DNA from: Hemiscyllium ocellatum
Lineage: Eukaryota
Direction of reading: 5' to 3'
NCBI RefSeq assembly: GCF_020745735.1
Contig: NC_083435.1
Coordinates: 34,533,231-34,597,230 of the forward strand
DNA length: 64,000 bases
The position numbers and the translations under genes are program-made. Each line of letters begins with the position of its first letter. The stretch's first letter is position 1. Of this stretch, positions 1-64,000 are shown piece by piece. Under the pieces are notes generated by a model. That model made no database searches and was not told the DNA's origin. It worked only from the letters and a program-made list of their open reading frames with translations.

Positions 1-89
1 TGCTTCTGCTTTAACATCAGAAACAGCAGATCACGAATTTTATATACCATATTAGGTTTCTTCATAATAATGCATAATATAACTTCAGT

Positions 90-1005
90 ACATAGGAAGT
101 GGAACAGGAGTCGGACATCTGATACAACAAACAAGCTCTGTCATTCAATAAGACCATGGTTGGACTCATCTTTTCATGGAATCAATTCTACTCACCCGGC
201 CACTACCATAACTCTTAATTCCATTACTATTCACAAATGTATCCATCTTTTCCTCAACAACTTTCAACGATGTAGCAACAGCTGCTTCACTCGGAAGGGA
301 ATTCCAAGATTCAAAACCCTCTGGGTGAAGAAGTTTTACCTCAACTCAGTCTTAAGTCTTCTCCCCCTAATTTTGATGCTATGCCCCCATTTCCAATTTC
401 ACCCTCCAGTGGAAGCAACCTCCCTGTTTCTATCTTCTCTATTTCCACCATAACGTTTATGTTTCTGTAAGATGCACTTTCATTCTTCTAAATTTCAGTC
501 AGTATAATCAAAGTCTACTCAATCTCTCCTCATAACTCAACACTTTCACCTTCGGAATCAGCCGAATGAACTTCATCTGCACCCATCCTATGACAGTACA
601 TCCTCTCTCAAGTAAGGAGACCAAAACTGTACACAGTACTCGAGATGTGGCCTCACCGTGGTATACAGCTGCAGGAAAAACTCCATAGTGTTAAACTCCA
701 CCCCTCTAGGAGTAAATGACAACATTCCATTTGCCTTCTTAATTACTGTCCCTGCAAACCAACTTATTGTGATTCATTCACACGGACCACAGAAGGACCT
801 CTGCACAGCAGCTTGCTGCAATTTTTCACCAGTAATATAATTGCAAACTGTGCTGCTCCTCATACCAAACTAGATGACCTTTCCTTTACCAACATTATAC
901 GTCATCTGCCAGATCCTTGACAACCCATTAAAATATCTATATCCCTCTGCAGGTTTTCAGTGTCCTCTGCACACTTCACTCTACCACTCATGTCAGTGTC
1001 GTCTC
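90..1005 (-). mobile_element. CR1-type LINE, 3' portion (decayed)
   Basis: Reverse strand shows CR1 RT C-terminal and 3'-end sequence; many stops. Confidence 0.8.
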
Positions 1006-4000
1006 GGGAGTATTTTAGAATTTACCCATTTTCTCTCTAACGAGAAAGGTACGAATGGGCTTGCTATCACGTTATCTACTGATACCTGATTCGTCCATTT
1101 CTCTGTGTACCAGGCTATCTATTTGCTCATTTATTTCTTGGAGCACGAATTCCTTCCCATTTAGGTTACAGCATACAAAATGGCAATAACATGTGGCACC
1201 AAAACGAAATTGGTGACCACACAATATTTTCGATATATTCAATGGCTATCGTCTCAAAAAAGTGGAATAGATGCCATGCAACGGCGAGAAGTACTTCAGA
1301 AGATACATTGCTCATGAACATACTCCACTTTCATCATTCTACTTTTTTTTCGTATTGCCACAAGGAGTGAAGAGAACTTCATTTGTTTTGGGATTCATTT
1401 TCACCAAATTCCAAACTGGCCTCCTGAATTCTTATGCTAATGTAAAAGAGTATGCACATACAATGGGTTCGCATTACACTGAGTTGTAATAAATTCTACA
1501 AGGCCCATGGGCAATCGCTAAATCATCTTCTTGTGGAGAAGATAGAACAGGAGTTCCCTTGGCACGAAGCAATGACAGACCCAGATGGAACGCATCACCC
1601 ACACTGTTTATAATGCAGACAGGGGCCTTTTGTGAAGCTAAGACTAACACATAAAAGTGAGGGATGTGGGACTAGTCGTGGCACTATTTTGCTGTGCAAC
1701 AATTTATAATATTCATTTCCAGTCGGTCATCCTGAGGTATTTCATTGCAGGCAAGAGTGAATGTACATTTCAGGCAGCCAGGCCTTTCAGTGAACGCAGG
1801 TAGACTGTGATGAGTAAATATCGGAAATACTGCTGTTCAAGAAACTGGAACATTATGATACAGGTGTGGAGAATTGGCTCCAGTACTTCAATAGAATTAA
1901 AATCTTCTTTTTTATCCAGACAAATGGAACTAGAGAATATAATAATTGAGAAACGATGCAGATGGCGCCAATAAAAAGATCATTTTTTTCCATTCTCTCC
2001 AAAAATAAATACCCTGCAAAAAAAAGAATAAAATTTTCATTTAACAACATCTTGCTAAATTGTTGGACATTTTTCTTTCCAACATAATGTAGAGATGCAA
2101 TGAGATTTCTGGACCAATCAAATTGAAGCGATCTGCCAAATTACACGTGTACATTTTTTTTGATAATTCAAATATTAGACTTCAGTCCAGTTGATTTATT
2201 CTTGTTTTGTTGTACATCCCTTTAAATGTGTGCACCATGGTTACAGCATGATACTTCCAATTTCAGAAATTCCAAGCTTTTTAAGCGAACGTATTGTACA
2301 CTCTATCAGATGTCGATATTGTTACTAATTTGTACCTTTTCTACTTAAGTTATATATTTTTATTGTGCATATGTTGGTAGCATGATTAAGCAAGTAACAG
2401 CACATGAAAAGGTAAGCTAAATCCCTCATACCGAATAATCAACAAGCAGGTAATTGTTGATAATAAAGTGCTGATTTGACCAGAAAATTTACACTCCTGT
2501 CTTTTTAACTGTTGCCAGAAATGTGAAAGTGGCTGTTTGGAAAAATCAAGGATCATTAAAAATATTAACATTTTATTCTAATGCAAGTTAATTGACAGTC
2601 GCTGTAAATGTTAATTTTCTTTTTGTCTGTTCAAACTATGGAAAAATGCATTTGCCAATGAATCAAACGGTTTGTGTAAAGGCAGATTTAACTGACAAGA
2701 GCAGCTAATTGTTTGGAGGGACCGTGACCAATATTCAATGACAAATATTCAAAGTGTCTGGCACGAATATGCAATTGGATCAAAAATGCAGAGCATTGTG
2801 TGGGAATGAATGTGAGGTCAGGAACCTCAGCTTCTTTTGAAAGAATTAACTGTCTATCTTCTCCATTAAAATGAGGAAAGCTATATCAATGCAAATTCCT
2901 CATCCTCCTCATGAGAATTACTGAAATAACCAAATTTGATTCAGCATTGCGACGTGAATAAAAGGGAGAGAGACCATGAGTATAAGGCAAGCATGAGACC
3001 GTTTTTGAAGCATCATCTTCTTTGTAGAACTGGAAGAAAAATCTCATCACATTTCTTCATAGGAATTAACACTGAAGAGCAAACAATAGCAGTTGTTGGA
3101 TAGGCAGTAATAATCTGACGACAATGAGCGAATTCATAAACGTATACTCTCTTCCCCAAGGGGAAATGCAGGAGTGGAAAGGAGTTAATGATCCAAGCAA
3201 ATGTGGGTATTTGCGAATGCCATAAAATTTCCCCTTCAGAATACAAATGAATGTCCTGAGGATAGAATTGAAAATCAGCAGCCGAGATGTTTTCTTTGTA
3301 ACAAGCAACAGAATGATAGAAACTCCCGTGAAAATCACCTAATTTATTGAAGCATGGGTTAATGATTCCAACCAGTAAATAAACTGCAACATATATTCCA
3401 TGTATTAAATTCGAGTTTGCATTAAAATTAAGAAAACCTAGGTAAACATTTGTGATTGCAGAATTATGTATAGTGGATGAGAGATTAGAAGAGTTTTTGT
3501 CTGAAAGGAAGATAATCGTTTATACTCTAAAAGGGACATTCATGAGCTTATATTACTAAGGGATAAATGGTCTAATCAAACATTTGCGGATGAGTACTTA
3601 GTTTTCCCTCCAGTGAATTGAATAACTGTTGGTAAATTGTACACTGGATTCAAATCCTTGAAGATTAGTTGTAATGTCACGTTTTAAGAGAAAAAAAAAT
3701 CAGCGTTAATGGTAGTCAGTATAGTTTAAAAATAGCGATTGAGGGAATCGATTTTCACCTGGGAATATGGCAAGTGTAAAAATAGCTTCTATAATCATGA
3801 AAAGTCTACATGAAATAATGGAGACAGAAAAATTTCAGGAATATTTTTGTTGTCTTTTTTCTCCTTATGTAATGGTAAGAACAAGGGGAAGACAAAGTTT
3901 ATCAACAGCGGGTGTTTACATAATGAAACTCCTTGTTCAGTATTAGGATAATTCCAAAGAAGTGTTGCACATATCTTTCTTAATTGAAGGTCAGACAGCA

Positions 4001-4787
4001 AATCCAAACCGCTTAACACTGACAGCTGCTAAGTAACTACGATTGAATGAGTTTCAAAATGATATCAACTTAAAAGATGAGTTCTACCAATGAAGAGTAT
4101 AAATCCGGTCAGACCTCCCAATGATAATCGCACCTTTGTTGATTAAATACCTCTATCTCATTATAAGGCACTGTCAGTATCATATGAACGGCCTTTGGAA
4201 TGTCATAAAGAATGAAGAAAGCACTACCATTGAGCACTTCAATGACACAAGAATTTCATGTCTGATAATTCATAAAGAACTCATCACATCTGTAAACCTT
4301 TACAGTCATGTCAGTTCCGAAGAAAAGTTGAACAGGTACCCAAACTAACAGCTCAGAAAAACATGATAGTTTCTGGAGAATCTGAAGGGAAGATTTCTAG
4401 AGGTATCATTGCCGTGAAAAAGATAACAATCAGCATCTGCATCAAATGGTACCAATAGTGGAAAATGATAAAAACAAAAAGAGCGAGGTACAAGGGCAAA
4501 TAAGTGTCGAATTGAACTTAGCCTCGGTATCATAAATTTACATGGACGAGCAGACATTATAGTTTTGTTTGAAGGTGTCCCCGAGTCATGATCTTGTTAT
4601 ATAGTCAAAACAGTAAAAGTTAATCTGTCGAGATATTATTACATTAGCTCGATATGATGTCGATGTCAAAACATCAGGACCTTTTTTTATTCTTTTCGGT
4701 TGAGTGCAGAATGCAAGTTCGACTGGAAAGGCAAATTCAATTACTCGGTAAGAAAATGAAAGACTCTTCATCAAAGAGACGGTTTTA

Positions 4788-5697
4788 TCATCGTATATAT
4801 TCGATAAACATTAGAATTAAAGTCAAACGATACTTCACCATAATCATTAACTCTGTTCTGAATTTTATCTGTGCAACTGCATCAAAAAATGAATTTTTAC
4901 ACGAGCTGCGAAGCTGCAGAATGCACCCAATCTGTTGCATCACGACAAGAGGGTGACTAGTGTTTATAAAAAATGTTGAGCATCGGTGCATTTTACGCAC
5001 ATATAATTAATAATGGCGACCATCCAAAGCAATATAAACTCACCGCTATAGCCACAAGCAAAATGATGCTTTTTCGTCTGTTCTGATCCTCGAAATTATT
5101 TTGATGCTTACCTTTTTTTTCCCTCGCAGGCCCTTGCGAATTCCACTTGCCATTGTTATGTAACTAATTGCCAAAGCATTAACGATAAGCATTGAAAAAA
5201 ATGGTACGAATGGATTTAAAACACTGTCTATCCACGAATATGTCACCCGTGCATGTACAGTATCAAAACATGATTTCAACTTAATGTACCACCATACACC
5301 ATTAACTATTTCCCCTGGTTTAAATTCAAACAATACAAGAATACTTTCTAAAATGCTCAACATACACACTGTTGCACAATTATGGAAGCCACTGTTTCAG
5401 TGCAATATTTTAATCTAAATCTCTGGCAACAAATGGCTACAAATCGACCACAGGTAGAAGAAACAATTAACCAAACAGAACGGTCAATAGCTGCAAAATC
5501 AAGAATGTGCGTTAGGTTGCAAACTCTCTTGAATTTTAGGAAGGAATTTGGGAAATACGTTTCGTTGAGCTCATAAAGTATTACATTGAATATCAGGACA
5601 AGTAGATCTGTTATTGCCATAGATATCATGTGTCGAACGATGCAGGAGGAGAGGCCACACTTTCCATTTGATAGTGTGAAGATCGTCAATAGATTAG
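4788..5697 (-). pseudogene. GPR139-like (class A orphan GPCR) pseudogene, large coding exon 2
   Basis: Acceptor ttctttccacag ends at 5698, then phase-1 (A)NLLTIFTLSNGKCGLSSCIVRHMISMAITDLLV, ...GRFVAICCQRFRLKYCT, ...NRRKSIILL, ...AVAQIKFR. Pieces lie in different frames (ORFs 5357-5689, 5046-5369, 4788-5000), so there are several frameshifts. Colinear with the copy at 62278-63165. Exon 1 not found. Confidence 0.9.
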
Positions 5698-6409
5698 CTG
5701 TGGAAAGAAGAAATCAATCACCTTATTTCTGCACAAATCAAAATTTAGAATGCTGCAAAACTCTTTTTTTTCGAAAAGAGCAATATTGCTGCCTGTTCCT
5801 TTATTTTTAAAAGTTTTGCATCCATTCTTCATGATACAGATAGCAACCTTTGAAATAGTTCTGGAATGTTTGTCAACACGAAATTCCACATATTTCCTTT
5901 GTTTATTCTACTCGCAGATTGGCTTTGTTTAAATAATCATTTCAGTGGAAATATTGAAAGTATTGCAAGTTAAAGTACACCCAAAATTTATTCCGCTTTT
6001 ATTCCTCCACATATTAGGCCAGTACGACTGGTTGCTCACAAATTCTATCAAAAATACGTAAACTGCAAACTGGCATTGAGATGCCTCAGCAACTTAATTT
6101 CAAGTTGTTTTCCATGTTGTTTTAGAAACCTAGTATAACCATCGAGCCTATGCAGGAATTTCAGTATCCACTTTGAAAGTTCCCTCAATAGAGCAAAAGC
6201 TTGCTAAAAAATTGTAGACTATCTGGACTGATGCGAAGTGAATTCCTGATGTATGCAATAATATCTGAATGGACCAGAGAAAATCTTGTCGCATTATAGG
6301 ATGCAGTAAAAAGATAATAAGACAACTATAGTAAAACAGATCAAATACCCTCGGTACATTGCACAAGTAGAATTTTTAAAAATACCTCAATTAAACAGGA
6401 TCTTAATTA

Positions 6410-8020
6410 GAGTCATAGTCATAGAGATTTACAGCACGGAAACAGACCCTTGGGTCCAAATAGTCCATGCCAACTAGATACCACAACTCAATCTAGTCCC
6501 TTCTACCGGCACCTAGACAATATCCCTCCAAAATCTTCCTATTCATATATCCAATCAGACGCCTTTCAAATGTTGCAATTGTACCTGCCTCTGCCACTTC
6601 CTCTGGAAGCTCTTTCCACACGTGCACCACCCTCTACGTAAAAAAGTTGCCACTTAGCTCTCTTTTATTTTTTTCCTACTCACCCTAAACCAATGCACTC
6701 TAGCTCAGGACTCCCCAAACCCATGGAAAAGATTTTATCTATTTATCCTATCCATGCCCCTCATGATTTTATAAAACTCTATAAGGTCAACCTTCAGCCT
6801 CCGATGATCCAGGAAAAACAGCCCCAGCATATTCAACCTCTCCAGATCGCTCAAATCCTCCAACCTTATCGACAATCTAGCAAATCTTTTCTGAGAATTC
6901 TGAAAAATAACCCTCCACCACCACCGTCTCTCTTCGACCTTTGAGCCAGTTCTGTGTCCAAATGGTTAGTTCTCCCTATATTCCATGCGATCTAACATTG
7001 AAAATCTGTCTTCCATGGGGAAACTTGTCTAATGCCTTACTGCAGTCCACATAGTTCACGTGTACCTTTCTGCCCTCATCAAACCTCTTTGGTACTTCTT
7101 CAAAACACTCAATCAATTTTCTGAGATTTCACACACAAAGCCATATTGACTATCACTAAGCAGTCCTTGCCTTGCCAGATACATGTACATCTTGTCCCTC
7201 AGGATTGCCTCCAACAACTTGACTACCACCGACATCAGGCTCACTGGTCCCTAGTTCCCTGGCTTGTCCTTATCACCTTTCCTAAATCGTGGCACCACAT
7301 TAGCCAAGTTTCGGTTTTTGGCACCTCCCCTATATCTATCGATGATACAAATATCTCATCAAGAGGCCCTGCTATCACTTCCCTTGCTTCCCACAGAGTT
7401 TGACAGTACGACGGATTAGGTCCTGTGGATTTAACCAATTTTGTCATTTATAGACATCCAGCTCTTCCACCTCTATCATATGGACATTTTTCAACATTTC
7501 ACTCTATTTCCCGACATTCTCACTCTTCCATGTACTTTTTCACAGTAAACACTGAAGCAAAATACTCGGTTAGTAACTCTGCCATCTCCTGCAGCTCCAC
7601 AAAAGTTCTTGCATATCTTTGAGGAGTTCGACTCTCTCCTAGTGATCCCTTTGTCCTTAATGTATTTGTAAAAACGTTTTGGATTCTCCTTCATACCATT
7701 TGCCCAGGCTATCTCTCTTAAAATATTCCTAATGCTGTTATACACTTCTAACGATTCACTTGATCTACCCTCTCCAGACCTGACATATGCTTCCTTTCTG
7801 AAATAAGTCCTCAATTTTCTTAGTCATCTAGCATTCCGTACATATACCAGTCTTTCCTTTCACCCTAGCTTTATGTCGACTCTAGTTATTTCATTTCTGA
7901 AGGCTTCGGATTTTCCAGTTGTCCCATTACCTGTGAATATCCTCCCCCAATCAGCTTTTGTAGCTTCTTGCCTAATACCATAAAAAATTGGCCATTCTCC
8001 AGTTTAGAACTTCAACTTTT
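6410..8020 (-). mobile_element. CR1-type LINE (3' end with (GACTAT)n-like tail plus RT fragments)
   Basis: Tail reads gtcatagtcatagag on +; ORF 7491-7814(-) has NPKRFYKYIK, typical of CR1 ORF2. Confidence 0.85.
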
Positions 8021-8029
8021 AGATTAGAT

Positions 8030-8270
8030 TAGATTCCCTACAGTGTGGAAACAGACCCGTTGGCCCAAGAAACCCACACCGACCCTCTGAAGAGTAACCC
8101 ACCCAGACCCATTTCCCTCTGACTAACATGCCTCACATTATGGGCAATTTTAGCATTATCAATTCACCTGACCTGCACATCTTTGGACTGTGGGAGGAAA
8201 CCGAAGCAGCCGGAGCAAACCCACGCTGACATGGGGAGAATGTGAAGACTCCACATAGACAAACTCTCAC
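8030..8270 (-). mobile_element. HE1-type SINE, partial
   Basis: Matches the body and (TAATC)n tail of the full copies at 15238-15541 and 57720-58035. Confidence 0.8.
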
Positions 8271-10924
8271 ATCCAACAAGAACAGCATATTACTCTATCG
8301 AGTACCATTTTTCCTTCTTCTAATTTGCAGACTCTGAAAATATCGCCATCTTATTCCTCGACCAAACACTGATCCCAGCTAACTCATTACTTATGGCTTA
8401 TATTTTTACGCTAATCAAGAGATACATCTCAATAAAACATATAATGAAGAAGTACTCGACTTTATTCACTACCGCAGACTTTCAGCAAGGCCCCGCGGCC
8501 ACACTTAAAGCTACTCACTTATCTGTCTCTGCACTTTGACCTTTCCTAAATAGGTTCCTCCAAAATCAGTTGTGAATTTCACTGTTTGTTAATGTTTCCA
8601 GATGCTCTCCGATGTCTAGCAATACATGAATTCAATAGCAAAGGCATTGACTGTGCATGTTCATAGCTGTGTCAGTTAGCAATGTGAGTTCGTTCTCTCT
8701 CCCTTTCTGTCTCTTCTGCACTGACCTCACCATGTGCTGCCTTTGTCATTTTCTCTGCCTTTTCGAAGAGCTGTTGATTTAAACTTTTTTTCCAAACTTT
8801 GAAAACAATACAACATCGTATAAAACAGTATTTGCTGTTCCTCAAATTCGTGGAAATCACCTCAAACACCGAAAATACCTCAAGAAAGGAACAGCCTGTT
8901 ACAACCAAAATCAATTATAATGAAGTAATATTTCATATCCATTTAACTGTAACTTTCCCAGTTCAGCATGTTGATGATGGTGTATTGATGATTTTCTTGG
9001 GGAGCAAACCAAAAATCTCAAGTTAGTATTATGCAGCAATGGGCTCAAATGCCAGCATGGCTGTCATTTAAATTCGAATTCAATTTTTAAAAATGGGCTC
9101 TAAAGTAAATAGAGAGCTTTATGGTGGCTGTGTAACCACTTTTCAAAGTTGCACAAAATGCTTTGGTTCATTGATGAACTTGAGTGAGTGAAATTGATGA
9201 TCTTTAACTGGTGTCGAGCAACTGTGACTTCAGATGCAAAGGACTGTATTTTTTCCTTAATCATCCTGTGGATACGTAAAGATGCTATCCTATTCATGAA
9301 CTCTCAAGACTATGAATATGTCTAAATTTCTCCCGACTATTCATTTGACATTGGGAAGTATGGCAATCAGAAGGGCTTCTGGATGGAATACCCCCAGAAA
9401 ACTCCAAACATTGTTGTCAAATTCGACATGATCGTACATCATATTTATTACATCATATAACATGATTAAAGCCAAAAGACGAACGTTGTTGACTCAAATG
9501 GAACAAAATGTTGACGCCTTTCTAAATGAAAATGTTGCATAAAACTCATCGAATCTCTCGAGTGTGGAAATAGGTCACGGCCCATCAAGTCCACGCGGAC
9601 CTTCTGAAGAACAGCACACCCAGACCCGCTGTCCTGTGCTGCACAAAAATGTTACATCAAGTAATTAGTTCTACAAAAAAAATCATTTTTATTCGCAGCA
9701 CCCTAATGTGTACCATTGAAAACAAAGGAACAATCTCCATAGAAAAGACCAACTTTACCATGTTAGTTCTCACATTTTCGTTATACATTTTAAAAAGTGA
9801 AATGAATTTCATTGAAACACCGTCTTAAAATGGCAAGAGGAGTAAAGTTTACAATTTTTTTTAAAAAACAGAGAATGACTGATCTTCGAACCACAATAAA
9901 TTACTACTTGTTTAGTTTTAATTTCTGTGTTCGTGCATTCTATGAAAGATAAATCTGACGTCAAAGGCAATAGCTCATGTGTTATATGAAAAGAAGGCTA
10001 AAATATAAGGCATGACGACAGAGGTAATAACATCGTCAGCTTAGCCTGGATTCCAAGGCTTCAAAAGAAATGGAAAACCTGAATTGAAAACATTGAAATA
10101 ATGAACAGCAATTCCCTTCTTTCAGAGAAAATGGATCATATTCAAATTGGAGGTTCTCTGCTTCTACCTCACAGCTCACCCGGCAGAGAACATAGCAATG
10201 TTTTATTTGTCGAGTTTAATTTATTGTTTACTTGAAATAAAACAACTAATCCGTCTACTTCAATTTTAAAATAATTTCTGACGGCAGGAAAAATGTCAGG
10301 TGATTTTTTTAAAAAAAGCGTTTGATGCAAATTTACATTCGTAAGCAACTATTTGGTGTGGGAAATCCAGTAATATGGAGAAAGCTCCGTGTTTCTTGTT
10401 TATGATTTAGGATTTCACCTGAAATATAATAGCTAAACATGTCACAACATTTCAAATGGGAAACGAGCACAATTTGTTCTACTTTTATGACAGCATGCAC
10501 ATCAGAAAATGGAATGGAAATTCAGCATTTTCTGATGAATGGAAAATTGATGGACTGGCAAGTCGAAAGTCTGCCAATAATATTTTTGTTTTGTATCCAA
10601 GCAGAATGACGCAGATCGGATAATTATGTCAAATAAAATGCAACATATTGCATTCCAATTAAACATAAACTGAGTGTGGAATCTTTTGCTTCAACAGTGA
10701 ATATTTGGTGGCGATTCAGGAAATGAATGATAAGCATCAATAAATCTCTGCCGAACATATCATTAGAAAATTACTTCTTGTTTTACCATCACATTGCACG
10801 AATGAAACTGTCACTTTAGATATCAACTTGTCAAATTAAAAAAAAGTACATCAAAGATTTTTTTTCTTCTAGTCTTCCTTGAAGCGCATGTAAAGTAAAA
10901 TCAAAGTTAGTACAAACCTAATGT

Positions 10925-11110
10925 ATCTTATGGACGAGACCAAACCCCCTCAAAACATGCCAAGGAGATAGCCAAGACTCTATTTCTCTTGTGTTGTTAA
11001 TTCCAGGTGTTGCCATCTACATGCAACTCGATTAGTTTTGCACCTACCAGTCTTGACCATTATTTATACGCTCGAGTTAAAATACAACAAAAGAAACATG
11101 GATTGATATA
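10925..11110 (+). mobile_element. Possible LTR fragment
   Basis: Resembles a shark Gypsy-type LTR start from memory (ttatggacgagaccaaaccccctcaaaa). No partner LTR in the window. Confidence 0.25.
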
Positions 11111-12839
11111 ACATAACAATATTGAAGAGTTGTAGTGGTGGCCCGTACCTGCTTATACGAAAATGGCTCTTTACTGCTTACACAAAATGATTGACGAAAC
11201 ATAAGCAAAATTTAAAAACCTGCATATACAGTGAATAATGATTGTACTTTTGAACAGAGCTATTCTAAGATAATTGAAGGGGGCTTGTGAGCAACCATTC
11301 GAGTCAGATTTTATAGGTCAATGCCGAAAGGCAGACAATCAATAGATCCCAGCCTCATTAAGGAAATCATGATTGTCTCAGTAATCAAATAGCACCAGAT
11401 GCGAGTCTCAGCCCATGAACGAACCAAATGGACTTCCTCAGCACATCAAACACAACAGTTCAATTAATTTATGTAAATAGTTGTTTCTTTGAATTTAATC
11501 GCAATATTAAGAACCTTGTTCCAGTTAAAAACTCTTCAGACAATCATAGGGATAAGTTTCACCATAAGCACAGATGCCCATATATCCAAATTGAAATAGA
11601 AGCACTTGGAAAAAATACTTAGATTTGAAATGTAATTTGCCTCTGTTTCTCCGATCTCTAAAAATGCCCAGTCTGATATTGATTAAACACAACTTATTAA
11701 TCACAAAGCACGAACTGTAGAAGCAGCTATGCATATAAAAACTTTATAACAGAAATCAACATTACAAATCTTATAGAAAGTAGTTAAAAAAAGAAGGCGT
11801 ATTTGTCTATTTTTGCATTTATAATTAGAATAGTGAAAAATGAAATGAGTAACAGCATTTGAGCTGTCTTTAGAGATCAGCAAGCCTGAGACATGTCTGA
11901 AGGTGTATAGTGAGTAACTTTGGAATCAAATGAATGGGATGCATAGGAAGATCCAAAGACCGAAAGATTAAGATATCTGTAAAACTCCATGAGGCCACGG
12001 GAACCTGGAGGTTGTCCAGAGGAATGTCCATTATGTGTTTTTTTAACGAATTGGATGGACGCAATTTATGATATGGATATGACTATGCTGTATTTGATTT
12101 TTGAAACACAGATTGTATAAAAAATGTTGAATTTCCCTGTACAAATCAGAATTTGTCATTGATCTCTCTTCCGATTTTAAGCCAAAATTAAGAGAGAAAA
12201 TGCTTTCTCACGTCGATGGGGTACGCTGCTTCAAGAATTTACTGGAATAATAGATTATTTAACCACTAAGCAGCAACTGCTACAATTTCGTAATATTCTA
12301 TGAACAAAACTTTGGCAAAGGCAAATTCAGTATAATACATTACCTCACATACAATTCGAGCAGAAAAAACGCAGTCCCAACATTTTTGCCTGAAGCAAGA
12401 GAGGAATAACAGCTCCTGAATCCATCTTCAAAACCCCAACCACTGCTGAACATCAAATTACAAATCGTAGTTCATTGGAAGCTGGAGCCTACTCATTCAG
12501 GTTGTGACTATATTTCCAACTTTACGAATAAAAAAAACCTCACAAGTTGTTCACTTTATTGGCTTTGAACAGAATGCTCAGTATCTCTGTCTCAACCTCA
12601 GTCAAGCATCTTAAAGTCACTGCATCGTCACATCTACGCAATAAAAGAAAAGAACCATTAATATACAAAACGGCTTCATTTTTGAAAAAGAATTAGTTTT
12701 ATACTAATACGACACAGCAATACTTATACACCAAATGGATTCTAATATGCAAACATTCGCTACTACAATCCATTTTATTCTGTTTTTGTATCATCACGTT
12801 CCTTCCTCAAAGTCGCAGCAACATATTGATAGTTACGTT

Positions 12840-14420
12840 CTTTCATCCTGTCACAAGTTTAACTTTCAAATAGAATGTCTGTAATAATAATCTCCATCTG
12901 AAGAGTCGATCATTTTTAGCCTCTTTTTCCATAAAAAACTTTAACTCTTTACTGACAGTTGATACAATTGTCTCAGACTTCTTACAGCAAATATAAATAT
13001 TGGAATGATAAAATGCAAACACCAAACCCAAAATCGCCTTTCCAATTGTGGAATATTTCAGTTGATTACAATTCAATTTGCTGAAAGAAGAATCCAATCG
13101 GTCTTTTTAATTTCTTCTTGCAAGAGACCAGCAACTTCACCCAAGTCATTTGCAGCAACGACCACATTGAATGGCATTATGTAATTAGGTATGACTAACA
13201 CTGGAACAGTGGCTAACACAGCTTCCAGGCAACAAATGTCTTTGACATTGCTGTGCCTGCTAAGATTTGTGCTCTTCTGCAACAAGTCAGCTAGTGAGCG
13301 GCCACACTTCTAAAATTCGGATAAACCCACACAGTCCCAGGAATCGCAATTTTCTCTTCATCAATGCGATATGATGCTCCATAATAACCTTTATTGTCAA
13401 ATCCTATGGAGTCACTTGTCCATTTTCAATGACAGAACTCGTGACTTGAGTTTTTGTGAACTCACTCTTAGCAAGGTTTAACAACAAGCCTACTTCTCAA
13501 CTCTAATCAATTCCCAAATAATTCACATATGTGCTTCAAATGTTTCTGCCATGAACGACTAAAAATCAGCATATCATCGACGCACACCATGCAGTTAGCT
13601 AAATCGAAATTCACTTTAGTATTTAAATCTTTGAAACGTAGCTGGCTCAGTTTTCCTAACAAATGGCATGACGATAAATTGATGCAGACCATTCGGTATC
13701 AGGAAGGCTGAAATAACCTTTGTTCTTTCAGATAAAGAAACCAGGCCGTATCTTCTGAATAAGTTCATCCTTGAAATCAATGTACCTTGTCGAACTTTCT
13801 AAATAGAGTCATCCAAACATTGAGAAGGATATGAATCAGATTTTGTAATGTCAGTCACTTTGCGATAGTCCACACATGATTAATTGATGTCAGTTGGTTT
13901 CAGCAATTTTATATTGGGTGAGATCCAGTTGCTGCAACTCATTCCGATTATATTGTCTTTGACCATGCAACTAATCTCCTTTTGTACCTGTGCGAATTTT
14001 GGAAGTTTATGTCCATAAACATGTTGCTTATTTGGAACAGCATTTCCTGTATGTCCATCACGCATCATAAGATTTGCACTTCGAAGCTAAATTCAACATA
14101 TATCCCCATTTGATTGTAATACCACTTCCAGGTCCTTTCGATGTTCCTCTGGAAAGTAATCAAATAATCTATGAAATGAGAACTTAATCATTGTCCAATT
14201 ACTCTGAGAGATGTTCAATTTGGAATTATCTGATCTTGGTTCGTCACTCTGTGTTACAACTAATAACAGATTATCTTTTCCTTTCTTCTCCTATTTTAAT
14301 GGAAAATTAACAAATTTAATATTCACAGTGAAATCTGAAAGGGAATGCTTTGCTAAATTTAATACTTTTATGAACTTTGCAAACGCTTTGCTGAATTCTG
14401 CAATCGAGGAGACAGCTCGT
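12840..14420 (-). mobile_element. Ty3/Gypsy LTR-retrotransposon pol remnant (RT-RNase H)
   Basis: Minus-strand fragments: PNKQHVYG (PIKQHPYR-like), CMVCVDDMLIFSRSWQKHL (YxDD region), VLATVPVLVIPNY, YSTIGKAILGLVFAF (RNase H). Heavily frameshifted. Confidence 0.85.
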
Positions 14421-14556
14421 TTTTGCTGAACTTTGCAAACATTCAACCCCAGCCTTGCGAGCAGTCGAATTCAGGAAAAAAAAAGTCAAAGGGAAAAAGA
14501 TAACTGGACCGCGAGAGAGAGAGAGAGCATTGAATAATTTTCCAGTAACGCTAAAA

Positions 14557-15200
14557 ATGTGTCCCAGCAAGTGCAAACAAGAGGGTCCACAGAGGACTTA
14601 GAATGGCCAACAAAAAACACAGTACATGCTAAATATTTATGGCCCAGTGCCTGGAAAGCAGTTAGAATTGTGGATCAAGTAACGTGGTTTTTGGAAGGGA
14701 GGAAGTTTTAGTGAAAGGCAGTTGGAAATTTTCAGGTCGAGGTTGGAGGAGAGAGAGAGAAGGAGAAACGGAAGGGAAAAACGAAACTGTGAATTGGATT
14801 GTTAATAACATGTGGAAGTTGAGGCTGTTATAAGAGAAAGGAAATCTCAAGCAAAAGACAGATCAAATATGTTCACAAACACTAGCACACATGCAGGCCC
14901 GCGCAGAAAACAACTGAACAAAGATGTACAGTGTCTTAAGTCTGTTCCAGATCCTGACTTTGATGACTGCCCTCCGAGACGTACAGCCCCCCTATGAAAT
15001 CCTCCTGGTGAAGATTCCAAGTCAGCAACCGGCGCCTCAGGGTCTGCTGAATCATTGATATCAAGTCATACCTCAAACCAATAGAAGCAAGAAGCCCAAA
15101 ATGGTGATGGCCACACCAAGACGTTAAGGCATCCAGGGCCTGCTTGTGATCTCCCCATGATGGATGATGAGTCAGAGGAGAATATTAGCATACGAATACA
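14557..15200 (+). pseudogene. gag: ERV gag N-terminal (matrix/p12-like) remnant
   Basis: One frame from ATG 14557 reads MCPSK...YMLNIYGPVPGKQLELWIK*RGFWKGGSFSERQLEIFRSRLEE...EVEAVIRERK. This resembles class I/epsilon-like MA, with MG changed to MC at the myristoylation site. A proline/acidic stretch follows. In-frame stops present; no capsid or nucleocapsid seen. Confidence 0.6.
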
Positions 15201-18200
15201 ATGGGTGCATCAGAAGTCGTTGTAGGAGAGCGATATTAGATTAGATTACTTACAGTGTGGAAACAGGCCCTTCGGCCCAACAAGTCCACACCGACCCGCT
15301 GAAGCGTAACCCACCCACACCCCTATATTTATCCCCTACCTAACACTATGGACAATTTAGCATGGCCAATTTACCTGGCCCGCACATCTTTGGAATGTGG
15401 GAGGAAACCGGAGCACCCGGAGGAAACCCACGCAGACACGGGGAGAACGTGCAAACTCCACACAGTCAGTCGCCTGAGGCGGGAATTGAACCCGGGTCTC
15501 TGGCGCTGTGAGGCAGCAGTGCTAGCCACCGTGCCGCCCACTATTCGGCTCCCCTATTGTGCAGAACCAGCAAAACTTGCCAATTCTCATTCTTGTTATC
15601 GAAATTCTGCCCTTGAAATCTGATGGGTCAGAATCTCATACGAAGACTGGGTTTGCATTTGCTCAGTACTCCGATGGGCTTGCAGGTAATTCAAAGTGAA
15701 GATTTACCCGTGCAGGCTGTTACCATGGTCTATGAATGGCGATTAAGCCAGAGAGTGATAGGTTCAGTGAGTAATTCACTCGCTCTGGAAACAAGTAAAC
15801 ATGTTAAACCTATTAACACCGATGGTCTTACTGGGGTCTTGCTGCACTGCACAGCTCATGTACACTGTGATGGTCCTAATGAATCAGATGAGGAGGATTG
15901 GTTCAGAAGATTGGTTAAACCAGATCATTTGTTACATTGCGAATTTTATTGGAGTGATCACACATGTGAAGTCAGTGTAAACTTATCTGAAGTATCTGTA
16001 AAATCAAGTAGACTCTATCATTTTGATGTGGAAGACTCAGCTCTTCACATGCCACTGGGGAAGACGTCCAGTGACAGGTGGCAGGATTTTGGACCATGGG
16101 TGCTAAAGGCTGAGTCTTCTTGGACGATGTGGGCATGTGGTTCAATGCAGTTATGTGGACATATAGGAGGAAACTAAATTGGCAAACTCAGGCAGATAGG
16201 ATGGTCCAGGTCACCTGCGATAGCCCTAAAAAGCCTAGGAGAGTAGCCTGGCGTTTTCCATGATAGAAGTCTCGGACCCAAGATTAAAACGGCTCCTACT
16301 GAGGTGTCGACAAAAGGCAAACATGATGTAGGGATCATACGAGGATGTGAACCCATAAGAGTAACCATGAAGTCTGGGTATCATCCTTGCAGAGCACAAT
16401 ACCCATTAAAACCCGACGCCATAGAAGGAATTACTCCAGTCTTTGAATCCTTCTTAAAGGCTGGAGTGATAATCCCCTGTGAGAGCTCACTGGTGAGAAC
16501 CCCCATTTTACTGGTTACAAAGGCAAACCTTCCCAGTGCACCGGAGGAATGGAGGTTTGTTCACGACCTGCAGGCAGTCAATAACGCTTTTGCCCCATAC
16601 GCCCCAAATTTTCCCAACCCCTAGACGATATTAGTTCAAATTCCACTGGACAGTAAATTGTTCATTGTTGTGCAATTAGCAATTGCCCTCTTTCGTGCAC
16701 CTGTGCACCCAGATAGTCAATTCTGTTTCCCTTTTTCATTCAAAGGAAAATCATATACGTTCACGCGACTTTATCAAGGTTACTGGGAGTCCCCCACCAT
16801 ATGTCATGAGGCTTTACGCAGAAGTGTGGCGTCTTCTGTTCTAACCCCGGGGTCAGAGCTTCTGTTGTATATACATAATTTTTTTGATGGCGGCACCAAC
16901 AAAGGAACAATGTGAGAATGATATCCTTGCATTGCTCTGCCATCTAGCAAGGGAAGGGCACAAAGCTAGTCTCGCATAGCTACAATTTGTGCAACAACGG
17001 GTGAAGTTCTTAGGTCACTTAACATCTGAGCAAGGGAAGGCCACTGGTCAAGACAGAGTTCAAACAATCCAGCAAATTCCAAACCCTCACCCAAAAAAAC
17101 AATCACTATATTTTTTGGGCATGTGCTGCGACTGCAGAATGTTTATCCCACGTTACAGGTTTATCCTTGAACCTCCCCTAAGTGACATAGCCCATGGCAA
17201 AGTTTTGCCGAACCGCAGTCTGTTGCAGTGGACGACAGGGGCCGAAAGTGCCTTTGTTGAACTAAAAAAGGCTCTTCAAACTACAACTTCACTGGGGGTT
17301 CCAAATCCAAACAAGCCTTTTGTACAAATGGTAGATGAGAAGCGTGGCTGCACGACATCTGTATTATTGCAGGATCATGGGGGAAGATTGAGGCCAGTCG
17401 CATATTTTTCAGCTAAACTAGACCCCGTAGCGGCAGGATTGCCTAAATGTCTGTGAGCAGTGGCCGCGGCTGCAAAGGCTGTTGTAGTATCCAGAGTTAT
17501 AGCCGGCTATGGTGAATTAATCCTTCTGGTCCCACATGCAGCATCCTTACTGTTTTCCGAGAAAAGAACAGCACACATGTCAACAGCAAGTTGGCTCAGA
17601 TATAATACTGTGCTCTTGGGGATGTATAACTTTACAATAAAGCGATGTAACGTCCTAAATCCTGCTAGCTTGCTCCCCAAAGAAGGAGACAGGGACCCAC
17701 ATGTTTGTGTCCCAGCAACGAATGAAATTTGCAGCCCTCGACAAGATTTACAGGATTCACCACTTCAGAATCCAGATATGGAGTTTTTTGTGGATGGGTC
17801 AGCATTCAGGAGCAAGGAAACGGGCTAGAATTGCTTTGGGTATGCTGCAGTGACTACCTACGACATAGTCAAAGCGGGATCACTCCCTTCTCATCTGTCA
17901 GGGCAAGCAGCAGAGCTGATTTCCTTGACGTAGACATGCAAATTAGGTGTGGGAAAGACACTGAATAGTTACACCAATAGCAGATATTAATTGGGGTTAG
18001 ACAGGATTTTGTAAACCTGTGGAAACACAAGGGCTTCTTTACCGACACTTGAAAGCCCATTACACACCGTGGCCTGATTTCTGACCTCCTGGAAGCCGTT
18101 CTATTGCCCAAGTCAATCGTTGTGTATAAATGAGAAGCCCACACAAAAAATAATGATTTTATTTCCCAAGGCAATGCAAAGGCAGACTCAGCAGCAAGAA

Positions 18201-19390
18201 CGGCAGTCCAGCATCCGCCAAGTGAGAAGATTAACATGTGTATGACAATTGTTGTACCCCAGCAGCAGACATACGAGAGTTACAGTCACAGGCCAAACCA
18301 GAAGAAAAGCGTGAGTGGACAAAAGCAGGATGCAGTGCGAGGGAGGGAGTATGGTGTGGCTCCAATGGTAAACCCTCTCTACAACGATCATTATTTCCAT
18401 TCTATGGCAAACTGACACACGGTAAGGACCATGTGTCAAAAGTTTTGGGGGGTGGGGAGTGTACAACATTCTTTCAGCACACTGGTACAGTAAGGGATTT
18501 ACTGATTATTCCCAGACATATTGTCGGTGTTGTGTAATTTGTGACACTAATAATTTGGGGAGGGGAATACACTTGAATCAGGCAGCACACCCCCAACCCC
18601 AAACACCTTTTGAACATTTACAGATAGATTTCATTGAACTAACGCCCAACGAAGGGAAAAGGTATTGTCTGGCAACATTTGATATATTTTCCAAATGGTT
18701 GGAAGTGTTTCGTCTACACAGGATGCCAATGCAGTAGCCAAAGCTTTGCTTACTGAAATAATTCCGACATGGGGCATCCCTGACAGGCTGAGAAGTGACA
18801 ATGGGGCACCATTTGCCAATACAGCTTTACAACCGATCAATGATTATTTGGGAATACATATGAGAAAACACTATGCGTACCACCCAGCGAGCGATGTGGC
18901 AGTGGAAAGAAAAAATGCTCCGCTAAAAAAAATCACAAAAAGTTGTGAGGAACGAGGGGTGACATGGACAAAGTTTCTTCTAATCGTGCTAATGTTTATC
19001 AGATCTAGGATGAGAGGCAGAGCTAACCATACCCCATTAGAGATTTTGTTTCGTAGACCACCCAACACAAGAATTGGCCCAAGACCTAAGGTAAGACAGC
19101 TAACAAGCCACTGTGAGGATGAGATGTTATGTTACTGTATAAGACTCTATAGATTTTTATCTCAAATACAGAATCAAGTGAAAACAACACTACCCCAGCC
19201 AGCAAGACGGAAAATTCATGATCTAGAACCTGGAGACTGGATAGTGGTGAAAAAATTCAGGAGGAATACCTGGAAGGTGAAGAGATGGCTTGGACCGTTG
19301 CAAGTGCTCCTTGAAATACAGACAACTGTTAAAATCGCAGAAAGAGCCACGTAGATACACACCAGTCATTGCAAGCGTGTAGCTGGGCCT
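15200..19390 (+). pseudogene. pol: ERV pol (PR - putative 2H insert - RT - RNase H - IN), fragmented
   Basis: PR C-half: TMGAS...ERYSAPL...FLLSKFCP*NLMGQNL. RT: QYPLKPDAIEGI, WRFVHDLQAVN, YTFTRLYQGYWESP; YxDD decayed to YIHN (16868-16879). RNase H: FFVDGS, QAAELISL. IN: QIDFIEL, RSDNGAPF, YHPAS..VERKN, PGDWIVVK, RWLGP. Confidence 0.93.
15238..15541 (-). mobile_element. HE1-type tRNA-derived SINE, full length, inserted in the ERV protease
   Basis: tRNA-like head with A/B-box-like motifs, HE1 body and (TAATC)n tail. TATT flanks at 15234-15237 and 15542-15545. Confidence 0.92.
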
Positions 19391-20454
19391 GAGGAGACAT
19401 CAGACAGTATATGTCTGCTCAGTACTCCTTGCATTGAGGCATCTGGATTAGTGTAATGAGTCAATCCTGCTGGATTAAGAATAAACCTCATTTATTTGCT
19501 CTTGCTAATGAATGAGTCAAGTCGATATAATTCCCACGACACAAGTGCTCAATATTGCTTTACGTATGTTTGGATCTTCATTACATACAGCCAGTGGCTG
19601 ACAGTCTCTCCGCCCTGAAATAGCTCAGCTTTACCATAGGAAAATTCACATGAATGGCACATTTCACTAATTGGACTCAGTCTACCAAAATTCAGTACAG
19701 AAAGACTGCCTTTTGCACATTTTTTTGAATAGGAAAATGCAGAGACGAATTGTACAGCCCCAAAGTTTATTAGTTAGCAGTTGAATCTTTTCATTGAGTG
19801 TTGAGTAACAGTAAAAGACAAACAAAAGCAAACCCGAGTACAAATTGTCTTTATCAAACTGATTGCAGCTATAATACCAAAGCTGAAGTCCATGTAATGG
19901 ATCTTAAAAATCAATTGTTCCATTAAAATTGCTGATACAATATACATTATTTTTAAAGTAAATAATGGAGATTTCAGAACATTTACAGCAAAGCGATGTG
20001 AACAGAAATTGAAGTTAAAAACATAGAACCTCTCTCCACCCAAGCACTGATCCCAGTATCTCAGGATGAGGATGGGGTGCAGAGAGAGGAGTTAGTCACA
20101 CTGTGTCAGCTGTACATTAAACATCTGTTTTTACAGGTCATTTCAACATGATTAAAAAATTACAGTGTGCAAGTCTCAAACATTTCATGAGATTACCCTC
20201 AAACAAAAGTCAATGAGAAGCAATCTATATGATGATCTGTGGCCATATTGGAAATTTTGAAGCATTTTGGAGCTGTTTAATCCACGACATCACTTCATTC
20301 TTTCTGGTCACGTCCACATTTAACTTACAGCTGTATTCCGACCTGGAATAGAGAGTTTAAGTTAGAAAGCAGAGAACCCACTTTCATGTACACAGTGCAT
20401 AGAAATTACTGAAGTGCCCAGGCAAACTGCAAATCTGACAGATAGCAATGCCAA

Positions 20455-20630
20455 GGTTAATCTGTGGAACTCATTGCTACAGGTGGCTATGGAAACAGGG
20501 CAAGATAAGCTCTTGACTGGTAAGGGTACAGGGAGAAGGCAGGAGGATGGGGTTGGGAAACATATCAGCCATAGTTAAATGGTGGATCAGATATGATGGG
20601 ATGAATACCCTGATTTTGCTCCCATGGTCT
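20455..20630 (+). mobile_element. CR1 3'-end fragment
   Basis: aatctgtggaactcattgc (NLWNSL) followed by CR1-like 3' UTR. Confidence 0.6.
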
Positions 20631-21468
20631 CTGGAGTTTTGCATTACACTGACAGTAGATATTTACAGTTGTGTTATGGATGGTAGATTACAATTCCAGA
20701 GATTTCCAAAAGTCACAGCAATCACTGACTCGGAAACATCACAATTCTTTCATTGTTGCTGGTGAAATACCTAAAGTCCCTCCTTAATAACATGGTATTA
20801 CTACACCAAAGGAACAGCATCAATTCAAGACAGCAGCATCCCTCCACCATCTTCTCCAGGGTATATAGTAAGCAGTCTGCAAAAATCAATATCTCTGAAT
20901 AAACTAAAAATACAAGGTTGGCAATAACAATGCAATCATAAGTCACGTGTGGTAGAAGGAAAAACTAGACTAAGATCTTATAACAGGACCAGTACTACTC
21001 ATACAGCTAACAGAGCTGTCTGAGACAGGATAGGGTCCAGGGTGCTTCAGATTTGACAAAGAATCCCTACAGCGTCCAGAGATTACCTGTTTCATTGGTC
21101 TGTCATTACAGACAGGAGGGGTGATTTGAGTACTGTTTCACCTCGACGACGTGTTCAAGTTACACTGCAACCAGCAAAATCGGATGTGAAGCGGCTTTGA
21201 GGCAGCTTCAACACAATTCCTGGAGGAGATTTTGCAATCTAACCCAAGATGTACCTGTCTGAGGTTAGGCAGGAATGCAGTATTGTGTCCATCAGATAGC
21301 TACAAACTTATTAAATTGCAAAGTAGGTTTAAGGGGTTAATAGTCTAGGTCGGCTCTTTACAGCACTCACAGCGAGAATTACACAGGAATGCTGCTACTG
21401 GTCAGAACTGGAACCTGGTTTGAAAGTATTCCTCCTTTCACCACATCCAAAATATCTGGTATACTTAC

Positions 21469-21498
21469 GTGGACCGTGGTAGCTGGAGTCCAGGATAG
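21469..21498 (-). pseudogene. MHC IIbeta cytoplasmic exon (30 nt)
   Basis: ttttttttcctcttacag | CT ATC CTG GAC TCC AGC TAC CAC GGT CCA C | gtaagt gives (A)ILDSSYHGP, with canonical splice sites. Confidence 0.85.
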
Positions 21499-21539
21499 CT
21501 GTAAGAGGAAAAAAAAACTGAGGATCGTTTGTCTCCAGT

Positions 21540-21700
21540 GAGGATGACTATGGGTTCAAGTCTCATTTGAGGAATTAAACGTCACAGGGTTATAAGCTAT
21601 TGCGATATTTCAGACAGCTGCACTGTTAGAGGTGCTGCTTTTTGGCTGAGACAATAAATTCAGTTCGCCTCTGCCTGAGAAGTGAAAGATTCATTTGGCA
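21540..21700 (+). mobile_element. Old SINE fragment, possibly Deu-domain (SacSINE/AmnSINE-like)
   Basis: gggttcaagtc B-box-like motif, and gtgctgctttttggctgagac...tctgcc resembling the Deu core from memory. Confidence 0.35.
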
Positions 21701-22199
21701 CAAATTAAAAGCTGAAGTTTTGATCAATTTTTTACCATTCAAACGATGACAGATTACTTTATTTTTTTTAAATTTGGAAGTCAATGATGTAACCATATAC
21801 ACACATCAGATTACCTTTGTGTACTGAAGTTGTTTTGAACCTCATATGAGTGTAGACTGTCATAATGACTGTGGCAGCATGCAGTTTGTTCAGCAAACGG
21901 CCAAACACCTCCACTAAACCCCGTGGCAATTAGAAATGACAGACAGCTAAAGAATGCATCTGACTGCCTTCAGTCATACCTCAGCACACAGGCACCTTTA
22001 GAGTGACAGTCAGGGCTGATGTTGAGTTTGGCACCACAGGAGTTGACAGATCTTTAGATAGAGCAATGCTCGACCAAGTCCAAGTGAAGGGAAGAAAAGG
22101 AACCCGAACCAATGCCACCTTAGGTAACCAGCAATGTTTAATCTTGGACGAAGCTCAGTTTAAAAGAACCAATACAGACAAGAAACAAAATTAACCTTT

Positions 22200-22645
22200 T
22201 TTATAAAATATCTTGCAACAACTGTAACAAACACCTCATTGGAGAAACTGCAGAAAACTAGCTACCAGGGTAAATAAACATCAACTTGCCACCAAAAGAC
22301 ATGATCCCGAACGGGGACAACACATCCATCCTAGGACAGGCCAAACAGACATGCTCAAGAATTCCTCGAAGCATGGCATTCCAGCTGCAACTCTATAAAC
22401 ACACACATTGACTTGGGCCCCATTTACCACCCTCAAAAAAGAGCAAGAAGTCGCACTACCAACACAGAAAATGATTCACCACATGAAATTAGATCACCCA
22501 TCCAAGCAAATCGAAACAATTGGAAAGCGGGACATAAAACCAGCGCTTCACCAGAGGCTTACGGATGTTACCTCGCATGGTGACAAAACGTCTGAAAACA
22601 AACACTTCAGCTCAGCGAGCAAAGTTACTTGCAGACAACAAGATT
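22200..22645 (+). mobile_element. Penelope-like element family B, GIY-YIG end plus pLTR
   Basis: Decayed YIGET-like endonuclease region and pLTR ending gacaaaacgtctgaaaacaaacacttcagctcagcgagc. Similar to 43282-43700 and 41765-41860. Confidence 0.75.
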
Positions 22646-23369
22646 AAGTTGAAAACAGCTCTAAGCCAGGATGCTAGGCAGTCTCAACATCAACATAGCT
22701 GCCCAGTGAAGCAGAGTGTGGTGTCGTAACTCTGACGTCGTGCAGGAGACAGTATTAAATTGACAAGTTCAAGGACCAGCCAGAGTCACAACATTTTATC
22801 ATTCAATTTGAATGGGCTCAAACAGAACGCTTCCTAAAAAAAAACAGTGATTACCTTAGCTCTTTGTACTATCTTCACAGTAAAAAGACTTCTGGGATTT
22901 ATTTATTAAAGAATGTAAAACAGCATGTCCCATTCTAAAAGACTTCCCCTAAATTAGTTTAATATATCATTACAACTCCATGACTGTAGACTTTTCCTAT
23001 AAATTCTGTAGCATATGAAGAAGCATCATTTCGAAAGCCAGTGCTTTGCAAAAAAAACCTGTCGGACTATAAACAGATGTTGTGAGATTTTAAAACTTTG
23101 TCCACCCCAGTCCAAAGTCATGATAATCAGCATGAAACAATGCCTATAGTCCAATGGGATCAAATGTGAAACGAGAGTACCCCAGTAGGGATTGACACTT
23201 GAATGCCAGACAGTAAAACTGTGTATTCCTAACATGGCATTGGCCCAGCAAATTCCAGTAGCCAGCTCCCTTCTCTATTTTCCTAGTCCTGTTCTATTTG
23301 GAGGATTGTCTTATTTTCGTTTCTCCCACCATCCCAACCCCACTCCCCCACCCCACCCTAGAGGCTCAC

Positions 23370-23485
23370 CTTTAACATACATCAGCCACATTATCACTCC
23401 AGCAAGCAAGATGATCAGCCGAATCACAAAGAATAGGGCTCCGACAACAGTCTTGGGTTATGTCAATTAGGAATACTCTGGACTT
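23370..23485 (-). pseudogene. MHC IIbeta connecting-peptide/TM exon
   Basis: ttgatttgaacag | xVQSIPN*HN, a 1-nt frameshift, then KTVVGALFFVIRLIILLAGVIMWLMYVK G | gtgag. In-frame TGA at 23463-23465. Length 116 nt versus 117 needed for phase-1/phase-1. Confidence 0.88.
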
Positions 23486-23569
23486 CTGTTCAAATCAACA
23501 CAGATAGTGTCATAAGCTTCACATTGACAATCACATCAGGTAGTACCTTTTGGTTTAGGTCCGATGTTC

Positions 23570-23810
23570 TGAGGAAATATAAACATGACGTAGGACGATC
23601 GAAGGCAATTTGGCCCTTCAAGCCTGGCTTACCAGTTACTAAGATCCGAATTGATCTGATTGCAGCTGAACTTCACTTTCCCTACCCTGTTCCCACAATG
23701 TCAATACACTGTTTGATCAATAAGGTAACTTACGAAAATTCAAGAACAGCTGCCACTGCTTTGTGGATTGAATTCCACAAGCTACCCATAAAAGAACATT
23801 AATGGGTTAA
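23570..23810 (-). mobile_element. CR1 3'-end fragment in MHC intron
   Basis: gaattccacaagctaccc on + corresponds to RVVSLWNS on -; CR1-type tail. Confidence 0.6.
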
Positions 23811-24214
23811 GATCCAACGTATGCAAACATTCGTCACTGCAGAAAAAAAGAAGGACGAGTAGGAAGTGCTGACTACTGGATTTCCAGCAGCATTTCTTAA
23901 TACCACTGTAGTGGTATAGAGTAATCTGTACAATGTTATACTGAATTCAAGGTAAGATTCCAGTACCTTCCATGGGATTGAGCAAAAACTTATTAAGGGT
24001 AATTATGTCCATTAACATCGGACAGAATAGAATTGGTTGCCCTTTCCCACCAGAGCAATGTTTTACAGTTGGGAGAAAAGTGGCTTGCAAGTTGTCAACA
24101 TTGAATCAGGATGCTGCTAATTTTCAATACAGCTCCATACACAAATATCCTCCACCTGATAGTTCGTTTTGGTTGTCAGGATCAGTTGGCTCCAGATTTC
24201 ATTACAGCTATGGT

Positions 24215-24500
24215 CCAGACATGAAAGTAGCATCCTAAAAGGGAGAGAAGTGTGGTTAACATTTTCATTAAAACAGCATTTGATAAAGAATGCTATCAAG
24301 GGAACTGTAGTAAAATTTAAGTCAGTGAGCATCAATGGGAAAGTCATTTCTATCTCAAAGAAAGCTTGTTTTGTTGGAGGCCAATCATTTCCACCAGAGT
24401 AGGAATTCCTCAGGTCAGTGTCCTCAATCCAAGTATCTTCAGCTACTTCAACTGCGCAGCTCACCTTGGAGAAATGGGACATAAATGTGCCTAGATGATT
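24215..24500 (+). mobile_element. CR1 ORF2 fragment in MHC intron
   Basis: Decayed CR1 RT-upstream sequence; similar text recurs near 45700-45900(-). Confidence 0.5.
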
Positions 24501-24786
24501 AAGAGAACACTTAAGGATTCATATTGAAACCTATTGGAGAAGTCACGTTGATACAGAAAAGGAATAACTAGCAGCTTATAATGGAGGAGAAGCGGCAGGA
24601 ATTAAGAAAAAGCTTCCCTGGAACTAAATGTGGGTAAAGTGGTGACTTAAGATTCAGTTGTCATTTGTATTTATTGACGATGGTTAACCTGTTAATTCAG
24701 TTATTCTCCCCCACAGTACAGAGCACTCCAACATTGTATAATCTACACAATATTGCTTCAGATTTTTTTTAAACAGTGCTTCTTAC

Positions 24787-25069
24787 ACCAGTGCACGCTC
24801 TTGACTTCATTCAGGCTGCTGTGTTGCACACGACAGGTGCATTTCTCCCTCGGACAGTTGCTGGTACTGAAGGATATCCTCCACCTGATAGTTCGAGTCA
24901 CCATCTGATAACAGGACAGTGTTGATGACACCACCAGGAATTGGTACTCTATTTTTCAGCCCTGTGACTTTGATCTGGGGAGGGTAAAAACCAGTGACAT
25001 GACATGAGAGCAGAGCTGACTGTGCAGAATGCTGAGATGCTTTAGGTCGGAGAGTGACTGTCGGTTCAA
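24787..25069 (-). pseudogene. MHC IIbeta beta2 (Ig C1-set) exon
   Basis: tttctttctgttccag | (V)EPTVTLRPKASQHSAQSALLSCHVTGFYPPQIKVTGLKN...LLSDGDSNYQV. Removing one nt near 24852 restores SGEKCTCRVQHSSLNEVKSVHW T|gtaag. The exon is 283 nt versus the canonical 282. Two conserved Trp are lost (GGG, TCG), and the final T plus the next exon's AA would splice to TAA. Confidence 0.93.
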
Positions 25070-25959
25070 CTGGAACAGAAAGAAAGCTCATAACAAAAGC
25101 ACAGGGCAAGTTCAAATGTTTTCAGTTTGTGTTTGACTTTCCCATCCTCATTTGTAATCCCTGAATAACATTAATTGGATCTGTTAAATCCTGTTGAATG
25201 CCTATGTTCGGCCTAGCCTTCATTCAGGTGACCAAAATTAATATATGCTTTGGAAATTGTGAAATTGCAACATAAACACAATACTTGAAAACAACATCCA
25301 TATATCCCCGATTGATCCACAGTAAGATATAGTCTCACTCATAATAGCTCGAACTCTCCAGAAACCCTAGTGTAACCTGCTAGTCAGACTAGGTGACAGC
25401 TCAAGCAGTGCGAAGAGACAATGTTGGATATTAAATGCAGTAACTTCTAAATTATGCTGAGCAAGTTCCAGGCAAACAGCATAATGTACAGCATCAGCAC
25501 GGAATACCTATTATTGAGTGACAAGCATCACTATTTAGAAAAGAGCAAGGTTAGATTTAACTTTAAAATTTAAGCAATTTCATTAATCAACCTGTTTGGA
25601 CACTTTGGTACAAACCTTGGAGGTGGGGCTTAAACCTGGGCTTCAATGCAGTCGAAACACTAAAACGAGCAGAGCAGGAATATTTGTCTTACAGTGACCA
25701 CCATGTGATCAAAGTGCGATATTGTATTTAAACGAGCAAAATATGAAATTCTCAAGGTCTTAGTTTTAGGACAGGGTGGCTGCGGTTAAATAAGATTAAG
25801 TGTGCTCACTGTAATTGGGTAAAAACAGTAACTGTGTAAAATATAGAAAGTGGGAAGTGTTGATAATGTTGAACCCGTTTATGCATCCAAAGTGGGGAAG
25901 AGACATCAATTGCCTAAAGATCACAGACACTAAAGTAAGAAATAAAATAAATACAAAGT

Positions 25960-26065
25960 AACAGGAGGGCTCTTGACGCACAGTGGTTGTGTACCTACAC
26001 TTAAGTCCCACCTGTTCCAGAGGGGTGTCATTGCAGCAGTGAATAGGTTGATTAGAAAACATAAT
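25960..26065 (+). mobile_element. tRNA-like SINE fragment
   Basis: cagtggttgtgtacctac...aagtcccacctgttccagagg...ggttgattagaaaa resembles a common shark SINE. Confidence 0.45.
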
Positions 26066-26229
26066 AGCATCTGATGAATGGAAGTGATCAGTAGCACATG
26101 ATAAAACAGAGGAGCCACAACCCAACTCCTGCACTGAAAGGAGTGAACAATGAAGACAAGCGTGTTAAACATCTTTTCATACTCCCTGCATACATGTGAG
26201 GCAAACTTCAAAGACATATGCACCGGCAC

Positions 26230-26900
26230 CCCTTGGTCCCTCTACTATAGAGTTATCTCAGGCCCTACGATTCATTGTATAAACCCTACTCCTGCATGTT
26301 GTATCAAAACGCAAATACCTCAACTTATCCAGATTGAACCCCATTGCCATTTTTCATCCCAACTGATTAAGATCCCTCTGTACTCTTCGATAATTTTCTT
26401 AGTCTACTGTCATCAATTTTGGTGTTTGTAAATTTCCTAACCATGCCTTCTAATTTTCCTTCCAAATCCATTTTATCAGTGACAAACAAGAGTACCCAGA
26501 CTGATCCCTGTGGAATTCCTGCTGATCACAGGCATCCAGTTTGAAAAACAACCTTCCACCATTACTGTCTCTTGGCATTAAGCTAATTTTGTATCTCACT
26601 GGCAAGCTCTCCCTGATTCCCATGTGACCTAACTTCAGTAATTAAGTCTTTCACAAGGTTCCACATGGTAGACTAAAGTCCACGTCAAGCATGTTTAGCA
26701 CAGGTGATGTCAGAACACTTAACTACAGTGCATGTGGTTGAGGCAGGGTTCAATGGAGGCATACTTGGGGGACTGGGCTGATTATTTGGATAGAAATGGT
26801 ATAGGGATATGGAGTAAAGGCGGGAGATTTGTCGTAGGTCGTGATGATTGAAGAGCTGGTACACTCATAATGGGCCAAGTGGCCCTATGCACCATAATCA
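26230..26900. mobile_element. CR1 fragments: minus piece ~26230-26640, plus 3' piece ~26690-26900
   Basis: RT GVPQG-region sequence on - and a CR1 3'-end on +. Confidence 0.6.
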
Positions 26901-27229
26901 TTTGAGGTTGTAGAGGACTGATCGTGCAAAAGATCCCTCGAACGGAACAGTGTGGGCTGAGGATCTCTAACTCAGACTGAGGCAGGGACCATATTTCCAA
27001 TGCAATGCAGTGTTGCCCAGTCTAGGGGATGGTGGTGATACAGACCCTGGGAAAAGCTCTCCTCTCAGACACACACTGGGGCAGGGGGCACTGCTGGCAT
27101 CTCACTGTGCTTCGGGGGAGGCAGGGAAGTGCTTAGATTTTCCTGTGCTCCCCAACCAATCCAGGGGAAGGAGGGGCAGTGCAGGCATCTCCCTTCGCCA
27201 CACCGCCTCACGCCCGGAGCCGCTCTCAA

Positions 27230-27490
27230 CTTTCCAGGGCAGCACCTCACTCTCCCGGATACCAATAGTGGACGGACATGTCGCGAGAACTTCTTGGAAA
27301 ATGGCTTCCCCTCTCTCATTCATGAATCTCTCCGCATAAGACTTCATCCAGTCTTTAACCAAAATGAACCTCTTCTGGTTAAAGTCGAAATACATGTTCA
27401 GCAGTTGGTGGTAGATGAACTGGTCGAAGTAGATCCATTTCCTGGAGCTGTTAAACTCACAGCCGGGAGCTATGCTCAAGGCACGAGTCT
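27230..27490 (-). pseudogene. MHC IIbeta beta1 (peptide-binding) exon: open frame, mutated donor
   Basis: Branch-like CACTAAC and tctttgtgcctctcag | xTRALSIAPGCEFNSSRKWIYFDQFIYHQLLNMYFDFNQKRFILVKDWMKSYAERFMNERGEAIFQEVLATCPSTIGIRESEVLPWK G | ttgag. 261 nt with no stop; both Cys and the N-S-S sequon are kept. The donor reads TT instead of GT (27229-27228). Confidence 0.9.
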
Positions 27491-27564
27491 CTGAGAGGCA
27501 CAAAGATTTTAATGGAGTTAGTGCGGGTGCGAGCCTGCTGGTCATTTGTATTTAATATCAGTAC

Positions 27565-27625
27565 CATTCACAGTAATCACAATGTAACGTATGAAAACAA
27601 GCTGGAGGGGAAGACAGCAGCACAT
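27565..27625 (-). pseudogene. Tentative MHC IIbeta leader exon
   Basis: ATG 27625 gives MCCCLPLQLVFIRYIVITVN plus G|gtactg, phase-compatible with the beta1 exon across a 74-nt intron. The donor is weak and I cannot confirm similarity to known leaders. Confidence 0.25.
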
Positions 27626-28080
27626 TTCAGGAGCCCCCGAATGCCCACTGGGGTGAAATACTTTGGGAAATTACTATAATCTTTGAAATATCAACTGAAG
27701 AAAACAAATTCAGTCACAGTTGCATCTCCCTGGCAGACGGAACATGAACCCAGGCCTTCTTGTTACAGATAAAGACATGACCACTCGGTGCAAGACACAC
27801 ACACACACCCCATAGCCTAAGAGGCAGGGATACTTCCACTGCAGTACAAGACCCCCATGATTTGAGATTGTTTATGATCAATCATCACAGTCCATGGACA
27901 CATCGGCAGGAGTTCCTCAGTCTAGAAATTCTCAAATTCACCAGTTCAAATATTTTATTACTACCTCGAGAGCAGATGTGGCTTAAATCTACACGCCCTG
28001 GCTCAGGTGGGGACTTTGCCACTCTACCATAACAGCCCTCCTAATTTGTTTTCAACTTAATTTTTTTGAATAAAGGCAAC

Positions 28081-28380
28081 AGTGGGCGGCACGGTGGCAC
28101 AGTGTTTAGCACTGCTCCCTCACAGCACCAGGGACCTGGGTTCAATTCTCGTCTCAGGCAATGTCTGTGTGGAGTTTGCATATTCTCCCAGTGTCTGTGT
28201 GGGTTTCCTTTGGGTGCACCGGTTTCCTCCCACAGTCAAACATGTGCAAGTTCAGTGAATTGGCCAAGATAAGTTGCCCGATGTGTTAGGTGAAGGTGGG
28301 TGTGTTGCTCTGCGGAGGGTCGGTGTGGACTTGTTGGGCTCAAGGGCCTATTTCCACACTGTAAGTAATCTAATCTAAAT
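28081..28380 (+). mobile_element. HE1-type SINE
   Basis: gtgggcggcacggtggcacagtg head through ...ccacactgtaagtaatctaatcta tail; small internal deletion. Confidence 0.9.
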
Positions 28381-28689
28381 AGGGCGAAACAATCGTTCCA
28401 TGAAAACTCGGGGAACTAAGTCACATGCACAACAGATTAATGTCGAACTTTTGATTCATTATTGCCAAACAAACCTCTGAGTATGTCTCATATCAACAAA
28501 AAGCATATATTTTACTCAATGTCAACATTTTTTTAAAAATCAGTACTTATCATAAAGTTTTACTTTCCTTACATGGGGACATACATCAAACAGTTGAATA
28601 TTGAGGAAGCATAGACCTTCCATCAAACACTTAAGATGTTCCAGACTTCGTTCAAAAATTCAAAAACACTGCACAATATTTGTTGATGC

Positions 28690-28825
28690 CAGGCAAAAGT
28701 GAGCACTGCAGATGCTGGAAACCAGAGTTTAGATCCGAGTGGTGCTGAAAAAGCACAGCAAGTCAGGCAGCATCCGAGTAGCAGGAAAATCGACGTTTCA
28801 GACAAAAGCCCTTCATCGGGAATAG
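28690..28825 (-). repeat. Short Penelope-pLTR-like repeat with degenerate hammerhead core
   Basis: Minus strand reads CCGATGA-AGGGCTTTTGTCT-GAAACGTC. Confidence 0.5.
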
Positions 28826-28909
28826 GGTTGATGCCAGTTGTTTGTAATGCTTCTCCATTCTTATTAATGACAACATATCTTTTGTTTATTGACTTGTCTG
28901 ATTGCTATA

Positions 28910-29425
28910 TACTCAGTCAGCTGTACAGCACAGAAATAACCCGTTCGATCCAACTTGTCAATGCTGACCAGATATCCTAACCTAATCTATTTCCATTTGC
29001 CAGCACTCGGCCCACATCCCTCTAAACCCTTCCTATTGATATACCCATCCGGATGCTTTTTAAAGGCTGTAATTGTACTAGCCTCCAACACTTCATTTGG
29101 CAGCTCATTCTATACATGCACCACCCTCTCCGTGAAACATTTGCCACTTAGGTCTCTTCTATATCTTTCCCGTCTCATGCTAAACCTATACCTCAAACTT
29201 TGGACTCCCCCATCCCAGGGAAAAAGACTTTTCTATTTATCCTATCCATGCCCCTCAATTTTATAAACCACGAGAACACTTAGCTTCTGATGCTCCAGGG
29301 AAAACAGCCACAGCATATTTAGCCTCTGCTGAGAGCTCAAACCCTCACAATATCCTTGTAAATCATTTTGGAGACTTTCAAGTTTCACAACATCCTTCGG
29401 ATAGGCAGGAGATCAGAACTGCAAG
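28910..29425 (-). mobile_element. CR1 3' fragment
   Basis: CR1 3' end and RT C-terminus on -. Confidence 0.85.
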
Positions 29426-29459
29426 AGAAGGTTCAATTAAACACAATCAAGAATGAACC

Positions 29460-30437
29460 CACGTTGGTTCCTCTACTTTTTGTCATTATATAAATGATTT
29501 GGATGCGAGCATAAAACGTATGGTTAGTAAGTTTGCAGATGACACCAAAATTGGAGTTGTAGTGGACAGCGAAGAAGGTTACCTCAGATTACAACAGAAT
29601 CTGAATCAGATGGGTCAATGGGCTGAGAAGTGGCAGAGTTTAATTCATATAAATGCGAGGTGCTGCATTGTAGGAAAGCAAATCTCAGCAGGAGTTCTAC
29701 ACTTAATGGTAAGATCCTAGGGAGTGTTGCTGAACAAAGAGACCGTGGAGTGCAGGTTCACAGCTAATTGAAAGTCGAGTCCCAGGTCGATAGGACAGTG
29801 AAGAAGGTGTTTGATCTGCTTTCCTTTATTGGTCAGAGTGTTGAGTACGGGAGTTGGGAAGTCATGTTGCGACTGGACAGGTCATTGGTTAGGCCACTTT
29901 CGGAATATTGAGTGCAATTCTGGTCTCCTTCCTATCGGAATAATGTTAGGAAACTTGAAAGACTTTAGAAAGGACTTACAAAGATGTTGCCAGAGTTGGA
30001 GTATTTGAGCTGTAAGGAGATGCTGAACAGCCTGGGGTTGTTTTTGCTGGAGCGTTAGAGGCTGAGGGATGACTTTATGGAGGTTTACAAAGTCATGAGG
30101 GGCATGGATATATTAAATAGACAATGTCTTTTCCCTGGGGTCGGGGAGTTCAGAACTATAGGCCATAGGTTTAGGGTGAGAGGGGAAAGATATGAAAGAG
30201 ACTGAAAGGAAAACTTTTTCATGCAGCGTATGGAAAAAGCTGCCAGAGGAGGTAGTGGACTCTGGTAGAATTGCAACATTTTAAATGCATTTGGATGGGG
30301 AGATGAATAGTAAGTGTTTGGAGGGATATGGGCCGGGTACTGGCAGGTGGAACGAGGTTGCATTGGGATACCTAGTCGCATGGACGGGTTGGACCGAAGG
30401 GTCTGTTTCCATGCTGTACATCTCTATGACTCTGACT
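29460..30437 (+). mobile_element. CR1 3' ~1 kb
   Basis: MVSKFADDTKIGVVVDSEEGYLRLQ; ends ctctatgactctgactc. Confidence 0.9.
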
Positions 30438-30449
30438 CCATTAGGAGAT

Positions 30450-30570
30450 GCTGGTGGTGGACTGGAGTATTTGAAGTTAAAAATCACACAGCACCAGGTT
30501 ATAGTCCAACAGGTTTAATTGTAAGCACTAGTTTTCTAAGCAGCACTACTTCATTAGGTGGTTGTGTGAT
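30450..30570 (+). repeat. Dispersed shark repeat (PLE-associated); inverted relative at ~40095-40215
   Basis: aaatcacacagcaccaggttatagtccaacaggtttaatt here. The 40-kb copy carries CTGATGA...GAAA (40105-40129). Confidence 0.55.
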
Positions 30571-31044
30571 TTTGTATCTCTATTCAGTACTGCAGACCTA
30601 CAGCAGTGGGGCACTTTTAAAAACTATACTTAACTGTTCCTTTGCTGGTTCCTCCAAGGTTAGTTGTGAATTTCATTGTTTGTTATTATTTTTCCAGATG
30701 CACTCTGCTGTCCAGAGATTCATGAACTCACAAAGCAAAAAACACTAATTGTGCAGATTCACTGTCAGTTTGCAGGTTTCTTTCTGTCTGTTTGTCTCGC
30801 TTCTGCCTATGTGCTTGCTTTCTTTGTCTGCCTTTCATCATTTTAAAGAACCGTTGTTTAAACCTTTCTCTCCAAACTCCAAAACAATGGAACAGCATAT
30901 GAAACACTTATGAAATAGTTGATCCCGTAATTCAAGGAAATGACCTTCAACACCCAAGAACCTCAAAAAGGACCAACTCTTTACAGCCACAGTTTTTCCT
31001 GTCCTCCACCTTGGATTGCGCAGAATATTAATATACTCTCATCA

Positions 31045-32455
31045 GAACAATATTAGGCTATTCAACCCTTTAGGTCTGCTGTTCTATTCAATAATATCAT
31101 GTCTGATCTTGTGTGGTCTCCCCTCTTCTTCCCTGAACCCATGACTTCTTATACTGTTTGGTAAGCTTCAGTGATATTGCCTTGAATAAGTTAAATCAGC
31201 CTCCACTAGCTGCTGGGATTAAAATTCCACATTCTGATGGCCCTCAATATATGTTAAGTCTTAAAAAGGAGACTTCCCCTTAAAACTATTTACTGAGCTC
31301 CCCCCATAAAAGGACACCCCCTGCCCCGACATTCCGTCGTATCCTGTCCCTTCTTGTGTGTTCCAATAAGGTCATTTAATTTATCTCAACATCAACCCAA
31401 TATGGAGTTAACTGTTCAACCTTCTCTCGCAAGATTCCTTGACCTCAGGAATCAATCAACTGAACATTTTCTGAGCTGCTTCTGAATCAGTTATGTCCCT
31501 GCTCCCAAAAAACCAAAATTATATTCTACTCCAAATATGGTCTCACCAAAACACTGAACAACTACCATAGAAGTTAATTACTATTCTCCTTGCAGTAAGT
31601 ACTAACATTCGTTTTGCCTTCTGAATCACTATTTCCAGTTCAATTTTTATTTATGCTCTAACACACTCAGATTGCTCTCTACATTCAGATTCTGATATAT
31701 CTCTCCCCATTTAAGTTATCTATTACTCAATCCAAAAATGGGAATGTTCACATTTATCTACATAATCCTCCACCGATCAAATTTTAACTATTCACTTAAC
31801 TCATTTGCATACTCACCGCTAAACTTGGTATGATTAAATTTCACTCTCATACATTCGGTCCACTCATCCAGCTTAAATCGTAGATAATTGAGATTATCAT
31901 CTCATCCCATCCCTGTGGCATTGTACAGAGACAGCGTGCCATTTAGAGTTAGAGTCATAGAAGTACAACACGGAACCAGACGTTTCAGCCTAACTTGTCA
32001 GTGCTGACCAGATATCCGAACCTAATTTCGTCCCATTTGCCAGCACTTGCCACATATCCCTTTAAGTCTATTCATATGCTCATCTACACGACTTTGAAAT
32101 GTGTAATTTTACCAGCCTCCACCACTTCCTCTGGTAGCTCATTCCATACACACATCTTCTGCGCGACAAAGTCTTCCCTTAGGTCCTGTTTATATCTTTT
32201 CCCTCTCATTTTTAAACCCCTGCCCACTCGTTCTGATCTTCCCAGGGAAAGATCCATTTATCATATCCATGTCCCTGAAAATTTTATAAACCTCTAATGT
32301 CACCCCTCAGCCTCCGACACTCAGGGAAAATAGACCCAGCCTATTCAGCCTCTTCCTACAGCCCAAATTCTCCAACGCTGGCGACATTCTTTCAAATCTT
32401 CTCTGAACTCTCACAATTTTCACAGCATATTTCCAATAGGAAGGAGATGAGAATT
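31045..32455 (-). mobile_element. Two CR1 3' fragments (~31045-31850 and ~31950-32455)
   Basis: CR1 tails and RT C-terminal sequence on -; two subfamilies. Confidence 0.7.
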
Positions 32456-33324
32456 ATTCCCACACTGCTTCTGGTTATTTCATTAATTCTTTATCCATGC
32501 AAATGTGTTATTTCCAAATTTTTCTGTACAGTCAGATTTAATATGTATGGAAATCCAAGCAGACCACATATACTAATTCTGATTACCTTGGGTATTACTG
32601 CACCACAACTATAGGACTACTGACAATTTTTCTTTTGTAAAATAATATTGTGGTGAGATCAGGACAAAAAAACAATTTAAGTTAGGTATCCTTTCATCAG
32701 ATGACAAATGTTAGGCTAACCAAATAATATCTTCCTGTTCTCTGCCTCCCTCAAAAGGCAATGTCTTTTTGAAACCTACTGGGCAAACTGACGATAAAGT
32801 TGTTTCCCACCACCTCTTCCGTTTATCTTTGTACCTTGCGCATCTTCTTGTCTATACTTTTATCACTGCTTGAAACATTTTACATTTTTTTAAAAAATAA
32901 TTCACCTGCAACAGTAACAATTTCATTCAGCAGATGCTTTCACATCAGCTGTGCTTTTTCAGCACATTTTAATCATTTTTAAATTCCTATTTCGAGCATT
33001 CTAGTAAGCTAACAGTTTTCTTTAAGATTCAAATGGAACATACTTTCTACTGAAAACAGAAAACTCCTGTGCCTCACAAAATAACCTTCAACAACACCAG
33101 GCTGCATGAGTACCTTAAGCTGGTAAATCAGCTCATCTCATGGCTGGAATGAGTGAACACCTTTCAACCTCAGTGTACCAAGTACTGAATGTCCAAAACT
33201 GAATTGAGGGAGATCATACCAATGTTTAAAGAAGCTTTAACATTTCATGCTTACAGGTAAACGGCCACCTTTCTCATCAGCGCAATAGCCACTTCAATAA
33301 TTGAAGCCAATGACCACTATGTAG

Positions 33325-33690
33325 AGTCATGACAATAGACACTTCAGTCCAACTTATCCATTCCGACCAATTATCCCGATCTACTCTCGTCCCATATGCC
33401 AGCACTTAGCCCATATCCCTCTAAACCCTTCCTTTCCGTACATCCATCCACATGCATTTTAAATGCGGCAACAGTACCAGTGTCTACGACTTCTTCTGGC
33501 AGCTCATTCCACATACTCAGCACCCTCTGCGTGAAAATGTTGCCCCTTGAGTCCCTTGTATATCTTTCGCTTTTCACCCTAAGTCTATACCCTCTCGTTC
33601 TTGAATCCCCCACCTCAGGGATGAGCTTTATCTATTCACCCTATCTATTCCCCTCATGATTGCATAAACCTTTACAGAGGATCCTCAATT
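33325..33690 (-). mobile_element. CR1 3' fragment
   Basis: ORF 33371-33613(-): TRGYRLRVKSERY...FTQRVLSMWNELP. Confidence 0.85.
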
Positions 33691-34084
33691 TTCTGAATAT
33701 CAATTATCCGAATATTTAGTTCTTCGAATGAGATTGCGACGTCACGATAGAAAGATAACTTCAAAGAGCTGTTTCAACCCTGATTGCGTCTTTTGTTTAC
33801 AGGTACAATGATTAAAAACGAACTCGGCTCACTAAAATGCTGCTGAGACCAGTCCTGGACAGTCCAGGCACTGCCTCAAAACGACTGACCTCCCGCCCTG
33901 TCTCTTCCTCCAACACTTTCCCTCGGATTCTACACAAGGGTGTACTTGTGTAAACCCCCATTCCACAGATAATTGCGCTGGCATTACCCTGTACATGCAA
34001 AAGTGGAACCTGTCAAAAAGTTGGAGTAAAATGTTGTGTGCATGTGTGTGCTATTTGGAGACCCCACCTGCAAAGTCAGCAGCA

Positions 34085-35365
34085 AAAGAATAATTTGATT
34101 TGGGATGGTCAGCATGGTTTTGTGAAGGATAGGTCGTGTCTCACAAATCTTATTGAGTTCTTTGAGAAGATGACTAAACAGGTAGATGAGAGTCAACCGT
34201 TTGCTGTGGTGTATATGGACTTCAGCAAAGCGTTCGATAAGGTTCCCCACAGTAGGCAATTGTACAAAATTTCGATGAATGGCGTTGTGGGAAATATAGC
34301 AGTTTGGATCAGTAACTGGCTTGCTGAAAGAAGGCAGAGGGTGGTAAAGGTTGATGGGAAATGGTCATCCTGAGTCCAGTTCCCAGTAGTGTACCGCAAG
34401 GTTGGTTGTTGTGTCCACTGTTGTTCGTCATTTTTATAAATGACCTGAATGAGGGCGTAGAAGGGGGGCTTAGTAAATTTGCAAACGGCACTAAGGATGG
34501 TGGAGTTGTGGATAGTGACGAAAGATGTTGTTGGTTACAGAGAGACATAGCTAAGCTATAGAGCTGGGCTGTGTGGTGGCAAATGGAATTAAATGTGGGC
34601 AAGTGCGTGGTGATTCACTTTGGTTGGAATAACCGGAATGCAAGGTATTGGGCGAATGGTAAGATTCTTGGTAGTGTAGATGAGCAGGAGATGTCGGTGT
34701 CCAGGTACACAGACCCTTGAAAGTTGCCACCAAGGTTGACAGCATTGTTCAGCAGGCATTCAGTGTGTTAGCTTTTATTCATAGAGGAATCGATTTCTGG
34801 AAACATGAGGTTATGCTACTGCTGTATAAAACTCTGGTGCGGCCACAATTGGAGTATTGTGTACCGTTCTGGTTACCGCATTATAAGAAGGATGTGGAAG
34901 CTTTGGAAAGGGTGCAAAGGAGATTCACTAAGATGTTGCCTGGTATGCAGGGAAGGTCTTACGATAAAAGGCTGAGGGACTTGAGGATGTTTTCATTAGA
35001 GAGAAGAATGTTGGAAGGTGACTTAATAGAGGCATATAAGATAATCAGGGTTAGATAGGGTGTACAGGGAGTCCCTTTTCACAAGTATGGTGACGGTGAG
35101 AGCGAGGGGGCATAGCTTGAAATTGAGGGGTGACAGATACAGGACAGATGTCAGAGCTAGATTATTTACTCAGGGAATAGTAAGGTTATGAAATTGTTTG
35201 CGTGCAACAGTAGTAGATTCGCCAACTTTAAGTACATTTAAGTCGTTATTTGACAATTATATGGATGTACATGGAATCGTTAGATGGGCGTCAGATTGGT
35301 GCGACAGGTCGGCAAAACATCGAGGACCAAAAGGACTCTACTGCGCTGTAATGTTCTGTGTTCTA
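34085..35365 (+). mobile_element. CR1 RT through 3' end
   Basis: QHGFVKDRSCLTNLIEFFE, YMDFSKAFDKVPH, SVPQG, YKTLVRPQLEYCV; (TTCTGTG/TTCTATG)-type tail. Confidence 0.92.
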
Positions 35366-36341
35366 TGTTCAGTCTTACTGTTTCTGTACAGTCCAGCTGC
35401 CCTGGGGATGGGCGGGCATGGAGATGAGGCAAATCAGCCGGGGGGCAGGGGCACAGACAGGTGTTGGACGGTGGGTGTGGGGGTCAGGCATGCGCAGACG
35501 GGCTTGGTGGTGAAGGCAGTGTTGGGGGCCAAGGTTACCTCCTTTGGTGAATGGCGAGCAGAATTCACATAAAATCCCAAGCCCCAGAGGAAATCAATTA
35601 ACCAAATAATAAATAACCTGAATGAAATAGTGCTCGCCCATCTGATGCAGATAATCGAGTTTCCTTTGTGTAAGGTCACCGCTTAAACTCTGATGCACTG
35701 GAAAAACAACCCCAGCCTACTCAGCCTCTTCCTGTAGTGCAAATCTTTTCTGAACCCTTTCATGTTTCACAACATATTTCCAATACCAAGGAGATCAGAT
35801 TTGTGCGCAATATTCAATATAGGATGAGTTTAAAATGTAAACTTGACAATGCGTCAGGACAAGAGGGAGCAAACCATTCCTTACATTTCACCCAAAGTGT
35901 GAACCGTAGAGATAGAAACGCAAAGTGTCACAGAAAGTGTTGTTAACGACTTTCTATATAAACATTATAGTTTTTTAATTGAGGTTACTGTTGACTGACG
36001 AGTTATGGGGAGATGGCCAGAAAGTGAGCATAGGAATAAGGACCCAGATTGTGTCTTAGAGAGGGTCCGAGGGAGCAGATCACTACAAGCTCCTCTGGCG
36101 GCGATGTCGCAGGACCTGACCCCACATGGAGGAAAATGCAGACACCCCCCCCCCGATTATAGCCGGGAGTCACTCGATATCCCTATCAACCCCGGAGCTG
36201 CAATCCCTCTGACGTGGGCAGAGCAGAGTTTTGCTCCTCTCCGGGGACCTCTCACCAGCTCCACTGTCTCTACCTCCATTGAGGAGGATAAATGTCCTCT
36301 TGAGGAGGATGAGGAAGATCCTGAGGGAGCGGCGGTCAGAC

Positions 36342-36957
36342 TTTATTATTAATTTCAATAATGTTGTTTATTCATAAACATTCCATTTCTTTGCGTACAG
36401 AGATCAGAATTTATCATTTGCATATGCAGGTCTTACGTTTACCAATCATATATATTTACGTATAGCTGAGGCATCAGCACAGCCCACTTACTGCGTGGAC
36501 CCCCTGTTCTTAGGCAGGCAAACAATACACAGTGGTCTTTCCCCACCAAGCCTTTGCGGCAGCTGCTTCAAGCTTTAGCGCGTCCCTCAATACATAGTCC
36601 TGGGCCTTGGAATGTGCCAGTCCGCAACACTCAGTCGGGATCAGCTCCTTCAGCTGGGAGATCAACAGGTTTTGGAGAGAGCAAAGAGTGTCTTTGACCA
36701 ATTCATGATCCTCCAGGTACAGTTGATGTTCGTCTCAGTATGTGTCTCGGGGAACAGACTGTAGAGCACAGAGTCCCGCATAACGGAGCAGGTTGGGTCG
36801 CACCTCGATAAGCATGACTGAATTCGTCTCCAGATTTCCTTTGGGTAGGCACATTCCAAAAGAAGGTGTGTGACAGTCTCGTCCCCTCCGCAGCCACTTC
36901 GAGGGCAGTGTGCAGTGCGGCAGAGAGTCTGGGCGTGCATAAAGGATCTCACCACCA
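36342..36957 (-). mobile_element. Tx1-clade (L1-Tx1) LINE, 5'-truncated, with 19-bp TSD
   Basis: CPRSGCGGDETVTHLLLEC zinc-knuckle and DYVLRDALKL...AAKAWWGKTTV C-terminus. Flanked by gagggagcggcg[g/a]tcagac at 36323-36341 and 36958-36976. Confidence 0.88.
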
Positions 36958-37158
36958 GAGGGAGCGGCGATCAGACACTCCAAACAGATCCATTCCCGAG
37001 ACAGAGACTGAATCCCAAAGCTACCCGGAAAGATCGTTGAATAAACATCCTAGCCAACCAGAACTAGGGATAGACAGAGGGACAGGACTTCAACAATCAC
37101 TGTCCAATTAGAATTAAGGATAAAATATCCAAGCAATGCTGGAAGTAGAAGGCCAGGA

Positions 37159-37379
37159 CCAATCATAAATGTTCAATAATCGGGTGGTTGGGGGTGAGGG
37201 TGAGAGCTAAGCCAATCAGAGTCGGTATACATGCAATGAGTGGCCAATCAAGAAGAGAAACACCACGGGAGGAGACCAATCAGTCCGCGAAGTATTGGTC
37301 TGCATCTGTTACCTGGTGAAAGTCGAACAACCAGCGGAGAGTATTACAGCTACCTGTCCAGTGGACCAATCAGAATTGG
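37159..37379 (+). promoter_or_regulatory. CCAAT-box cluster (putative NF-Y promoter)
   Basis: CCAATCA at 37159, 37212, 37244, 37276 and 37366, plus ATTGG at 37294 and 37375. Confidence 0.5.
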
Positions 37380-38114
37380 GATGGGCGTTCGGTTATTGAC
37401 TCGAACATTAATCGACAGAAGGGGCCTATCATCACCTGTTGTCAGGCGAAAGTTGGCAGTTTGTTTTGAGAGTCCTGAAGTCCCTTGTTATTGGTGACAG
37501 GTCAATCAGAACACATTAACTTCACCACATGGGGACTGGAAACTACAGTACACCAAGGGACTTTGGGTGATTCAGATATGAAGTGCAAAGAGGCCGGTAT
37601 TCCATCATTCCTTTGTTTACAAGCATACATTGCATTGTTGTGGCTAGCCTGTTGAGACAGTCGCTGGAGTGAGGAGATTCTGAATCCCCTGGTGTTATAC
37701 ATAGATATTTTTCCTGGTTATATTTTCTTATATACAAAAATTAACATAACGTCACAGACCCAATACGTAACAGCAAAACAGATCACTGAGAGTAGAGACA
37801 TTAACATGCAACATATTGAGAAAAGACATCTCAGTTTAAACAGGAAACTCAAAAGTCTCAAACACGACGAATGGCAAAATATCTAGAACACTGCGAAAAA
37901 TCACATTGCATTTTAAACAGTAAATTCAGAGTCCACATAATGTTGCAGAATCTCCAACACGACTCATGGCAAAGTCACGATGCATCACGCAATTTGCTAA
38001 AGAGCAGAGCTGTTGACATAGAACATCGTACAGAAACACATTTTATTTCAAACAATAGAACATTTTTTCAGATATTCGCTGCACAAAATTCAAGCTATCG
38101 GTCAAGTCACACAA

Positions 38115-39295
38115 TCATAGAGTCACAGATGTACAATATGGAAACATGCCCTTTGGTCCAATTCGTCCATGCCGACCAGATATCCCAACCGAATCTAATC
38201 CCATTTGCCTGCACCTGGCCCATATCCCTCCAAACCCTTCCTATTAATATACCCAATCAGATGCCTTTTAAATGTTGCAGTTGTACTAACATCCATCATT
38301 TCCTCTGACAGCTCATTCCATTAACACACCAAACTGCATGAAAAGGTTGCCCAGCAGTTCTCCTTTATATCTTTCCCCTCTCACAATAAACCTGTGCCTC
38401 TAGTTCTAGACTCCCCCCACACTAGGTAAGACTTTGTCTATATATTCCATCAACGCTCTTCATGATTTTATAAACCTCTAAGTTCACTGCTCACCATCCA
38501 GTCCTCTAGCTAAACAGCTGCAGCCAATTCAAACTCTCCCTAAAGCTCAAATCCTCCAACCCTACCAACATCCTTGTAAATGTTTTCAAGTTTCACAACA
38601 TTCTTCCGATAGTAAGGAGATCAGAACTGCACACAATATTCGAAAAGTGGCCGAAGCAATGTCCTGCACAGCTGCAACATGACCTCCCAACTGCTATACT
38701 CAATGCACTCTCCAATAAAGGGAAGCATACCAAACGCCTCTTTCACTATCCTATCCAGCTGGGACTCTACTTTCAAGGAGCTATAAGCCTGCACTCCAAG
38801 GTCTCGTTGTTCAGCAAAACTCCCTAGGACTTTACCATTAAGTGTATAGATCCTGCTAAGAAATGCTTTCCCCAAATGCAGCACATCAAGTTGATCTAAA
38901 TTAAATTTCATCTGCCACTCCTCAGCCCATTGGCCGATCTGATCAAGATCCCTTTGTAGTCTGAGGTAACCTTCTTCACTATCCAATGCACCTCTAAGTT
39001 TGGTGTCAGCTGCAAACTTACCAAGTTTACCTCCTATGTTAACATTCAAATCATTTACTTAAATGACGAAAAGTAGTGGACCCAACACCTACCCGTTTGG
39101 CACTGCACTGGTATCAGGACTCCAATCTGAAAAACAAACCTCCACCACAACCATCTGTCTTCAACCATTGAGCCAGTTCTGTATCCAAATGGCTAGCTCT
39201 TCGGGTGTTCCATGCTAACCAGTCTCCCTTGTGGCATCTTCGCAAACGGCTTACTGAAGTCCAAATAGATCACATCCCCCTCTCCGCCCTAATCA
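38115..39295 (-). mobile_element. CR1 RT through 3' end
   Basis: ORF 38621-39049(-): KFAADTKL...LCRTLLRPLFEYCVQF. Confidence 0.9.
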
Positions 39296-41764
39296 ATCCT
39301 TCTTGGAAACACATTCAAGCATGATTCAAAGCCCCTTCACAGTCCACACTCAGAGGCAGAGTCCTCAGGCGGAGGCATGGTCGGTCCAGACAAAGAACAC
39401 AGACCACACACCGAGGCACGGTCCGCACACTAAGAGTCAGTCTACCGCAAGGATTAGGTCGACTGGAAAGGCATGGTGCACTTCCGAAGCCGTGGCATAT
39501 ACCTGGAATCTCAACCCACATACAGTACAATGATTCACTCCAGGATCCACACACCAAAACAGCAGCACAAAGGTGTGTTTCTGTGACCAAGCCATTCTTC
39601 AATTCACCTATTCACACAGTCCACTGGCTGTGGCCAGCGAGTTCTGAGACAGACCCTGAAGTCTGGTGATTCTCTGAATCTCCAGGTTATATATATATTT
39701 GCAAAATCATACTTCTTTTCACAAAATTCGAGGAATTACTATTTTCATGTCAAGCTGCATTCCGAGTTGAATGGAATTTGCTTTGATTTCCTGGATAAGA
39801 AATACAGCCCAGGGACTGCACAAAAGCTTCTTATCTGCACACAAATGCCCAGGCATATAGACAAAGACTCCGTATGCGGCCTACAGACTACAATAGCAGC
39901 ACAGAGGCAGTCCCATCGGAAAGTAATTTTTATTTACTTGTATACAGTACACTAGCTGTGGCCAGCAAACTCGGCGTGAGTCCGTGAAGTGAGCAGATTT
40001 TCTGAATCCTGTAGTTATCGATAAAAATCTCAGATTGTTTCTCCATAACACTGGACTCCTTCGGCTATAAATTGTGAGAGCATGATCGTAATATCCACAA
40101 CCACCTGATGAAGCAGCAGCGCCCTGAAAGTTAGTGCTTCCAAATAAACCTGTTGGAATATAACCTGGTGTTGTTTGATGTTTAACTTTGGCCACATCAA
40201 TCCAACATCAGCATCTCCAAGCCCTCGTCGCCATGCAGCGAATCGGCCTACTCAATGGCATCGGGAGCACCATGGAGGTTCGGTTCGCTCCATGCATAGG
40301 AGTTGAGGCAGGGCAGGTAAGAAGTTCATTCCAAACAGCTGACCGTGGTACAAAGAATAAGTCCCATCGCTAAATTGACTCTTTCATTCCCACATCTTCG
40401 CCAAAATAACAGTGCCGCTGAAACCCAGCTTCGTTCAATCGTTCATATAAGAAATCGACCCCCACCCCCGACCTCGCCCTAACCCCCAAACCACTTGCTG
40501 TGGTTAGCTAACTCAAGGGTTAGTTGCTCACAAAGAAAAGAACCTAATAAAAATTACTCCCCAGCGTCACTGGTAAGAACCAGCCACTCAGTCAGTTCCT
40601 GAAGTGAGATTCTCTGGATCTCCTGGGTATTTTTTTTTGTTTTATTAAGCTGTACAAAATGCAAACAGCCAACAATGACCAATAAACAGCAGTTTACAAT
40701 ACACAGCAATTTACAGGGAAAAGGCACAGCCAACCAAACCCCAAACCCCACCGTACAACCAATTCTCAGGGAAATGCAGACGAACCTCAAATCTCAAATT
40801 AACTCACTGAAAAGGAACAGCAGTCACAAACACACATAAAACAGTCTGATAAACAAAACAATGAAACAGTGCATATTACACAGACACTCCTGGTAAACAA
40901 GCAACCAGCCCGCATCTCCCATCTTCTGGCCACTCAAACACAGCCCACCTCATGCTCATTCCGGCTCTCAGCCCACCCATACTCCCCTTCCGGCTCTCGG
41001 TCTGCAGCCCTGACACACCATCCAGCCATCTCTAGGGTAGCCCGTCCCGTTCCCTCCTTAATATGAGGTCACTCATGACAGCCCTCCCACCTTCTGGCTC
41101 TCGGGGTGTCGGGCTTCAGAATGGCCAACCAACCTTCCAGTTTTTGGGACGGCCTACTTACCGTCAGGTTCTCGGAATTATAGCTTTCTGGCCAACCTTT
41201 GAGCTTCCCGGCTGACAGCAAGGCCTGCCAGATCCAGGGTCGCACAAGGCAGTGCAAGTGATAAACCCAATCATCAAAATAGCAGAATGCATTCCAGTAT
41301 TAATCGAATGTTCTCCTCATATCATATACAGTTGTTCAGTCTCTACAGAGGTTTGGTCCGCCCACAGATGTTCAGGCCCACTCTCTGAGATAGACTTCAT
41401 TTGTAAAATTGCAGTTGACTCACAGGGCCTGAGTCGAAATATTAAAAATTGAAAACACGTGCAAAAAATGAAGTTCAGACATTAAAAACTATAGTGCAAG
41501 AGCTGAGCCCTGCTGCAAAATAAGCATTGTCATTGCCTAGAAAAAAAGAGTAGCACACAGCCTGCAATGAGCCAGTGAAACAACTGTTCTCTGGAGAAAG
41601 CTGAAATACAGCAATTACACACTGATTGTGTGTTCAGTCAGCTCACAAATCAGTCCTCTTCAAGGAATAGCAATTAAAAAAAAGACTGGCTGTGTAGATC
41701 AGCCAGTTCAAGAATCAGGACACAAAAAAAGAGAATAAGATTACCGAGCTTTGAGAAGATTTGT

Positions 41765-41860
41765 GGTTCAGGTTGTGGTTTGGATGTAAGTTTGCTCGTT
41801 GAGCTGGAAGGATCATTTTCAGATGTTTCGTAATCCTACTCGGTAGCATCTTCATTGGAC
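41765..41860 (-). mobile_element. Penelope family B pLTR, distal half (split by family A insertion)
   Basis: Minus strand reads gtccaatgaagatgctaccgagtaggattacgaaacatctgaaa...agctcaacgagc, continuing 43282-43700. Confidence 0.75.
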
Positions 41861-43272
41861 AAAGTTTGTGAGAAGATTTGTAGCTCGGGTGCTCGTTGTT
41901 GTGGTTCTGTTCGCCGAGCTGGGAGTTTTTGTTGCAAACGTTTCGTCCCCTTTCTAGGTGACATCTTCAGTGCTTGGGAGCCTCCTGTGAAGCGCTTCCG
42001 TGCTGATTCCTCCGGCATTTATAGTGGTTTGAATCTGCCGCTTCCAGTTGTCAGTTGCTGTCCGCTGCAGTGGCCGGTATATAGGGTCTAGGTCGATGTA
42101 TCTGTTAATAGAATTTGTGGTTGAGTGCCATGCCTCTAGGAATTCCTGGTTGTTCTCTGTTTGGCCTGCCCTATAATAGTGGTGTTGTCCCAATCGAATT
42201 CATGTTGTTTGTCATCTGAGTGTATGGCTACTAGGGATACTTGATCGTGTCGTTTCGTGGCTAGTTCGTATTCATGGATGCGGATTGTTAGCTGTCTTCC
42301 TGATTGTCCTATGTAGTGTTTTGTGCAGTCCTTGCATGGGATTTTGTACACTACGTTGGTTTTGCTCATGCTGGGTATCGGGTCCTTTGTCCTGATGAGT
42401 TGTTGTCTGAGAGTGTCTGTTGGTATGTGTGCTGTTATGAGTCCTAGTAGTCGCAGCAGTCTGGCTGTCAGTTCAGAAATGTTCCTGATGTATGGGAGTG
42501 TGGCCAGTCCTTTGGGTTGTGGCATGTCCTCATATCGTTGTCTTTCCCTTAGGCATCTGTTGATGAAATTGCGCGGGTATCCGTTTTTGATGAATACCTT
42601 ATATAGGTGTTCTTCTTCCTCTTTTTGTAGTTCCGGTGTGCTGCAATGTGTTGTGGCCCTTTTGAATAATGTCCTGATGCAACTTCGTTTGTGTGTGTTG
42701 GGATGGTTGCTTTCATAGTTCAGGACTTGGTCTGTGCGTGTGGCTTTTCTGTATATCTTCGTGGTGAATTCTCCGTTCGGTGATCTTTGTGCCATCACGT
42801 CTAGGAATGGGAGCTGGTTTTCCTTTTCTTCCTCTCTCTCGTGAATTGGATTCCTGTGAGTGTGGCGTTGATGATCCGTTGTGTGTTCTCTGTTTCTGTG
42901 TTTTTAATGATTATAAAGGTGTCATTCGCGTATCTGATCCAGAGTTTGGGTTGTAATTGCGTTAAAACTGTTTTTTTTTCTCGAACCTTTGCATTACTGC
43001 TTCTGCTATGAGTCCGGAGATGGGTGAGCCCATGGGTGTTCCGTTGATTTGTTCATATATCCGGTTGATGAATGTGAAGTGTGTTGTGAGGCACAGGTCC
43101 AGTAGTTTAAGTATGCCGTCTTTATTAATAGGTTCAGCGTCCTGTTGTCTGTTATGTATGTCCAGCAGGTTGGATATTGTTTCTCTGGCTCGGGTTTTGT
43201 CAATAGAAGTGAACAGTGCCGTTACATCGAATGAGACCATGGTTTCTTCCTTGTCTATGTGTATATCTCTGA
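41861..43272 (-). mobile_element. Penelope-like element family A (RT + GIY-YIG endonuclease), 5'-truncated
   Basis: RT: MVSFDVTALFTS, GTPMGSPISG, WIRYAND (YVDD decayed), LPFLD. GIY-YIG: VVYKIPCKDCTKHYIGQSGR. ORF 42136-42798(-), 220 aa. pLTR at the 3' end. Confidence 0.93.
41933..41974 (-). ncRNA. Minimal type I hammerhead ribozyme motif in Penelope pLTR
   Basis: AGCA-CTGAAGA-T-GTCACC-TAGAAA-GGGGAC-GAAAC-GTT-TGC: conserved core, stem II, and palindromic AACGTT stem III. Confidence 0.7.
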
Positions 43273-43281
43273 TCATTGGAC

Positions 43282-43700
43282 CTCATGCAAAGCAATGCTG
43301 AAAATTCCTACTTTCTATTTATATGTAGGGTTGGTGATGTCACGACCTGTGGTGATGTTAATTCATGTGATGAAGTTACTTCTGGTTCCTTTTTTCAGGG
43401 GGTGGTAGATGGGGTCCAGCTTGATGTGTTTGTTGATAGATGTCCGATTGGAACACCATGCTTCTCGGAAGTCTTGTGCGTGTGTTTGTTTGGCTTGTCC
43501 TAGGATGGATGTGTTGTCCTAGATGAAGTGGTGTCCTTCCACATCCGTATGTGAGGAAACTAGTGAGAGAAGGTAGTGTCTTTTTGTGGCTAGTTGGTGT
43601 TCATGTATCCTGGTGGATAGTTTTCTGCCTGTTTATCCAATGTAGTATTTCTTACAGTCCTTGCACGGCATTTCGTCAATTACATTAGTTTTGCTTGTTT
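43282..43700 (-). mobile_element. Penelope family B GIY-YIG end plus proximal pLTR
   Basis: Minus strand reads aaaactaatgtaatt...ccgtgcaaggactgtaagaaatactacattgga (NV-PCKDC-YYIG). Similar to 22200-22645. Confidence 0.8.
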
Positions 43701-44124
43701 GTTTTCTATTGGACCCTTGAATCACAAGTGAAGACAATGGAATGGCTGTGTATATGGTCTGGTCAACTCTGATGTGGATTCATGAGATGGAAATTGATAA
43801 ATGGACTGTAGAATAAGATTGATAGCATGTGAGAAATGCCTTCACATAAAATGAATAAACAGCCTAAGTTCTGCAAAGTCTGAAAGTCGTTCAGATTCTG
43901 TGAGAAGAATTGGATAAATCATTATGGTTGTCAGAAATCCTTCTGACTTCAGAAAATCTGGTTAAGGTTTGAAAAGGTTGGAATGGATACCAAAATTAGG
44001 TGAATGGAATGCAGTATTCAAGGTCCAATTATGAAGCCTCTAATTATTTCTTCATGCCATAAAAATACACAATACTCTACAATGTCCATATGTTTAAAAC
44101 CATTCTAGTAATTCTGAGACAGAG

Positions 44125-46820
44125 AAACGTAGGAACAGGAATGAGCCCCTCAAACATATTTCACCATTCAGTGAGATCACTGCTGATCCATGGCCTAACT
44201 CCATATGCTGCCTCTGGCCAATTCCATATCAGTTCTGTTTAACAATAACTTACTTATGTCAATTGTAAAATTAACAACTGACCCAGCATCCACTGCTGTT
44301 TGTGGGAGAGAGTTCCGAACATCTACCACCCTTTGAGTGTAGAAGTGCTTCTGAATATCTCTTGTAAACCTCTTGACATCACAGGCTGTAATCCTAATTC
44401 TGGAATCTGGAATCCCCAACCTGTGGATATAGTTTATGTTTATCAATCCAGTTTTTGCCTGTCAATAGCTTGATGGAATCACCTCTTAACCTGCAAAATT
44501 CTACAAAGAAAACAAGACTAATTTCTACAATCTGACCTCATAACTCCTGAAGTACAGGTATCATTCTTGTCAGCCTCTGTTATACTCAGTCCAAGATCAA
44601 TACTTTGTTTCTAATGTGTGGTCTGCTCACAGTACTCCAAATGGATTCTAGTTATGGGTTTACACCCCTGTAGAAAATTGCAGCGTAACGTCTGCACTCA
44701 TAACTTCTGCAACTTGTATTCCATTCTCGAGATATCAAGGCTAGATTTCTTGATTGTTTTGTGCACCTGTTTGCAACGTTACAAAATCTATGCACCTGAA
44801 ACCCAAATTTGTGGGCATTCACAGTATTCATTGTCATGTAATCAAGAAATGATCTACCTTTTTTTGTTTCAAAACTGATTGTTTCACACTTACTTAAATT
44901 GAACTCCAACTGCCACAGTTTTGCCCATTCCCTTGTTCTATCAATGTCAATTGCAATTTTATGCCACCATCTGCACTGTTTATAACGTCGTCTAATTTTG
45001 TGTCGTCAGCACATTTGGATATATGACTATGTATGCCATTATCCCAGTAGTTAATAAATAAGGTGAATAATTGAGGATCTAACTCAGATCTATGTGGGAC
45101 AACTGGTCCGATCCTGCCAATTTGAATACCGACCCATGATCTCTACTTTGTCGCCTGCCTCTCAAGCAAATTCCCAGCCCTATCATTAATGTGCCTCAAT
45201 TATGTCGGCTTTGACATTAGTTAACACTCTATTATGTGGGATTATATCAAGTACTTTCTCGAAGTCGATATGAACAACATCCACAGACATGTGTCAACAT
45301 TCCACAAAATCCAATGAGGTTTGTCAGGCATGAACTACCTGTCACTAAATCTATGCTGGCACTTCCTGATTAACTGAAAAAATTCAAAGTGTTCAGTTCA
45401 CCAATCCTTGATTACAGACTCCAACAATTTCTCCATCACACATATTAGACTAACTGGTGAAACATTTCCTAGCTTTTTCCCTTGACCCTTCTTAAAAGGT
45501 GGATTGACGTGTACAACATTCCATCTAGAGGGTTGACTTCTGTGTCTAGCGAACTCTGCAAGCTCCTTTACTTCCTTTAGCATCCTGAGATGGAAACCGT
45601 CCGGTCCTGCAATTTGTTACTCTTTAATTCCATTAATTTCTTCATTTCAGTCAGTTAATTTATTCAGTCTCTGTTCCCAATCCATTATTTACTTCCTCAT
45701 GACTTCTGACAAGCTTTTCTCCTTTACTGCTGTAAATGTTTTATTTTCTTCTACTGAGACAAAGTAATTATTGAATATGTCTGCCATCTCTTGATAGTCA
45801 TTGACATTAAATCAGTTTCAGTCATTAATAGGCCAACATTCCTCCTGACCATTTCCTTCATGTAGTTACAACACTTGATGATTTTAATGTTCCTGGCAAG
45901 TTTCCTTTGTTGATCCTTTATGATAACTCCTATAAGCTGCTTTGTGGCCCTTCAGTTGTCTTTATACGTTTGCCATTCTGGAGAATTTATGCTATTATTT
46001 TGCATTTTTGTAAGCCCTTTATTTATCTTTACTGTTATCTTTTCAGATGTCCTGAATGTTGTTTTCTGTTAAATGGAACATTTCCGTCTCAGAGTTATAA
46101 ACTAATTTTGTATTATTTTGAATGTTTTTTCTTAAACATTCTAGACTGTGTTCCAGTTGTTTGACCAATGAGCAGATGACCCCCAATTTACTGTGGATAG
46201 GCTCTGATTGATTTTGTTAAAGTTGGCTTTATCCAAATCTAAAACTCTAGTTTACGGTTTTCACTTTCAGACTTGCACATGTTCGCTTGGGTCCAAGCAC
46301 CAATCAGTGCCATACCCATTGGTCACTGGCTGCCACTCATAAAATTTTCCATTTATTTCTACTCTTGCTTCGTGACTATAGCCAGTTCTCCATCCATGTC
46401 AATTCACTACCACCAATCTCATATACTTTAATTTTGCATGCTAATCTCTCATATGGGACGTTATTGAAAGCCTTCTCGTAGTCCAGGTAAACCACATCTC
46501 CTGATTCCTCCAAAAGACTACACTCGTCACATCCTTTAAAAATTTCAGGAAATTTGTCGACAAACCTGCCCTCTCAGAACAGGTTTCTCTCTGTCTGCCT
46601 TTTAAATAATGGGTTTACATTAGCTATCGACTAATCAATAACAACAGTTCTATAGTCGAAAGAATCTAGAAAGACAGCAACCAATGCATTCATTCTTTCT
46701 CGGGGAATTTATTTCAATACCTTAGGATGTAGATTGTTGCGCTCTAGGGACCTGTCGGCCTTTAAACCCTTCTACATCCCTGACAACTTTTTCCCTGATG
46801 ATACTGATTTCCTACTGTTC
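44125..46820 (-). mobile_element. CR1 LINE fragments (one or two copies)
   Basis: 3' end at ~44125. FYTQRVVDVRNSLP and WNVVHVNPPFKKG...SPVSLICVMEKLLES. A second RT-start fragment at ~46280-46800. Confidence 0.8.
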
Positions 46821-46899
46821 CTATCTGTCATATGCTCATCAACACGTTGGAATATTGTTTGTGTCCTCTATGGGATCTACATTTGTCTTCATTCGTTCT

Positions 46900-47500
46900 T
46901 TCTTTTCATATTGTGGTGATGCGATGGGTTTAAGAGGTAATTCTGTGCTTCTCTTTTTAAAGAGCTGGAACAGAGCTGTCCAGTTTGAACAAAAGTTAAG
47001 TAAAGAACTTCTGAGGCCTCGGTGTTTTCTTTTTACAGTTGGAACAATAGAAGCAACATGGTTGGGTGGGGTCAAGATTTCGAGTTTTTTTTTAGTTTTT
47101 AGCTTTAACTTAAAGCAGTTGCTATTTGAGTCTCAACGAGGCAGAGTTTTGAAAGAATTAGAAGTTATCTTTTCTCTCTCTTAGTAACAGCTAGAGTATG
47201 GGGTTTCTCTCTGTTTCTGAGATAGCTGTGAGATGAACCTTTTTCTGAATTTGTCATTTTGCCAAGAGGTATGTTTATGAGATGTTACTCTCCAGGAACT
47301 GTACCTTAGCAGTAGTTGCAATATCTATTATTTTATTACTTTTTTTCCCAATAGAGCTAAGTTATTCTAAGTCTTTATTTCTTTTGTTGTATTTTGTGCT
47401 TTGAATAAGTTGTGTTTTACATAATGTAGAGTAATTTGACCAATTGAATTAGCATGTTACATTTGTCTTTAAAATTAGAATTGTTTGCCACTGTCTATCG
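46900..47500 (+). mobile_element. Possible solo LTR
   Basis: T/CT-rich, LTR-like composition with aataag near the end. No internal domain or partner LTR to confirm. Confidence 0.3.
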
Positions 47501-47504
47501 CTGT

Positions 47505-47770
47505 TATTAGATTAGATTACTTACTGTATGGAAACAGGCCCTTCGGCCCAACAAGTCCACACTGACCCGCCGACGGACAACCCACCCATACTCTACATGT
47601 AACCCTTCAACTAACATTACGGGCAATTTAGCATGGCCAATTCAACTGGCTTGCACATCTTTAGACTGTGGGAGGAAACCGGAGCACTCGGAGGAAAACC
47701 ACGCAGACACGGGGAGAATGTGCAAATTCCACACGGTCAGTCACCTAATGGGGGAATTGAACCCGGGTCA
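47505..47770 (-). mobile_element. HE1-type SINE, 5'-truncated
   Basis: Same body and tail as 15238-15541. Confidence 0.88.
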
Positions 47771-48399
47771 ATAATTTATCATAGCCAGCTTGCTCGTTAT
47801 AGCATTATAGAATCCTTCGTATAGATGTAGGACCCTCATCTCAGATTTAACTATGTCACTCTCCACATTGATAAAGAGTTTTATCATACTAAGGTCACTC
47901 TTCCTGAACAGCCCATACTCAGCTGGATTGCCAATCATCTTAGAATTCTATCTGAGGGATTATTTCACGTTTAGTCACATATAGAGTACCTCAACATTGT
48001 CTCGAGCTTCTTATACTGAAGAAACACCTTCACGCAGCTGAAAACCTTCACTTTAATTCAGCAACAGCTAAAGTAATGAAAATAAAAGAAACGCTGCAAT
48101 TGCTTCAGAGATGGAGATAGAAAACATTTGCTTTTCCATCAACAAATGTACAGTCAGTAAATGAACAGTGTGGCACTATTCGACTGGATTTAAGTATCAT
48201 TCATGTCATCTTGGCATTGTTATATCTGTCATACAGAATGCGATGTTCCTCCTGCTCAACACTTTCATCTTTCTTCTGTGAAGGTTGCTACTGCTCTCCA
48301 ACGCTTCAATGTCCATCACATCCCCTCTTTGACTGTTCCAGTTGAGAAGAGAAGATTATGTCTTTTTTTGTTTTATTTATTCAATGCCTGTCCAAAATG

Positions 48400-49780
48400 T
48401 ATTGTTCCTCTCTAGTACCCTTGAGAAGGTTATGGTGCCCTGCCTTCTTGAACTGCTGCAGGCTATGTGCAGTTGGTTGACCCTCAATGTCCTTACTGAG
48501 AGAATTCTAGGATTTTGTCCCAGTGACACTAAAGGAACAGCGATATATTTTCAAGTTAGGATGGCGGGTGGTTCTGAAGGGAACTTGCAGGTGGTGGTGT
48601 TCACAAGTACTTGCTGTCCTTGCCCTTCTAGATGGAAGTGATTGTGTGTTTGGAAGGTGCTGTCTGAGGATCTTTAGTAAATTTCTGCAGTACGTCTTGT
48701 AGATGGTACACACTGTTGCGACTGAGCAACAGAGGTGAAGGGTTTGGATGTCTGTGGATATAGTGGCAATGAAGCAGGCTGCTTTTTCCTGAATGTGTCA
48801 GGTTTCTTGAGTGTTGTTGGAGATGTACTTATCCAGGCAAACGGAGAGTATTCCATCACACTCCTGACTTGTGCATTTTCGATGGTGGACAGGTGTTTAG
48901 CGTTTCAGGAGGTGGGTTACTCACTGCAGCATTCAGAGCCGCTGTAGCCAATGTGTTTATGTGGTGAGTTCAGTTGAGTTTCTAGTCTATGGTAACTCCC
49001 AGGATATTGACAGTGGGGAATTCAGTGATGGTAGCACAATCAAGGGTCAGTGATTAGATTGTCTGTTGTTAGTGAGGATCATAGCCTGGCATTTGTGTGG
49101 CTTGAATGTTACTTGCCACATGTCATCCCAAGCTAGTCAGAGTTGCGAACATTTAATAATCATCAGTAAACATCCCCACCTCTGACCATGTGATGGAAAG
49201 TCATTGATGAAGCAGCTGAAGATGGTTGGGCCTATGATGAACTCCCAAGGAACTCCTGCTGTGATGCCCTCCAGCTGACATAAGTCACTTCCACTTTCTG
49301 TTTATTCTGCTTGGCAGCAAGTAGTCCTGTTTGGAAGCTTCACCAGGTTGACCCCTCACAATTAGATATGCGTGGTGCTGTTCCTGGCATGCCCATCTTC
49401 ACTCCCCATTGAACCAGGTTGATCCCCTGATTTGATTGTAATCATTGACTGGAGGATATGCTTCGCCATCAAATTACAGGTTGTGTTGGACTGAGATCTG
49501 CTCTGATGATGCACCACTACACTTCATGGATGCCCAGTTTTGAGTTGCTAGATCTGTTTAAAGTCTGCCCCATTTATCACAGTGATAGTGCCACAAACAC
49601 AATGAAGATAATAATCATGAAGTCAACATAAAGACAGACCTTTGTCTTCACAAAGGCTGTGCGATGGTCACGCTTATAGATACTGTCATGGACAGATGTA
49701 TCTGCAACTGGCGGATTGGAAAGGATAACGTTAAGTATGTTTTTCCCTCTTGTTGGTCCCCCGCACCCCGCGCCCACATG
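48400..49780 (-). mobile_element. Jockey/L2-group LINE fragment
   Basis: VMEYSPFAWISTSPTTLKKPDT... CTIYKTYC C-terminal RT-adjacent motifs; endonuclease-side sequence near 49500-49750. Confidence 0.7.
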
Positions 49781-51545
49781 TCAGCATTTCACAGCGTAAT
49801 AACCGTGCTTTGATGCCAAGTCCAATGTTAATTTCAGGATCACTTCACAGTTAATGTTGTTACATTTTGGTTATACAAATATTTCCAGAAGTAGCATCAT
49901 GACCAAAGGGGGAATAATGTAATTATGCGCCAACAAAGCACCGAGGGAAGACTTTCTGCCACTACGCACACTCCGATTTTATCTATACCATCTGAACTTC
50001 ACTGAATTTAACTAAGATCAGGCAATGTTAGATATTAATGCAAATAGACAGAAAATTACCAGATGATAGTTGTGTCTGAGATGATTTCCAAAATGAAGTA
50101 CGGAAGTACGGTGATAGTTCAACTGAGCTACGAATTTGCCTCCACCAAATGCATGCAATCATATTGATTTCATAGGTATAAATTGCATTCGAGATTTTGG
50201 AGTTATTGCAGTTTTTGTGGCCCAACAAATATTACTCATTTCTGTTCAACTCCTGCCAATCGACTCGCTGTACACGGAAGATGGATTCATGAAGCAACTG
50301 AACAGGTTTTTTTCTCCATCTCGTCTGCTCAAAATTGATAATCAATTTGTAAATCGCTCAAGACTTCTATGATGGGGTGGGGATTCAGGGAAAAACACTT
50401 AGTGATGAGTGAAATCCCACTTGCTATTCGAGTTTCAGGTTGGCAACTGATCTCGGCTTGCCAGTTGTGTATTAAATTCCTTCAGTAAATTACAGACATC
50501 AGCATCATTATATAGTGTCTTGTGTCTGGGTGTTTCCAGAAATCTGGAATAGCAATCGAATTGACTATCCTCCCAAAGTTGTCAGCGGTACAGTTGAACA
50601 GGTGGAATAACCAAGGATAAAAGATCAGAAATGAGCACACCGATGGTTAAAATTCTGGTAGGATGTAGACTCAGAATGTAAAATGAATAGAGTGCTTACA
50701 GGTGAACAACATATTCCTTCCTCTCTACACGATCCATGCCACTCAATTATATACATCATAATGATTTCCACTTCAGTCTGCATTGGTCCCAAGAATAGAT
50801 CCCCGTCTATACAAGCTCTCTTCATTAATATAACCCAGGCAATGTGCAGGTAAATCTCCTCCGCACAGTGTCTAATGAAATGAACACCACCACCCCTCCC
50901 CCCGCCAGACCCACCCCCATCCCCCCCCTACCCCCCACCACCAGATTCCCTCCTGGAAATGTCAATTCTGTAACTGCACACCATATTCTGGCTCGGATCT
51001 AGTCGACATTTTATGCAATGACAGCTGTAAAGCTCTGTGCCTGAGTTGACAAAGGAATATGAGCAACAAACGGTTCTCAGCCTCTTCATGCGACGGCCCC
51101 ACGAATTTGTGGAATAAGTGGACATATATGCCAATATTCCTCTTATCCTGGTTGTCTCTCAGCGAGCTGCTGTTCCTCATGTGTTCTGTTCCTTTTATTT
51201 GTCCTGCCAAAGTATAAGTTAAACAGTAGGTGCCGAACACTGATCACTGCTGAATCCCAAAAGGCGTCCAACATTACCCCCTGTACTCTGCAAATTCTGG
51301 ATTATTTAGGGTAATTACCTTTGATATCATGGAAGTGATCACTATCAGACTCCAATGCGGAATTGTTATCAAACGTTTTGCTGAAGTCCAGTTAGATTGC
51401 ATCAAATTAACATCCAATCAGAAATGCAAACAATCCTTCTTGGTCTATGACAAATATTTGAAGAATGGCTTCTATCCCACTGTTATAAGAGTTCTGATTG
51501 GACCTCTCAAAATTTAATTTTAATGTCGATCTCACTCTTTTTGTA
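49780..51545 (+). repeat. Segmental duplicate A of 58065-59815
   Basis: Colinear similarity from gtcagcatttcacag to tgttataagagttctga...; includes an old CR1 (-) at ~50500-51500. Confidence 0.9.
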
Positions 51546-52039
51546 TCCTCTCTGCAGCCGTAACAATTTATTCTCTGCACTCTTCCATTTTCAATTGCAA
51601 CTTTTCTAGCCTGAACTAATGCCTTGCATGCAAAATGAAACTTTTTCATTGTAATTTGATACACGTGGCACAAATCAAATCAAATCAACCATTTATACTT
51701 TATGGGAGTGCGGCTGCAGCGTCAAAATGACGAAACGGGCATTTACACCAAGTAAAAGGGTTAGTTTCTTCAGGTAAGATAATGCTTCTTTGAAATTCAC
51801 CGCCTATGGAATCAATGGATCATGTTTTGTTGAGATCATCGAAGACCTATACGTGCAAATATCGAGAGAATGGATATGAAGAGATATTTGAATAGAGCAA
51901 GAATGTGGAGTTCGCCCATCAGATCTGTCATGACCTTATTGATTGGCAAAAGAAACACTGTGTGCAATTTCTGTGCTTCTTACAATCGTTGTTGTGTTAA
52001 CTATGGTGAAAGCCATTTCAAATTTAACTTTCTTCAGGT

Positions 52040-53620
52040 AAGTGAGGATTAAAAGGATGACTACGGTAGGAATAGGGCTAGTCAAAGGCAGAAGTGGAAA
52101 GTTGCGTGTGGATCCTGTGGAGATGTGGGATTTATGGGAGGATTCTCTGGAAATCCAGGGAGGAGGTGTTGGAGCCTTTAGATTTGATATTTGAGTCGTC
52201 ATTGTCTACAAGTTTAGTACTAGAGGACTGTATGATTGTAAATGTTGTGCCATTGTTGAAGAAGGGCAGTAGAGATGACCTGTGAGCCTTACGTCTGTTG
52301 TTGGATAAGTTGTGGAAAGGATTATAAGAGATAGGATTTATAATCATCTAACAAGTAAGAATTTGATTGCAGAGAGCAAGCATAGTTTCGTCAATGGCAG
52401 GTCACGTCTCACAAACCTCATTGAGTTTTTTGAGAAGGTGGCCAAGCATGTGGATGAGGATAGGACAGTTTACGTGGCGTATATGGACTTCATTAAGGCA
52501 TTTGATAAATTTCCAAATGGTAGGCCGTTGGAAAAAAATGCAGAGGCGTTGGATTGTGGGTGATTTAGCACGTTGGATTAGAAACTGACTTTTGTAAGAA
52601 GGCAGAGAATAGTAGTTGATGGAAATATTTAATCCTGGAGTTTGGTTACTAGTGGTCTGCCACAAGGATCAGATTTGGGACCACCGTTTGTCATTTTTAT
52701 ACATGGCCTAGATGCAGGCATTGGTGGATGGGCTAATAAGTTTGCAGATGACAGTAACGTCGGTGGAGTAGTGGACAGTGTGGAAGATATTGCAAATTGC
52801 AGGGGGAATTGGATAAACTGCAGAATTGGGCTGAGAGGTGGCAAATGGAGTTCAATGAAGATAAATGTGAAGTGATTTACTTTGAGAAGAATAACAGGAA
52901 GGTAGAATAATGGGTCAATGGAAAGACTCTTAGTAGTGTGGATGTGCAGAGGGACATGTACTACATCCCTCAAAGTTGCTACACAATTTTAGAGTGCTAT
53001 TAACAATGCATATGGTGTTTTAGGTTTTATTGGCAGAGGGATTGAGATCTGCAGCCTTAATTTCATGCTGCATATGTACAAAATGATAGGGCCACCACAG
53101 TTGGAATATCGTGTACAATTCTGATTGTCCCATTTCAAGAAGGATGTGGAAACATTGGAAAAGGTGCAGAGTAGATTTACCAGGATCTTGCCTGGTCTGG
53201 AGGGAAGTTCTTATGAGGAAAGACTGAGAGATTTTGATGAGTTCTCATTGGAAAGAAGAAGGCTGAGAGGGAATTTGATAGAGACATACAAGAATATCAG
53301 AGGATTAGGTAGGTAGACAATGAAAGTATGTTCCCTCGGATGATGACGTCGGCTTGTATCGCAGGCAGAGCAACAAATTGAGGGGTGATAAAATTAAGAC
53401 AGATCTCAAAGGTAGGTTCTTTATTCAGGCAGCGGTAAGAGCGTGCACTGCCCTGAGAGCCAGTGTCGTTAACTCAGCCACAATAGGTAGTTTTAAACAT
53501 TCCTTGGATTAACACATGAATGCTAATGGGATAGTGTCAGAGGTTGGGCTTAGATTAGTTCACAGGTTGGAGCAACATTGAGGCTGAAGGGCCTGTTCTG
53601 CGTTGTATCGTTCTATGTTC
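52040..53620 (+). mobile_element. CR1 RT through 3' end
   Basis: LTNLIEFFE, SGLPQGSDLGP, NKFADDS, LEKVQSRFTRILPGL; CR1 tail. Confidence 0.92.
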
Positions 53621-54099
53621 AATGAATATTGCAAATGCGATTGACCCTGGTAATATCCAGGCAACAGTACTGAAGTCTTGTGTTCCAAACTAACGTCGCT
53701 GTGAGAAGCTCTTTCATTATATGTAAAACAAAGTCATTTACCCAGACGTTTGTGGAAAATTGACCAGCTACAGGGTATCCCAAAGAAAGGATGGTAAATC
53801 TAAACCAGGAATCATTGGTCTATTAATAAACTGAATTGTCATCAAAATGTTAGCACGTGGCATTAACAGTGCTATCATCAGTACTGTACAATGATCTGCT
53901 CACTGTCATTGAATTTGGGTACCCTGGCCATACAGGTCAGAGCTTCATTCCAATTTTGCTCGAAACATGGTTAATAAATCTGATCTCGGATTATGAGTTG
54001 TAAATAATTAGCTCGACAGCAAGACGGCACTGAACCAAGTTTGCTATCAAAGTCAATAAGATGAACTGTCACCATTAGATACAGGGTCAATATATTCAT

Positions 54100-54480
54100 T
54101 GGATACATGTGTTTAAGTTTCTGCATTTGCTTCCTGATGGAAGAGACGATAACCAGAGTGGCAGGGGTCATTGAAGATGTTGGCCTTTCAAGGGCAGTGA
54201 GAAGTGAAGATGACGTCAATGAACTTTGGCTTGTGTGATGTAATGGGCTGTGTTCACAACTCTTAGTAGTTTCTTACAATCCTGGGCAAAGCAGTTGCCA
54301 TAGCAAGCCATGTGCATCCCAAAAACATGCTTCTTTGGTGCATCTGTAAAAGTTGGAGAGAGTCCTTATGGACATTACACAATTCCTTAGCCTCTTGAGG
54401 AAGAAGAAGTATTGTTGTGCCTTCTTGACGGTCATAATAACTTGGCGAGTCCAGGACAGATTGTTGGTGAACTCTGTCAT
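54100..54480 (-). mobile_element. Rex1/Babar-type LINE fragment (DUF1891-like region)
   Basis: VKKAQQYFFFLKRLRNCVMSIRTLSNFYRCT. Confidence 0.7.
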
Positions 54481-54599
54481 CTTTAACAGTTGCGATCATC
54501 CCCAACAAGCGAAATTTAACTCTGCTACTAACCTAAGACTTGATCGAGGTCTTACAGTCATCGCGAGATATCGCATGGAAACACATATTTCAGTCCAAC

Positions 54600-55740
54600 T
54601 TAGAATCATAGAGTCATGGAGATGTACAGCAGGGAAACAGACGCTTTGGTCGAACTCATCCATGCTGACCAGATATTCCAACCCAATCTAGTCTAGCCTG
54701 CCAGCTCCTGGACCATATCTCTCCAAACCGTTCCTATAGACATATCGAACATGTGATGAAAGGACCTGGTGTGGGACGTTTGTGGTAAAGACTTGGGAGA
54801 AGACGCTGATTACTAAAAATGTTCAACTCAATATTGAGTCCGGAAGGCTGCAGTGTTTCCAAGATGAAAATGAGATGAGGTCTGTCTAACCTGCGCTGAA
54901 CTGCATTGGGGCACTGCTGAAGCCCGACTTGTCCCAAACACGCAAGTAGTTGCCAGAAGAGCGTTATCTTCAGCTTTAAACATTGAATGTGTTCAAGGGC
55001 AGTACTTTCTGCGCAATGACAATTAAACAGAACAACCTTCTGAGACAGAAAACTGATCATCACACTTACAGTTAATTGGAAATCTCTTTCTTTTTAAAAC
55101 TATGCATACTCCTTCACAACTCCACTAACCATAAACATAACCCTGCGGTAGGAGGGGAACAAATGTACAATCTTATGTCAGCGTAAGTATTACACTTAGT
55201 ATCTTGATGACAGCTGAGAAGTTTTAGCATGTAACATACCCTGCTACAATCATATCCAAGCTATTCTCTATTTTTTGTCCGAAAGATAAGGCTTAAAGAG
55301 TCATAGACAGTTGTTTAGCACAATAATCACTCCTTTGGTTCAATTCAGTCATGCCATCAGATATCCTAATTTAATCCAATGCCATCTGCCAGTATTTGAC
55401 CAATATCCCCCTAAAACCTTCCTATTCATATATCCATTCAGATGCTATTAAGTATACTAATGTCAAGAGATTCCACCACTGCCTCTGGCAGTCCAGACCA
55501 TACAAAAAAATCCCTGTTCATGCAACAAAAGTTGCCCCTTGGATCCCTTTTAAATCTTTCCCCTCTGAACTTAAAACACTGCCCTAGTTTCAGACTTCCT
55601 AACCCTGGGAAAATACCTTGATCCTAACCATGCCTCTCATGTTTTCACGAAACCTTGATACTCTCAACCTCCAGAGAAAATATCCCCAACATATTCAGCC
55701 TCTCCTTACAGCTCAAACTCCCCAAAACTCGTATTTAAAA
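54600..55740 (-). mobile_element. Short CR1 3' fragments (~54600-54730 and ~55300-55740)
   Basis: tcatagagtcat tails and CR1 3'-end sequence. Confidence 0.7.
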
Positions 55741-56271
55741 TAAGGCTTTCATTCAGGGTGAATGCCTATTTTCAGATGTTTGGGGTGTAAAGATAAAGCA
55801 TGAGAGGCTGAAATTTCATTTGAAATTATCTGTAATGGAAGTAAAGGAGACGTTTTCACCAAGTGATGTCTGGCTGTGGTATTATCTTGCCCATTTGAGA
55901 ACACAAAAATATAACATGCAAGGTTACAGTGGCTTGGGGGAGGATTGGTAATGCGACTCTGGATACCTGGACTGCTATGGCAAATACAATTCAGATGTTT
56001 TCCGTTCTGGTGGGCGTATTGATATGGGCTGGTGACATGGGCTATTTGGTGAAAGTGGCATGTTACCTTCTTGCAACGTGTATATTTTCCATTTGCCAAG
56101 AGTCATTATGTCAGAGTGAGCAGCTGTTCTCTGCTTTTAAAAGACCGTGACTGATGTCAGACATTGCCTAATTAGCTCAGGTGAGATTTCTCTTAGGTTT
56201 AAATGAAACGTTGTATTGAAGAATCCATCGGCTTTTCTATTGGAATTATTAGCATCAACATCATTTCTCGG

Positions 56272-56341
56272 ATGGATCCATCAGTACTGAGACATATTGA
56301 AGCAGTGTACTACCCTATTCTCGCAATTATTGGAGTTCCTG
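56272..56341 (+). CDS. GPR139-like GPCR, coding exon 1
   Basis: MDPSVLRHIEAVYYPILAIIGVP G|gtaagt, a canonical phase-1 donor. An upstream in-frame ATG also exists at 56203. Confidence 0.85.
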
Positions 56342-56489
56342 GTAAGTTACGACTATTTTACAATCAGACTGGATATTTCAATAATTCAAATTTGATAAAA
56401 AACAAGTTTTTTTTAAGTAACACTATAATCACTTATATTACTCTTTTCAATTTCTTTAGAATTATCCTCCATCTCGCAATTATTTTGAA

Positions 56490-57250
56490 GAGATGAAGGA
56501 GCGGACATATACTATTAATGGGGGTGTTATAGAACAGAGAGACCTCAGGGGTCAAGTACATAATCTTTTGAAACTTGCATCACATATAGACATGGTAGTT
56601 AAGAAGGTGATTAACATGTTTGGCTTCATAGATCAGACCTTTGAGTATGGGAATTCAGATTTCATGTTCAGGTTGGAGTGGGCACTGGTGAAGCTGTTTC
56701 GGAGAACTGTATGCAGTTCTGGTCGCCCTACTGTAGGATAGATGTCAAACTGGAGAAGATTCCGAACACGTTTACTGGGATGTTCTCGGGAAAGGAGTGT
56801 TTGAGATATAAAAATAGACGAAACAATCTGGGACTTTTTAAAAAAGCACTGAAGCGTTGGAGGTTGGCCAGTGAACTTATTGGTATTTATAAAATAATGA
56901 AGGGTACAGGTACGCTGAATAGAAAGAGTCTTTTACATAGGATGAAGGCGTTAACAAAGGGCGAGGGGCAAAACTTGAGGTGAGAGGAAAAAGATTTAAC
57001 GAAGCACATGAGGGGTATTTAATCTCCAAAGAGTATAGTCCATGTGGGGCATGAACCGCTGGTAGAAGTGATGGTTATAGGTACATTTACAATGTTTATA
57101 AGATATTTGGATACTTTCATGTAAAGGAAAGGCTTGCAGTTATCATGGCCAAATGCAGGCAGGTGGGACTAGCTTTATTGGGGAACATGGTGGGCACAGA
57201 CTCGATGAACCAAAGGGTCTTTTTCTGTGCTGTATAACTCTCTGAATCTG
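56490..57250 (+). mobile_element. CR1 3' fragment in GPCR intron
   Basis: CR1 RT C-terminal motifs and 3' tail. Confidence 0.85.
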
Positions 57251-57719
57251 TGACTGGTTCTCTCCTGAAGACACGGCATTCCAAGAAGAGAAAGAAGGAC
57301 TCTGTTAGGGATTAAGCGTCAGGATTATGACACAATCTGGGCGGATGTGTTCTTTGTGTGGTGTTTCAAAATTAGGATGATGTACAACTTGAAAACAAAC
57401 TGGTGATATCACCATTCGCAATTTCGGTTCTCCCTTTCCGTTTATGAGGTGAGAGACGACAGATGGGCGATGCTGTGCAATGAAACTTGACAAAATATTC
57501 CAGTTCCTTTTGTGTATAGTTGACACTAAACACTACAGCGCCAGTTACGGATGGAACAATTGGTTAACATCAAAATTGGGCATCTTTGTCCTGTTAGTGT
57601 TGAGAATCCAACTTTATTCTGTTTGCATAAACTAAGGGAGAGGAACGTATGGAATGATACTCCTGCAATCTCCAAATGCTGCTGCAAATTGGTGTGTTCA
57701 GAAAATGTACCAAGGACAT

Positions 57720-58035
57720 TGGCGGCATGGTGGCACAGTGGTTAGCACTGCTGCCTCACAGCACCAGAGACCTGGGTTCAATTCCGACTCAGGCGACTGA
57801 CTGTGTGGAGTTTGCACATTCTCCCCGTGTCTGAGTGGGTTTCCTCCGGGTGCTCCGGTTTCCTCCCACAGTCACAAAGATGTGCGGGTCAGGTGAAGTG
57901 GCCATGCTAAATTGCCCGTAGTGTTAGGTAAGGGGTAAATGTAAGGGTATGGGTGGGTTGCGCTTCGGCGGGTCGGTGTGGACTTGTTGGGCCGAAGGGC
58001 CTGTTTCCACACTGTAAGTCTAAGTCTAAGTCTAA
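57720..58035 (+). mobile_element. HE1-type SINE, full length, in GPCR intron
   Basis: tRNA-like head, HE1 body, (CTAAGT)n tail; gacatt on both flanks. Confidence 0.92.
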
Positions 58036-58064
58036 GACATTCCTCTGATTTCTATAGCCTCAAA

Positions 58065-59815
58065 GTCAGCATTTCACAGTGTAATAACCGGTCTTTGATA
58101 CCGAGTCCAACGTTAATTTCAGGTTAACTTCACAGTTTATGTTGTTGCATTTTGTTTTTATAAATATTTCCAGATGTTGCAAACTGACTAAAGGGGGAAT
58201 AATGTTGTTATATGCCAACAAGGCATCGAGGGATGATTTTCTGCCGCTTAGCACATTCTAACTTTAACTATACTATTTGAATATCACTGAGTTTAACAAC
58301 GATCAGGCAAGTTCGACTTTGATCCAAACCTACAGAAAATCACCAGATGAGAGTTATATCTGAGATGATGATAGTTAAACTGAGCTACGAATTTGTCTCC
58401 ACCAAATGTATACAATCATATTTTTTTCATAGGTATAAATGACATTCGGAATTTTGAAACTTTTGTGGCCCAACATGTATAATTCTTTTCTGCTCAAATC
58501 CTGGCAGTGGACTTGCCGTTCACAGAGGATGGATTCATGAGGCGACTGAATAGGCTTGATCTCCATCTCGTCTGTTCAAATGTTGAGAATCAATTTGCAA
58601 ATCGCCCAAGAAATCTATGATTGGTTGGGAATTCTGGGAGAAACACTTAGCAATGAGCGAGATCTCTCTCAGTACTGGAGTTTCAAGTTAGCAACTTATC
58701 CAGTCTTGCCAGTTGTGTATTAGATTCATCCAGTAAATTAGAGAGAATGACATCGTTATTTAGTGTTTTGCGTCTGGGTGTTTCCGGAAATCTGGAATAA
58801 CAATCGAATTGACTATCCTCTCAAAGGTCACCAGTGGTACAGTTGAATGGGTGGAATAACCATGGAGAAACGATCAGAAATGAACACAACAATAGTCTAA
58901 ATGCTGCAAGGATGTAGGCACAGAATGTAAAATGAATAGAATCCTTACACGAGACGAACACATTCCTTCCTCCATACACGATCCATGTCACTTAATTTAT
59001 ATGTCATAACGATTTTCACTTCAGTCTGCATTGCTCCGAAGAACAGAACCTCTCATATCCAGTCTCTCTCCATACATATAACCCAGGCAATGGACAGGTA
59101 AATCTCCTCGGCGCACTGTCTATTGCAACCAAGCTCCACTCCCACACACCCACACACCACACACCCCTCCGCCCACACCCCCACTTCCTGGAAGAGTCGA
59201 TTCAGGATTTGCACACCATATTCTAGCTCCGGTCTAGTCAGCATTTCATGCAGTTACAGCATAACCTCTCGACTCTTAAAATCCCTGCCTGAGCTGATAA
59301 AGGAATATGTCCCATATGCGTTCTCAACCACTTCAAGTGACTGCCCCACGAACTTGAGGGACAAGTGGACATTTATGCTGATGTTCATCTGATCCAGGTG
59401 GCTTCTCAGGGTACTGCAGTTCCTCGTGTGTTCTGTTCCATTGTTTGTCCTGCCAAAATATATGTTAAAGAGTAGGTTCCTAAGAGTGATTAATGCTGAA
59501 TCCCACTGGATACAGACTTTGAATCAGAAAAAAATAGCCTTCCAACATTACCCCCTGTACTCTGCACTTTGGGAGTCATTTACGGTAATTACCTTTGACA
59601 TCATTGCACTGATCACGAGCAGACTCCAATGCGGAATTTTATTAAAAGCTTTGCTGAAGTCCAGTTAGATTGCATCAAATTAACTTCCACGCAGAAATAC
59701 ACAAAGCCATTCTTGGGTCTTCGGCAAATATTTGAAGAATGGCTTCTTTCCCACTGTTATAAGAGTTCTGAATGAACCTCTCAAATTTTCAATTTAGTGT
59801 TCATCTCGCTCTTTT
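58065..59815 (+). repeat. Segmental duplicate B of 49780-51545 (intronic)
   Basis: Colinear with copy A, including the old CR1 (-) and a C-rich tract. Confidence 0.9.
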
Positions 59816-60949
59816 AGCGCCTTGTTGTAGAAGGAGCACATCTAAGTTGATGAGCGAGCTTATTTTTATTCATATTTTATATTTTCCTCATTTCTGTTTC
59901 TGCTTTTCGTTATTCCACCACAAGGCAAGCTTCACATTAACATAGACAGTGAATTATGCAAATTACCAATCGTTATTATCATTACATACGTAAATGACTT
60001 CACCATGGAAATGCTCCGTCTGATATGTTAGAGGTGTAATGTTGAGAACATTGCAACGTTATGGAATTGTTTACCAAATTTACATTTTAATGAAAATATC
60101 ATTGTATCAGTTCGCACTGATACCTGACAAAACCTGATAACTGTGCTGTTGAAAAGCAAAGCAGGTCCAAGTTTATTTTGTTGGGAAGAAGATTTCATCA
60201 ACATTAGGAACAGAATCACAATTCTGTGTGCTGTCAGGTTGCAATCAGATGTGTTTTGAATTCAATATTTAATTTCACATATCTGAAAATGGTTCCAAAG
60301 TATCACTAATCAGAACATCAACTGGATACAAGTTCGATGAGCTTTGCTATATCATGGACGTGCCCTTAAGGAGTGGATTTTTTTGATATACATAAACCTA
60401 ACAGACACAGATCATTTTCCATGATCCAGGAGAAGACCAGTATCCTAGTGGAGGATAAAAATCTTGTGTGGTATGTCATATAAATTCTGAGTGGAGTTTG
60501 CGTTTGACTTAACAAACACTAATTTATAAATGACTTTCTACGAGATTATTAGCCTAACGTATGCTTAGTGTGTGAACTGACAGGAAATATCTTACAGTTC
60601 TACAGTTAACATTTGCCTATTCGAGAAAAGAAAAGATGGAACGTAAAGCCTCGTATGCTTAGAATAAAATTAGACTGACATGAATGGAGCACTAGTTAAA
60701 ACACATGGTGCAGAGAAGCTGAGTATATGTGCCATTTTCAGATTGGTAAGCTATAAGCAATGCACTGATCACTGATCTTTCTCTCATCAATTCGGTAAGC
60801 ATATGAAAACAAAACATTCTTAATATATTGGTTTTCTGTAGCATGGTTGCAAAATTGCAGGAACAGACACTGCAAACAGGCTAAGGATCTAATCTCTGTG
60901 GTCAGGTCTGACAAGTAAACTGGCTCTGAGCCCTTGCAGAAACGATGAT

Positions 60950-61710
60950 TCTTAGTTTGGGAGAAGATTTGTAGCACGGGTGCTCGTTGTGTTCGCCGAG
61001 CTGGGAATTTGTGGTGCAGACGTTTCGTCCCCTGACTAGGTGATATCGTTTGGAAGGACAACGGAATGGGGACATGCCACAGCCCAAAGAACTAGCCACA
61101 CTACCATACATCAAAAACATTTCTGAACTGATAGCCAGACTACTGTGACTACTAGGACTCATAACAGCACACAAACTAACTGCCACTCTCAGACAACAAC
61201 TCACCAGGACAAAGGACCAGATACCCAGCAGGAGCAAAACCAATGTAGTGCACAAAATCCCATGCAAGGATTGCACAAAACACTGCATAGGTCAAACAGG
61301 AAGACACTTAATGATCCGCATCCATGAACACCAACTAGCCACGAAACGACATGACCAGCTATCCTTAGTTGCCACACACTCAGATGACAAGCAACATGTG
61401 TTCGACTGGGACAACACTACTATTATCGGACAAGCCAAACAGAGAACAACTAGGTAATTCCGAGAGGAATGGCACTCATCCACTGATTCAATCAACAAGC
61501 AAATCGACCTGGACCCAATTTGCTGTCCATTGCAGCGGACAGGTGGAACTGACAACTGGAAGCGGAAGATACAAATCACGATAAATGCTGGAGGAAACAT
61601 CACAGAATCGCTTCCCAGGAGGCTCCCAAGCACTGAGGATGTCACCTAGACAGGGGATGAAATGTCTGCTACACAAATTCCCAGCTTGGCGAACAGAACC
61701 ACAACAACGA
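60950..61710 (+). mobile_element. Penelope family A 3' fragment (GIY-YIG + pLTR) with inverted partial pLTR at its 5' side
   Basis: 61050-61710 encodes PKELATLPYIKNISEL...VVHKIPCKDCTKHCIGQTGR. 60950-61047 is the reverse complement of the pLTR end. Confidence 0.88.
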
Positions 61711-62277
61711 TCATTCTTCCCTGCGGTGCAGCCAATTCGACGTTGTTTACTGAGGAATATAACGGTCACAGAGAGTGGTCTTCATTACAGCCAACTCTTG
61801 GCTCATTTTCCCGCTCTTATTTTACTGCTGAATAAATTCTTACCATAGTTATCACATGGCAGCCAATACATGAATTCCTTTTCAGATTCATTTTCCTTTC
61901 AGCGTTCCAGTCGATCTAAAGAAACATGGCAATAAACAAAATGCACAATTTCTGAAGGTTTTGGAACAATATGTCATAGTGTTTTAACATTTAAATAAGT
62001 CATTTTCTTTGAATTTAGAAGGATTCTTTTCATTTCTGCTAGAAATATTCTCCCCAGACCATTCTAAAGTTGTACCTGATGTTATACTATTAATAAAAAA
62101 AAGTCGTATTAAACATTGTTGAAATTCACCTCTTCTATAGCCAATATATCCACACCATCCAATTATGAGTGGAAAATAATGATGTGTTTAATTCTTTAGA
62201 AGAAAACAATTGATGAGATAGGTGCGGATGAGATTTTTAAACACGTTTTATAATTAGTTTTCCATTTTTTCTTTCAG

Positions 62278-63165
62278 CTAATATATTATCAATTGTAATA
62301 TTTACCCGTGGAAATTGCGGCCTCTCCAAATGTATCACACATTACCTGGCGTCAATGGCAATAGCGGATCTCCTCGTTTTAATATTTGAAGTGATTATGC
62401 ATATGCTTAAAGAAATCTATTTTCCGAAATCGTTTCTGGATTACACTTCTGTTTGTCGTCTTACTTTTGCCTTCTCTTTTTTGTGCGTTGATTGTTCTGT
62501 TTGGTTAACAGTTGCTTTCAGCTTTGATCGCTCTGTATCTATCTGCTGCCAAAAGCTGAGAGTCAAATACTGCACAGAGAAAACTTCAGCTGTGGTTATA
62601 GCCATTGTCTGTGGACTTTGTGCTGCAAAAAAACTTGCCAGTTTACTTTGTAAACCAACCTGGAATTATAATTGACAACGTGGCATGGTTCTGTGTTATG
62701 AAGTCTGATTTATATATTTTACCAGTTTGGAAGGCTTACTTGTACTTTGATACTATTTTAACCCCATTTGCTGCGTTTTTCTTTATTTCTGTGTTCAATG
62801 CTCTGACTATCAGGCACATTTTAACGAGTAGTAAAGTAAGGAGAAGCTTTCGGGAAAAAGTCAAAGATTCTGAGTTAGAAAAACGCAGGAAGTCTGTCAC
62901 ATTACTGCTTGCTATTTCTGGAAGTTTTATTTTTCTGTGGATGTTAATTCCTATCTGTTATATCTATGTAGAATTTACAGAGAACCAATTTTACCAAACG
63001 GATTATAATGACCCTTTCACTATCATGGAACACACTGGATATATGCTTCAGCTTTTGAGTTCCTGCACCAACACGTTTATTTCTGCAGTGGCACAGACTA
63101 AGTTCAGAAACGAAGTAAAGAATGTGATTACATGTCAAAATAATCAGAAGATACAAAAATGGTAA
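62278..63165 (+). CDS. GPR139-like GPCR, coding exon 2 (single +1 frameshift in A7 at 62627-62633)
   Basis: tttttctttcag | (A)NILSIVIFTRGNCGLSKCITHYLASMAIADLLV...FSFDRSVSICC...; after removing one A, LCAAKNLPVYF...RRKSVTLLLAISGSFIFLW...CTNTFISAVAQTKFR...KW*. Spliced and corrected CDS is 957 nt, 318 aa, with 7 hydrophobic segments. Confidence 0.88.
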
Positions 63166-63719
63166 CTTTCTCCTATCGTAGATTCATCCTCCAACATAGC
63201 ACTGTGCTAGCTAAGCATCATTTGTGGATGCAAACAGAGGTACTGTTTTCAGAAAAATGAGTATTCACATTAATATTTCTGATGAAAGGCTCTCAATGTA
63301 TAATGCCAGGTCTGTTGGGTTTTATCCTGGATTTTGCCTAATCTGCTGAGTTCAATAAACTTTTCTTTTATTGTTGTCGTGGCAGATTTGTCGTGTCTGC
63401 ACAACTTTGCATTTGGAATAGTTAACACGATCTGTCTCTCAGTAGCAGTGACATTGTTACACATACCATAATGTTAGCATTCTTTCCCATTTATATACAA
63501 AAATCTGCTGCACGTGATGATTAACTGTTTTATAGGCCTTCGGTTGAGATAGATCTGATAACCAAAATGGCAGTGTCAGATCAACGTCAATGGTGAGTGG
63601 ATCTGGAATAGGAAAATAAGAATTCGTCTATTTGGACAGGAAGAATATAAATAATGAAATTATTTTTTGTAAATCAGGAGACTGACTTCGGGAGATTGCT
63701 AAGTGACTAATAACTGAGA

Positions 63720-63925
63720 GCACTGCAGATACCATAAATCAGGAACAAAACTGAACATTTCAGGCAAACGTCAGCTGGTCTAGCAGCATCTATGGAGAGA
63801 ACATTTTGGAGCGAGAGACCGTTCCTCAGAACTGATCTGTGGAAGGGTCACTCTAAATTTAAGGTTAACTTTGATTTCTCTCCGTAAATGCTGCCAGACC
63901 TATACAGCTTTACCAGCATTTTCTG
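63720..63925 (+). repeat. Dispersed shark repeat fragment (cactgcagat...tagcagcatctatggagaga)
   Basis: Resembles the 28690-28825 family; degenerate. Confidence 0.4.
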
Positions 63926-64000
63926 AATTTGCTTACGTTGGTTGACTTGGTGATTCATAGTTTTATAAGACATAGGAGCCGAATTAAGCTGTTCAGCCCA

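What the first reader, a model, noticed from the sequence alone, without database searches (positions are those of the whole stretch)
15700..16180. Candidate 2H-phosphoesterase module between protease and RT in a shark epsilon-like ERV
Seen: about 150 or more extra codons lie between the protease end (NLMGQNLIRRLGL) and the RT start (KGKHDVG...QYPLK). They are still largely open (ORF 15623-16177). The segment holds LHCTA (His codon at 15845) and, 67 aa later, SALHMPLGK (His codon at 16046); two single-base reversions (CTT>CCT, CCA>TCA) give SAPHMSLGK. Established: 2H phosphoesterases (LigT/AKAP7/CNPase fold) use two Hx[T/S] motifs, have been detected in some retroviral polyproteins, and the coronavirus ns2 and rotavirus VP3 versions cleave 2-5A to block OAS-RNase L. 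Inference: this ERV lineage carried an RNA-processing or innate-immune-antagonist enzyme inside Pol. The second motif looks decayed in this copy.
Basis: partly seen in the sequence, partly recalled or inferred. Interest (0 to 1): 0.75.

Follow-up and report, generated by a model that had tools for sequence, protein, structure and literature searches.

The report
CNPase-like enzyme domain inside retroviral Pol
A broken fossil retrovirus carries, between its protease and reverse transcriptase, an extra domain predicted to fold like the host enzyme CNPase; such domains are already reported in fish retroviruses, and in the active virus it likely opened cyclic-phosphate ends on RNA or small nucleotides, which is untested.

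Summary
About 220 codons separate protease and RT. Other genomic copies keep both motifs (His in 38 of 40 and 33 of 39 aligned non-redundant copies), and 26 of 28 RT-selected loci carry the domain. An AlphaFold model of a natural sister copy (pLDDT 92) matches vertebrate CNPase best (Z 14.5, next 9.5; MHV ns2 7.5, rotavirus VP3 6.2-6.5), then walleye retrovirus polyproteins. The window's copy is dead: second motif H-M-P, a frameshift near 16,105, protease active site deleted, a SINE in the protease. 2H/CNPase domains in fish retroviruses are already in print (read through secondary citations), and this scan noted the same domain in five findings in other genomes. The 2-5A-antagonist idea is weakened: six named ray-finned-fish relatives keep both motifs, although that lineage lost OAS-RNase L. 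Best guess: an accessory 2',3'-cyclic-phosphate phosphodiesterase with a remodelled base pocket. One addition: both motifs were lost together about five times among distant relatives. I found no functional test. New member of a known kind.

The parts
14473..15176 (+). Proviral sequence upstream of the protease (gag side, decayed)
   Evidence: blastn matches to the upstream flanks of L009, L010, L017, L021, L029; no Pfam hit for two ORFs here
15176..15194 (+). Junction of an internal deletion; the protease active-site (DTG) region present in other copies is absent here
   Evidence: L009 flank matches up to 15176; L008 and L012 match 15194-15237 and resume at ~15544-15553; a DTG motif is found in 11 of 28 other loci
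15234..15543 (.). SINE-like repeat inserted in the protease
   Evidence: repeat families D4/D11 with copies at ~8.0 kb and ~47.5 kb; flanks continuous in L008 and L012
15544..15655 (+). C-terminal part of the aspartic protease, broken by a stop
   Evidence: tblastn with polyproteins; RVP match in sister copies
15720..16215 (+). CNPase-like 2H phosphodiesterase domain; in frame to about 16105, out of frame after
15845..15853 (+). First catalytic motif H-C-T, intact
   Evidence: the host CNP exon reads LHCTTKF
16046..16054 (+). Second catalytic motif position; reads H-M-P here, so it does not meet H-x-S/T
16313..18226 (+). Reverse transcriptase and RNase H, with stops and frameshifts
18265..19393 (+). 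Integrase (H2C2, rve, MLVIN_C), frameshifted

Best explanation
This is a dead copy of a Pol-embedded domain that is predicted to fold like vertebrate CNPase and that, in the active retrovirus, likely hydrolysed 2',3'-cyclic phosphates on RNA ends or small nucleotides to 2'-phosphate/3'-OH products as an accessory enzyme. Shown: position between protease and RT, family-wide presence, two conserved H-x-T/S motifs, and decay of this copy. Predicted: CNPase-type 2H fold with the loop and helix after motif 2. Inferred: ancient capture of an intronless CNP-like catalytic domain; release from Gag-Pol by the viral protease and carriage in the virion; substrate and benefit (cleaning up nuclease-cut RNA or tRNA ends, or removing 2',3'-cyclic nucleotides). 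It is likely dispensable, because several related lineages lost both motifs.
For: Fold: AF2 model of natural copy L012 on a 62-row alignment, mean pLDDT 92.3, pTM 0.88. VIA-align: mouse CNPase 2xmi Z 14.5 (rmsd 3.4, 162 aligned), next 9.5; the top 21 rows are all 2H-fold entries. Foldseek: all but one of the PDB rows shown are CNPase/RICH. Best viral hits: Q2VF30 (unnamed, E 1e-7), WEHV1 and WDSV polyproteins (E 2e-6, 7e-6). Motifs: His in 38 of 40 and T/S in 37 of 39; His in 33 of 39 and Ser in 35 of 39 aligned non-redundant copies. In the set chosen by RT alone: 17 of 19, 17 of 18, 13 of 18, 16 of 18. Host CNP reads LHCTTKF and RAHITL with Gly at His+15; the viral family has Gly at +15 in 37 of 40 genomic copies and 41 of 47 homologues. 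The model has a loop and then helix 123-135 after the motif-2 strand, matching the beta5-alpha7 element that PMC4643303 calls unique to CNPase. Position: 24 of 39 scanned homologues carry RVP and/or RVT_1, 6 carry both.
Against: No activity was measured. CNPase substrate-binding residues are not kept: the Phe235 position is V/I/L in 45 of 50 homologue rows (F235L cuts kcat/KM from 1.70 to 0.06); Arg307 and Val321 positions vary; a near-invariant Trp (46 of 49) and a His at motif 1 +4 are new. So the substrate may differ. Sequence likeness to the host CNP exon is not significant (hhalign prob 0.5%, E 0.13; 11-16% identity in structural alignments). Purifying selection is weak once bias is corrected: dN/dS 0.76 (0.59-0.99) for the domain against 0.80 (0.65-0.98) for RT, with a shifted-frame control at 0.89 (0.69-1.12). 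Only 25 of 46 fully covered homologues keep both motifs. The model is of a sister copy, not of the window's own sequence.
Confidence: 0.5

Rival explanations
1. The domain is an immune antagonist that degrades a cyclic dinucleotide (2',3'-cGAMP), like phage Acb1 and avian poxvirus PDEs, damping sensing of reverse-transcribed DNA.
For: The same fold does this in other viruses (PMC11410667 passages). The base pocket is remodelled relative to CNPase. Repeated loss in lineages fits an accessory conflict gene. cGAS-STING in fish is recalled, not tested.
Against: Acb1 Z 7.7 and penguinpox PDE Z 5.2, against 14.5 for CNPase. [quoted passage not shown] Pol-level expression is low for a cytosolic sink (inference).
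Confidence: 0.2
2. The main role is non-catalytic: an RNA/nucleotide-binding module or a decoy for host CNP, which is listed as binding HIV-1 Gag MA and blocking particle assembly.
For: Host CNP restricts HIV-1 assembly (table row and citation in PMC7471995; primary paper not held). Loss of the motif-1 His goes with Pro at motif 2 +2 (7 of 11 against 4 of 33, Fisher p 0.002, not corrected for kinship). 'Both lost' needs 5 changes on the tree, at least 4 forced, and diverged clades share the altered motifs while keeping W/G fold residues.
Against: Most lineages, including this family, keep both catalytic motifs. Many homologues come from unnamed assemblies and may be decayed ERVs. The domain lacks CNP's N-terminal domain and C-terminal membrane tail.
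Confidence: 0.15
3. The domain is a 2',5'-phosphodiesterase that destroys 2-5A to block OAS-RNase L, like coronavirus ns2 and rotavirus VP3.
For: Same superfamily. The host genome has OAS genes (11 exon matches on C59 and C2), and a cartilaginous fish has a working OAS-RNase L pair (PMC10400998).
Against: Six of six named ray-finned-fish clusters (Takifugu, Labrus, Cyclopterus, Sphaeramia, Metynnis, Paramisgurnus) keep both motifs, yet OAS-RNase L was lost in the ancestor of ray-finned fishes. ns2, VP3 and AKAP18 score Z 6.2-7.5. The two clear PF06479 hits in this genome are IRE1; RNase L was not found, which is inconclusive.
Confidence: 0.07
4. The domain is a captured passenger kept only as a folded spacer between protease and RT.
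For: Weak corrected dN/dS signal; motif loss in several lineages.
Against: His/Thr/Ser motifs survive across relatives that are only 24-47% identical; a spacer would not keep a catalytic site.
Confidence: 0.08

Closest known systems
2H/CNPase domains of fish retroviruses (WDSV, WEHV, teleost epsilon-like ERVs); Mazumder 2002 as cited in PMC9503650 and Basta 2009 as cited in PMC4977317 (primary papers not held)
   Same: 2H fold in a class I fish retrovirus; WEHV1 and WDSV polyproteins are top structural hits; teleost ERV proteins carry the same domain between RVP and RVT_1
   Different: This family is a large, decayed group (438 candidates, 150 scored) in a host that has OAS genes. The exact position of the domain in the primary papers could not be read.
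Vertebrate CNPase / goldfish RICH catalytic domain (PDB 2xmi, 1woj, 2i3e; Pfam PF05881)
   Same: Best structural match, Z 14.5; LHCT first motif; His-to-Gly +15 spacing; loop and helix after motif 2
   Different: About 15% identity; 174 against about 215 residues; motif spacing 57-69 in most viral homologues; Phe235, Arg307 and Val321 positions not kept; no PNK-like domain, no introns; not detected by the Pfam CNPase model
Viral 2',5'-PDEs (MHV ns2 4z5v, rotavirus VP3 4rpt) and AKAP7/18
   Same: 2H superfamily, two H-x-T/S motifs, virus-encoded
   Different: Z 6.2-7.5 only; different branch; homologues persist in hosts without OAS-RNase L
Acb1 and avian poxvirus cGAMP PDEs (7t27, 9bkq)
   Same: 2H fold used by viruses against nucleotide signals
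   Different: Z 7.7 and 5.2; stand-alone proteins, not polyprotein domains

Membership tests
2H phosphoesterase superfamily | Two H-x-T/S motifs (virus family) | tested here: met
2H phosphoesterase superfamily | Two H-x-T/S motifs in this window's own copy | tested here: not met
   second motif reads H-M-P; decayed copy
2H phosphoesterase superfamily | Bilobed 2H fold with the motifs on strands | tested here: met
   pLDDT 92 model, His45 on strand 45-52 and His112 on strand 112-118; top 21 VIA rows are 2H proteins; predicted, on a sister copy
2H phosphoesterase superfamily | His-dependent phosphodiester hydrolysis | not testable with these tools
   needs an assay
CNPase branch | Closest fold is CNPase | tested here: met
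   Z 14.5 against 9.5; Foldseek list
CNPase branch | beta5-alpha7 loop and helix after motif 2 | tested here: met
   loop 119-122 and helix 123-135; Gly at +15 in host and virus; by spacing and DSSP, not by atom-level superposition
CNPase branch | Substrate-binding Phe235, Arg307, Val321 | tested here: not met
   V/I/L, variable and variable at these offsets; the host gene has F, R, V; roles
CNPase branch | Sequence match to PF05881 | tested here: not met
   no hit for 17 family members or 39 homologues; weak tRNA_lig_CPD hits in 2 of 39, RICH at E 1.3
CNPase branch | 2',3'-cyclic phosphate to 2'-phosphate activity | not testable with these tools
   needs an assay
Viral 2',5'-PDE (ns2/VP3/AKAP7 type) | Closest structural kin are ns2/VP3/AKAP7 | tested here: not met
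   listed, but 7 Z units below CNPase
Viral 2',5'-PDE (ns2/VP3/AKAP7 type) | Host range tied to OAS-RNase L | tested here: inconclusive
   OAS present in this genome, RNase L not found; teleost homologues intact without the pathway
Class I (gamma/epsilon-like) ERV | PR-RT-RNase H-IN order with MLV-type integrase C-terminus | tested here: met
Class I (gamma/epsilon-like) ERV | RT phylogeny with epsilonretroviruses | not tested
   no reference RT set was fetched; only structural hits to walleye viruses

The most novel reading that the evidence does not exclude
Fish and shark retroviruses package a captured CNPase inside Pol whose pocket was rebuilt (Trp/His in place of Phe/Arg/Val) to destroy a nucleotide immune messenger such as cGAMP: the first retroviral second-messenger nuclease, switched off again in several lineages by parallel changes in both motifs.
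Probability: 0.2. Interest if true: 0.75.

Novelty: new member of a known kind. Interest (0 to 1): 0.33.

Why it matters
Retroviral Pol rarely carries extra enzymes. A CNPase-type domain kept across teleost and other fish retroviruses, for which I found no functional test in ten literature searches, is an easy biochemical target. Its substrate would show which RNA-damage or nucleotide-signal pressure acted on these viruses, and may bear on the unknown physiological substrate of host CNPase and on CNP's antiretroviral role. The existence of the domain is not new, and this copy is a dead fossil.

Tried and rejected
Pfam and PDB sequence searches of the window ORF and of the 17-row family alignment gave nothing relevant. 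A word-indexed search for longer homologues found none of 273 candidates; the full HMMER search then found 76. The first structure prediction on 17 close rows failed (pLDDT 36) and was not used. hhalign against one host CNP exon aligned only the second motif, not significantly. Naive dN/dS 0.48 was rejected as biased by ascertainment and transitions; corrected values are 0.76-0.80. A sub-lineage with Gln at motif 2 inside this genome was rejected: the four Gln copies are scattered on a star-like tree and use two codons. Co-option was not supported: the longest open frame among the 150 listed matches was 379 aa (only the best candidates were scored). RNase L was not located in the host; inconclusive. 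Mazumder 2002, Basta 2009 and Wilson 2012 were not held, so their content, figures and supplements are unseen. No complex prediction or read mapping was run.

Full report
Observation. The ORF 15617-16177 is open for 186 codons, with His codons at 15845 and 16046, 67 residues apart. It lies in a class I retroviral pol: RT/RNase H, integrase core and an MLV-type integrase C-terminus follow. About 220 codons separate the protease end from the KGKHDVG stretch at 16313. The ORF alone has no Pfam family and no meaningful PDB sequence hit.

State of this copy. It is dead. The protease active-site region found in other copies is deleted, and a SINE-like repeat sits at 15234-15543. The second motif reads H-M-P, and a frameshifting deletion near 16,105 puts the last ~20 codons of the ORF out of frame with the family. 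RT and integrase carry further stops and frameshifts. A 98% identical duplicate lies about 389 kb away.

Family in the genome. A search with residues 15800-16120 gave 438 candidates; 150 were scored and all matched. Of the 29 other top loci, 27 read HC[TS]; of 28 that align at motif 2, 23 read H-x-S. To avoid choosing on the domain, I took the 28 best non-self RT loci: 26 carry the domain upstream. Across 43 non-redundant copies (<95% identity, window excluded, gapped rows dropped), the counts are His 38 of 40, T/S 37 of 39, His 33 of 39 and Ser 35 of 39. The tree is star-like (terminal branches sum to 3.34, internal to 0.22) and motif losses are scattered: a burst of insertion followed by independent decay. 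Pairwise dN/dS was 0.48 naively. With transition bias and ascertainment corrected it was 0.76 (0.59-0.99) for the domain and 0.80 (0.65-0.98) for RT, with shifted-frame controls of 0.89-1.38. So the domain was constrained about as much as RT, but the signal is weak.

Relatives elsewhere. A profile search of 1.84 billion representatives gave 76 hits at E<=0.001. Of 39 scanned, 24 carry RVP and/or RVT_1 and 6 carry both around the domain; 2 have weak tRNA_lig_CPD hits. Of ten clusters looked up, six carry names, all ray-finned fish, and all six keep both motifs. A second look-up, chosen for altered motifs, named two more teleosts. Of 46 rows covering both motifs, 25 keep both, 9 have lost both, and 12 have lost one. 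'Both lost' needs five changes on an ML tree built with the motif residues masked, at least four of them forced. These may be pseudo-enzyme lineages or decayed ERVs.

Fold. Prediction on 17 close rows failed. On 62 rows, with natural copy L012 first, it gave pLDDT 92.3 and pTM 0.88. VIA-align over 48,161 chains ranked mouse CNPase first (Z 14.5, rmsd 3.4, 162 aligned), then other 2H proteins: 9.5, 8.7, 8.6; Acb1 7.7; MHV ns2 7.5; AKAP18 7.1; VP3 6.2-6.5; penguinpox PDE 5.2. Foldseek agreed. In the viral library the best hits were Q2VF30 (no name given) and WEHV1 and WDSV polyproteins, labelled 'Envelope polyprotein' in the table, a label I doubt. The host's own CNP gene reads LHCTTKF and RAHITL with Gly at His+15; the viral family has the same first motif and the same Gly spacing. 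The model has the loop-plus-helix after motif 2 that PMC4643303 (passages read) calls unique to CNPase. The offsets of Phe235, Arg307 and Val321 are not kept, while a Trp at +11 is (46 of 49). So it works like a CNPase in fold and catalytic core, but fails the CNPase substrate-pocket and Pfam tests.

Mechanism. Most likely (0.5) an accessory 2',3'-cyclic-phosphate phosphodiesterase, made as part of Gag-Pol and, by inference, cut out by the protease and carried in the particle. CNPase is related to tRNA-healing CPDases (PMC5434554, abstract and outline only), which fits clean-up of nuclease-cut RNA ends. Rivals: cGAMP degradation (0.2); a non-catalytic RNA-binding or anti-CNP decoy role (0.15; CNP-Gag binding seen only as a table row in PMC7471995); passenger (0.08); 2-5A degradation (0.07). 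The last is weak because ray-finned fish lost OAS and RNase L (PMC10400998 passages), yet their retroviruses keep the motifs. This host has OAS genes. RNase L was not found, and the two clear hits were IRE1, which is inconclusive.

Prior knowledge. PMC9503650 (passages) states that 2H domains occur in fish retroviruses including WDSV, citing Mazumder 2002. PMC4977317 (passages) states that some ray-finned-fish epsilon-like ERVs encode CNPase, citing Basta 2009. Neither primary paper was held. PMC4422223 on elephant-shark ERVs (first 10,000 of 14,366 characters) does not mention the domain. PMC8406329 has no occurrence of CNPase or retrovirus; PMC11410667 has none of retrovirus or CNP. PMC3185748 passages added nothing on it. 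Five earlier notes of this scan on other genomes report the same domain; they were read after my tests and are not counted as evidence.

Verdict. Real, well supported as a CNPase-branch 2H domain, already known as a kind, function untested, and this copy non-functional. Novelty: new member of a known kind. Interest 0.33.

Noticed in passing
P0001-P0076 (alignment A2): Among distant retroviral homologues, loss of the first His (to Q/Y/C/L) co-occurs with Pro at +2 of the second motif (7 of 11 against 4 of 33); both motifs were lost together about five times on the tree. Possible recurrent pseudo-enzyme.
   Followed up: partly
L002 (G000:C113, about 389 kb from the window): A 98% identical duplicate of at least 3.2 kb of this provirus, including the SINE: a recent segmental duplication.
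   Followed up: partly
L041, L049: Two of 28 RT-selected copies have no alignable 2H domain upstream of RT; deletion or truncation not resolved.
   Followed up: partly
L024: Copy in which the domain runs, in frame, straight into the RT connection/RNase H region through an internal deletion.
   Followed up: no
window 24807-25121 (-): Ig C1-set domain exon (E 3e-12), MHC-like by recall, looks decayed.
   Followed up: partly
window 62241-63165 (+) and 5357-5713 (-): Rhodopsin-family 7TM receptor fragments split over several frames, probably pseudogenes.
   Followed up: partly
window 12843-13106 (-): RT-RNase H fragment of a second, opposite-strand LTR retroelement next to the provirus.
   Followed up: partly
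window 49780-51541 and 58065-59815: Degenerate direct repeat, 74-87% identical, spaced about 8.25 kb.
   Followed up: no
P0071: A 587-aa protein joining a zinc knuckle, this 2H domain and Ig V/C domains; probably a gene-prediction chimera, not checked.
   Followed up: no
G000:C59 18.29-18.36 Mb and C2 58.01 Mb: A cluster of about three OAS-family genes plus one more locus in the host.
   Followed up: no
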